A DNA stretch of 64,000 nucleotides from positions 32,302,001 through 32,366,000 of the forward strand of contig CM069159.1 in NCBI GenBank assembly GCA_035221665.1, in the 5' to 3' direction. Below are positions 1-64,000 of this stretch, one piece after another; the stretch's first letter is position 1; every line of letters begins with the position of its first letter. Under the pieces are notes generated by a model. That model made no database searches, had not been told where the DNA came from, and was given only the letters and a program-made list of their open reading frames with translations. This DNA is from Okamejei kenojei. Taxonomy: Eukaryota. Position numbers and translations under genes: made by a program.

Positions 1-142
1 AAGTATCAAGCTCAATGTAGTTGAAATGTCACCAAGTGCTTAACACTTTTGTAATCCACTGCTGTTGATGTTGTCTTTTTTGGAGTTTTCTGTGTGGGAC
101 TCTTTCTGATGATCTCAGGTTTGATTTCTGGTGATACAATTC

Positions 143-340
143 TAGTTTATACCAAAGATAGACACCAAATACTGGAGTAACTCGGCGTGTCAGGCAGCAT
201 CTCTGGAGAAAATTGATTGGAAACGTTTCGGGTTCGAACCCTTCTGCAGACTCGAAGACACCTATCCATTTCCTCCAAGGGGTGCTGCCTGGCCCGCCAA
301 GTTACTGCAGCATTTGGTGTCTATCTTTGGTATAAACCAG
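143..340. mobile_element. Fold-back Penelope pLTR-derived element with degenerate hammerhead (- strand)
   Basis: Inverted arms tttataccaaagatagacaccaaat / atttggtgtctatctttggtataaa; minus strand reads CTGCAGA-AGGGTTCGAACCC-GAAACGT. Confidence 0.75.
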
Positions 341-599
341 AATTTTATCACCAGAAATCAAACCTGAGATCATCAGAGAGAGATTTGTATTGTGGCATTA
401 ATAATATTTTTGAAAAATGTTTATATGTCAGAGCAATTTCTATCATAGTCTTTTGACTGTTCTATCTGAATTTGATTGAGGAGTTTCTCTATGAATAAGT
501 GGTTTGGACTTTGCAGCATGAATGGGATGAAGACTGCCATTTTAAACCTCAAACATGTAACATGGACAATCACTTTGATGCCTTCTGACAATGTTGTTC

Positions 600-1008
600 C
601 CACCGTAAAATTGCTACTCCAATTTTTGATTTTCAACTTTGAAGCCTACAACCCAATGGGTATGAACACTGAATTTTCCAATTTCACGAAACCCACATCA
701 CATGGGGATTTTTCCACTCCTACTGGTACGCCTAGATTCTTTCTTCCTTTTTCCCCTTTTCCATCTCATTCCCCTCACTATCCAAGTCTGTTACTTTCCT
801 CAACGTAAATCTATCTGTTTATCATGCCCATCCATCAACTACCGATCTCTATTTCATTCCACCCTCTCATCTCATTATACTGGCTGCCTTTCCTCTTCAC
901 TCTCAGACCTGATGTCACTTTTAATCTTGACCTGAATCTCCCTTTGCTTGATGAATTCTTGCAGCAGTTATTTTTTGCTTTAGCTTCCAGTGTCAGCAGC
1001 CTCTGTTA
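600..1008 (+). mobile_element. Old Penelope-like remnant (end of endonuclease ORF plus pLTR)
   Basis: SLQPNG/MNTEFSNF-like ORF end, pyrimidine-rich tract, degenerate pLTR tail. Confidence 0.55.
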
Positions 1009-2252
1009 ATCTTTCTTAATTGTAATTCAGTTCAATTGGAGCAAACTTTTTATTGCAGGATTTATTAAAAAAGTGAAAAATAATTCCAATCTTTAATTTA
1101 GGTATATTTGTTCCATCTTAAAGTATCATGAGTATTTTATTTGCTAATTTCCTCATAGTGAATTTTAATTTACATAGAACGGTTACATGTCATTTGCCAT
1201 TTACTGTTTTAATAGAAGCACTTGTTTTGATGTGTGACCTTTGCTCCTTCTTAAGATATTTGGAGCAGTAAAATATGTTTGATTGAGTGGTGGTTTGCTT
1301 GAGTGGTGACAAAAAACATTTGGTGACGACAGAACTAGCCAGTTGCTTAAAATCGTCCATGGAGGAAGGAGTATTTATGCTGTAGTGAGCTGTAACTATG
1401 AGTGGATAGATTGGATATGGATTCTATTCCCAATTGTGTGTCATTCTTTGGTGATAGATAATCAAGTGTTGCAATACAAAGCTGAGTACAAATATCTGCA
1501 ATTGATAAATTGATATTCAAATATCTGCAAAATCTTCAATTTTATCATGTAAATTATAGAATATTATTATGAATATGAATACATCAATATAGCGCATTAC
1601 ATAATTGTGCAGTTATGGAATTAGGTTCAATTAAGGAATGTAAATTTTTGCAATTGACATTTTTCCTGCTTGTCTGGTCTTTCTGATCAGTTCTTAACCG
1701 TAGTCTGTTGATACTGTCGGTGTGTGGCTGAGCATAGTTCAAACAAAAGCTGACAAATGGTTCCCCATTTTCAACAAAGGCCCTCTGAACAGTTTATTGC
1801 AGCCAATATGATGTAGCAGAGGAAAATCTAGTATCCTTTAAACATCAGCATAATACCAAACCAAACAATTCACATGGAGATGGCTTGCTTTGTTCAAAAG
1901 AGCACAGAATGGAGGGACTTCTCACCTGCTGTTTTAGCTGCTTGGTTCCCCACTAATTATTTCATCTTTCACTGTCCTTTTAATAACCATTGACCAACAA
2001 CAACATTCTCTATTTTCAGCTACACAATCCAAATCTCTTTCGTGTCCATACCACTTAATTATATTGAAGAAAAAGGATACAGATTCAAAACAAAGGCCTG
2101 GAAATTCTCGCATATAGTGCCAGTCTTTTAGAACAAAAAATATTTTTAGAAAGCGAATGTGAGCTTTGTGCCCTGATTGCACACTCTGGAAGTTAGGTTC
2201 ACATCATTTATCCAAACAATACCAATGCACCAAAACTGCTGGGCATGCACAT

Positions 2253-2260
2253 TGACGTCA
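2253..2260. promoter_or_regulatory. Full palindromic CRE (TGACGTCA) in a segment with no recognisable repeats
   Basis: Exact ttgacgtcaa palindrome; function untested. Confidence 0.35.
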
Positions 2261-3701
2261 AATAGTGCACATTTTGGAATAATTTGCAAGAAATCGTGCT
2301 GGGCAGATGAGGCTTGCAGTCTGTGACTTCACTCATATCGCAGGTGTTGAATAAGATTTGACATTTGCTTTTGACTTTTATTTAAATGGCCAAACATTAT
2401 ATGGCCAGCTGATTGGAAATGGCCAGCTGATGGGAGCCCATCTTGTATTTATCTTGTATTTTCTCAATTATTATTTCCACCTCTTCCTGTGTTGCCAATG
2501 GTTTTGGCACTAACCCATCTGATTATCTTCTCAGCTCCTTTGACGCTATCTTCCCATCAATCTTCTGATATCTCTCTGATCAACTTCCAGGATATAATAT
2601 TTTTTCCACTCCCTAAATTTGACCATTTCTACAATAGGACCATTGTGTTATGACCTTCTCAATTCTTTCTCTACCTTCTAAGATGTTTTCTGTCTCTACC
2701 TCCACTATGCAGTGATTCTATTAATCCTCTCCACACAATCCCTTGCCCACCCCTTTCTGTTGACTTTCGTTTTCCCGGCCTCAATGAATTCCCTTCATGA
2801 TCTCTACCAATGTAATATGATGGGCGTTTGTAGAGCAGTCTTTGTGCCCATTTCCTCAAAACAAGGCCTTTTTAGCTATGCACGGAGTCTTAGGGAGCCT
2901 CATGATGAAATACCTGGGGAGTAATAACTGAGAATATTGACTAAATAAGTAATATGTTCTATTCCAGACATATCACTGCTTTTCCTGAACATTGTATTTG
3001 ATTGCTATGTTTCACGCCATTTTTAGAACTGCCCATTATTGATTTTACTTGCTTTCATTGGTCTTCTGAATGGCTGCGCAAATCGGGATAATGGTCATCA
3101 GTTATGGGGTTCCAGGTGGTTGCCACCTAGTATCCTCCCTCATCTGATGAATCAGTTCCCCAGTAGAACCACACTTGTAAGAAACATTTGAAAGTAGCAG
3201 GGCAGAATATTCTCTGGATAAGGGATTTTGATCACCAACGACTGAGTTGGCTTACTCCTGTAAATCATACCTACCAGATCAGATCTGTGGCAATCTATAA
3301 AGTGAGGAGTAAATCTACTACTTGGTAAATATCCTTGATATTGTCCTGTCACCAGTGTAAGTTTGGAAAATGATAGCCCAAGAACCAGCACTGCCTGCAT
3401 ATCCCTGTAGAATTGCTCATCACTTAGAAATGTATTGCTGTTTCTTCACCGTTACTGGGTCTAAGTCTGTAACTTTCTACCCAAGAACACAGTGAATACT
3501 TTTACCAGCAGGATTTAAACAGTTCAAGTAGACTCGCCTCTACATTATCAAGTGCAGTTAACACTGGGCTACAAGCAAGAATAATATCCCATAAAATGAA
3601 TGAAAAATCTTTATTGCAAAATACCAGGAAGTTGCATAAACATGTCTCTTTTTGTGAAAATATTATCTAAAGATAACACAAGCTGTAACGACACTACTTA
3701 A

Positions 3702-3887
<186 letters not shown>

Positions 3888-4609
3888 TAGGTATTCTTGA
3901 TATATTTTCATTTGCTCTTTGATTTGACTGTTTTGTCCAAACTGACATAACATCTATAGAATATCCATGAAACCGATATTTTATAGATGTTATGTTGATT
4001 TATTTGATTTATTGTTAACTCCTTGATGAATTTATGTATCATTTCAGTGTGTATTAAGTGATTGAAAGATGATTTTGTTTTCCTAAGTAATCAAGGAACA
4101 CATGTATTTCCACTAGTGTTGACAAACTGAGGTGTTTAATATCAATCGTGAAGTTAATTTCCGTGTTCTCATACGTCTTATTTAGAAACCTTCCTCACCC
4201 TCTCCCTCTGTCCCTTGTACTGCACTTTTCACAGTCAGCTTTACATTAGATAAAACAACTTCTATATTCACGCACAAAAGTAAGAATATCAACCTATGCA
4301 TAAGAAACATATGTTCTGAATGTAGGATAAATGTTTTGCCTGATCGGAGAGAATTGTTTCCAATTATCAATTTATACTTGAAACAATAATCTCAACACTG
4401 AGTAATGCATTGTTATGCTTCCAATTCCCTGAAAGATGTATAAGCATGTAACTAATCACACCTTATTGTCAATGGAGATATTCGTCTAGCTAGAGTTGAA
4501 TGTGGCAGACAGATTGAAGTGCTGCTGAGGAGTTTGCGAGTTTGTTTTTTGCGTGTTTGCACCAGATATTAGCAGCAGTAGAGAAAGAAAGAACAGAATA
4601 AATAGTTAA

Positions 4610-4804
<195 letters not shown>

Positions 4805-5582
4805 TAATCAATGAGTACAAAGGGGCTTTGAAATATTGATGGAATTCTGCAATGTAACTGTTGAGGAGTAAACCTAATCATGAGAATATTATTCTTGAAT
4901 TATTGATTCTGAGGTTTAATTAATGCAACAATCATTTGTGATGCAAGGTATTTAGGTTTTGATGTAAACTTTTATTCAGTATGGAGACAATAAGGATGCA
5001 GATGCCAGTATATTTTTGAGTGTGGCTTTAAACTAAATCCCATTGTAGTTAATGTACACACAAAGAATAACTGTAGATTTATATGATATTTGCCTTTTAC
5101 AATTTAAAGATGTGGAATATTACTATTCCAGTACTTTCCTCACTTTTGATGGGAATGTTGACTATAAAGTAACACTTGCGTATGCAATCGAGAATTTTGA
5201 AAGTTGCTTTGATTTCTGAGTAATTTTCATTTTTTTAAATATTTCTCTAAGAATCCTAGCGTGTAGGGAATTATTTTGATGAGGACACATCTCTGTAAAT
5301 GTAATCAAATGTTATGATGCTATTTCAAAAGCAGGCGACATTGTTTAAATGGCTACCTTAACTGTAATTCTTAGGGTAGGAAATCTAATCATGAAATGTA
5401 GCAGATCTTGCTAGCCTAGGCATTTGCCCAGAATGGCCACCTGTCGTCTTCACATGAAGACTACTTCTTACCACATCCTGAAGCATCCTGGATTCCACCT
5501 ACTTGGTTTGAACCACAGCTGGGCCTCCGGCTGTGAACAAAGGAAGCCCTGTCCCCCAAAACAACCCTAAAAGCATTGACAG

Positions 5583-5730
5583 TAGGGTTTATTGATTAGT
5601 ACGGGTGTCAGGGACATGGGGAGAAGGCAGGAAAATGGGGTTAAGAGGGAAAGATAGATTAGCCATGATTGCGTGACGGATAGACATGATGGGCCAAATG
5701 GCCTAATTCTGCTCCTATCACATGATCTTA
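5583..5730 (+). mobile_element. CR1-type LINE 3' end fragment
   Basis: gatagattagccatgatt...gggccaaatggcctaattctgctcctat tail shared with other copies in the window. Confidence 0.65.
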
Positions 5731-7195
5731 AGAAGTGGCAAAGCCTCATCTCCAACTATTCCAAATGAGACTGTTTAAATGTTACTAACTTTCAGTGACA
5801 TTTAAACTACTAAAATTTAAGTAAACAATTTATTTTAAATTAGAAAAGAAAGAATGACACCAACAATTAAGCTTAACATTATTGTTTCAAAATTAAGGAA
5901 TATAACCCATCCCTATGTCTGCTAGTCAACAATATCCCAATTCCTGTTGAAATCAATTGGGTCGCTCTGTTAACTGGTCCGGAAGTTGAAAGACAATTTC
6001 TGTCTTCAAAACATTACCCATCCTTTTTCGCCAGGGTTGCTGCTAGACCCGCTGAGTTACTTCAGCACTTCATGTCTATCCCCAGCACAGATGTTGGGGA
6101 ATCTCAGCAAGATGGCAGTTTGCCATTGGATCTGTGGCAGTGCAAGCCCACAGCTTTAGCATTCTGAATCTAAAAATGTCAGAACTTCTGTCTTTGACAA
6201 TGCACGTGCCGTGGAGTCAAACCTATAACATTTAAGTGGCTACGAGCCTGCATTTGGAACTTTAGACATTCGCCGAAGTCCTGATACATTATATTTGTTA
6301 ATTATTTTGAGATGGATTTATTCCATTTTGAATACCAATTTGATTTGCGCAGCACATTTTCAATGCCAACAGTTGTGTTCAGTATTCTATTTCAGAGTTT
6401 TCGATGCAGCCGAAAGTGACATGTATAACATGCTGAATGTTGAATTAATTGTAAATTGTGGGTGCGTAAGTCACAACATTGGTCTCAGAAAAATTTACTT
6501 GGATTCTCATTCTTAAGTATTCTGCCTTTGAGGAATATGAAAACACAAAGAGTCTAATCTCAGCATTTCTTAGGTAAGTAAGTAAGTTAGGGCAGGACTA
6601 CATGAGTGTATTTTTGAATAGTATGTTCCTTTCATTTTGCTGGGGATGCATTACTGCAGACACAGAGTAATCTGTATTACGTGTTAGCAGGTAAAGCAGC
6701 TGGGGAAAAGTCTGGGCTTGATAGAGATGAAAGTTTGCATCCTGCAAATCTGAAAGTGGTTTAGCATCCTAGAAAGTTAGAACCATCGATTTTCTGGAAA
6801 CGTTAGTGAGTCTAACGTAAAGAACAGATTTAATTTTTTTTCATGGAGTTATACAGCATGGAAAGAGAAGTCTGCCCTACTTGTTCATGTCGACCAAGTT
6901 GTCTTTCTGAGCGCCTCCCATTGGCCTGCATTTAGCCAGTATTCCTCTAAACCTTTCCTACCATGCACCTGTGAAAATATGTTTTAGTCTTTGTAATTGT
7001 ACCAGCCTCTACCAATGCTTCTGGCAGCCCTTTTTTTTTAATGTACCTACGATCCTCTGTGTGGATATTGTTCCCCTCAGGTCCCCTTTAAAACTTTTCC
7101 CTCTCATTTTAAAACTCTGCCCTTTAAATTTAGATGTTCCTACCCTAAGAAAAAGTGTGACGATCCATCTTATCTGTGCTCTTATCTCATGATTT

Positions 7196-8638
7196 GATTT
7201 GATTTGATTTTATTGCTTGTCATTCGAACCTCAGAGAGGCTCAAACGAAACTCCGTTTCTACAAGCCATACAAACAGACAAACAGAACAATTCATAGAAA
7301 AACATGCAAACAATTAAATTCACACAAACATCCATCACAGTGGATCCCTCCTCACTGTGATGGAAGGCAAAGTTCTTCTCTCTCCCCCGCACCATCTCTC
7401 TCCCGATGTCGAAGCCCCAGGCGGGCGGTGTTAAGTCCCATGTCCACTGAGGCCGCTCCAGGCCCAAAGTCACAAAGTTGGAGCCCCCGGCGGGCGCTGG
7501 AATGTCCCGCAGCCATTAAAGCCGCGCCGGGCAATGTTCGGCCCCGCTCCGGGTCGTTCCAACCCCGCGACACGGGCTGGAGAAGTTGTGTTGTGGAGCT
7601 CCGGAGAGCGGTCTCCCACCCGGACCCGCGAGCTCCCGACACCCCAACTGTCCACCGTCAGCAACCTGCAGCTGGAGCCGGAGCTGGAGCCCCGGAGTCG
7701 GGCCGCAGCTGGAGCCGGAGCCGGAGCTGGAGCCGGAGCTGGAGCTGGAGCCGGAGCCCCGCAGCTGGAGCCGCAGCTGGAGCCGGAGCCGGAGCTGGAG
7801 CTCCGGAGTTGGGCCGGAGCTGGAGCCCTGGAGTGGAGCCGGAGCTGGAGCCCCGGAGTCTGGCCGGAGCCGGAGTCGAGCCGGAGCTGGAGCCCTGGAG
7901 TCGGGCCGGAGCTGGAGCCGGAGTCGGGCCGGAGCTGGAGCCCCGGAGTCGGGCCGGAGCCAGAGCCGGAGCTGGAGCCCCGGAGTCGGGCCGGAGTCGG
8001 GCTGGAGCCCCGGAGTCGGGCCGGAGCCAGAGCCGGAGCTGGAGCCCGGAGTCGGGCCGGAGCCAGAGCCGGAGCTGGAGCCCGGAGTCGGGCCGGAGCC
8101 AGAGCCGGAGCCCCGGAGCCGGAGCTGGAGCCCGGAGTCGGGCCGGAGCCGGAGCTGGAGCCCCGGAGCCGGAGCTGGAGCCCCGGAGTCGGGCCGGAGC
8201 CGGAGCCGGAGCCCCGGAGTCGGGCCGGAGCTGGAGCCGGAGCTGGAGCCCCGGAGTCGGGCAGCAGCCGGAACTGGAGCCCGGAGTCGGGCCGCAGCGG
8301 CCACCCACCACCGCTCCCCACGCTCCGAGGCCGGCCAGCCCCACGACGGTAAGCTCTCAGCTACGCGACTGGAGCCCCCAGGTCGTCCCGGTCGGAGGCC
8401 GCTCCACGGCACCAGGCCCCAACGACAACGGAGACCTGACAGGGAAAAAGTCAGGTCTCCCGTGCAGGGAAGAGATTAAAAATGGTTCCCCCTTCCCCCA
8501 CCCCCCACCCCCCACCCCCCACATATACACAGTTAGAAAACAATACAAAAAAAACACAAACAACTACATTTAACTAGACAAAAAACAAAAAAAAACAGAC
8601 AGGCTGTAGTGGCCGCTGCAACGTCAGTCGCGCTCGCC
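7196..8638 (-). mobile_element. Non-autonomous composite retroposon, copy 1 (leader + GC-rich VNTR + Rex1-like 3' hairpin + (AAATC)n tail)
   Basis: catgattt duplicated at 7188-7195 and 8639-8646; minus-strand AATAAA at 7209-7214 then AAATC repeats; ends homologous to 28004-29086. Confidence 0.75.
7670..8298. repeat. GC-rich minisatellite of GGAGCC/GGAGCT/GGAGTC hexamers with higher-order unit GGAGCTGGAGCCCCGGAGTCGGGCC
   Basis: Directly visible; explains the six overlapping low-complexity ORFs. Confidence 0.95.
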
Positions 8639-9486
8639 CATGATTTTATAGATCTCTATAACGTCACCACTCAATCATCTTTACTCTAATAAAAACAATT
8701 GCAGTCTGCCTATGCAGTCTATCCTTATAAGACAAGTCCTTCAGTACCAGCAACATCCTTGTTAATCTTTTCTGCATCTACTTTAGCTAATTACATCCTT
8801 CCCATTGTATGGCGACCACCCTTGAACTCCTTCCACCATTTTTGTATCAGATTATCTTCCTGGCTAAAGCCAACAATATGGATGGGAAGGCAGCCAGCAG
8901 TGCAGAGGTGATTCTTACGTGGATAGGGGAGGGTAATTCTGGGCAGTTAAAAGGTGGGGATAGAGGAATGGGACAGAGTTTGCGAAGGGCAGAGTTGTAC
9001 ATGAGATATCAATGGAAGATGTTAGATATGTCTTTGGGATTGGACAGTAGAGGAATTACAGTGTCACATTGGATATTTGGGTGGCAGACAAGTGGGGGAG
9101 TCAGGATTTGGATATGAAATTGATATTTAAGTGGGTTGAAAGTCCTGGCTTTCTTGAACAAATTGTCTGCAGTGCTTTCATTGTCTTTGTCCGCAATTAA
9201 GGATTTAACCACCAGAAGATTGTTGAAGCTGTGGAGCGACCATCCACAGTAGTCAATACTTGTTGAAAAGGAGTCGTGTTATAGCATCATATTAGCATAC
9301 CACAATTTTGTGTTTAAAGCTGGGATGAGAATATTGTTACCAGCAATATTTTATAATTTATTTTGTGCTTTAGAGAATGTTATGCATGATTGTAAATTGT
9401 AAAATCTCTCTAAATTTAATTCATAGTGCTGCAAAGTTAATGATAAAATTGCAATTCATTCCACAGATGGCATATTATCTAAATCA

Positions 9487-9637
9487 CAAAAAGCTGGAGT
9501 AATTCAGTGGAACAGCAGCATCTCTGGAGAAACGTTACCCATTCCTTCTCTCCAGAGATGCTGCCTATCCCTCTGAGTTACTCCAGCTTTTTGTGTCTAT
9601 CTTCGGTTTTAAGCAGCATCTGCAGTTCGTTCATACA
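9487..9637. mobile_element. Fold-back Penelope pLTR-derived element
   Basis: Inverted arms; 16-bp direct repeat catattatctaaatca at 9471-9486 and 9638-9653. Confidence 0.8.
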
Positions 9638-10768
9638 CATATTATCTAAATCAGTAGCTTTATGCAGCATTTACTGGACAAATGAGATAACGCTTTCTTT
9701 CAAAATGGTAGTTTCTTCAGTAACCGTGCAGTTTGAAAATTAATCGTCTATTTTTAATGAGAAATAATTTATGCAATGGAAATGTGTAAAATTTATAACT
9801 CAGGATCTCATTTGACCCTTTGCTTGTGTACCAGTCGACAAACATTTTCATCGTCTAATTGCAGCATGAATATTCAGTTTGCTGCCCTGCGGGTTATAGT
9901 CAAGTATCTATTTGCATGTGTTGAGGGTTTCTCCCTCAGTGCTTCAATCCCGAGCTGCTGCTTGGTGAAAATATGTTCTTCATCATCCTTCTAATCCTCC
10001 TGTTAACTGTTTTAAATCTTTGTCTCAGGATTTCAGCCTCTCCCTACATGGAAATCGCTATGTTCTGTCTCTATATTGTTATACATGAGAATGAAGTCTC
10101 CCTCAATACCCTGTGTTCCAAAACATCAAACCCACCAAATATATATATATTTGAATACAGATATGTACCCAATACATGTAACATAGCCTGAATTGCATTG
10201 TACATTTTTTTAGGTGAGCTTCTCTGGTTTTATGTTCTATGCCTTGGCTAATAAAGGAGAGCATTCCGATGGTGTTTGCTATTTTTAAGAAACTGTGGGT
10301 ATGAACACAATTTCCTTTGTTCCTTCACATCATTAAGCTACAACAAAGCTAGGAAATGCACAATAAATCCTCCCAACGTGTATTTCCTACCTTTGTTGCA
10401 CCACTCCAAATGCATTACCTCACACCTCTCTAGAGTAACCTCCTTTCGCCTCTTCTCTGTCCAGCTGATCAAACTCTATCTTCCTGCAGATTAAATTCAA
10501 AACAAGATTTTCTGTCATCCCTCTAGTACGTTTATCGTGTCCTTCGTGTTCAAATCTAAATTATTGATACATAGCACGAAAAGCAAAGGACTGATTACTG
10601 AGCCCAATGGGAGAACTGCATTACACTTACAATCACCTGTTTTAAACTGTAAACGTCTCAACTCCAACTGCAGCAGAAGCAGGCAAACGATCGCCGAACT
10701 CTGGGGCTCACAGCCGTTGCGGTCCGGATCCGCTCCCACTTCTACCCCCAGAGCGGGGCCAAGAAAAT

Positions 10769-10956
10769 TGAAGATAGACACAAAATGCAGGAGTAACTCA
10801 GCGGGACCGGCAGCATCTCTGGAATGGAAGACGTTTCGGGTCAAGATCCTTCTTTTCAAACTGAAGAAGAGTCTCGACACAAAACATCCCCCATTGCTTC
10901 TCTCCAGAGACAATGCCGGTCCCGCTGAGTTACTCCAGCTTTGTGTCCGTCTTCAA
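10769..10956. mobile_element. Fold-back Penelope pLTR element with two opposed degenerate hammerhead motifs
   Basis: tgaagatagacacaaa...tttgtgtccgtcttca arms; gacgtttcgggtc and ctgaagaagagtctcgac in the centre. Confidence 0.75.
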
Positions 10957-11110
10957 ATGATGTCACGCGCTCCAGACGGCTGTGCGTACGCATGAAATCG
11001 TGCTTCTCAGTGGGACCAGCCCCGCGTGGCCATAGGATGCCCGTGCGCCTCAACGCAACCACGAGGTCACATAATTTGCGTGCCAAGAACACGTAGGTGG
11101 GACAGGCCCT
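10957..11110. mobile_element. Right end of PIF/Harbinger-like MITE (may extend left to ~10640)
   Basis: Ends in gtgggacaggccct, the TIR shared with 46569-46773. Confidence 0.55.
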
Positions 11111-11302
11111 TGAGATTAACATCCTTATAATGTCATATTCTCAATAGTCCAGCTGTCAGTAATGTTTGTTTGAAAGCAATAGCGTACTCAAGTCACTGGC
11201 TATATTTGGCATTGATTAATACTGACATTAATACAACAACTGGAGACTCAGTTGCTTTAATGTTGGGCGACTTTGAATTATAGTTATAAGCAATCTCTGA
11301 GT

Positions 11303-11552
11303 TTTTTCACCCAGAGAGTTGTGAATCTGTGGAATTCTCTACTACAGAAGGCAGTGGAGGCCAATTCACCGGATGTTTTCAAGAGAGAGATTTAGCTCTT
11401 AGGGCTAAAGGAATCAAGGGATATGGGGAAAATACAAGAACGGGGTACTGATTTTAGATGATCAGCCATGATCATATTGAATGGTGGTGCTGGCTCAAAG
11501 GGCCGAATGGCCTACTCCTGCATCTATTTTTCAATTTTTTTCCTATGTTTCT
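11303..11552 (+). mobile_element. CR1 3' end
   Basis: FFTQRVVNLWNSL motif and gggccgaatggcctactcctg tail. Confidence 0.8.
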
Positions 11553-11869
11553 AACTTACCTTTCTAGTCCGTAGTTTTATCTTGATGTATCTGATTTAGT
11601 TAATTTTGACATCTATCTAATCTGTTGTATCCCTTTAGAATTACAGAAACATTCTTATTTCTATTTGTTTTTCTCTTGAATAACTTTTAAGTGATGAGTT
11701 AACAATGATTTTATATGACAAACTAAATGTTAGTAAAGGAAAAAAGATATCAATATTTAGATGCCCTTGTCACAATCGCTGTGACATCTTGTATGTTTTT
11801 ATGCCATTATAACAGTCAGAAGTTTCATTGCTAAAAGTGCCATGTAGTATTTTCAATAATAAGCATTAT

Positions 11870-13105
11870 TGTGTAGTAAGGAACTGTAGATGCTGGTTTT
11901 AAACCAAAGATAGGCACAAAAAGCTGGAGTAACTCAGCGGGTCAGCAGCATCCCTGGAGAAAAGGAATAGTTGACGTTTCAGGTTGAGACCCTTCTTCAG
12001 ACTGAGAGTTAGGAAAAAGGGAAGTGAGAGAGAGAGATAGACGGTGATATAGAGAGATATAGAACAACTACTGTGCCTTCCATAATGTTTGGGACAGATC
12101 CATCATTTATTTATTTGCCTCTGTACCTCACAATTTGAGATTTGTAATAGAAAATAAATCACATGTGGTTAAAGTGCACATTGTCAGATTTTAATAAAGG
12201 CCATTTTTATACATTTTGGTTTCACCGTGTAGAAATTGCAGCAGTGTTTATACATCGTTCCTCCCATTTCAGGGAATCATAATGTTTGGGACAATGTAAT
12301 GTAAATGAAAGTAGTCATGTTTAGTATTTTGTTGCATATCCTTTGCATGCAAAGACTGCTTGAAGTCTGCGATTCATGGACATCACCAGTTGCTGGATGT
12401 CTTCTCTGGTGATGCTCTGCCAGGCCTGTATTGCAGCCATCTTTAGCTTATGCTTCTTTTGGGGGATAGTGCCCTTCAATTTTCTCTTCAGCATATAAAA
12501 GGCATGCGCAATTGAGTTCAGATCGGGTGATTGACTTGTCCACTCAGGAATTGACCATTTTTTAGCTTTGAAAAGCTCCTTTGTTGCTTTAGCAGTATGT
12601 TTGGGATCATTCTTGCTGTAGAATGAACCGCCGGCCAATGGGTTTTGAGGCATTTGTTTGAACCTGAGCAGATAGGATGTTTCTATACACTTCAGAATTA
12701 ATTATGCTACTGCCATCAGCAGTTGTATCATCAATTAAGATAAGCGAGCCAGTATCTTCAACAGCCACACATGCCCAGGCCACAACACCCCTACCACCGT
12801 GTTTCACAGATGAGGTGGTATGCTTTGGATCTTGGGCAGTTCCTTCTCTCCTCCAACACAGCTGTCATTTCTACAAGGTGAAACCAAAATGTATAAAAAT
12901 GGCTTTTAATAAAATCTGACAATGTGCACTTTAACCACATGTGATTTTTTTTTCTATTACAAATCTCAAATTGTTGGGTACAGAGGCAAATAAATAAATG
13001 ATGGGTCTTTGTCCCAAACATTATGGAGGACATTGTAAATGAAAGAAATGCAAAAAAAGTTACGATGATCAAGGAAATGGTCTATTGTTGTCTGTGGGCT
13101 AGTTA
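11870..13105 (-). mobile_element. Penelope pLTR fragment with hammerhead core (11969-12003), interrupted by Tc1
   Basis: Minus strand CTGAAGA-AGGGTCTCAACCT-GAAACGTC; purine-rich arm appears to resume after 13037. Confidence 0.7.
12071..13035 (-). mobile_element. Internally deleted Tc1/mariner transposon, IR/DR type
   Basis: Long TIRs (~175 bp) with DR cataatgtttgggaca, TA on both flanks; transposase remnants KHGGRGVVAW, NDPKHTA, WTSQSPDLNSI. Confidence 0.92.
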
Positions 13106-14169
13106 TACAGACAATGAAACTCACCAAATTCACCACAGTGATGCCAGCAATGTGGGTGTCCTAGGTGGAGAGACTGAACAAGTTTGGCTTGTCTCTTCAT
13201 TCATTGAAGTTTACGAATATGAGAAGTAAATAAATTATGCCGAGAGGAATTGACAGGACAAATATTGAGAGGCTGTTTCCTCCCCCTGGAGGGTTTTGAA
13301 ATAGGATTCAGAAGCTCAGGATAATTGTTTGGCCATTTTGGAACAAGATAAGGGTAAGTTTCTCTCAAAGGGGATTTAAAATTATTGGATCCCTGGAGTT
13401 TCAATATCATACACTACACATTGAGTAGATATGTATCATAGAAGTAAAATCAGTGTTGTGATCAATAGGCTTTTGGATAAGAGGGAATTCAAGGTCAGAA
13501 AACATGGATTTGAGATATAGGGATCAGCTATATCAACACTGATATTGAATGCCGTGTTAGCTTTAAGGATGTGTGTGAACATGTTCCCGAATCTATTTCT
13601 TATGTTCTTGTGCTCTTTTGATGAAAAAAATTAATGAATATACTGTAGTAGATTGCTTTGAATCTGTACTATTTAAGTTGTGTTAAAAACTCATACTTGC
13701 AAACTTTTTAATCAGTTTACCTCTACCTTTCTCTGTGCTATTCGAAACCTATTGGTTTCTTTAAACACTTTCGTACTCGGTGTTAATTTGAATTAAGTCA
13801 AAGCTTTTAGTGGCACCTCAACGCTTTGACATTCTTTCTAATATCCAAACATAAAATTCTATTGCAAGATGAAGCACTAGCTCTGCCTCTGCAATTTATA
13901 CTCATGCATATTACATCTAGTTGTATTCTTTTTTAGAGTATTATGTATTTTCTTTTCACTTATCCCTAATCTCTCAGCTTTCTTATTCAAGTTTTCATTT
14001 GCTCATCTATGTTATCAATTTGCTTGGCCTCCTAGATGTGTTAAACTTGTCTACTTAAAACTTTACTGCATATTTGAGTTTTTATCTTCCGGATGGGTAA
14101 TGGACCTGTACCTTAAACAGTTACTTAAAGTTCTTGTGCTTTATGTTTTTATATCATCTGTGAAGTTTG

Positions 14170-15590
14170 GAGAAATTGTTTGCAGCGTAAGATCAGGCCT
14201 TTTAGATCATTGTCTGCATTATGAAGAAACAGAATGACCTTTCAATGCCTTAAAGTAGACCTGCAAATATATTCTGGTGACAAACTCTGTGGTGTTAAAA
14301 CAGAGCTTGCGGTCACATACTTCGAGGACCTGGAAAGAGGCCAGGATCAAGTTCCACCGCTTGAAAAAACACTAAGGTATGAAAGTAATATTCTAGTAAC
14401 ATAAAAATTATGGATTAAAAAAATACTATTTATGTAAATGGAGGAAAAAGCTGAGTTTACGTTTTAAAATGTCACCAGTCAGCTTTGCTAATAAAAAAAA
14501 TATACCAATAAAGTGTAGTGTAGGAAGAAAAAAATCATGCTCCAAATCGCCATGTAGCGATTAACACTGCCGAAAGATAAAATTACCAAATAGGAGAGCA
14601 TACTTTAATCAAAAATGCGGAACTAATTTCAGCAAATGTATGTTCAAAGATCTAGAGAATCAGTGAATTACAGTTATTTGGAAGCCAATTGTTATCATTT
14701 TAACAGTATTTTCATTGTAAACACTTCGAGAATTAATTCCCTTAATTATTTACGTAATGCTGCAATCTCAAATTTAGAAATGTTTATTTATATTCATAAT
14801 ATCCCAATTTTCCTCTTTGCAGGAGAAAATAATCACAGAAGGAGCACGAGCCACTAGGATACAAATTGTCACCCCTTGCACTTTTATTAAATGGCACCAT
14901 TAACATTTGGTGACATAGACTTGGTGACATAACACCGAGAGCCATGACAATGACATGAATTTGAATTTGATGGTCAGCAGATTTACAGTGAAGGTTCGAT
15001 GTGCTGATATCTGCTTGCGGATTGCTTCTGAATGCAGATCTTAAGTGGCCTGTTTTCCAGTGGATGATGTTACCACACATGGGCTGTCTTCATCACTTAA
15101 CTGCTGACATGCACATGGTATTACAACTTAGTTGGAGAAGAATTACGGCTATCCAGGAGAGAGAATTTAAGATATCTGCAATATGCCACTCGCCTATGTT
15201 TGCATATTAACGTCCGCCATAATGCTGTGGACAAGGAGCATGAGCAGTAGCTGCCAATTATGGTAATCATTGCTATGAAGAAGGCCTGCGAAAGGAATGG
15301 TATACTTCAGCCCCAAAATAATCAAGCACACAGCTAATTCTGCTTCTGAATCAAGCACAAAGCAAATTCTGCTTCTAACTTTCTGAACTTGATGCATCTT
15401 CATCAGGACTTGTGCATGCCAGTTGGCTAAGCAGCTGTCCATCATTGCTGTTGGATTCGTTATAAGAAAACTGGCACATGAGTTAATAATTAACAACCTG
15501 TAAACAAAGAAGGAATACACATAGAATGTCACATGCACTCATGAAAATTTACCTTTTGTAGTTCCTAATCTGTTACTGTACAATAAAATG
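14170..15590 (+). pseudogene. Possible decayed Myb/SANT-like (trihelix) gene of a DNA transposon
   Basis: RTWKEARIKFHRLKKH at 14325-14372, upstream NIFW, donor aag/gtatga at 14376, acceptor tttcctctttgcag at 14822, AATAAA at 15582; many stops. Confidence 0.4.
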
Positions 15591-16201
15591 AATTGTTTTT
15601 GAAAGGTAACACAGATTAAATGTGTACACATGCAAGTATGCATGCATGTGTGTATGTGCATAGTATTTTTGTCTCTAGAAGGGTGTGACTGTCCCCAGTT
15701 GTTCATTGAAATTGCTCATCCTTCTACGTACCATTTACAAGAGGTACTCATCATACTGTGAGCTGTGTTCAGATTCAATTCAAAGAGTTAAGAGAGCATT
15801 ATGGTAACTTGCTATACCACCTAGACCTATATATTACAAATATTTCTACCAAATATAAAAAATTACATTTTGTATGCTTTCACGGTTATTTCTGTTGCTG
15901 TGAGAGCAAATGCAAGCTGCATAACTGATTATTTCAGATGCAGATTTTTCATATATTTACATTCAGAGGGGAATAAATAGAGGGGAATAAATAGAGTTCA
16001 GAGGGGAATAAATAGAGTGAGGTATTATGTTAGAAATATGTAATACAGTATAATCTAAAAGAACGTAGTTTGTTAGATGGTTATTTGTTGTTTACTGATC
16101 TTGTTTGACACCAGTCATTAATTACTTGATGCCCATGTGATATATATATAGTTAGGTAAAATATATATTGTTATAGTTGTTTCATACTGGAAGGTATAGT
16201 T

Positions 16202-16495
16202 AGGCCGGCACAGTGGCGCAGCGGTGGAGTTACAGCGCCAGAGCCCCGGATTTCATTCTGACTATGGTTGCTCTCTGTATGGTGTTTGTGCATTCTCCAT
16301 GTGGGCGTGTGGGTTTTCTCCGGGTCTTCCGGTTTCCTCACATTCCAAAGACGTGCAGGTTTGTAGGTTAATAGACCTCTGTAAATTGTCCTTAGTGTAT
16401 AAGACTAGAACCAGTATACAATGATCGTTGGTCGGCACGGACTCGGTAGGCTGAAGGGCCTGTTTCCACGCTAATCTATCTCTAAACTAAACTAA
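16202..16495 (+). mobile_element. HE1-type tRNA-derived V-SINE
   Basis: A-box-like gtggcgcagcgg, V core gggttttctccggg...ccaaagacgtgc, CR1-like 3' end and (taaac)n tail. Confidence 0.8.
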
Positions 16496-16809
16496 AAAAA
16501 AAGTAAATGTAGCATATTTTGATTCTCATTTTCCATCATGTTGTTGGATATATTGTATCTCAGCCATTTTAATGGATGAACAATGTATATTTTGTGGTAA
16601 GAATGAATATACCAATGCTGATGAAAATTGACGGTTTGCAACTGAATTTCTCTCTCCCCACCTCAGCACATGACATTTACAAAGAAACTGAAGATTTGCT
16701 GTATTCAAAATGTTTTGACCTTCTCATTGCAGTGTCCATGTGACTGAGAAGCTCATACTCAACGTTCAATGCACACTGGTCACAACTCATACTGTTACAA
16801 GACAATAAT

Positions 16810-17675
16810 TAATTGCCCAACTTTGTAAAAGGCATGATTAGTACGTTTGCTGATGACACTAAAGTGGATAGTATCATAGATAGTGAAGATGGTTATCCAA
16901 AATTACAGCAGGATTGTGACAATTTGTGCTAGTGGACTGAGGAATGATTAATGGAGTGTAATGCAGATGTGAGAGGTGTTGCATTTGGGAAAGTCAAACC
17001 AGGGCAGGACCTTCACAGTGAATGGCAGGCCCCTGCAGAGTGTTGTAGAGCAGAGGGATCTAGGAGTGCAGGTACATAGTTCCTTGAAAGTGGCTCACAG
17101 GTAGATTGGCTGATCAAGAAGGCTTTTGGTATATTGACCTTCATCGGTCAGTGTATTGAGTATAGAAGTTGCGATGTTATGTTATAGTTGTAAAAAACAT
17201 TGCTGAGGGTGCATTTGGAGTATTATGTTGTGTTTTGGTAACCCTGACATAGGAAGGATGTTATTAAGCTGGAAATAGTGCGGAGATTTATGAGAATGTT
17301 GCCAGGACTTGAGGGCCTGAGCTATAGGGAGTGGTTGGGGAGGCCTGAACTTTATTCCTTGGAGTGCAGGACGATGAGAGGTGATCTTATAGAGGTGTAT
17401 AAAATTATGAGAGGAATAGATAGGTTAAGTGCACAGTCTTTTACCAAGAACAGGTGGAATCAAGAATTAGGGGACATTGGTTTGAGGTGAGAGAGGAAAG
17501 ATTTAATAGGAACCTGAGGTCAACATTTTCATACAGTGGGTGGTGGGTTTATGGAACAAGCTACCAGAGAAGGAAGTTGAGGCAGGTACAATGACAACAG
17601 GAAAGGTTTAGATGGATGTGGGCCAAACCTGGGCAGGTGGGACTAGAGTAGATTGGGCATCATGGTCGGTATAGG
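16810..17675 (+). mobile_element. Degenerate CR1 LINE, RT C-terminal half
   Basis: FADDTK, RDLGV and RGDLIEVYKIM motifs with stops and frameshifts. Confidence 0.88.
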
Positions 17676-18127
17676 CCATTGAACAGCCATTGAACTTAAG
17701 CAATAGCATGCAAATTACATTCTCAGAATTGCTTGAAATATTTGGGTGAGAAAATTATTTACATAATTATTTACACAATTTCAAAAACTGGAATAGTAAT
17801 TTTCTGTTGAAAATCTTGTAACTCTGAATTAATGTAATTTTGAGCATATTTCAGGTACACCTTACTGTGAAAATTATCTGCCCATTTTCCTGGAGTTTTT
17901 TCTTTATATTTATTCTGAGATACAAATCACCCAAGTGTAGTGCAATGTACATCAAGCGTAGTGCAATGCTCACTGGTCTGAAAACTGACCTTATTTACTC
18001 GCAGAACAATCGTATTTTGTGAATCCTAATTCCCTGAAACACTCAAACTGCAAACTTCATCGTCACAAAGATCCCAGATCCCTTGTGACCTCAAATACAA
18101 CCCCAATAGGATTAACAAACTCATCAA

Positions 18128-19229
18128 GAATGGTTAAGAAGGTTCAATCTTTGGGTGTTAATGGCGGAGTAGCAAGATGGATTCAACAGTGGCTGAATGG
18201 GAGATGTCAGAGAGTAATGGTGGATGGCTGTTTGTCAGGTTGGAAGCCGGTGACCAGTGGGGTGCCTCAGGGATCTGTGTTGGGTCCACTGTTGTTTGTC
18301 ATGTACATCAATGATCTGGATGATGGGGTGGAAAATTGGATAAGTAAGTATGCAGATGATACTAAGATAGGTGGTGTTGTGGATAATGAAGTAGATTTTC
18401 AAAGTCTACAGAGAGATTTGGGCCATTTGGAAAAGTGGGTTGAAAGATGGCAGATGGAGTTTAATGCTGATAAGTGTGAAGTGCTACATCTTGGCAGGAT
18501 AAATCAAAATAGGACGTACATGCTAAATGGTAGGGAATTGAGGAATGCTGTGGAACAGAGGGATCTAGGAATAACTGTGCATAGTTCCCTGAAGGTGGAA
18601 TCGCATGTAGATAGGGTGGTAAAGAAAGCCTTTGGTGTGCTGGCCTTTATAAATCAGAGCATTGAATATAGGAGTAGGGAAGTAATGTTAAAATTGTACA
18701 AGGCATTGGTAAGACCAATTCTGGAGTATGGTGTACAATTTTGGTCGCCTAGTTATAGGAAGGATGTCAACAAAATAGAGAGAGTACAGAGGAGATTTAC
18801 TGATATGTTGCCAGGGTTCCAGCAACTATGTTACAGAGAAAGGTTGAACAAGTTAGGTCTTTATTCTTTGGAGCGCAGAAGGTTAAGGGGGGACTTGATT
18901 GAGGTCTTTAAAATGATGAAAGGGATAGACAGAGTTGACATGGATATGTTTTTCCCATTGAGGGTAGGGAAGATTCAAACAAGAGGGCATGACATGAGAA
19001 TTAAGGGACAGAGGTTTCGGGGTAACGTGAGGGGGAACTTCTTTACTCAGAGGGTGGTGGCTGTGTGGAATCAGCTTCCAGCAGAAGTGGTGGAGGCAGG
19101 ATCGATTTTAACATTTAAGAGTAAAGTGGATAAGTATATGGACGTGAAGGGAATGGAGGGGTATGGTCTGAGTGCAGGTAGATGGGACTAGGGGAAAACA
19201 AATGGTCGGCACGGACTGGAAGGGCCGAG
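18128..19229 (+). mobile_element. Young 5'-truncated CR1 LINE with open ORF2 end (RT)
   Basis: ORF 18019..19191 contains SGVPQGSVLGP, YADDTK, LEYGVQFWSP, FFTQRVV with no stops. Confidence 0.95.
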
Positions 19230-19611
19230 AGGGCATCTTGGACAATACAGCTCACCCCTTCCATGACACATTGGTCAACCTGAGGAGTACTCGCACTTTA
19301 ATTTCATGTATTCTGTGTTTTATAACTGTTGGCATATCAATTAATTTCCCTCCTGGGATAAATAATGCTCTATTATATCGTATATATCTGAACTGCCTTA
19401 TCCAAAAGGTGAGGATCATGATTGCACTTAGCCGCCTAGCTGTAGAATTGTACAAACCATTGCTAGACTCTTCACATCCTGCAGTTTGTTCCTCATTGCT
19501 GAACTGAGGAGGGGGTGTCACCCTAACCGCACTTTAGGAGAGGAAACTTATTTGCTTTCCCTATTGCTCATACGAGCAGGTAGATTGAGCAAATGTATTC
19601 AGTCCTCCTAA

Positions 19612-19742
19612 AGCCCCTGTCCCACTTTCATGACCTAATTCACGACCTTTTTTACTCGTGGACATTTTTCATCATGTTAGAAAAAAACGCCCCGACCTAC
19701 TTGATGCCACGAGTACCTACGACTTCCCTACGACCTCGTATT
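19612..19742. mobile_element. Left end of PIF/Harbinger-like MITE
   Basis: taa then agcccctgtcccactt TIR; cgacct subrepeats. Confidence 0.55.
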
Positions 19743-20118
19743 ACGTTGAGGATTGCAAGAACTTGCAGCACATCCCTTCAGAAGGCAACACTAAAATTGA
19801 TAATGCCAGTTATAGGCCATTGTTACACAGAAAAACCTGACATGCAATTGTGTACATTTTGCAGTTGTAAATTTTGATTTTATGTGATTTTTATAAACAT
19901 CATCATTCGGGTGACCCACGGTGCTGTTTTAATAGCAATAAGATAATTATCAATAGGTCCCATAATAGATTATAGAATATGCATCTTTTTCAGAATAATC
20001 CTGTATCATATTGTCCCATGCAGCAGCAGGCTCTTTATAATCTTCAACCTCTTGCCTTAAAATCCCTGCAAAACATTCCTGTATCCACCATACAAGATGT
20101 CATTATATATATTTTTAA

Positions 20119-20421
<303 letters not shown>

Positions 20422-20521
20422 TAGCTCCAAGTAGAGCAATCCATCAATCCTATTTTACCTCTCTTATTTTCCTGTAACTTGTTCTCTCACATGCCCCACG
20501 ACTCCCTATTTGAATCTATTT

Positions 20522-20795
20522 CAGAATGAAGAAGGGTGCCAACCTGAAATATTGCCTATCCATTCATTCTACAGATGCTATGGCACCCACTGAGTTACTC
20601 TAGCACTTTGTGTTTTACTCAAGATTCCAGCATCAGTAGTTTCTTGTGTATCCCATTTTGATTATTTTGCCACTTACCACACAAAAGAGGAAAATTACCG
20701 TAGTAAATTAACATACCTGCATAAGTTTGACTATGTGGGAGGCAACCAGAGCACCACAATGGAAACTCGTACAACCACAGAGGGAATGTGTAAAA
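20522..20795. mobile_element. Degenerate Penelope pLTR (+) followed by HE1 SINE fragment (-)
   Basis: tgaagaagggtgccaacctgaaat...ctgagttactctagca; then tgtgggaggcaaccagagcacc. Confidence 0.6.
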
Positions 20796-22524
20796 CATCC
20801 CTGGATCTCCTCTCTCCCACCCCAAAAACGTTCACTTTTTTAAAAAAAAACACTGCTTGACTCTACTGTCAGTGTTATTGTACGTTAAGAGATTTTAAAG
20901 CAAGAAGGTTTGACAATTAATTTGATTTATTTGGCTGGAAGTCTAAAATAATCAGTGGCTCAGTCAAGATATAATTAATTATTTACATTTGAAGATGAAA
21001 TTGCAATAGTGGACTACCTTACTTTAGCTCATTTCCATTTTCTTAAAAAGATTTTGGCCATTTCATTAAAAGAAAGTTCTAAGTCATGTGATACAATCAA
21101 TTCATGTGGCTTAGATCCATGTATTTCATCAATGGTCTCTGCTCTGCTGCTCGAGCCTCGGTTATTTTTTCCTCCAAGTAGCTTCAGGTTTTATCTGCAA
21201 GCCTTGCTAATTTAATTGATTAAATATTACCATCTCCACAGCTGGCCTCAGAATCCCTAACCTTAGGGCAAAAAACTCCTGTTCTTATAATCTTGAAAGG
21301 TTAGGTGAGGAAAGCAATAGATATAGCTGCAATGATATATGAGTGAATAATTTGCGTGGAGATATATTTCACTAAATCAATTGCTGTCAAGGTTGTGAAA
21401 CGTGGAGTTCAATCTGAGCTACTTGCCTGGGAGGTAAATGGAAAAGCTTTTCCACTGCTGGTGATGATGACAGTTATGATATATATGCACTTTAATACAG
21501 ATTAAAGGTTATAGTGATGAGGATTTTGATTTTCATATCTAAAGCATCACAGCTAAGTAATGAGTGCCAAAGTTGTGAGCAAAATAATTAGATACAAGTA
21601 AAATCTTTATCGTGTCAGTTTCACTCAATGCTTGTACTTAGCCTATGAGAATGTTATTGATTCAAATCCAAGAACTTGAACAATAGGCTGACGTTTCAGT
21701 GCAGTACATAAGTTGTTAGATATGCTGCCATCAAATACTACTTTAAACCAAGGTCATGTTGGCCATTAAGGTCAATGACCGAAGAGTACGAGCGGTCTCT
21801 CAGTGTCCCGCCCAACATTCATCTTGCATCCAATCTCACCAAAATCTTATCAAATAGAAAAATGTTTGCATGTGTACTTTTTGCAGCTTCAGGTGATTCA
21901 GATGTGCTTCATAGCCAACCAAGTACTTGAAATAAAATCGCTGTTAAATGGCAACCATTTAACATATTGTAAAGTACACCAGACAAACAAATGACAGGTT
22001 TTTAGCGGTGATCGAAGGAGATTTTTTTGATCTGAAAACAGCGAGAAATCCCTTGCCTTTACAGGAGCAATCAGATCTCTTGTTCTCCTGGTGTGAAAGA
22101 TAACAATACTGATATGGAACACTTAATTGAACTATAATCTAAAACACATAGGCTTTTAATTCAGAAATAAGAATGCTTCCATAGAACATGCTATATACTT
22201 ATTTACTATGAACATTTGCTCATATCATCACATGAATTGACTTCAAAGTAATTAATTGACTGTTATGGGCCTTAGGAAGTTCTGAGGAGATATAAAATGC
22301 TATAAAAACCTCTAATTAAACCTGCAGTGAATTTGAGTGATTCTGCTGTTTTACATCAGTATGATTCAAATTTTAATTTTCTGAACAAATAATGAGTGTT
22401 AAGCAACTCTTATTTTTATGCATGCTATACATCGATAAAACTTCCAGTTAATGCAGTTAAAATGCCAATTGCTGTAAAGTTGAAGACAAAGTTATATGTT
22501 TAATTATGTTAACGGTGTTCTTAG

Positions 22525-22635
22525 TTAATAACAGAATCTAAGCAAGTCAAAGTGGAAATCAAAACGGAGCCTCTGAATGAACAAGTACTCGTGTACATGA
22601 CGGAATTGGGTTTGGAAAGAGAACGCACACTACAG
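22525..22635 (+). CDS. SIK3: SIK3 exon (~8): UBA/SNH start, LITESKQVKVEIKTEPLNEQVLVYMTELGLERERTLQ
   Basis: ttcttag/gtattg, 111 nt, phase 0-0. Confidence 0.93.
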
Positions 22636-22963
22636 GTATTGTAGCAATTTTTTATTTTGTGTTCATGTACTGCCCAAACTGTAGAGTTATTCAATTTTTA
22701 ACATTTGAACTCTTACATTCAATTATTTTTGATACATGTTTTTAATACCTTAATCTATGTCAGCATTGATTTTTTTGTTGTTGAATTGTCAACAACTAGT
22801 TTGCAAGTATAAGGTTACCATTGGTAACATAATCAGAAAACTTGGCTTGTTGAATGCTGTATGCATTAACAAATTGTTCTGGCTCTGAATAAGAGTAAAT
22901 TGATATATTTCCAATCAGTTTCCATACTGGTCAGTTTCATATGGGTTTTAACTTTACTTTCAG

Positions 22964-23107
22964 TCATTGAAGACAGATGCCTATGATCACTTCAGTGCAA
23001 TTTACAGTCTGCTGTGCGACAAGCTAAAGCGGCACAAGACGTTGCGCATATCTGCACCTCCAAGTGTTCCTCGCTCTATGCCTTTCCAGTCACCTGCAAA
23101 CGTCCAG
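22964..23107 (+). CDS. SIK3: SIK3 exon (~9): SLKTDAYDHFSAIYSLLCDKLKRHKTLRISAPPSVPRSMPFQSPANVQ
   Basis: tttcag/gtgaaa, 144 nt; UBA C-terminal helix YDHFSAIYSLL. Confidence 0.95.
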
Positions 23108-23179
23108 GTGAAATACCCATGAATTTCATAGATCCTTGTCTAATATTGCATAATTATCTTCGGAAAAATTAACCTGAAG

Positions 23180-23325
23180 AAATGTATAAGAAGGAACTGC
23201 AGATACTGGTTTAAACCGAGATCTTCTGAAGAAAGATCTTGACCTGAAACGTCACCCATTCCTTCCCTCCAGAAATGTTGCCTGGCCCACTGAGTTACTC
23301 CAGCTTTTTGTGTCTATCTTCAAAA
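23180..23325 (+). mobile_element. Penelope pLTR element with sense-strand hammerhead core (23226-23253)
   Basis: CTGAAGA-AAGATCTTGACCT-GAAACGTC; taacctgaag duplicated at 23170-23179 and 23326-23335. Confidence 0.75.
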
Positions 23326-24379
23326 TAACCTGAAGCTTCATTCAGAATAGGGAGCAAAGATTCACATAGAATTGTTCCAGGGATGGCTGGTTTGCTCTCT
23401 GGAATATATCAAACTCTGCAACAGAGATATTACAATTCCATTTTCATAACCCTTCGTGGCAGGAAGTATCAAAGATTCATAACCTTCTAAGGAAAAAAAA
23501 TACCATCATTTATGGGAACATTATTTTGAAACAGTGACACCTAGTTTGAGATTGTCCAAAAGATTCTCTCTAGATCCACCGTCAACACCCCTGTGGTTCT
23601 TACTTGACATAGAACCATAGAACAGTACAGCACAAGAAGAGGCCCTCAGTCCACAATGACGCTGCTGAACATGATGTGAAGACCATCATTTACCTACCTG
23701 CACATAACCCATAACCCATATCCCTCCATTCCAGGCATATCCATATGCCTATCCAAAAGTCCTGTAGATGCCACTAGCATATCTGCACCTAAACCAGCAA
23801 AGGAGAGCGGCTTTCCTGAAGGACATTAGTGAACTAGATAGCATTTTATGACAGTCCAGTGGAGTCACGGTTATTTTTGGTATTTACAAATTTTTATTCA
23901 TTTCTTTGAATTTACTTTCCTTCACATAAATGTTTTGTTCCTCAACAAAAATTGTATGAGACCATCAGCCACCTATTATATTTATCTCCACACATTCAGT
24001 TTCACTGGAGTTATTGAAACCACGCATAGAGAGGTGAGGATAACAATTGACTGTGTCTTCACACACTGTTAGTGCGTTTGATCACAGATCATTTTTCTTT
24101 ATTTGTATGACATATTAAATGTACATATATCTCATTAAAATTAGAACATTAAATACATTAGTACATATTCTTAATGAAAAGCAGTGATATCAGTGAGAAA
24201 TAAACGTACATTAATAGCTTTTAAAAAATAAATTATGATCTAACTAATCAACTTAGTGTGTCTTAATATGTCAAGATTTTAAATCCATACACTGTTCAGC
24301 TTTTTATGACAAGAAAATAACAATATAACAATCATTGCACAAAATGTCAGTAAAGAAGACATTAAACAGTTTGATAATA

Positions 24380-24620
24380 AAAACAGACAATACTGGAAAA
24401 ACTCAGCAGGTATGGCACCATCTGCTGAAGTAGAAACAGAATTAACTTTTCAGATCAATGCCTTCTTATCAGAATCAGAACTGAGGAGAGATCTTCAACT
24501 TGAAACTTTAACTCCATTTTCTTCCTCGCCACAGACATTGCCTGACCTGACCTGCTGAGTCTTTCCAGAATTTGTGTCTGTATTTAAAATTTCCAGCATC
24601 TGCAGTTTCTTTTTGCTTTT
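24380..24620. mobile_element. Older fold-back Penelope pLTR element
   Basis: ctggaaaaactcagcagg ... cctgctgagtctttccag inverted arms; degenerate ctgagga...gaaac. Confidence 0.6.
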
Positions 24621-26208
24621 TGTAGCAATTCTCTAATAGAGAGGTACAACTCTCAGCAATGACATTTGAGATGTTGTTCCATTGCTTGATTCAAGTAATA
24701 TTTGCTTGTGCAATTTAATTGTGTAAGTGAATTGTCACATGTTAGACTTGCATGATTTCCTAGAATTTCATACAGCAGATATTAAGTATTGGCGTGGCTC
24801 AATGCCAGTGTTTCTCTTTGTAGTGAGGGACCTTGACAAAACAATTAAATTTTCTGTCCATGAAACATACTTTTTACAAAATAGCAGATGGTCATTGCCT
24901 GTGCTAGGTTATGTATGGAGTGCTTTGTTACACGAACATAACAACTTTAGAGGCAAAAAAGGCTATTTAAATAATTGAAGCTATGCCAATCAGTATCTTA
25001 CCCTTCCAGCAACAAACTACATCTTCAACACCAGTATTTTTGCCTCATTTTTATGCTTGGCAGACATTTTTAAACTGACAGTAGTCGTTAAGAATTATTT
25101 TGTTAGTTTTAAATTTAAGCTTAAATTTTAATTTCTACTTGGTTCCATTATTCTTGCCTTTCTTTTCTGTTACTTTGAAGCAATAGTATGGATTTATCAA
25201 TGTATTTATGTATAATCAATATAAATTTACATCATAGGAGCAGAATTAGGCCATTCAGTCCATCGAGTCAACTTCATCACTCAATCACAACTGATCTATC
25301 TTTCCCTCTCAACCCCACTTTCCTGCCTACCTTACTCATTTCAAAGAGATCCTTTTTAGCCTGTAAGGCTTTGATCTACCTTCATGATTTATCTTCCTTG
25401 TATTTATGCCCTTTTTAATTTATGAATAGATTTTTTGTGACATAGTACCATCAATTACACCACTCTGATTGTGGTTTTGCGAGAGCATTATTAAGTTATC
25501 TTTGACAGACATACATTATTTTTATTGATTTTATCGTCAAAATGATTAAGGGTATTTTAGATGAATAATGAGATAAGTGGAATTGAATATAGTTAGGAAT
25601 TACTGCTGTGCAAGTACTCCTTTAGCTTATTACTTAGCATAGATTCCATCACATTACCATTATTGATGCTTGGATATTGTAGCAGCGTGTGTAGATGATA
25701 TGTGTATACACCTTTAATTGATAGTGACGATGTCCATGCTAACCACCCCCCCACCAGTTAGTATAATTGTAACCCACATGCCCCTAGCTAAATAATGTTA
25801 GCTCATTTCCATCCAAATGAAAATCTCACGTCCATCAATTGCTCATATAATTTTCTTCCCTAGATTCCCTTTACTTTGGACATTTTACAATAGTTTTTCT
25901 GAAGATCTCATTGACCTTAAATTGTGGCAAGCCTATGCCTTGGATATGGTGATTCCAAGATTTTCTGGAGCATTAGGGATATTAACAAAGTGAACAGTAA
26001 ATTAGAATAATTCTCCAATGAATTCTGGTGAAAAAATATTAGTAAATACCTGGTATTTTGTATGTAGTATTTATATTACTGAAGTTAATATTTTCACAGA
26101 TATCTGAATGGAAATCTTTAGATGTTAGGTTGTTTGATTTTCATCTTGAGGTTGGTAGAGGAACTGATGGCTTATTTTCTTTTTTTCCCCCTATGATCAA
26201 TAAACCAG

Positions 26209-26286
26209 GCTGAGCAGACGGGTAACACATTGAGTCTAAATGTGCCACAGGTGCAGCTCATTAATCCAGACAACCAGATAGTACAG
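26209..26286 (+). CDS. SIK3: SIK3 exon (~10): AEQTGNTLSLNVPQVQLINPDNQIVQ
   Basis: accag/gttggt, 78 nt; VPQVQLINP motif typical of SIK3. Confidence 0.92.
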
Positions 26287-28003
26287 GTTGGTTATGAAAC
26301 TCTTTTACGTCATTGTGGTTTTATGGTAAATGTCTACTATTCCAATGTGATTCATTTAAATGCTATTGAGTCATTGTACATTTGTTGTGATGTTGCCCAT
26401 GCGTGCATAAAATTGAAAATACTTAATTGATTTTGCTGTAATCTTGATGAAATACTTCCGTTTCTTTCTTTCATGTATATAAAAGGATGTTAAAGTCACG
26501 AAGCTTCACTGTTGATAATAAAAATGTTTTTGGAGTTTATTTTAAATCGTTTTATGCAATGGATTATCATTCTGAAAGATCTTTATATTTGTGGCAAAAG
26601 CGACTACATGAGTTAGCTTCATATTGATGGCCAGTAGAGAGTATCAGAGCCTAAACATTTATACTTTGACATCTGACCTACATGTAACAAAAAAAAGTAA
26701 AAATGACAGAAGAGCATTTGAAGAGAAAAGACCAGATCAACAAGCTCACTCCATTAATTTCTGAAAACCCAGGCAATAATTATCTCCACCAGGAGAGAAT
26801 TGAATTTCTCTCTCAAACCATCTCTAGCATTACCAGTGCTAAATGCCATCTCAAAAACATAACCAGACCACCCATATGAATGCCTCGGCGACGAGAGCGG
26901 GTTACAGGCAGAGTACTCTGTAGCGAGTGATTTGACATGACTCCCCAAAACTGTTTTTCCATTTATAACCTAGTAAAAGGGAATATGATGGAATACTCTT
27001 TAATTTTTAGAAAAAATGCTGTTCTAACAACTCTCAAGAAACATGACATTACCCAGAACAACGCATGTGCTTAGTTGATCTCCTAACCACCTTATATATT
27101 CACACCCTCCACCAAGAATGCATTATAGGCTCTGTATTTACCTTTTCCAAGATTTCTGTTTGACATGGCGTCTATGACAACATTCCCCCCCAAGAGTCAA
27201 GAGCAGCAATGACATAACAAAGTAACCTCCAGCATCGTATCCCTCTATATTTAACATAATTTGATTTGGAAATATATTGCCTTTATTTTATCATCTCTGG
27301 GTCATAATCCAGGAATCTAGTGCCCTACAGCAATGTGGGAGTGATTTTGCCACATGGACTGGCCTGGTTTAGGAAGGCAGATGACCACCACTCTCTCGGG
27401 GGCTATTAGATATGACAAATTTGCTGGTCTTGGCATTAATGCCATCAAGCTTTGAAATAAAAATAATCTCTTTTTCCGATGAGAAGATGCTTTGATAAAG
27501 TAATATCAATATGTGTTAACTAAATAGTATTGCAAAATGTAAAGGGTGTTCTATAATATCATACTCACTGCAAAGTTTTTACATTGGGTACTTACTATTT
27601 GAGAAATGGAGCACAGATTTTGTCTGTATGCATGAACATGGATAATCACTACTTATTTTCTCAGTGTAATTAATAATGTACATTGTACATTGTAAATTGT
27701 ATTTCTATTAACCAAAGACGCTATTACATACAGTTGTGGGTTGTGTTTACTTTTTGTGTTTAAAAAAACAAGTTAACCATAATCTTAAAAAGACCCAAAG
27801 TGCTGGAGTAACTCTGTAGGTCAGGTAGCATCTCCAGAGATCATGGATAGGCGACGCTTCGGGTCGGGACCCTTCTTCAGACTGCTGTAGTGGGGGGGGG
27901 AGAAAGCTGGAAGTGAGATGGCAGCGGGACAAAGCTTGGCAAGTGATAGGGGGACACGGGTGAGGGGAATTTCTGATTGGTAGATGCTTGAACTAAGGCC
28001 AGA

Positions 28004-29086
28004 GGTGAGCCGCGCTGGCTGGCAGCTGCGGCTCACCTGCAGTCTGCCTGTTTTTTCTTTTTTTTGTTGTCTTCTAGTGTTTGTTTTAGTAGAATTTGTT
28101 TTAGGTTGTGGGGGTGGGGGGGGGGGGGGTGGGAGAAACAGGGTTTTAGTCTCTCCCTTCGGGGGGATGCATGTCCACCGTCTCCGTCTGTGCTGAGGCC
28201 TAATGGCGGAGCTGTGGAGGCGTTCGGCGGCGGCCCGGCTTAGAGCTGCGGTGCTCCAGCGGCTGTTCCTCCAACTTGCGGTGTTGCTCACTCTGGCCGT
28301 GGAGGACCGAGAGGTCGGATACGGAATGGGAGGGGGAGTTGAAGTGCTGAGCCACCGGGAGGTCGGGTTGGTTTTTGCGGACCAAGCGGAGGTGTTCGGC
28401 GAAACGATCGCCAAGCCTCCGCTTGGTCTCACCGATATAGATCATCTGGAGCAGTGGATGCAGTTGATGAGGTTGGAGGAGGTGCAGGTGAACCTCTGTC
28501 AGACCTGGAAGGACTGCTTGGGTCCCTGAAAGGAGTGGAGGGGGTAGGTGAAGGGACAAGTGTTGCATTTCTTGCGGTTGCAAGGGAAAGTGCCCGGGGA
28601 AGGGGTAGAGCGGGAGGGGAGGGAAGAATTGACAAGGGAGTTGCGGAGGGAGCGGTCTTTGCGGAAGGCAGACGGGGGGGAGATGGGAAGATGTGGCGGG
28701 TGGATGGGTCACGTTGGAGGTGGCGAAACTGGCGGAGGACTATGTGTTGTATTTGCCGGCTGGTGGGGTGAAAGGTGAGGACCAGATGCGGTGCTCCAGA
28801 GGTGGCGGCGGCCCAGTTTAGAGCTGCGGTGCTCCAGCGGCGGCGGAGGCCTGGATCGCCTCAGTGCAGAGGGAGAACTAGGAGGGATGAAGACCAAGAC
28901 TTAAGACTTTTGCCTTCCACCATAGTGAGGAGGTGCCTGGTGAACTAATTGTGGTGGATGTTAAATATGTGTTTATTGTGTGTTTTGTTTTTTTATTTTT
29001 TATTATATGTTATGACTGCATGGTAACAATTTCGTTCAGACCGAAAGGTCTGAATGACAATAAAGGAATCTAATCTAATCTAATCT
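28004..29086 (+). mobile_element. Non-autonomous composite retroposon, copy 2
   Basis: Same leader, T-rich and G-run order as copy 1; GC-rich repeats; ttcagacc-gaaa-ggtctgaa hairpin; AATAAA at 29059; (AATCT)4 tail. Confidence 0.72.
28263..28785 (-). mobile_element. Penelope GIY-YIG endonuclease fragment nested in retroposon copy 2
   Basis: IYIGETKRRLGDRFAEHLR...PVAQHFNSPSH; tgcggtgctccag at 28247-28259 and 28787-28799. Confidence 0.85.
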
Positions 29087-29975
29087 AAAAAAACCCAAAA
29101 TGTATGAGAAAGAGATAAGGATCGAAGAGGTGGGAAATATGAAGCCAGAGAAAGGAATGTAGGTGGAAAGGAACAGGGGGAAAGGGAAATGAAGAATGCA
29201 TGTGCATCCTGCTGGAGCACAAGGAAAAAAAAGGAGGGGGGGGGGGGAAGGGAGGGCTTGAAACATAGAAGAAACATAGAAAATAGGTACAAGAGGAGGC
29301 CATTTGCCCCTTCGAGCCGGCACCGCCATTCATTGTGATCATGGCTGATCGCCCCAATCAATAACCCATAGAAACATAGATGGTTACCTAGAATTGAAAA
29401 AGTCAGTGTTCACACCGTTGGTTGTAAGTTACTCAATGAAATATGAGGTGCTATTCCTCCAGTTTGCAAGTAGCCTCACTCTGGCAATGAAGGAAGACCA
29501 GGACAGAAAGACCAGTATGGGGATGGGAAGGGAAAATGGTTAGCAACCGGGAGATCCAGCAAACCTTCGTGGATCATAATCTTCTTGATTATTATTATTT
29601 CCTATAATTATAATTCACATTAGACTATTATTGCCATGGTATTTTCCAGGCTAGTCACTGGCATGAGTCATATTTTATAATTTTGTTTTCATTTCAAGAG
29701 CCTTTTCCTTTCAATCGTAAATTACCAGTGGTAAAAGTATATTTTTTAATTTGAACAGACTTTCGAAAGTGTCTCCAAAATATTAGTTTTAAATTCTCTT
29801 GTTTTAAAAAAAGATAGATTTGGGGAATCATTAAGATTGAGATTTTTTTGTTCCAAGATAAAATATAGTTTGGAATTTAAATACCAGTTTAGATCTTATT
29901 GTGATGAATGAGATCAAACTGAGGGATTGGGTTATTTCTGCTACTTTCACCATTTATGTGTACGTTCTTTCTCAG

Positions 29976-30085
29976 ACTGATGGCAACATGAATCTAGACA
30001 GCGATGAAGGTGAAGAACCGTCACCAGAAGCGTTGGCACGATATCTCTCAATGAGGAGACATACTGTTGGTGTTGCTGATCCCAG
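29976..30085 (+). CDS. SIK3: SIK3 exon (~11): TDGNMNLDSDEGEEPSPEALARYLSMRRHTVGVADPR (PKA site RRHT)
   Basis: ctcag/gttggt, 110 nt. Confidence 0.96.
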
Positions 30086-31216
30086 GTTGGTACTAGCATT
30101 TTAGTAACTTCTCGTATGCAACCAATACTAAACAAAAAAACTGTTTTGGATGCCTATGCATTTGAATTTAATCCAAACTGAATGTACTCATCCCCTCACA
30201 TAGGGTTGGTGGCTTTTGTTTATGTGAAATGTGATAAGACTCAAACATATTCAATGATTCAGTGAGAGAGGAAAGGTAATTTTATTCCTCATTGTTTTTG
30301 GATCAGATGTAGTTAATATGAGGAGGTTTAATGCAATCCGCACTGGACTTCAATTTGGTTTTGGATTTGTATGATATTTTAGGATATGCCTTTTCAACAA
30401 AAAACATGTAATTCCCATGCAGATGTGAAAATCATAGTGCAGCCAAGACTGGGTGAGGCAAGAAGAAGAAAGGGAAAATAAGTTGTGTAGGTTGGGAAGT
30501 GTACTTTACTGGGCATGTAGGCACACTGGATTTGTCCAAACGCAGATGTGAAAAAGCTTCAGTGAATTAACAGAGCAATGCAGAAGTGGGGTAGGAACAG
30601 TGGAAGGAGTTGGTTATCCTTGAAAATTCTTAGGATTTATGAATTTTGAACAGAAGGGAAATAACTACTTTTTGAACTGCAATTTTATAATTCGATAGCT
30701 TAATATAGTTTTGCTAGAAAACATACAGCCTTCATCGTTTAAAAAATAGTGTTACAGTGCCCCCCGTGGACTAGTGCAGAAAGCATGACTTGGTGTAGCA
30801 CGGAGTACCGATGCAAGAAGGTTCCAGTTACAGGATCAGATCAATAAGCTCTGCCAGAATGAGGGAGAGTTTATACCTCAGGTCAGTGATGTGGTGCTGC
30901 GCAGAAGGAAGAGTGTGTATGTTTCCTGTCTTTAATTGCAATGAAGTGATCCTTTCAAGCAAATTTCTACATGAGAGCAATGTAGGAACATGATCAAGCA
31001 CAGCTATTATTCCATGTACCCCCACCCTCTCCGCAAAACAGTGGACAGACAAGTTGCAGATACTCACACTTTGACTCTAGCATCTAGAATATCAGCTGAA
31101 GCTACCATCATTGTGAATGAACAAAATTAAAATACTAAATTCCCTGCTTTGAGGAAAAAGTGGTAAAGCATATAAAAAATAATACAACTAAAGTTCTGAT
31201 TTTTTTCCTAATGTAG

Positions 31217-31373
31217 AACTGAAGTTCCAGAAGATCTGCAGAAATGCCACCTGCCTGGTTTTCCACGTACTGTGCCTCAGGCTCCGTTCCTGCAAGTTGT
31301 TCCAAATGTTAATTTAATGCAGAACATGCTTCCCATGCAGAATTTACAGCCAGCCACACAGCTGGAGTACAAG
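31217..31373 (+). CDS. SIK3: SIK3 exon (~12): TEVPEDLQKCHLPGFPRTVPQAPFLQVVPNVNLMQNMLPMQNLQPATQLEYK
   Basis: tgtag/gtatgg, 157 nt, phase 2-0. Confidence 0.94.
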
Positions 31374-31759
31374 GTATGGATGCCTTTGCTTAAAGTTTAT
31401 TAATAGATAATGAATAAGATTTAACAGAAACACCCTGTAGTTCCCAAACTAAATATCAGTAATATCCTGTAATTGAACGTGCAAACCAATTGCCACTGTT
31501 GGTGTGGACATCTGTAACCAGAATTCTCACTCGTAAGATTTCCATGTAATTATAAATGTAATTAGTGCAAATCTGTCATGGTGCTTCTGCACCGATCCAT
31601 ACATCAACATTGCCTTTCCGAGGATTTCAGCCGTACTGCAAAATATAAATAGCGCAATTTATCTCCATTCCTTAAATTATTATAAGATGAAAGTAGTTGA
31701 ATTGTGGAAATTGTATCTAAGTATGTGTATATTAGAGGAATAAACATGACTTGCTCTTT

Positions 31760-32140
31760 GACTTTCTTGGGATTGAGGTGACTTACTTCCACCTCTGTTT
31801 TGTGGGTTCTGAGATAACTAATGAGGCCATAATGGGAACCATAACCTCCTCTTTAGGAGGAGCAGTTGATGGCTGATGGGTCTTGTGAGGGGATCTGATT
31901 TTTTGTCTAGAGAGGTTCGGCTTTCTTTGCTGTGAGGGGGTTTGTTTTATTTGCCCTGAGAGGTCTGTTTTCATTGCCTCAACTGTTACTTCTTCCCTTT
32001 GAGTGGTCATGAGCCAGCAATTCCCAGAGTCAATGGTTATGTTGCATTTCTTGAAGGAAGCTTTAAGCATATCCTTGAATCTTTTCCTCTGACCACGTGA
32101 TAATCTTTACCAACACACTTGCCAACTCAGGCACGGAAAC
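31760..32140 (-). mobile_element. RTE-clade LINE 3' remnant
   Basis: GQRKRFKDMLKASFKKCNI resembles the RTE/BovB C-terminal motif. Confidence 0.65.
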
Positions 32141-32162
32141 CCTTGTCCATTCCCACCTCTTG

Positions 32163-32665
32163 CATAGAAAATAGGTGCAGGAGTTTGCCCTTCGAGCCAG
32201 CATCCGGCTTTGTCCCCATATCCCTTGATTCCCTTGGCCCTAAGAGCTAAATCTAACTCTCTCTTGAAAACATCCGGTGAATTGGCCTCCACTTTCTTCC
32301 GTGGCAAAGAATTCCACAGATTCACAACTCTCTGGGTGAAAACGTTTTTCCTCATCTCAGTCCTAAATGGCTTACCCCTTATTCTTAAACTGTGACCCCT
32401 GGTTCTGGACTCCCCCAACATCAGGTACATTTTTCCTGCATCTACCCTGTCCAATCCTCTAAGAATTTTATATATGTTTCTTTAAATCCCTTCTCATCCT
32501 AAATTCCAGCAAATACAAGCCCAGTCGACCCATTCTTTCATCATATGTCAGTCCCGCCATCCCAGGAATTAACCTGATGAACCTACGTTGCACTCCCATA
32601 ATAGCGATAATGTCCTTCCTCAAATTAGGTGACCAAAATTGCACACAATACTCCCGGTGCGGTCT
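32163..32665 (-). mobile_element. CR1 3' fragment
   Basis: RPHREYCVQFWSP and RKNVFTQRVVNLWNSLP in the ORF track. Confidence 0.9.
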
Positions 32666-34689
32666 CAATACTCCAGGTGCGGTCTCTGTCTTCTCACTCC
32701 CTTCCTAGTGCAATTTTTAACTCTCAAACCCGGCTGGATTTGCGTCCTGTCGATACCTGGCTCTGTTTGCACACTCAACTGCATTGTAGAGTCATACAGC
32801 ACAGAAACAGGCCTTTCAGCCCACTATATCCATGCTGACTATCAAGTACTCATCGCATTTAACAACATTTCATCTGCTAGCAGTCTGGGCAATTAATATG
32901 CTCGGCTAGATACTGCTTAAATGGTGAGAGTATATGCCTGCATAACTTACTCAGGCAGTACATTCCAGATTCCAGCCAGCCTCTTGATGAGAAAAGATCG
33001 TCTTTAGTTATCTTCTAAATCATTTAAACCTACTTTAAACCTAATTCCAGGCTCCAGCAGTACATCTAACAATGCTGATCCCAATATCTAATGAGCCTGT
33101 AGTATCTTAAGGAGCTTGCCTGCCAAATGTTTCCAGGTAGAATTCCAGCTGGTGCAGCTGAGGATTTTTCAGATATTAAAATAAATGGACACGATGTTTG
33201 TGGCTTCCGTGTGTAATATTCTGCGTTATTCTTTCAGAAGATGAAGCCACATTGCAGGAATGTGCAATTGGAAAAACCTTGCTTCAATCTTTTTGAATTA
33301 CTGATACCATTTGTCTTTTATAAAAGAGATGTTGGTGTTGGTACAAGGCCAACATTCTTTATCCATCTCTCGTGAGATGAAATGAGGCATTTTCTCTGAC
33401 TGCCACAACTGCAATGTTAAGACGTAGAGAGGGAGTTCTACAGTTTTGATGCAGTGAAGGTATATTATGACTGAATCAAAGAACTATACAGTGCAGAAGA
33501 AAGTAATTTACCTGTTCATGAAAATTGCGAGGGAGTTCTCCAACATTACATTTCTAGCTACTTTTGCAACTGGTTCATTTAGGTGACCTCAGGCTGTTGA
33601 TGTGATTTAGTGATAGCAGTATTAATAACCATCACGAGGAAACAAAACAAATGCACAAACATTACTTGCCATTTACCAGCTCAAGGTGAATGCACTCAAT
33701 GCTTCGCTGCATGCAAAGACCTTCTGCTTCATTACCTGAGGGGTTGGGAATGGATCTGAAGAAAGAATAATCATCAGTAGATATCTCCACTTCTGATCTT
33801 ATGTTGGAGAGAATGTCATTTGTGAAGTAGCTGAACATCAACAAGAAACCATTGGATTGATGTTCTGGAGTATAACAAATGTCATTTCATCAATCAGTCA
33901 TCTTCCTTTGAGTTAGGTTTGACTCTTGTCAGTGCAGAGTTTTCTTTCAGATTACCATTGATTTTATTTTTTGTCAGAGCTCCTTGATGCCACTCGGGCA
34001 GGCATTGTTTTGCTGTCAAGGACAATCATTCTTGCCTTGTCTCTGCTATAAGGATAGACTGAATCATGAGGTTACTGTTTGTGGTGGAATGTAATTTTCC
34101 AGCTACTGAGGTCCCGCAGCACATGACCTGATTTGATCTACGATCTATCCCAAACCTAACCCATGTAGCTCACTGGTGCTGTCTTAAGTATGGTATGACT
34201 TCAACAAAGAGATTGTGCATTGGTCACTAAAGCCACTGTTGTTATGAACATGCAATTGTGACAGACATATTGGTGTGAACAAGATCAAGCAGCTTTGCTT
34301 ACCGTGTTAGTTCCTTCCTTTTGTACAATCTTATTCTACAGTTGTGCCCTTCAGGATTTGACACTGATCAGTGGCAATGCAACCTTATCACTCGGTAAAT
34401 TGATATCAAACGTATCAGCGTAGGCGGATGAATCACTTGGATCAGCTGGATAATTCTTTTTAGAAACCCATCAAAGTAGGTAGCCTTCTCGAGAGAACCA
34501 AACTCTACCCAATTTTCTTTTCAGGTTTGCCATGGAAAAACCATTTTGTGCTCCATGCATTTTACATCCATTTTGAACAGGCAAAGTTTCATCAAGATGT
34601 GTCTCCCCTGTCCCCGCTTGATCTGTCCCATTCATCTCGGAGGTAGAAGTCGAATCTAGATGGACAGCCTAGGTAGAAGTCAGCCTAGA

Positions 34690-35460
34690 TGGACATGTTC
34701 AGGAATCGTGTGCCAATCAACTGGCATCTTCACTTACGTCTTCAAACTTCAATGGTCAATTATCGCCACCTGCTTCAAGGAAACCGTCCAGTTCCCAAGA
34801 AAAATAAAGGGACCGGTCTCAGTGACTTCTCAGCCAGTAGCTCTGGCATCAACTTTACTTTAGACTTTAGACACACAGTGCGGAAACATGGCCTTCAGTG
34901 AACCAAGGCCATGCCGACCAGCGATTACCCCATACACTAACACTGTCCTATACACACTAGAAGCAATTGTACAATTTTACCAAAGCCAATTAACTTACAA
35001 ATCTGTATGGCTCTGGCGTGTGGGAGGAAACTCACAGGGAGAACTTGCAAACTCTACAGACAGCACCGATAGTCAGGATCGAACCCGAGTCCCTGGCACT
35101 GCAAAGCATCACTGTGCCGCCCTATCAACCATAACAAAGTGCTTTGAAAGATTTATAATGGTTCACACCCGTACCAGTCTTCCAGATAATTTTGACCCCT
35201 TGCAATTTATGTACAGATAAAGTGTGTATTGGTTGATGTCGCATGTAATGAGATATAGTGAAAAGCTTTCACTGTAATAAATATACGGAGGACATCATCT
35301 CTCTTGCACTACATTCAGCTTTGGATCACCTTGACAATAAGAACAAATATGTCAGGATGCTATTCATTGACTAGTCATTGCTCAGCCTTCATCACCATAA
35401 TACAGAATAAGTTTAGACCTAAACTTCTGGTCTGAGAGAACCTCAGTGGGTTAAAATTGG
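34690..35460 (+). mobile_element. Rex1/Babar RT remnant interrupted by an HE1 SINE (-, ~34855-35121)
   Basis: ATCFKET..PRK, PVAL and ITKCFERF...DPLQFMYR motifs; reversed SINE core between them. Confidence 0.75.
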
Positions 35461-35544
35461 TCATATCATTTTCTTCAACTTCTTCAACTTCACTGAACAT
35501 TGTTGCCTGTTGGAACATCAACAATGTGAAGATGGAGTTTAGAT

Positions 35545-35975
35545 TCATACTGTGTGGAAACAGGCCCTTCAGTCCAACTTGCCCACTCCGACCAACATGT
35601 CCCATCTACACCTGCCTATGTTTGGCCGTATCCCTCTAAACCTGTTCATGCACCTGCCTAAATGTTTCTTAAACGTTGCGATAGTACCTGCCTCAACTAA
35701 CTCTTCTGGCAACTCGTTCCATGTACCCACTATCATGTATGTGGAAAATGTTGCCCCTCGGGTAAAGTCTGTTCCCTCTCACCTTAGACCTCTATCCTCT
35801 GGTTTTTGATTTCCCTATTCTGGGTAAAAGACTCTGTGCATTCACCCGATCCCACTCATGATTTTATACACCTCTATAAGATCACCCCTCGGCCTTCTGC
35901 ACTCTGAGAAATAAAATCCTAGCCTACTTAACCTCTCCCTAGAGCGCAGGCCCTTGAGTCCTGGCAACATCCTCA
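35545..35975 (-). mobile_element. CR1 3' fragment
   Basis: MRMLPGLKGL...RGDLIEVYKIM in ORF 35842..36039. Confidence 0.85.
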
Positions 35976-36583
35976 TGCATTTGTAATAAAATGCAGGTAT
36001 CAGTTTTGAATGACAATGACGCACTGTTGTAAAATACATGCATTAAGTGCCTTCAGGAAGGAAATTTCCCATCCTAAATATAGCTTTGATCCACCTATAT
36101 GATTGATTCTTATTTGCCGAATATTGTGCCAGGATTGAGGCATCTGTGATATAGCACGAGCAAACCTGCTTGTTTTGTTTCTCCCAGAGTAGGCACTGTA
36201 ATTGTTTGCAGATGTTTAGAGCAAGTAACAAAAATGTTTATGTATTGTGTACATTTAATTCTTAATACATTTAATTCTTAAGTTCTGTGTTACTTTTTTA
36301 ACCTTGAGTTTTTTTGTTTCATTTGCTTCCCACAGTACTTTCCTTTTTGTACCTTCCATTTTGATCATAAATTGATTTCCCATTGTACAATTCACTCATT
36401 CAGAAAAAAAAAATTATGTTCTCAGATCAAATAATGATAAAATAATTTTAGAATGAAAGGGAAAGGTGCTATTGTTTATTGGCTGTCTCTCGTGGTTTGT
36501 AGTCAGGTAGTTACTATCATTCAGTAAACAGAATTTTAATTTTATGTACATATGATTCTGCATCTCTGTTTTAAATTCCTTAG

Positions 36584-36739
36584 GAACAATCCTTACTTCA
36601 ACCTCCAACGCTACAGTTGCTAAATGGTATGGGACCCCTCGGCCGACGTGCTTCGGATGGTGGGGCCAACATACAGCTGCATGCTCAACAGTTACTCAAG
36701 CGTCCAAGAGGTCCGTCACCTTTGGTCACCATGAATCCG
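36584..36739 (+). CDS. SIK3: SIK3 exon (~13): EQSLLQPPTLQLLNGMGPLGRRASDGGANIQLHAQQLLKRPRGPSPLVTMNP (PKA/14-3-3 site RRAS)
   Basis: ccttag/gtaagt, 156 nt = 52 codons. Confidence 0.97.
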
Positions 36740-37099
36740 GTAAGTGGTAAACCAATTGCATCCAGTTAGCAAACTGACATCAACAAGAGGAAATTAAGAA
36801 TTGGTGTTATTATTTAGTATGAAACATTCAATCTTCATGGACAGGAGAGTGGTCGAACTTAAAACGTCTTATTATTTTTGCACCTCTGAACTATGCAATA
36901 CTTGCCAAGAGAGTACTAGCACTGAGCTGGCAATTTGATGAATTAGTAAGCAGGGTGGTGGCACTTTTCATTTGCTTCTAAAAGTTTCATTTCCTATATT
37001 TCACTGATGATGTGTATTTGCCATGATCAATTAGTGCAAGAGAATATAATGTTTTATTACCACCAGTGCAGGGTAAAGTCTTAAATAAAGATAGCCCAA

Positions 37100-37845
37100 G
37101 GGTCTACCACATTGCAGTCCCTCAGACTATCGTTAATTGGACTTTGCTGGACTTCTTCCTGCGCTAAACGTTATTCCCTCTATCATGTATCTGTACACTG
37201 TGGATAGCTCGATTGTAATCATGTATTGTCTATCCATGCGAGAAAAGCCTTTCACTGTACCTCGGCACATGCATCACTAAACCAAACTAAGAGTTAGGAT
37301 GTCAAATTGCAGTTATACAAAATACTGGTTAGACTGCATTTAGAATGTTGTTGTTGTCGCACTTCAGGAGAGATGTGGTAGAAATTGTGGGAGTGCCGAA
37401 GAGATTCACTAGGTTGTTGCCTGGACTGGAGGATTCAAGTTATAAGGAGAGATTGGTGGGCTAGGTTTAATCTCATTTAGAATGTAGGAGGCTGAGTGGT
37501 GACCGTATAGAGGTTTACAAAGTGTGAGAAACATAGGATAAATAATTATAATCCTTTTCTCAGGACAGAGGAGGGCACAGGTTTATGGTGAGAAGGGATA
37601 AATTTAATGAAGTTCTGAGCAGTATGTTTTTCACACAAGGTGATGAATATTTGGAACAAGCTGCTAGAGGAAGTGATGGAAGCAGATGTAATTACAACGT
37701 TGAAAAGGCATTTGGACCAGGATGGGAAGGGAGTAGCGGATATGGTCCTAATGTGGGCAAATAGGATTAGTGTGGTTTGGCATCACGGTTGGCATGGATG
37801 TGATGGACCCTAAGGTACTTGCTTCTGTGCTGTACATTTGTATGA
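37100..37845 (+). mobile_element. Rex1-type 3' UTR piece (37100-37290) followed by degenerate CR1 3' part
   Basis: First part matches the reverse of 42255-42560; second part encodes RRFTRLLPGL and GDRIEVYK. Confidence 0.7.
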
Positions 37846-37921
37846 TTTTGTGAAAGTAGTTTAGAATAACTTTATAAAGCTCCTCTATGCCTTATACGTC
37901 AGTGTGTACTTTTTCTCACAG

Positions 37922-37995
37922 CATGCTGTGCCAGTCGTTACACCAGTGGATGAGGAGGGCTCAGATGGTGAGCCAGATCAGGAAGCTGTGCAAAG
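37922..37995 (+). CDS. SIK3: SIK3 exon (~14): HAVPVVTPVDEEGSDGEPDQEAVQR
   Basis: ctcacag/gtatgt, 74 nt, phase 0-2. Confidence 0.95.
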
Positions 37996-39631
37996 GTATG
38001 TAACAGGGGTGGTGAGTTCATTTACTCACTTTCAACTTTCAACTCTCCATCAGAAGGAGATGTGCGTTGGACATTCTCAGGATTTACTTTGACTTCGCAG
38101 CCATGCCTTAGCTTTGTCCCACTCTGTCATCTGCTAAAAATATCAAACATGGCTTCATAATTCCTTGGAACCGACTGCAAAAGTTCTCTAGGTTGACCTC
38201 AATCTTCCATCAGCTTCAACTCATCCTATGTTCTATTGCTACATTTCGGTGTACAAAATCCATCTCACAATGTGTTGTAAATCTCTTCACTACTTTACAC
38301 ACCTCTTTGTCTCTGACTTTTACCAATTCTTCCTCAATTTACTTACAGCTGATAGTCTAAATTTTGACTCTGCTTCACTTTAAACCCCTCAGACCCTACA
38401 CCATTTTTATTTCCTCGTCCTTCCTTAAAATTCACCTTTCTAGGTAATCTTTTGGTCATGCGCTCAAACTCTTCTTTAGCTTGGAATCCTGTTTATGTCT
38501 CTCTAAAGCATCTTGCAATGTCCCTCTATGCTTTTGATGCTGTACAAGTTGCCGTTGATATTTCAGAATTGGAAAGGAGCAGAATCATTAATCCTGGTGG
38601 GTGAATATAGTTAAGTGCTGAAAGGAACCCTTGTTCAAATATTAAAACAAAATTAAACGGAATAGGTTAATTAGAGAATATCCTACCTCCAAGGGAGAAG
38701 TGCTCATATTTAAATCTGTACATAGCTAAGAGCCTTGCATTTAAAATTAAAATAGTAACCTAATTATGATCTGCTCTAACAGTCTGTGAACGTTTTCAAT
38801 TGTTGAGATATCTATCGTTATGCACAGGTAGAAAGTTATCACCACCAGGTGAACCAGCAACCTTTGCACAACAATCACATTGTCAAATATCTTCTATTAT
38901 TTCCAATCTAGAACCTGCGCTGAGCATATAAAATCAAACGATGTTTTGTGTTCTACAATAATATATGGCACGTTACATACTGAAACATCGCTGTTGAAAT
39001 GAAACAGCATATCTATTATAGTTTATGACCCTGAGCAATGTTAGAGGAGATCAGATGATGTTAGGTAATAGTCCGAAGAAGAGATCAGTTTTATTGATAA
39101 CGTCATTACACTTTGAGGATTGCTGCGGGCTTTTCTGTTAGGATTCCTGTTCGGTGGCTTTTGGGCTCTTATTCTTCCAATAAATGCCTTTTATTTAAAT
39201 AATCAATTCCACGTTTTGATAACTAACAATAGTTTAGTCTTTGCTTGCTTCAGAAATACTGCCTTGCAAATGTGGCTCTTCAGGGCAAATCAGTCCATAG
39301 AGAAACAAAGGTTATTTGACAATATATAATCATAAATCAAGCTAAACCATACAAATAGATTAAATTGACAGATAACAATAATAAAATATATTATTCTTAC
39401 CATTAACTAACACTTCCCTGGGCATGCCAGATGCTGCCACTTAATGAACCTTAATAAACACACAACTCTATTTTAAAGAGTAAATGTCACTTCTAAAAAT
39501 AAAGTTAAACTAATTGTAGTTAGTGAAATTTTAAAACCTAAATTTAGCTATAGCCTATCTACTGGAATGTAGTATTACAGTATCTACCTTATGTAGATAT
39601 TTTTCAACATCAATATACACTTGTGTTGCAG

Positions 39632-39775
39632 GTATCTGGCTAACAGGTCTAAACGTCATTCTCTCGCAATGACCAATCCTACAGCTGAGGTTCCCCTAGA
39701 TTTGCAGAGGCAGCTGGGACAGCAGCAGGCAATCCGTTCACGGGCTTGGGTTCCTCACCCTGAGCAGCACAGCCG
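39632..39775 (+). CDS. SIK3: SIK3 exon (~15), probable cassette: YLANRSKRHSLAMTNPTAEVPLDLQRQLGQQQAIRSRAWVPHPEQHSR
   Basis: ttgcag/gtgagt, 144 nt, symmetric phase 2-2. Confidence 0.93.
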
Positions 39776-40419
39776 GTGAGTGGCTTTTGCACAGAAATCT
39801 GAGTCTATACCTCAGATATTAATATGGAACTACTGCTGGTTTCAGCATTCCAGACAAAGCAGATTAAGATTATTTGAGAGATCGCATGTGCCCCATTCAA
39901 ACTTGAAAAAAATATTTAGTTGTCCACATGCCTATCTTCAGAGAGTAGTCTGAAATACTAGAGAGTAGTTTATGAACAATACATGTTTCCAATCCAACTG
40001 AATCCTTTGGAGAGGCAGAGGTAGTACATCATTTAGCAAAGGATCCCAGAATATCCTTGACCATCACCAAGCAATCAGTTATGGAGCAGCAAACGTTGAG
40101 AATCTCTCAATTGCTTGTCCTTTGTGGCAGAGAATAGTGTAAAAGCTGGGAAAATATAGAAGAATACAAATAGCAGATTTAAGAAACTGGTTAATGTATC
40201 ATTACCAGTTGCATAATTTAAGCAGTGAACAATGTGTACATTTATTTCTTGTTGTTTCTTACACATTGTTCAGACTGGTAGCAGAAAGGGGAGATCAGAA
40301 GAAAACAAAGGGTTTGTAAGATTATACAATATACATTTATTATCTTACAAAGGAGTGGGGGGAGAAGGAGTGGAGACATTTTAAGAAGCGAGACAACTTT
40401 TAATAAGCCAGTGTGAAGT

Positions 40420-40835
40420 TTAGTGCGGGCATTTAACATTACTGGTCGGATCTCCTTGGTTCTGAAAACTCGTGCCTATGTTTTTTTTCCCGAATGCACC
40501 AGTGAAAATGCCCGGTCAGCAAAGGAGATTAACAAAAACTACCTAGGGCTACCTCGACTACCTACAACGACATGGCGACCCCACTACCACTGCACCTATG
40601 ACTACAAAAGTATCGATTTTCTCCATGGCGACCAATTTTTGAGGCAGCCATGGAGAATCTTTGAGGCCGCCATACTGAGGCCGCGACTAGTTCCCAGAAT
40701 GCGGGAACTCCTCTCGACGATGAAGGAGACTCACCAGAGACCACCAGAAAACATGTGGCGACCATGTGGCGATCATGAGGCGAGCGCAGAGTCTCCTGCA
40801 CTCGCCTAAAAAGTCGCCTAAGTGGGACATGCCCT
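40420..40835. mobile_element. PIF/Harbinger-like MITE, left end missing
   Basis: CpG-rich ggcgacc subrepeats; ends aagtgggacatgccct then tta. Confidence 0.6.
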
Positions 40836-41074
40836 TTAATTATCGAGAAAGCATCGACACAGTGCTTCAAATGGCCTCGTTTTGTGCTGAGATTCTAATG
40901 AAAATTACAAAATTAAATGTTGGTGAAAAAAGTCCATCTTGAAAAGCAGGGTGGGGTTGCAGGTAGAGGAAATATTTCCAAAACTAAATGGCAATTAATT
41001 AAATTTGAAAACATAATTCACCATATGATAATGATAAGGACTACACCTAAGAGCGTCATTGGTGTTAATTTCCA

Positions 41075-41733
41075 CAATCTTCATTGATGATACAACTGCT
41101 GATGGTAGTAGCTTAATGAATTCCTACCTGCTCAAGTTTAAACAAATGCTAAAAACTCATTGGCCGGCAGTTCATTCTACAGCAAGACAATGATCCCAAA
41201 CATACTGCTAAAGCAACAGAGGTGTTTTTCAAGGCTAATAAATGGCCAATTCCTGAGTGGCCAAGTCTGAAAATGATCTGAATCCAATCGAGCATGCCTT
41301 TTATATGCTGAAGAGAAAACTGAAGGGGACTAGCCCCCAAAACAAGCATAAGCTAAAGATGGCTGCAATACAGGCCTGGCAGAGCATCACCAGAGAAGAC
41401 ACCCAGCAACTGGTGATGTCCATGAATCGCAGACTTCAAGCAGTCATTGCATGCAAAGGATGTGCAACAAAATACTAAACATGACTACTTTCATTTACAT
41501 GACATTGCTATGTCCCAAACATTATGGTGCCCTGAAATAGGGGGACTATGTATAAACACTGCTGTAATTTCTACATGGTGAAACCAAAATGTATTAAAAT
41601 GGCCTTTATTAAAATCTGACAATGTGCACTTTAACCACATGTGATTTTTTTCTATTACAAATCTCAAATTATGGAGTACAGATGCAAATTAATAAATGAT
41701 AGGTCTTTGTCCCAAACATTATGGAGGGGACTG
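41075..41733 (+). mobile_element. Tc1 3' half, same family as 12071-13035, opposite orientation
   Basis: QQDNDPKHTA, DLNPIEHAF...IACKGCATKY, right IR/DR ending ggactg then TA. Confidence 0.92.
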
Positions 41734-42109
41734 TATGTTATTCAGAATTTGTCTTTGTACATGACAGCACTAATTGATCTTCCTTGTCTTTGTACACAGA
41801 GAGCCAGGGCACTTGAATTTGTCTTGAACACTGGCAATGCTGTAGACAGATCTGTGGATGCAGACATCAATGCCCAGTTTGCTGGGGGAAAGCATAGGAG
41901 AGAGTATTAGGAGGGGGGTAGGAGAGCGATTTATTTTACCAGTTGTCCACCTCTTTCCCCGTCCCGTCAATGATGAGCAATGGATAGTGCTTCCAAAAAG
42001 AGTTATAAAGGGAAATGGGGGATAGCATTCAATTATTATTTCTAGTGTAAGTTGTTAAATTCTTCTCTCTGATATATTTTGTTACCCAGCTCAGAGAGTT
42101 TAGTGACAT

Positions 42110-42880
42110 GCAGTGTTTAGAGTTCACACCGATCATCAGTTACATATTCACACTGGTTCCATGTTATCCCTCTTTCGAATCCACTTCCTATACATTTGGT
42201 ACAACTTACAGAGGCCAATTAACTTATAAACCCACAACGCTTTGGAATGCGAGACTTTAGTTTATTGTCAAGTGTACCATGAAACGTATAGTGAAAAGCT
42301 TTTGTTGCATGCTATCCAGTCAGCAGAATAACAAGGGTACACAAAAGGCTGGAGAAACTCAGCGGGTGCAGCAGCATCTAAGGAGCGAAGGAGATAGGCG
42401 ACGTTTCGGGTCGAGACCCTTCAGAATAACAATATATGATTACAATCGAGCCATTTACAGTGTATAGATACATGATAAAGGAATAAAGTTTAGTGCAAGG
42501 TAAAGCCAGCAAAGTCCGATCAAGGATAGTCCAAGGGTCACCAAAGAGGTAGATAGTAGTTCAGCACTGCCCTCTGGTTGTGTTGGGATGATTCAGTTGC
42601 CTGATAACAGCTGGGAAGAAACTGTCCCTGAATCTGGAGGTGTGCGTTTTCACACTTCTATACCTTGGCCTGATGGGAGAGGGGAGAAGAGGGAGTGGCC
42701 AGGGTTCAACTCGTCCTTGATTATGCTGCTGGCCTTGCCGTGGAAACCGGAGCAACTGGAAAAACCCACGCAGTCACAGGGAGAACATGCAAACTCCACA
42801 CGAACAGCACCCGAGGTCAGGATTAATCCCGGGTCTCCAGCGTGGGAGACAGCAGCTCTACCACCTGCGCCACTGCCGCT
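42110..42880 (-). mobile_element. Nest: HE1 SINE > Rex1 3' end (42255-42740) > Penelope pLTR (42335-42421)
   Basis: SINE halves on both sides; RFRDSFFPAVIRQLN Rex1 end; cagaataacaa duplicated at 42324-42334 and 42422-42432. Confidence 0.75.
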
Positions 42881-43849
42881 CTGTGGGGCTGTTTTGAAAC
42901 ACTTGATAATCGCATAATATGATACAAATCATAACCCTTGCAGCAATAGATGCTATATTTATATACTTACCTTATTTAGTTCACTTTTTTACCTCCACCT
43001 CACACACTGACTTCTCTATCCTTGGCTTTTAGGTTGATCTAATAATATTTAATATAAGTGTGAGGCAAAGGACCACATCTTTTGATGAATGTGTTACAGC
43101 TTACCTGAATCAACGCTGTCAAACAGCAGCTTCTAATGATTCCGCTACTTCCATGTAATACATCTCTGGATTCATTTTTGTGTTTTTACTTATTCTCTAA
43201 CCTCCCCTGTCGGTCTTTCACAAGCACCGCTTTTGTTATTTGTACTTTTCACTCTGTCAGACTTTCGCTTTCATTTCTTAATTTCTCTCCATCTTGCTTC
43301 GTCGCAAATATTTTTGAGTTTACGTTGAAAGTTCATTAATCTAATGTATTAATTGTTTCCCTTTTAATAGTTGTTGACTGATCCGCTGAATTTTCAACAC
43401 TTAGTTTTTAATTCGGTTTTCCAATATCTTGATATTTTAATGTATATAGTTTTGAGAATTTTTATCAGAGAATAATCAGTCTTTCCGTTAATCTTATAAT
43501 CTAATATTGGTTATTAATATTCCAATACAACAAAAATTTGCAGTCATTTAGTACTGTTGACATTATTAAAAGGTCAAGGGGTATTATCAAATTTGTCAGC
43601 TGCAGATATTGCTTAAAATGACATGAACATTGGTCAAAATAGTAGGTTTCTAAAGGAGGAGATACGTGCAAGGTGGAATGATTCAAAGAGAAAACTTCCA
43701 GACTTTAAGGGCCTTGGCAGTGAAAAGTTTGGCTGCCGGACATGGAGCGAGCGAAGTGACAAATCCGCAAGATACTGGAATTGGATACTTGGAATGATCT
43801 TGGTTGTTTGACTACTACAGAAATTGTGCACAAAGATAATAATCATTAA

Positions 43850-43990
43850 AGAAGATAGGCACAAAATGCTGGAGTAACTCAGCGGGTCAGGCAGCAACTC
43901 TGGAGAAGAGGAATAGGTGACGTTTCGGGTTGAGACCCTTCTTCAGACAGATCTTTGGTGTAAACCAACATCTGCAGTTCCTTCTTATAC
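43850..43990 (-). mobile_element. Penelope pLTR element with intact hammerhead core (43916-43949)
   Basis: Minus strand CTGAAGA-AGGGTCTCAACCC-GAAACGTC-ACC; ataataatcattaa duplicated at 43836-43849 and 43991-44004. Confidence 0.82.
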
Positions 43991-45064
43991 ATAATAATCA
44001 TTAACATTGATGATGATGTTTTCTACAGGCTAAGTGGTACACAGATGTCTAAACCCCATGTTCACAAGAAGTTCTATTGTTGTATCTTTATCTGAGGAGA
44101 ATGATATGCAAAAGAGTTTGCAAAATACTAGTACATGTTTATACAATATCATGCACAATTTTTAAAATACAAATGTAGCAAACTAAATTGGGCTTGACAT
44201 TTTTTATCTAAATCTTGGAATGTTATTTTGTATTTGGTGTGAGTCCTCATAACATTAATTTGTTATTCCATCAGATATAATGCAACAGAAAAACAGAACT
44301 AAAATCTGAAAGCACACATTTCATGTATTTTACAACTGATATTCACAAGAACTGCATGTTTGCTGCTACGTTGGATTTCTCTGTAATGGCGATAACTGAT
44401 GAGGGTATAGAAGCTGTTGATAGCAGCAAATTGTTAACTACTTTGGAATTCAGTGGCTATGCCAAGGCTCGGTGGTTCTTCTTATTGATTTAACAGAAAT
44501 GTCAGAGCAATCAAGTACTTAACTTTTGAACCAGGATATTAAAGCTCAGTAATCTTTGTTCATTTGTTAGAAAGCCTTGACCGTAATGTAGATTACATGA
44601 GTTTGTTTTTTAAATAAGGCTAGAATTTGTCACTTTTTAGTTGTTTATTTATAACCTGTACTATTGTCATGTTTCATTATTCATGATAACATCATAATAT
44701 TTAATTACCAAGTTGTTTTATTCAGTTTACCTTCAAATAATGCTAAAGACCTTCTGATTTTAAATGTGATTTTAGAGCAATATATCTGAAACAAATGTAC
44801 AGGAACTAAAACTCATTAAATTATCATTTAATATCAGCATTTTTCATAACACTAACTCATTAGCAATTTTTGTTAAATATTCTCGCAACATTAAATATAT
44901 TGCGATGGAGCACAGAGCATAGAATAATACTTAATAATCTGCTATTTGTCTTGTACAATTAAGTCAGAGCCCTGAATCCATTAATTTCAAAAGTAGTGTC
45001 ACATCAAGGCAACTCCTATAATAATGAGATATATTTAGCGGCCATGTGAAAGAACAAGACGTTG

Positions 45065-45895
45065 AATTGTACAGCAAGGGTACAGGTCCTTTGGCCCATG
45101 ATGTCTGTGTTGAACATGATGCCAAATTAAACTAATCCCTGCTGTCTGCACTTGCTCCACATCCCTCCGTTCCCTTCATATCCATGTGCCTTTCTAAAAG
45201 ACTCTTGAATGCCACTATCATATCTGCTTCCAGCACCACTCACAATAGTGTGTTCTAGGCACCTGTCAATCTCTGCATAAAAAAAACTTGCCCTGCACAT
45301 TTTTTTTAAAACATCTTTACTCTAACCTTAAACATATGCCCCCTAGCATTTGACATTTCCATCCTGGGATAAAAGATTCTGACTGTCTACCCATCTATGC
45401 CTCTTGTAATTTTACAAAGTTTTAACCAACTTACCAACATTTTTGTCCAAGTCCTTTATATATACCAAAAATAGCAAAGGTTTAGCACTGATCTCTGCAG
45501 AGCACTACCGGTCAAGGACATGCAGACAGACCCTTCCAACACTACGCTGTCTTCTATGGTGTAAGCCAGTTCGAAATCTAAACCACCAAGTCACAAGGGA
45601 TTCCATACATCTTAATCTTCTGCATCAACATACCATGAGTGACCTAGTAAAATACCTTAATAAAGTCCATGCAGACAACATCGATTGCCCTACCCTCATC
45701 AATCACCTTTCTCAATTCTGAAAAATAAATTGACCTAACCTGTACCTAACTATACTCACTGTCCCTAATTAGTCCATTCTCTTCCATACAGTAGGAAATC
45801 TTGTCCCTCAGAGCCTTTTCTAATAGCTTCCCCTACAATGATGTGAAATTCACCAGCCTATAATTTATTGGATTATGCCTATTTCCCTTCTTAAA
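45065..45895 (-). mobile_element. Degenerate CR1 fragments
   Basis: Reverse-complement CR1 tail and RT remnants. Confidence 0.65.
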
Positions 45896-46350
45896 AGTAG
45901 AGTGAGAGAATGTTTAGGCTATGGACATTATCTTCAATTGTAGAGTGCGTAAACTAGAATTAGCATTATTTGTAATTCTGAATTCATCTTTAATGCTGGT
46001 GCAAGTATAACATTATGAAATAATTGCTCTTTGAGGTGGTGCCATGCCTAACATCAAATACTAAGGTGCTGTTGGTACAGGTGCAGGTGGAATTCAATTT
46101 TTACCAAAATTGTTCTTTTGGCAAATCTAATGGGGGTATGATGACTAAATTGATATTTACATAAAACAACCAATCAAAACAATTTCTTACGGTAGAAAAT
46201 GAATAGAACATTTTTAGTGCGTTATGGGTAAATTCACCAATTTGCTCACAGGGAGGCTGGGAAGTAGAAATATTTATTGTAGGACCATAGAGTATGGATC
46301 GGCAAATTTACCCACTATGATATATTTTCTATATTTTGTCTGTTTTGCAG

Positions 46351-46513
46351 TGTTTGCTACAAAGACCCCAACACCCTGCACCTTCCAACAGAAAGATTCT
46401 CTCCAGTTCGCCGTTTCTCAGATGGCGCTGCTACCATACAGGCATTCAAGGCTCATCTGGAGAAAATGGAGAAAAGCACAAATACAAACAGTAGTATAAA
46501 GCAGCTGCAGCAG
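46351..46513 (+). CDS. SIK3: SIK3 exon (~16): VCYKDPNTLHLPTERFSPVRRFSDGAATIQAFKAHLEKMEKSTNTNSSIKQLQQ (PKA site RRFS)
   Basis: tttgcag/gtaggc, 163 nt, phase 2-0. Confidence 0.96.
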
Positions 46514-46568
46514 GTAGGCAATTCAACAGCACTGATTAGAAAACATCAGGGAGGCAAGGGTAGAGTAA

Positions 46569-46773
46569 AGGGCCTGTCCCACTTGGGCATTATTTGCGAG
46601 TCATTTACGCGTCACGATGCACGATGCACGGCGTGCATTTACGTGCGCATGGTACGTGGTGGCGTAGGCAGTGATGCGCGGTAGCGCGTGACGTCCCAGG
46701 ATTTTGGGGATTCTCAAAATCATCGCGCGCCACCTGCGTGACGCGCAAATGATGGCCAAGTGGGACAGGCCCT
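46569..46773. mobile_element. Complete PIF/Harbinger-like MITE
   Basis: TIR agggcctgtcccacttgg / ccaagtgggacaggccct; flanks taa/caa; extended internal palindrome. Confidence 0.8.
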
Positions 46774-47295
46774 CAAAGGTTACTCAAGGCTGGGAAGTAA
46801 TTTCGTTGATCTTATTTATTACCAGTGATGGCATGGAATCACAGAGTCAGAGTCGTGCAGCACAGAAACGTGTCCTTTGGTCCATGCCGTCCTTTTTGCC
46901 TTCAACACTAATCTCATTTGCCTGTATTAGATCTTTCTTTGCCTTGCTTATTTAAGTGCCTGTCTCAATGCCTCTTGAACATAGCAATTATATCTGATGT
47001 AACCAACTCTTCTAGCAACACATTCCTAATATCAACCACAAATTAAATCAACTTTCTCCACATATACCCTTTAAAGTTCTTTCCTCGCACCTTAAACCTA
47101 TCCATTTTGTTTTTGAAACCTGTACAATGGGAAAAGGTTTTGAAAGCCTACCCTATGTACTCATCTCATAATTGTACGTAGTTATATAAGGTCACCCCTC
47201 AGCCTCCTTTGCTCCAAGGAAAACAGGGCCAGCCTATCCAATCTTTCCCCATATCTAAAGTTCTCCAATTCAGGCAGCATCCTGTGGAATCTCGA

Positions 47296-48135
47296 GATAA
47301 AGAGACTGTAGATGCTAGAATCTGGAGCACAAAATAACTGCTGGAGGAACTCAGCAGGCCAGGCAGCATCTGTGGAGAAGAAACAGTTGGTGTTTTGGGT
47401 CAAGACCCCGGATCAGGACTGCGAATGTAAAGGGGGAGATGGCTAGAATGGAAATGTGAGGTGATAGTTAGAACTGGATGTGGGAAGGGGAGGATGGAAG
47501 ATGATGGCTGGAGACAAAACAGCTCACAGATTCTGGAATCTGATAAGAAAGGAAGTTGATGAATAGAACCAGATAAGGGAGTGCTGATGGGCATTGAACC
47601 AGTGAGGGAGGGGAAAGAAATGTAATAATGGAGGGCTGGGAGGTGTAGTTTGGAAAGAAGAAAACTTGGGTGGGTCAGAAAGAGAAATAAATCAACATGG
47701 ATTGTGCGGGTTAGCAAAAATTGAAAAATTCAATGTTCATTCCATTGTTGTAAATTAGCCAGTAGGAAAATGAGGTACTGTTCTTCTAGTTTGCCATGGA
47801 GAGGTCAGACTGTTGGTGTTAGAATGCAGAGTAGAAATGGCATGCAGGTGCTCAGCAAGGCAATCATCTAGTCTACGTTTGGTCTCGCTGATTAACTGAA
47901 GGACACATTGCAAGCACAAATTGTAAAAGACCAGGTAGGAAGAGATTCTCTGCCTCACCTGGAAGGGCTGTGGTTGGTTGATGCTCATGGAGGAGGTGTA
48001 AGGATAGGTGCTGCACCTCCTGTGGTTGCAGGGGAAAGTGCCAAGAGATGAAGATTTATGGGTACGGAGTGATTGTGGAACAAGGGAATCACAAGGAGAA
48101 TGATCCCTGTGAAAATCAGAAAGCGATGGTAGACA
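47296..48135 (-). mobile_element. Older Penelope-like element (pLTR plus GIY-YIG remnant) within CR1 debris (~46850-48580)
   Basis: GTFPCNHRRCSTYP and ISETKRRLDDCLAEHL in ORF 47755..48198. Confidence 0.75.
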
Positions 48136-49629
48136 AGCAGAGTTCCTCCAACAGTTTGATTTTGATTTTTGCACCTGATAAATTTTCTCTGCACACAATA
48201 CTTCATTGCAGTCTAACTAGATTTTTTTTTAAAGTTACAACATTATGTCCTCAATCTTGTATTCTGTGCCTTTGCCTGTGAATACAGCTTGCCATATGCT
48301 TTCTTCACCATTTCACCATCCAGCATTATTGCTACGTTTAGAGAACAGTGGACTTGAACCCCAAGGTCCCCTTTGTTCATTAAGATTCCTTACTTCCCTA
48401 CCATTTACTGTATTTGTCCTACCCGTTTGATTTCCCACTGCACCCTGCACTTGTCGGGATTAATTTCCATCTGCCATAATTTCATCTGACTTTCCACCTG
48501 ATCTATATCTTGCAGTGTAACCCCAGATAACCTTACTCACAATCCACAACACCACCAATATTCATGTCACCTGCAATCCAAAATCCCAATGAAAGCCCCC
48601 AGAGCATTAAAATTTTACTCCAGCATTACTCACAAGCCTTATGATGCACATGAATGCCCCAGAGAAGGAATGTCCTGAGCGGGGCGCTGACAAGTATTTA
48701 TGATGAATATTGTCCACCTAAACAGATGGGCACCCAACTATTTTATCCACCATGCTATCCAGGCTGAGGAATTTATTACTCTTCTAGATAAACTCGATAA
48801 AGGAGAAGAATTTCATTTTCTAAAAAAAAAACTCTTTACCAGTTTCACAAAGAAAATACTCAAAATGGGATTAATCTTCTTGGGATAGCTATGGTGGGTA
48901 TGGTTCCTTTGGTTTAAAGGTGGAGAATGTGCAGTTAGCTTGATTCTTCATCATTACTGTAATTGAATCTTTGTAAGGAAACAGGATTTAACTATCCTGT
49001 GGATATGATGGATATCAAGTACACATCTAATCTATTGTCTCTCAACAATTTTGAAATGTTATGTGATGAATTAAAAATGGAAAATATGCTGTTTAAACCA
49101 AGAATCATGGCTAATTTTGTTTTCATAATCCATGATCTGGGCATTACTGGTGAGAGCAGCATTTATTGCCCATCATTTGTTTCCCTTTGAGAAATTGATG
49201 CACATTATATAGCAAAAATATAAGCAAGACCTAAACTACAATTAGGGAATTTAAAAAAATCTGAATATTGAAGGTCTTTAGTATAGTTTACCCTTGGTCA
49301 CTAAGCAAAAAATGTGCACATTGCATTGGAAGTAAACATTTGCCATAAATGTTATGTGATGCAGGTGTTAGATGATGAGTGTTGTCTTCCAAAACTGAAA
49401 ATCAGAATGTACAACGTTAACCTGCTCACTGCCAGGTTTGTTTTTCACTATTGGCCATGACCCAAGTATACTCGGTGGTGGCACTGAACAGGTTAGCCTT
49501 GTCCTACAAATCTAATGATATCTGTATTTTGATTGATAATATAACTATTTTAATTGATCTTGATTTGATTACTACAGAGTTCAAAATCTTGTCTCCAAGT
49601 GACCAATACTAAGCTCTTTTCATGTTTAG

Positions 49630-49755
49630 GAATGTGAACATTTGCAAAAGATGTATGGGAATGCAATGGATGAACAAATATTTGAGAAGACACAACAACA
49701 ACACATACTTTACCAACAAGAACAGCAACAACAAATCCGACACCAGCAGATTCAG
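49630..49755 (+). CDS. SIK3: SIK3 exon (~17): ECEHLQKMYGNAMDEQIFEKTQQQHILYQQEQQQQIRHQQIQ
   Basis: gtttag/gtagat, 126 nt. Confidence 0.94.
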
Positions 49756-50107
49756 GTAGATGATGATTTAAAATGTTCCTTGTGCTGTGAGTACTATTGA
49801 ACTGGATGATTTTAATTCAGACTATCAGGCTTTAAAGAGACTACACCTGAAAACTTTGAACATTACGTCTTGTTGAACGACAGCAACAGTTTGTGAGAAT
49901 ATGAAGATTTATGCTACATGGATAGTTTGTAGGGTTCAGTGGAAGAAAATATGACCCAGTCTCTTCAAAAGCCTTTTTATTTTAGTCTTCCAGGCATGTC
50001 AAAAGCAGGATATTTGGGTTATGGAAAATTAAATTGCGACCATTTTAGTCCCAGGTAGGAATTACTAGTTTAATTTTCTATTACTGTTAATTTATTTTCC
50101 CCTACAG

Positions 50108-50208
50108 GAATGTATTCGGCCTGCTCAGCCTTCACCTCCATTGTCAACAGCATCGTTGGTACAACATGTGGAAAACCAGCCAGCATTAATCACTCACCAG
50201 CTCCAAAG
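50108..50208 (+). CDS. SIK3: SIK3 exon (~18): ECIRPAQPSPPLSTASLVQHVENQPALITHQLQR
   Basis: ctacag/gtgagc, 101 nt, phase 0-2. Confidence 0.92.
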
Positions 50209-51157
50209 GTGAGCACTCCAAGCAATTTCTTAGTGGTTTGATCACATATATAATAGTCCTCTTTTTTAATCTTGTATCTATTGTATATTAATAATTTTAT
50301 TAATATTGTGTATTTAATTGACTGTCACCTGTGATTCTTTTGATTAATTCAAGTCTCATACCAGCTTCTCAGCATGTGGCTGATAGACTAGATATTAGGC
50401 CTCAATTTGTTCAAGTGAATATTAACGGTCCAATGTGCAAAGAAGGTCATGCAGTTCTCCCAGTGTCCAGGACATTTCTTTGAAAATAATGTTAACAAAT
50501 CATTGTTCACAGAGGGATAATGATTTTTTTTATAATATTATGGTGCGTGAATGATTTAAAATATTTTGATGAAGAATAAACTGCAATGTAAGTTGGAATG
50601 GTTGAGCTTACATGGTAAATGACTTATGGAACAATGCATCATTAAGGCAGTATAGGGTTTGTTTTTTTACACTAGAAAGAATGGCACCGCTGTTATTAAT
50701 CATGGAATTAGTTTGAAAGTACCAAATTTAGAATATGCTGTAACATTCTAAAACAGATTTTAAAGATGTGTCAAGTTTAATTAATTGTCTTAATAAATAA
50801 TTTTTTTAAGTACATCTTAGACTATTAATTGGAATATAGCCAATGCTCTCAGAAATATAACATCTGAAGGATTTGTGAAAGTATGTTTATAAGCTTACCT
50901 CCAACAACACCGAGCACTGTCTGACAAAACCAGATCTAAAATCTATTATATAAAGCATGAGCCTTAAGCTAAACATATTGCATGGGTTCATTAAATCCAG
51001 TTTATTTTGGGTGCGATATGTTTTTATTAATTAGGTTAATTGGGTGTCTCACCAGTTCAGATAAAGCAGCATTTAAGAATTATGTGAGAAAGGTTGATGA
51101 ACTGAAACTACCTGTGCCTGTCTCCGAGCAATATATTTTTAAAATTACTCTTGGCAG

Positions 51158-51273
51158 GTTACGAATTCAGCATGAACAGTCAAGCCCCCCTCCGAACCAT
51201 CCCAACAACCATCTCTTTAACAAGTCTAATAACAGTCCTCCACCGGGCACTACAGCCATCATGCAGTCCAGCA
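51158..51273 (+). CDS. SIK3: SIK3 exon (~19): LRIQHEQSSPPPNHPNNHLFNKSNNSPPPGTTAIMQSS
   Basis: tggcag/gtaagt, 116 nt, phase 2-1; SSPPPNHPNNHLF motif. Confidence 0.94.
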
Positions 51274-51553
51274 GTAAGTATGAGCCAATGTCAATTTTAG
51301 AGACTAGGTTCGCTAGACTAAACATCTTTCTGTACTGTATTTTTAATTTGATTGATAGATTTTTTTTGGCCTCAACTATTTCAGTGAGGCGATTCCAAGA
51401 TGAATGATTTTTGGAACTGTTCACTCTTAATAGTATACTCAGACCTCTATACTTCAGGACACCATTGATTGGCCATCTGCTTGATTGATTAATGGGAGAT
51501 AAATCTTTCATTGGCGAACCAAGATCATACCCTGGACTAGGTATTGATTAGAC

Positions 51554-51896
51554 CAGGGGTGGGGAACCTTTTCATGTTGGAATGCCACATTAAGTTAGCT
51601 GTAATCTAATAAGGCTGCATCCAAGAAACTTCAATTAGATATACTTCAAAATGTACATTATTTAGTTAAAATAGCACTCATGTTTTAATTGTGGCCGTCA
51701 GTCGGGGAGGATTATTTAGTTGAATCTTCTTTTACTCTTTGCTATTTTAAATACGTTCATTTTAAGATTAAAATAAAAACAATAAAAGATGAACAAAAAC
51801 ATATTAATAAAAATAAAAGGGTTTGTTCTACAAAATTTGGATTAATTCAAAAGGCAGCACTTTATGGCCTAGAGGGCGGCAGGTTCCCCACCCTTG
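51554..51896. mobile_element. hAT (Charlie-like) MITE
   Basis: TIR caggggtggggaacct / aggttccccacccttg; perfect 8-bp TSD gattagac at 51546-51553 and 51897-51904. Confidence 0.9.
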
Positions 51897-51969
51897 GATT
51901 AGACCATCGCTTGTACAGTGTAAGAGTTCACTGTCTGAAATGCTTGTTTTTACACTTTCAATTTCTTAG

Positions 51970-52333
51970 GTTGTGCTGCCTCTCCATCCCAGTTTCAAGG
52001 CATACCATCCCAACATGCTCTGTATCAACAGCCCAGTAATAGTCCCCCTCCCCCAAACCTTAATCTTCCTCGAATGAATTTACAGCCTGGATTGCCACAA
52101 CAGCCGCAGACACAGCCAGTTACAATTCAAGTCCAGGAACCATCTGAAATACACAGTAACAACTTGCTACAAGGCGCTGGGCAGAATATGCACACCACGC
52201 ATCCCCGCGGAATTATCAGTTCAGGAAATCAGATGCCCCTTCAACAGAGAGGGATGCACATGCCATCTCTTGGGCTTGGACAACACAGGGCCTTGGCAAA
52301 GCAACTGAGTGCGGACAGTGCAGAGGTAAACAG
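51970..52333 (+). CDS. SIK3: SIK3 exon (~20): CAASPSQFQG...QPVTIQVQEP...HRALAKQLSADSAEVN
   Basis: tcttag/gtaaga, 364 nt, phase 1-2; contains ORF 52074..52337. Confidence 0.93.
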
Positions 52334-54093
52334 GTAAGAGTATATTTGAATCTGTTTGCCAAGTTTTAATCCTCTAGCTGGTTTGAATTGAAAATTAGTA
52401 AGGAATGTATGACCCTCTATAGTTATACAGGCAGATTCTGCTGACAGCAGTGTCCTGTCAGTAGCAGTTAGAACTATCTATATCACAGATTTAATATGAT
52501 CAGTTTAATATTTTCAATTAACCTTTTATTTTCACTTTTTGCTTTTATTCTTAATTTACATTTTAATATAATTAATAATTGTCCTCAAATGGAAATCACC
52601 ACATGACATGTGAAAGTTGATGTTCAAAAATAGTTTTCATTATTAATTCCCCACCGAGATTTATAATTCAAATTATATTTAGCATTAAATTAAGATAAAT
52701 AATGAATGACATAATGCTTCTGGGTATTTGAAAACAAATGCACAGAAGACAAATCTGTCAACAATTTTGTGCCATGTGGTTTATCTTGCTTATGATTTTC
52801 ATGATTTGTTAATGACAACAAAATGCATTTTTAACCTTAAAAAATTCAGAGAAGAAACTGCTTCAAAAGCAACAAATGTATACAACACCAGTAAAATGGT
52901 ATAATATCCCAAGGTGCTTCATGCAAGTGTCTGAACAAGCTTGTACAAGCTTCAAATACATTTAACCAAATCATAAAATAGATTTCAAGACGGGTAATCA
53001 TAGAGATCGGTTTTAAGAATTACTCAACAGGAAGAAAGTAGTGTTGGATTGGGTTATTCCAGCTACTTTGGGCCTTGACAGCTGAAGGAATGGACAAGAG
53101 AGCCAGAGTGATTAATATTAAGAGGCCAGAACTGTAGCAGGGAATTGCACAGATAGTGACAGGTAAGGCCTTGGAAGGTTGGTTTAATTTAGCAGGTTGC
53201 TAAAATTCTTAAACCCAACCCCAAACTGTTTAAAACTCTCTTCTTTCTGATACAACAGGAAAAAACACACAACTATTTTATCCCAAGAGGTGGCATGACC
53301 TTTTAATTGTTTTGGTGAAATTGGGAGCCATGCCTTTAATTTCCTTGGCTTCTGAGCAGTTAAAGGGAGGAGCTTTGGAAATAATGTAATTTGCTTTACT
53401 ATACCACTGCGCCTGGAAAAGTTCAGTACCTCCTCATATCCTCCCAAGCTGTCTCCTAATATTGGATCAGAATCTTAATTGGCGAACGGATTCCCTCCCT
53501 CCTGTGTCGGTGATGAACTGCTTCCATCGCTGCTTTTACTGCTCCCCAAATATACCCTACCACCAACATGCAACTTTTACTGTAACAGCTGCCAGTTCCT
53601 TTCCTGGAGTGCTTCCCAACAAATTGGTCACCAAACCTGCTAACTAGGTTGACTTCCATAGAAATTATCAAATTCCATAGAAAAGGTCAAATTTGTCCAT
53701 TTAAGGTTAAAATTGCATGAAATGCAGGGAAACCGGACCTGGATTTCCCATGCAAAACAATCTCCTTTCCCCTACTCACCAAACAGCTCTGATGCTCTAT
53801 GGGTTAGCAGGTGTGATCACATCATTAAAGTACGTTATTTGTCTATCTTTGAACCTTTTCAAATGTCTGACAAGTATGAAAGTTCACTGATTATATTCAG
53901 ACCAAGAACACAGCTCATGGTTTCAAATTCTACCTGGCCAGATCTGGAGTTGAATTCTATAAATATGATAACTTTTGTGTCCAGATTGTGATTTAAAAAA
54001 ACCAATGCTCAATAATGTCCTCCCTGGATTGGCTTAAAATGTGACTGTTTATTTGATTCAACATTTTTAACACTGATTTCTGTTTTTTTACAG

Positions 54094-54998
54094 TCGACCT
54101 ATTAGTCGATTTTCTCCTTTGAGCTACGATCAGACGCATTTGCACTCTAACCTTTTCCCGGAGCAGTTCCGATATTTAACTAACAACTTCAACCCTGCAA
54201 CAGCAATGTTTTCCCAAGGCATGAAAATTGCACAGATGGACTCGCTTTCAAACTATAACCAGAACATAGCTGGCAAGGCCGTCATGCAGCATGAACATCA
54301 GCAACAGGATTTCACAGCTTCATCACTACATCAGGCATTGCTTTCTCCAACGCCATCTGACTACACAAGACACCAGCACGTTTCACAGCAGTATGGCCAT
54401 ATGATTCAGGGACTGCTATCACCCAGGCACTCTTTAACAGGCCAACAGGACCTGCGCTTACCTCCTGCTGAAATGTCACATTTTTTAAAACGTCACCAGC
54501 GGCAGCAACAACAACAACAGCATGAATATGATTTGCTGAGGCACATAAACCAAGGGGTGGGGGATGCTGGAAATATGACTGCCAACTTATGTGGGCAGCA
54601 GCAGACGTTATCAGAGCGACAAACATTAAATATGCCTTATCAGAATACAGAAACGTATCATCAGCATCGCTTACTACAGGTCAGAGGCCAAGATCATATT
54701 CCGCAACCCCCATCCCAAGGCCACAGTTTTGTACATCACCCCCCACTGATGCATTCAGAGAGCATGGAGGAGGATTGTGTGAGTGAGGGGAACAGGGAAG
54801 GGTATCAGGACAATACAGACTCAACTGACACGTCCACCAAATGCTGCCAAGAGAATACAGTGCTGCTCAATGCCATTAGGTGTGGCGCTGCAGAGACACT
54901 ACTAGCAAATGTGAATCATGTGCACAAAATGGGTGTTTCACAGCCTTATGGTCATCCGGCAGTCCCTGGCTTTGCCGGAAGCAAAGCGCCAAGCAGAG
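54094..54998 (+). CDS. SIK3: SIK3 large Q/H-rich exon (~21): RPISRFSPLSYDQTHLH...LHQALLSPTPSDY...GLLSPRHSLTG...MHSESMEED...SKAPSR
   Basis: ttacag/gtaagc, 905 nt, phase 2-1; ORF 54119..55009. Confidence 0.95.
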
Positions 54999-55570
54999 GT
55001 AAGCTTTGAGAAGTAACATTTATTAACTAGTTGGGGTGACTTTCTACAGAACAATCTTAACACTTGGTTTTTACCGAAGGAAAACTTTCTTGGTTCAGCA
55101 TCTTAAATGATGATATACATGCTGGTCTAGCATAAACAGTTGTTGTCCAGAATAACAATCACTATTTAAAACTGTAACAGTGGGGTGGCATTTACTAGTT
55201 TTGTTATTTATTGATGAAGCCTGACATGATTTTACATTAGTGAAAAAAGGTTTGTCTTTTTACTTAAAATTCTAACATCTGCAGTCCCATGAGACTTTGT
55301 GATTTTAAATTAAGCAAATTATTTTTTATTTCTGAATTCCAAAATCCAATACTGGAATGATTTCATTGGGGAGTGGGACTGGTGCTTGACACGTTGCATG
55401 TTGTTTGTACTGAATATTACATTAACAACTAGCAGTTTTTTGGATAAGATATGACAATATATTAAGTTTACAGTTTTACTAAATGGTGGGGAGAATTTCG
55501 GTGTAAGGTTCCAAAGGATCAGAGAACAGATAAAATGAGATGTGGAATGATAGCAAATTTGTATTATTAA

Positions 55571-55899
55571 GAGCCCTGTCCCACGGTACGAGTTCATTCC
55601 AAGAGCTCTCCCGAGTTTAACAAAAATCAAATTTGTGGTAAGCACGGAGAATGAACGTAGCGAGCACGTCAGAGCATGGGGACGTCTCTTTGCGGTCCGT
55701 AACGCTAACGGCAGGTACTCGGGAAGACTCGCTAACGGCAGGTAAGCATGGGAAGACTCGTGATGATTTTTCAACATGTTGAAAAATGTCCACGAGCACC
55801 CTGATTATCGACAAGTGGCCATTACCGTAAATCTCCGAGTTCGAATCAGGGCAAACTCGGGAGAGCTCTTGGAATGAACTCGTACCGTGGGACAGGCTT
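55571..55899. mobile_element. Complete PIF/Harbinger-like MITE with long TIRs
   Basis: 44-bp perfect inverted repeat 55575-55618 / 55853-55896 starting cctgtcccac; taa on both flanks; internal gctaacggcaggta tandem. Confidence 0.82.
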
Positions 55900-57291
55900 T
55901 AAAAAACATTTAAATTCCATGAACATAGACACTACAAGCTGGAGTAACTCAGCAGGACATGCAGCATCTCTGGAGCGAAGGAATGGGTGACATTTCGGAA
56001 ATCCCTGACTCCAATGCTTGGTTGTGGCCTGAAAAGCCACGTTAAAGTAGTGGTGTGTGGGGCAACCACACCACTGTTGTGGATATGTGATGCGGATGTC
56101 CCTGTGATAAAGAGTGAGAGGGGTGGATGGTGGGAGCAAAGGCTTCAAAATTTAAGAAAGCAGAAATAAATAGGGAAGTAAATAGAATATTATCAGAGTA
56201 AATAGAACTGTATCAGAGTAGAGCTGAAATAGATTAACAACTCTTTGCCTAATTTTGTATCCCTGTGCGGTAATTCTTCCATTACATCTCCTGTTGACCT
56301 ATTGTGCTAATAGGCAAATTCTAATGAGTCCAGGTTCCTGTTGAGGTAGAAGTTGATATGCGCCATAATCTCTCAAATCACCTCATCACCATGGAAGTTC
56401 GCACCATCGGTTGGCAGCCATCGAAACATGTCGCCTTACACTTTCTTGGACACCAGCATTATCAATGCCATTTTAATGTAGGTGGGAACCTCAGGAGGTT
56501 GAAGATGTGCACAAAAACTCCAGCTTCATATATGGGCTCCAGGGTTTCTGTAATTTCTCTGCATTGATCCTTCCGGACCATTACAGCGAAACTTGGACCA
56601 AGTCAGCCATTGGATGCTGTTATGTGACCAAAAAACACTAGAAGAGAAGAGAAGGTGGATAGAGAAAATGCTATAAAAACCTGAACAGTACCGTGATAAA
56701 TATCAATCATTGCAGCTTGGTTCAAGTCGTCTACAGTTTACGAACACCCAACTTAAGTGCATCCTCTACCTATGATCGAGTGTTTGAGAGGATGTATTTG
56801 CTGGCTGCTGTGCAACTGCAGACATCTATTCTTGATACCAACTGCAACTTTGCCACATTGAACTCAGGAGGTATACATTCTAGTTATGCCCTGATGTCCA
56901 TTTTGCGAATTCTATCTGGAGACTCGCTTTCCGGGCCAGCCGTAATGTATTTTTAAAAACCAGCATTTAATAGCATTTCAAACTTGGTCTGCAGTAAAAT
57001 ATACAAAAGAACATTATTAGCCCAAGATATGCTTGTTTGTATCACATTTAGTATTAAGAATGGCAAAATTAGATCAAAAATGTTTCTCCATATTATCTAT
57101 TCCTGTGGGACAAATTCGGCAGGCATCTTCTGCTGTGTGGGAACACAGTTTGTGCCTGTATTTCCAACTTAGAACTGTTCAGTTACAAACAGTGCTCAGA
57201 AAGGGAACCCTATTGTAACCCGAAGAGAACCTGTAAAGTATAACAGATGATGTGCTAGCACTGAAACTAAAAAAACTCCTGCTTATTCCAG

Positions 57292-57437
57292 AATCCATGA
57301 CAGGGGATCGAATGGATGGAAGGGCTCCTATGCAGCCGATGGAAGTAAATGATCACAATGGAGTTGGTTACACGACAAGACAGTCAACAAGAACCCTCCA
57401 AAGGCATCACACCATTCAGACCAGTGAAGATGCTTAT
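57292..57437 (+). CDS. SIK3: SIK3 exon (~22): ESMTGDRMDGRAPMQPMEVNDHNGVGYTTRQSTRTLQRHHTIQTSEDAY
   Basis: ttccag/gtatgt, 146 nt, phase 1-0; LQRHHTIQ motif. Confidence 0.93.
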
Positions 57438-57904
57438 GTATGTGTAAATATTTAATTCTGTTCCAAAGTTAACTATTACATGGACAATTATTCATCAGAT
57501 TTATAATGCAATAGAGAATTTCGGAACAAAATGATGTACATGCTCAAATATTAAATTCTTTAGTTTAATGCACTTCACATAAAATAAAATCGGAAAAAAT
57601 GGCACTTTTAAAATTTTGTCCCAGTAAACAATCAGTAACTTATATGACAAGGAATCGCCAAAGAAATAAAGATACTTGAGTTTTTACTGTGGTCCTCAAA
57701 ACATTAACAAAATCTTCCTCTAAAACTCTTAAACCTGTGCACTCCATTGGGATGTTGTTTAAATAATAGTGGTTCAAAACTGCTGGACGTAACTACTTGC
57801 ATTTGGAACATTGAAGATGTCAGGCCAGGTAATTCATGTGATGTCACCAACGTTCCCAGTTTCTTTTTAAATGCGAAAATCTTTATAATTTTTTAAAAGT
57901 ATAA

Positions 57905-58195
57905 TGGGCAGCAGTGGTACAGCTGATATCACCGTGCCAGTGAGCCGGGTTTGATCCGATCTCAGGTACTTTCTTCCTATGAATACGTGGGATTTCTCCG
58001 GGAGCTTGGTTCCCCCGCATCCTAATGATGTGCGGGTTAGTAGGTTAATTGGCCTCTTTAAATTGCTCCTAGTGTGTCGGGAGTGGATGAGAAAATGGGA
58101 TAACACAAACTATTGTGAGCAGGTGATCGATGGTCAGTGTGGACTCAGCGGGTCGAAGGGCATGTTTCCATGCTGTGTCTCTAAACTAAATTAAA
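57905..58195 (+). mobile_element. HE1-type V-SINE
   Basis: Same V core and tail as 16202-16495. Confidence 0.75.
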
Positions 58196-58283
58196 TTACT
58201 GATTATGCTATTGATTCAGTAATTTTACAGTTCCATTCTATATCTATTGCCAGAGTTAATTTTGCTTATCATTCATCTTGAAG

Positions 58284-58410
58284 GACCAGGCAGAGCTGTC
58301 GGGGATGAGTTTATTAGCTGGAAAGGTGCTTAGCTCTGCTCGTATGTCAGATGTTCTTAGCCAGTCGTCACTCACGGGTAGTCAACAGCTGCAGAACAGA
58401 GAGAGTGAAG
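58284..58410 (+). CDS. SIK3: SIK3 exon (~23): DQAELSGMSLLAGKVLSSARMSDVLSQSSLTGSQQLQNRESE
   Basis: ttgaag/gtgaga, 127 nt, phase 0-1; LSSARMSD motif. Confidence 0.92.
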
Positions 58411-58669
58411 GTGAGAATTTCTGCAATGTGCTAAACAGTGATTTTTAAATACGTTATATTTTAAAATGCACATCTATTTTTAAGCCGGATCAACCTGTTT
58501 TTTTTTTTGCTTTGTAATTGTATATGTGTGTAAATAATTACCTGAAATATTTTTAATCTAATTGAATAAGGAAGATACAGTTCCGTGCACTCTGATTTTA
58601 CTAAAGACAGAAGTTTTTGTTGCGATGGCTTGAGTTGTATATCACATAGTGTACAATCTATATTCACTG

Positions 58670-58762
58670 CGTAGGAAGGAACTGCAGATGCTGGTTTATA
58701 CTGAAGATAGACACAAAATGCTGGAGTAACTCAGCTGCCTGACCTACCTAGCATTTTGTGTT
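58670..58762. mobile_element. Very short fold-back Penelope pLTR insertion
   Basis: 15-bp direct repeat aatctatattcactg at 58655-58669 and 58763-58777. Confidence 0.78.
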
Positions 58763-59312
58763 AATCTATATTCACTGTTCATCAGTGTGTTTCAGAGACT
58801 GATTTTGGGTGACAAACTCCATTCTTATAATTAATCCTTTTCTCCAACCACAAAAAGGATTTGGTGTCAATTCAGTCCCCACAATAAATGTTATTTAATT
58901 TATTAGCTGGGTGATTATGATTTATATGAATGAAATAATTTTGCTTAAAATTGGATGTAATCAAAGTGAATTTTCAATTTTTGTGATTTTTTTTTAAAAT
59001 GCATAGTATCCTAAATTTAAATCACATTAGTACCATGCTCAGTTATCAAAGCAGTTGTGTGGGACTTTTATGAGTAGAATATTTCTTTCCCTTTAGTGGT
59101 GTTCACATGTGAAGAGTCCTATGTAGAATGAAGACAAAGTGAGTGCAATGGCCAAGAATTTTAGATTTAGTCCGAGGAGATGCCTCTCTGTACGAAAAGA
59201 GATATAATCAGAAGGCAAGGTGTGGGTGAGCCATACTACTTGCCTTGTGGGAGTTACTTCATCACTGTTATTGGCTGGTGATGGACATTCTCTGCATGAT
59301 CGCTGTCAGCAT

Positions 59313-59619
59313 CAGTGGCACAGAGGTACAGTTGCTGCCTCACAGCCCTGGAGACCAGGGTCAGATCCTGACTTCGGGTGCTGTCTGTGTGGAGTTTGCA
59401 TGTCCGCCTGTGACCGCATGGGTTTCCATTGGGTATTCCAGTTTCCTCCCACATCCTAAAGACGAGCAGGTTTGTAGGTTAATTGGTCTTTGTAAAATGC
59501 AGGGAATGGATGAGAAAGTGGGGTAACATAGAACTAGTGTAAACAGCTGATCCATGGTCAGTGTGGACTTGGTGGTCCAAGGAGCCTGTTTCCATGCTGT
59601 ATCTATAAACTAAACTAAA
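59313..59619 (+). mobile_element. HE1-type V-SINE
   Basis: tRNA-like head, tgtgtggagtttgcatgt core, (taaac)n tail. Confidence 0.8.
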
Positions 59620-59939
59620 CACTGACATGAAAAAAAGTTATTAGCCTCCCTTTGTCCCAAATTGACAGTTGAAAATCAAAAGAAGTAGGTCATTCCCCTC
59701 TCACCTTATCTATGCCCGTCATCCCTCAGCCTCCTATGTTTCATGGGAAAAGACCCACTCTATCCAACCTTTCATTATAACTCAAGACACAGTAACATCC
59801 GTGTAAACTTTTTTGCACTCTTTCCAGTTTAATGTCATCCTTCCTAGCAGTGCAACCAGCTATGTACTATGAACTTTATACACCCATGACGTTTTGGAGT
59901 TAAATAACATTCTCTTTGATTCTTATTTGCTTTTCGTAG

Positions 59940-60127
59940 AGCACGATGGAAGTTCGCAGAGATCTGCTGATCTAAATCCAGGGGAGGGCACACATTCAAA
60001 CAGTTCTTGCTACCCTGCCAAATGCATCACTGACATCCTCAAAGAACTGAATCCACCATTTGACAACAAACTGCGTCCCTACAAACATCCTGATTTGGGC
60101 TTTGGAATGGAGCAAGCAGGAGTGTAG
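59940..60127 (+). CDS. SIK3: SIK3 last coding exon (~24): ...SSCYPAKCITDILKELNPPFDNKLRPYKHPDLGFGMEQAGV*
   Basis: ttcgtag acceptor; TAG at 60125-60127; C-terminus MEQAGV as in mammalian SIK3; donor gtgagc at 60139. Confidence 0.94.
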
Positions 60128-60339
60128 CAGATAGAGTGGTGAGCTGCAATGTTGTTCTGAGGATTTTGCGTGTGTAAGGAGTGGGGGGGGGGGGGGGGGG
60201 ACATTATGTCATTAATTTAAAAAAAACAGAAATGGTAGAAAAAGCCAGGCCTCACCAGAGAAGAGTTAATACTTCAAGATCATTCATCAACATTATCATA
60301 TTTTGAAATGTTTGAAATGTTTTCTTTTCAATATTGGCA

Positions 60340-61340
60340 CCTTTGTTGCCTGATAACAACTGGGAAGAAGCTGTCCCTGAATCTAGAGGTATGCATTTGT
60401 AACTCTTGCCTGATTGGAGTGGGGAGTAGCACGAGTGGGGGGGGGGGGGGGGGGGGGGGGAGGAGGGTGAGATTGGTCCCTGTTTATGCTTGTGGCCTTG
60501 CCAAGGCAGCGTGAGGTGTAGATGGAGTCCATGGTTTGCACAATGGTCTGGGCTACATCCGCAACGCTCTGCAATTTCTTGCAGTCTTGGATGCAGCTGT
60601 TCCCAAGCCATAAGCACATCTGTAGAAGTTAGTGAGGGTTGTTAGGAACATGTCGAGCATCCTAAACCTTTTAAGAAAGTTAGTGTTCTTTCTTTGCCAA
60701 TGCTTTGATATGGCTGGTCCAGCGCAAATTGCTGGTGATACATGCTCATAAGAACTTGAAGCTTTCGACCATCTCTACTTTGGTGCCATCAATGTATACT
60801 GAGGTGTATGAAAGAACTGCAGATGCTGGTTTAAATCGAAGGTAGACACAAAATGCTGGAGTAACTCAGCGGGGCAGGCAGCATCTCTGGAGAGAAGGAA
60901 TGGACAACGTTTCGGGTCGAGACCCTTCTTCAGGCTGATGTCAGGGGAGTGGGCGGGACAAAGATAGAATCTAGTTAGAGACAGTAAAACTGGTGGGAGA
61001 ACTGAGAAGGGGAGGGGATGGAGAGAGAGGGAAAGCAAGGGCTATTTGAAGTTCGACTAGATACTGGGGTATGTGTCTTGCTTCTCTTTTTGAAGTCTAT
61101 CGCAATCTCCTTTGTCGTGCTGACATTGAGGGAGGTGTTGTTGCTTTGGCACCAAGTTCCAATGTTCTCAACCTCCATCCTGTACTCCGTCTCGCCTTTC
61201 TTTGATAACCAGCCCCCGACAGTGGTGTTGTCTGCGAATTTGTAGATTGAGTTGGATTGGTAATTGGTTGCACAATTATGAGTACTTGGGCACTATAGAA
61301 GGGGGCGGAGACCACATCCTCGTGGGGCCCCTGTGTTGAA
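60340..61340 (-). mobile_element. Rex1/Babar RT remnant in the 3'-UTR intron, interrupted by a Penelope pLTR (~60805-61060)
   Basis: WCQSNNTSLNVSTTKEIAIDF, KFADNTTV and IYTSRCLGKA motifs; hammerhead on minus strand at 60902-60937. Confidence 0.8.
60902..60937 (-). ncRNA. Minimal type I hammerhead ribozyme motif (Penelope pLTR)
   Basis: CUGAAGA-A-GGGUC-UC-GACCC-GAAA-CGUU: intact core and perfect stem II, but stem I only about 2 bp. Confidence 0.6.
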
Positions 61341-61642
61341 GTATATGTGCAGTGTTTATCTGCATATGTTTGTAGACAATCTTCTCAGACAAAGTCAAGT
61401 TTAATCTTGCCATGTCCATTGCTAGGCACTGCTCCACTGAAGTCCTTTTCTGATTATTATTTTCCTAATACTAACTCAGTGCTGCTTAAATTAAGACTCT
61501 TGACAACTTTACACTGATGGGAATTGAAATTGGTTGTTTGTAGCTGTTTTGGATTCAGCTCACAAACTAGTTATAAAGTTAAAATGCTTTTTCATTCATT
61601 CATCACATCAAGCTAATCATATATATTTTTGTTGTTCTGCAG

Positions 61643-63205
61643 ATTGTTCAGCTTTGAGGTGAAAGGTCCATTTTGCCAACAGTATCTATCAGCATCACGC
61701 CCAAACTTCATTGTATTTCTTTCCAGCACAATATCGTGACTCGTCCGCTGTCAGTTGAGTGGTTGCGCTACTTGCCACACCTGTCAGTATCAGTCATGTG
61801 GAGAAGAGAAGACTGAAGTTTTCAAGATTACAGAAGTGAAAGTGCAAACAGCCGTGGCTCCCAGGCAGTCTGATATGTCCTGACCTTGGCCTGCCGAAAT
61901 AAAGACGCCACCAAGCTCTGTGATGTCACTTTATGCAGGGAGAGTAACTGAGTAGTTCAGTATGTGCCCTGACGCCTAACTTACTCTGTGAGCAATAAGA
62001 CTGCTTGCTGTCCCTCTGGTACTCCTCCATTTTCAATTTTTTTGCCTAACAGTGGTGCAATATGCTTTGTTTTCATGTTTATTTACCTGTGTTGATCACT
62101 GTGCTTTCTTTCTCTTGTTAATATCTGCGTCATTTACCAAAAAAAAGTGTACGGCCATTTCTTTTAAAGCAAGTTAGATTTTATGGTTTTTATTTCTCAG
62201 TCAAGTAGAACCTGTTATGTTACTTTAAGATATGAATTAAATGAACTGTGTTAAAAGGAAATTGTCAAAATAGATGATTTTGTTATATTTGAATTGTAAC
62301 TTGCACCTTTGTTAAAGTATTTTACCCTTTTTATGGCATTGTAATTGTGACTTGTTTCCTTGTGCCAGGTGAAACTTGTTAATGTTAACCCTTTGAAATA
62401 TCACAGTGCGTATTATGTTTCTATGTCTTTTTTTATATATAAGACACCTAGAGCCTGCCAAAAAAAAAAAAAGACCAGGTTTTGGGCCACTTTCTGAACT
62501 CTAAAAATGTATCAGAAAAAATAAATTTAGATTGAAAGATTTATCTGCTTCCAAAAGCATAAGAAGCGGGACTTTGAAAGGAATTTGCACGAATGGATAG
62601 AGAGACTACAGCTAACCGAGTCAAGCAGTGTTGAACTGTGATTTTAGTAATCATGGTTTTTTTTTAAAACAAAAAATGTAGCTTAGGACAGAGATTTTTT
62701 AGACCTAATTGAAAATTAAAATATCAACCATTTATCTGCTTCTAAACTACATATCTGTCCAACTTTTGTCATTTGTAAATTTTTTTTGTTACATTTATTT
62801 GATGAAAAAATGTAAAAAACTTGATATTCAGCTGTTTAACGGGAAGGTACCAAGAAAACACTGAAAGCTTTTATTGTATGTATCTTTTCTTTGTTTACAT
62901 GACACTGTACTTATGGGAGAGTCAACTGCCAATCCAAGGAAAAAAATAAGAACAGAAATGCAGTGCCATCTCTCATCTGTAACACATTTTTAATGTTGCT
63001 TTGTATTGTAGTAATCAATACGCAGTATATGTTGAATGTATATTAATATACTTTGCTATTTCTGTTTCGGAAATGTTGAAAGTACTTTTTTCTTGTTTAT
63101 GTTGGACAAAAGTTTCAGTGATCTAGTACACTGTGTGGGTCACTTGCAACTAGTAATTTAGTTGAAAAGTGGGATCATGACAAATAAAACCTATGTAATT
63201 TGACT
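61643..63205 (+). other. SIK3: Probable non-coding terminal exon (3' UTR) of SIK3
   Basis: Acceptor tttttgttgttctgcag ends at 61642; no recognisable repeats, U-rich; ends shortly after AATAAA at 63183; 3' end approximate. Confidence 0.7.
63183..63188 (+). terminator. Polyadenylation signal AATAAA (distal, probable main site)
   Basis: AATAAA followed by U/GU-rich sequence (ttgttattattttc, ttgttttttg). Confidence 0.6.
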
Positions 63206-63929
63206 TGACAATTGTTATTATTTCATTAGATTATCATCAACATTGTTTTTTGAGTTTATAATCACATTACACATATATCATAATGCATTCATGTTATTTC
63301 TCGTACAAGTACACTGGGCCAAAATATGTTACTTGTTCTTAGCTTGTCTAATTGTGTTTTGGCACTGGGACACACATGTGATAGTTAATGATAAAAGTCT
63401 GTCCACACATTAAAGCATTTGACACTCTGTCTGAGATGTTAGTGGTCCAATTTGCAATATGTTATGTCCATTTATATTAATCCACAATATTAGATTAAAA
63501 ATTTGAAACGTATCCAAACCACAAATGCTTGCGATAGCTTGAGCGTTTTGTTGCCATGACATTTTTTTTCATCAGTATGTATTTAAATGTTCCTGGACCA
63601 AGGAAGAGCTTGACATAGAATACCCTAGAACACCGAAGTCTGAAACACTTACACAATCTCTTGTAACTTGTTTCCTTTCCCCTCCATTTTAGCTCCTTCA
63701 TTATTCTGTGAAGTTTCAAGTTGGTCTAATTTATTATGCCATTGTCAGATTAGACTGTGCAGATTTAAAATACAATTATTAGGTGTAAGTATCTGCATAC
63801 AAGGAAGAGACAGTAAATGTAACAAATATAGTCATCCATATTCCATTAAATATCCCGAAGTCTGTTATGGGTTTCAAGTTATTAACCCTGCTATTTTTTT
63901 TCTACTCTATGTTGGGGTTTTGTATTCTC

Positions 63930-64000
63930 TGTGTGATTGCACGGTTTCCTTCAGGTGCTTCAGTTTCCTCCCACACCTCATGGACGTGTAGATTTGTGGG
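63930..64000 (+). mobile_element. HE1 SINE core fragment running off the window end
   Basis: ggtttccttcaggtgcttcagtttcctcccacacc core. Confidence 0.6.

Follow-up and report, generated by a model that had tools for sequence, protein, structure and literature searches.

The structure at positions 7,196 to 8,638 of the window, as we call the whole 64,000-nt stretch of Okamejei kenojei DNA analyzed here, raises the question of what kind of mobile element it represents and which enzymes could have copied it. The first-pass annotation, made from the letters alone, had described it as an SVA-like composite retroposon with a GC-rich leader, a VNTR and a LINE-type 3' end, and every module that it listed was found where it had been placed. 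The features on which the following sections draw are these:

7196..8638, minus strand: whole element, a family A copy of 1443 nt, delimited by the empty site in organism C and by the family boundaries
8639..8646, minus strand: 8-nt target-site duplication (catgattt), 5' copy, which the empty site has only once
8611..8638, minus strand: head hairpin, likely homologue of the Rex1 5' terminus and presumptive Pol II start region
8486..8596, minus strand: T-rich tract (about 8521-8596) followed by a G-run (8486-8520), kept in every subfamily aligned
8430..8460, minus strand: hairpin 2 (11 bp; ggagacctgac/gtcaggtctcc), fold z -5.0, covarying across subfamilies
7670..8298, minus strand: GC-rich VNTR with 6-nt and ~13-nt sub-units, TRF score 459, the longest among 26 scored family A copies
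7331..7364, minus strand: hairpin 3 (12 bp), fold z -3.4, the best-conserved motif of the superfamily
7209..7250, minus strand: Rex1-type terminal stem-loop (hairpin at about 7217-7250, fold z -4.2) and AATAAA (7209-7214), predicted recognition signal
7191..7210, minus strand: (AAATC)4 tail, whose last unit is common to tail and duplication
7188..7195, minus strand: 3' copy of the duplication (catgattt), which opens with the five letters of a tail unit
28004..29090, plus strand: family B copy, split at 28262-28785 by a GIY-YIG fragment in antisense orientation

An empty site and the copies of family A

Examination of sequencing runs from related organisms reveals the locus in its state before insertion. 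A single 2027-nt contig from run X8 (organism C) spans the locus without the element: its letters 221-850 correspond to window positions 9300-8639 and its letters 843-1764 to positions 7195-6301. The 8-nt overlap between the two matches is the duplication; hence the element comprises 7196-8638, organism C retains the empty site with one copy of catgattt, and this octamer is a true target duplication. The flanks in organism C differ from the window at 62 positions in about 1,550 letters. The empty site starts with AAATC, which is one tail unit and fits priming aided by pairing. Empty-site proof comes neither from run X6, whose flank contig ends at 8639 and which is not listed on the left flank, nor from run X14, whose flank contig likewise ends at the junction but is matched on the left flank only, while the contigs of runs X1 and X4 (organism A; X1 is possibly the assembly's own sample) extend 28 nt into the element, below the 31-nt bridging threshold. 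Element-like contigs abound in the sequencing runs from organisms B, C and E, so that these, too, contain the family or close relatives of it. The two flanks of the element match successive stretches of the C-terminus of one LINE protein (aa 52-114 and 128-165, in this order), belonging to what we take to be a CR1 element. Empty site and flanking protein matches thus agree with the original description of a 1.44-kb minus-strand insertion into a LINE fragment at a duplicated catgattt, and the element is mobile and recently inserted.

Searches of the genome (2.76 Gb in 1141 contigs) with the head and the tail of the element returned 2,489 and 1,893 candidates, respectively, figures that are not copy counts; 40 of the head candidates were scored (93-100% identical) and 30 fetched. 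The starts of family A agree at GTGGGCGAGCG, and 27 of the 29 other head-selected copies reach the same tail, the remaining two ending inside the 3' part, so that the two ends co-occur around a variable VNTR as had been anticipated. Among 30 tail-selected copies, which lie in unrelated flanks, 11 are full-length (window copy included) and 19 are 5'-truncated, with breaks in the leader (3), the VNTR (6) or the 3' part (10). None of the 19 has the end of a sense Rex1 ORF upstream, the sole upstream Rex1 protein match being antisense. The element is therefore not the 3' UTR of a LINE, a match to the UTR of a single known LINE being one of the outcomes that the first-pass annotation had named as contradicting its reading.

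The non-repeat parts of 26 head-selected copies lie a median of 1.2% off the majority sequence, a value biased low because these copies were picked by their likeness to the window copy. Duplications of at least 5 nt were scored in 8 of 26 family A copies, as against 11.7% of mismatched control pairs, by a script that missed the proven 8-mer of the window copy; strict-start scoring finds them in 2 of 26. Target duplications in family A are short and often absent, and of the earlier expectation in this regard the 8-nt duplication of the window copy stands proven, whereas most copies have short ones or none. Marks of target-primed insertion are present in the form of 5' truncation (19/30), a microsatellite tail and the duplication at the window copy. 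Three of 30 family A copies (L018, L019 and L023, near 1500) carry partial head duplications just upstream of their start, and three others (L028, L076 and L082) abut or sit inside other superfamily members.

Structured modules without coding capacity

Hairpins 2 and 3 and the terminal hairpin fold much better than shuffled sequences, and the head hairpin folds no better than these (z +0.67). Hairpin 2 has changes on both sides at 6 of 12 pairs across 13 sequences, its covariation score being reached by 0 of 500 shuffles, a comparison in which related sequences can beat the shuffles even without structure. Hairpin 3 has 92% of cells paired across 19 sequences and both-side changes at 2 of 12 pairs. 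Inverted-repeat repair in DNA offers an alternative way of keeping the pairs of either hairpin; because kinship or such repair could also have preserved them, we treat a role of hairpins 2 and 3 in the RNA as putative. The AATAAA is likewise only a putative polyadenylation signal, as it belongs to the tail motif of Rex1 and the copies have no poly(A).

Neither a tRNA (ARAGORN) nor an Rfam match was detected in the element, Rfam returned nothing elsewhere in the window, and the head sequence contains no CT-hexamer/Alu-like 5' domain. A B box is absent from the first 400 nt, and the first 100 nt contain T runs of 9, 6 and 8 that, judging from the letters, would stop Pol III; these observations uphold the view that the element has no tRNA head and no Pol III head of any kind. 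A ribozyme at the head was considered and rejected, as Rfam had no match and folding gives a simple hairpin there. The sense strand of the element has no ATG ORF of at least 60 aa, and its three sense frames have no tblastn match to 12 Rex1 bodies, consistent with the claimed lack of coding capacity. Two antisense low-complexity ORFs cross the VNTR, the longer one without a Pfam match.

The window holds several other repeats. An abundant short repeat whose inverted arms are long (105 nt and 90% in the copy at 100-382) is found at 100-382, 9485-9638, 10770-10956, 43836-43951 and 60806-60938, and two repeat copies at 12096-13037 and 41189-41735, which lie 28.7 kb apart and are 91-95% alike, have internal inverted parts. 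An ARAGORN call of tRNA-Val at 29377-29467 is without Rfam support and likely spurious.

The 3' end and the Rex1-type LINEs

Full-length LINEs that we assign to the Rex1/Babar clade, a name taken from their domain layout, measure ~3.1-3.5 kb and have one frame, beginning at the ATG of AAGATGGCG, that encodes an endonuclease, a reverse transcriptase and the PF09004 domain. A PF09004 search gave 50,685 candidates; scoring covered the best 150 of 17,868 and 50,685 candidates, and the Rex1 families seen carry their ATG within a few letters of the start and have 3' UTRs some 130-360 nt long. They fit the description of Rex1 in the accessible part of a review, which mentions an AP endonuclease, a reverse transcriptase, a conserved 3' UTR and a variable oligonucleotide tail (PMC6274825).

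The Rex1-type tails have TTTCGTT-stem-AATGACAATAAA in common with families A and B, and the same stem is recovered in most folds. Against 11 Rex1-type tails the A tail attains a summed score of 246 (null 156+/-15) and the B tail 333.5 (null 184+/-21), each unmatched in 2000 shuffles (0/2000), and five CR1-type tails score 11.5-18, near the null. A Rex1-tail profile yields only 6 weak matches in the A/B loci (E 1.8 or worse). The earlier attribution of the tail to a Rex1-type LINE is thus borne out by the terminal stems, but the intact LINE envisaged as having the last ~60 nt in common with the element has no near-identical counterpart to A or B among 95 Rex1-type tails (22 clusters). As far as such likeness goes, the 3' end is matched to Rex1-type LINEs at the level of the clade. 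The tail of one older copy (L169) aligns closely over ~90 nt with that of one Rex1 family (L047), and the tail of another older copy aligns more loosely with a different Rex1 family, which suggests tail exchange. One Rex1-type family (copies L244, L260, L266, L267, L268 and L270) has a variable tandem repeat of its own in the 5' region, and the starts of its copies vary by about 230 nt.

The head and the Rex1 5' end

The Rex1 heads have a common bulged hairpin (91% of cells paired), likeness to which is weak in family A and clear in the VNTR-less subfamilies C and D. In end-anchored comparisons with Rex1 heads, family A reaches p=0.0015 and family B p=0.015 relative to shuffles, and the scores of the C and D heads are attained by 0 of 5000. 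A motif chosen post hoc from the alignments, TGGCGGCGC-N4-12-GCAGCGGCTC with one mismatch allowed per half, is seen in 11 of 14 Rex1, 20 of 20 C and 15 of 20 D heads; its two matches in 600 kb of random DNA are both superfamily heads. Subfamilies A-D have GTG at the position of the Rex1 ATG. The A/B heads were found neither by a Rex1-head profile (E up to 20, 768 kb) nor by a Rex1-head covariance model (E up to 10), and the profile recovered one of 40 C/D heads, at E 1.2. One of the eight Rex1 families, Rex_a, scores at or below the null against every head. On balance we hold it to be probable that the head of the element is homologous to the Rex1 5' end. The best covariance-model match, window 6108-6165 (E 0.055), was dropped as a head for want of a T-tract behind it.

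The older subfamilies represented by L176 (~5000), L142 (~4080), L097 (~4010) and L139 (~2900) start with CCACTAGGGGCGC or CACCAGGTGGCAC, family B with TCCGGAAGTG, and Rex1 with AAGATGGCG. We take CCACTAGGGGCGC and CACCAGGTGGCAC to be CTCF-like, TCCGGAAGTG to be ETS-like and AAGATGGCG to be YY1-like, and across the subfamilies and Rex1 the initial letters seem to change from one promoter-type motif to another.

A superfamily with a structured middle and a probably locally grown VNTR

Broad profiles give 13 head-region and 15 tail-region matches in 60 random 10-kb stretches of 12 large contigs; the tail density of 15 per 600 kb corresponds to about 70,000 superfamily copies in the genome (Poisson range about 39,000-114,000), and the same 600 kb contain no family A copy. 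Subfamilies that are only ~55% alike retain the T-tract, the G-run and the hairpins but differ in their Rex1-type tails. In 12 full-length Rex1 bodies from 7 families nothing matches the ~600-nt structured middle, so that no LINE seen could have given rise to the element by internal deletion alone. This middle is likely to belong to the passenger lineage itself, which over time appears to have acquired the tails of different Rex1 families. In L142 and L169 the head and the tail are far apart, and the intervening stretches, considered as possible ORFs, proved to be nested insertions instead; in L097 (3360-4010) an older superfamily copy joins a Rex1 copy at hairpin 3, as a nested insertion or a chimera.

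The VNTR is present in all 26 scorable family A copies (30 were head-selected, and four lacking the full set of anchors were dropped), with array lengths of 106-640 nt (median 275), the window copy having the longest. Its first and last units recur across most copies, and its length does not correlate with divergence (Spearman -0.09, p 0.65, n 26). In family B (1,617 candidates) arrays of 152-1006 nt occur in 26 of 30 loci, that is, in all 26 scorable copies, the loci left out being two without a head anchor, one without a tail anchor and the interrupted window copy. TRF finds no array in subfamily C (17 of 20 copies measured, median 838 nt) or in D (19 of 20, median 778 nt), and older relatives are without a clean array. 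In a tree of the non-repeat parts, A pairs with the VNTR-less D (FastTree support 0.985), and B/E fall on the side of the VNTR-less C. Furthermore, C and D are collinear with their sisters to either side of the array and contain its unit once, and the shortest A array aligns to the single unit in D. As each VNTR family has a VNTR-less sister in the tree, the array likely grew in place twice, so that the VNTR of the A lineage and that of the B/E lineage were likely each amplified locally from one GC-rich unit. Two expansions at one position are the simplest reading of the tree, a single origin with later losses being less economical.

The family B copy of the window corresponds to a diverged relative that had been listed at 28004-29086 with the same modules and a different repeat unit. 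The relative is indeed present, but about 520 nt of its middle is the antisense GIY-YIG fragment, only 3 repeat units being left, and its unit, far from being different, occupies the same position as the family A unit and resembles it. The fragment reaches a Pfam E of 0.0008 on a longer copy, below the curated cut-off, and is presumably Penelope-like.

Comparison with known retroposons

In the accessible text of Kojima 2018 (PMC5786205), ORF-less passengers that retain both ends of a LINE are listed from RTE, Ingi, Vingi and R2 sources only, with RIME, NARTc, Bov-A, RTESINE1/2 and derivatives of Vingi-1_EE and R2 as examples. Like these bipartite elements, as far as they are described there, the present one has no ORF and no small-RNA head, likely keeps both LINE ends, and would be transcribed by Pol II and mobilized in trans. 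Unlike them, it has a Rex1-type tail and a likely Rex1-type head rather than the ends of RTE, Ingi, Vingi or R2, and whereas they consist mostly of LINE sequence, it has only ~30 nt and ~45 nt of this around its ~600-nt middle (PMC5786205). The element would work like the bipartite ORF-less LINE derivatives, but by comparison with the 12 Rex1 bodies of 7 families it does not consist of LINE ends only.

SVA and LAVA have an L1-type 3' end with poly(A), as opposed to the (AAATC)n tails and Rex1-type stem found here. The element resembles SVA, LAVA, PVA and FVA, as characterized in the accessible portion of Lupan 2015 (PMC4432496), in being non-autonomous and in its variable central GC-rich VNTR with recurring array-end units. 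It differs from them in having no CT hexamer, Alu-like or SINE-R part, a microsatellite tail instead of poly(A), a presumed Rex1-type partner rather than L1, an array probably derived from an internal unit, and short or absent duplications; the parts of SVA, according to the same portion, derive from different elements (PMC4432496). EhSINE1 of Entamoeba histolytica likewise lacks A/B boxes and combines variable internal repeats with a short 3' end shared with a LINE, but has 1-4 repeats of 26-27 nt and a LINE of another clade, and the available text reports no LINE likeness beyond the 3' end (Huntley 2010, PMC2996970). The chondrichthyan SINEs HE1, SacSINE1 and SINE2-1_CM, and SINE2-5_NV, also borrow a LINE via a shared 3' stem-loop, but are tRNA-headed, unlike the element with neither tRNA head nor B box; SINE2-5_NV of a sea anemone is paired with Rex1, and a Rex1 element can accordingly have a passenger (PMC3747384, in its accessible part). 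The element is neither a member of the SVA group nor a SINE, and its likeness to ape SVA is likely one of layout and not of origin.

Origin of the element

We propose that the element is probably a recent protein-free retroposon with a Rex1-type stem-loop and microsatellite tail and a likely Rex1 5' start, which was likely copied in trans by the protein of a Rex1-type LINE. Pol II would start at the Rex1-like head; the Rex1 endonuclease/reverse transcriptase would bind the 3' stem of the transcript in trans and prime at a nicked target that pairs with the tail unit, such as AAATC at the empty site; reverse transcription would often halt early, leaving short duplications or none; and the one GC-rich unit, amplified locally into the VNTR, would travel with the element and be resized in each copy. 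A wider reading, which we put forward as tentative and somewhat doubtful, is that this element belongs to an old, chondrichthyan-wide Pol II passenger lineage, neither described nor curated, with a structured core of its own, which swaps Rex1 tails, carries GTG in place of ATG, has repeatedly grown VNTRs from the same unit and would form a vertebrate parallel to SVA.

If the element were instead a simple internal deletion, it would have lost no more than the ORF of a Rex1 family, extinct or unsampled, whose UTRs would make up its middle. Both of its ends are Rex1-like, known bipartite elements arise in this manner (PMC5786205, in the text accessible), and only the best 150 of the 17,868 and 50,685 candidates were scored; such an origin is nonetheless unlikely, considering that the Rex1 families seen have a near-terminal ATG and the 3' UTR lengths given above, that superfamily profiles match the 12 Rex1 bodies weakly, at the ends and a C-rich run, and that subfamilies so far diverged share the middle yet differ in their Rex1-type tails. 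We hold it to be quite unlikely that the 3' end alone came from Rex1, as in EhSINE1 with the ~70 nt of 3' end that it shares with its LINE, and that the head, a GC-rich promoter piece of unrelated origin, acquired its similar hairpin by convergence, since C, D and Rex1 heads agree in about 20 letters, which form two blocks at one and the same terminal position (0/5000 shuffles). What speaks for this origin is that the heads escape profile and covariance-model searches that are unanchored, that the heads lack the Rex1 AAGATG start, and that older subfamilies have other 5' starts.

The fusion of leader, VNTR and LINE tail from separate elements by splicing or template switching, in the manner of SVA, would explain the common layout, as well as the occurrence of the VNTR in all scorable full A/B copies with recurring end units as in SVA/LAVA (PMC4432496, accessible portion). 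We consider it very improbable, and it appears to be largely refuted by the sister subfamilies: these are collinear around the array and hold a single unit, and no donor turned up for the modules other than the Rex1 ends. The term composite in its SVA sense, which the first-pass annotation had used, is accordingly set aside, the head being likely a Rex1 5' end and the sisters still carrying the single VNTR unit.

Implications

No description of the family was found in the openly accessible papers searched; the main text of bioRxiv 10.1101/2025.06.08.657570, so far as available, contains neither 'Rex' nor 'SINE', and its repeat library may name the family. The element concerns transposon biology, and no host function is proposed for it. 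If the proposed origin is true, a group built on Rex1 and numbering tens of thousands of copies in a single genome would lengthen the 2018 list of four LINE clades, and VNTR composites, which have been described as hominoid-specific, would have a non-primate case of VNTR-bearing retroposons beside them. The insertions are young enough for presence/absence markers between close species. Finally, the A/D and B/C pairs, with and without the array, offer a direct test of the effect of a VNTR on mobilization and silencing.
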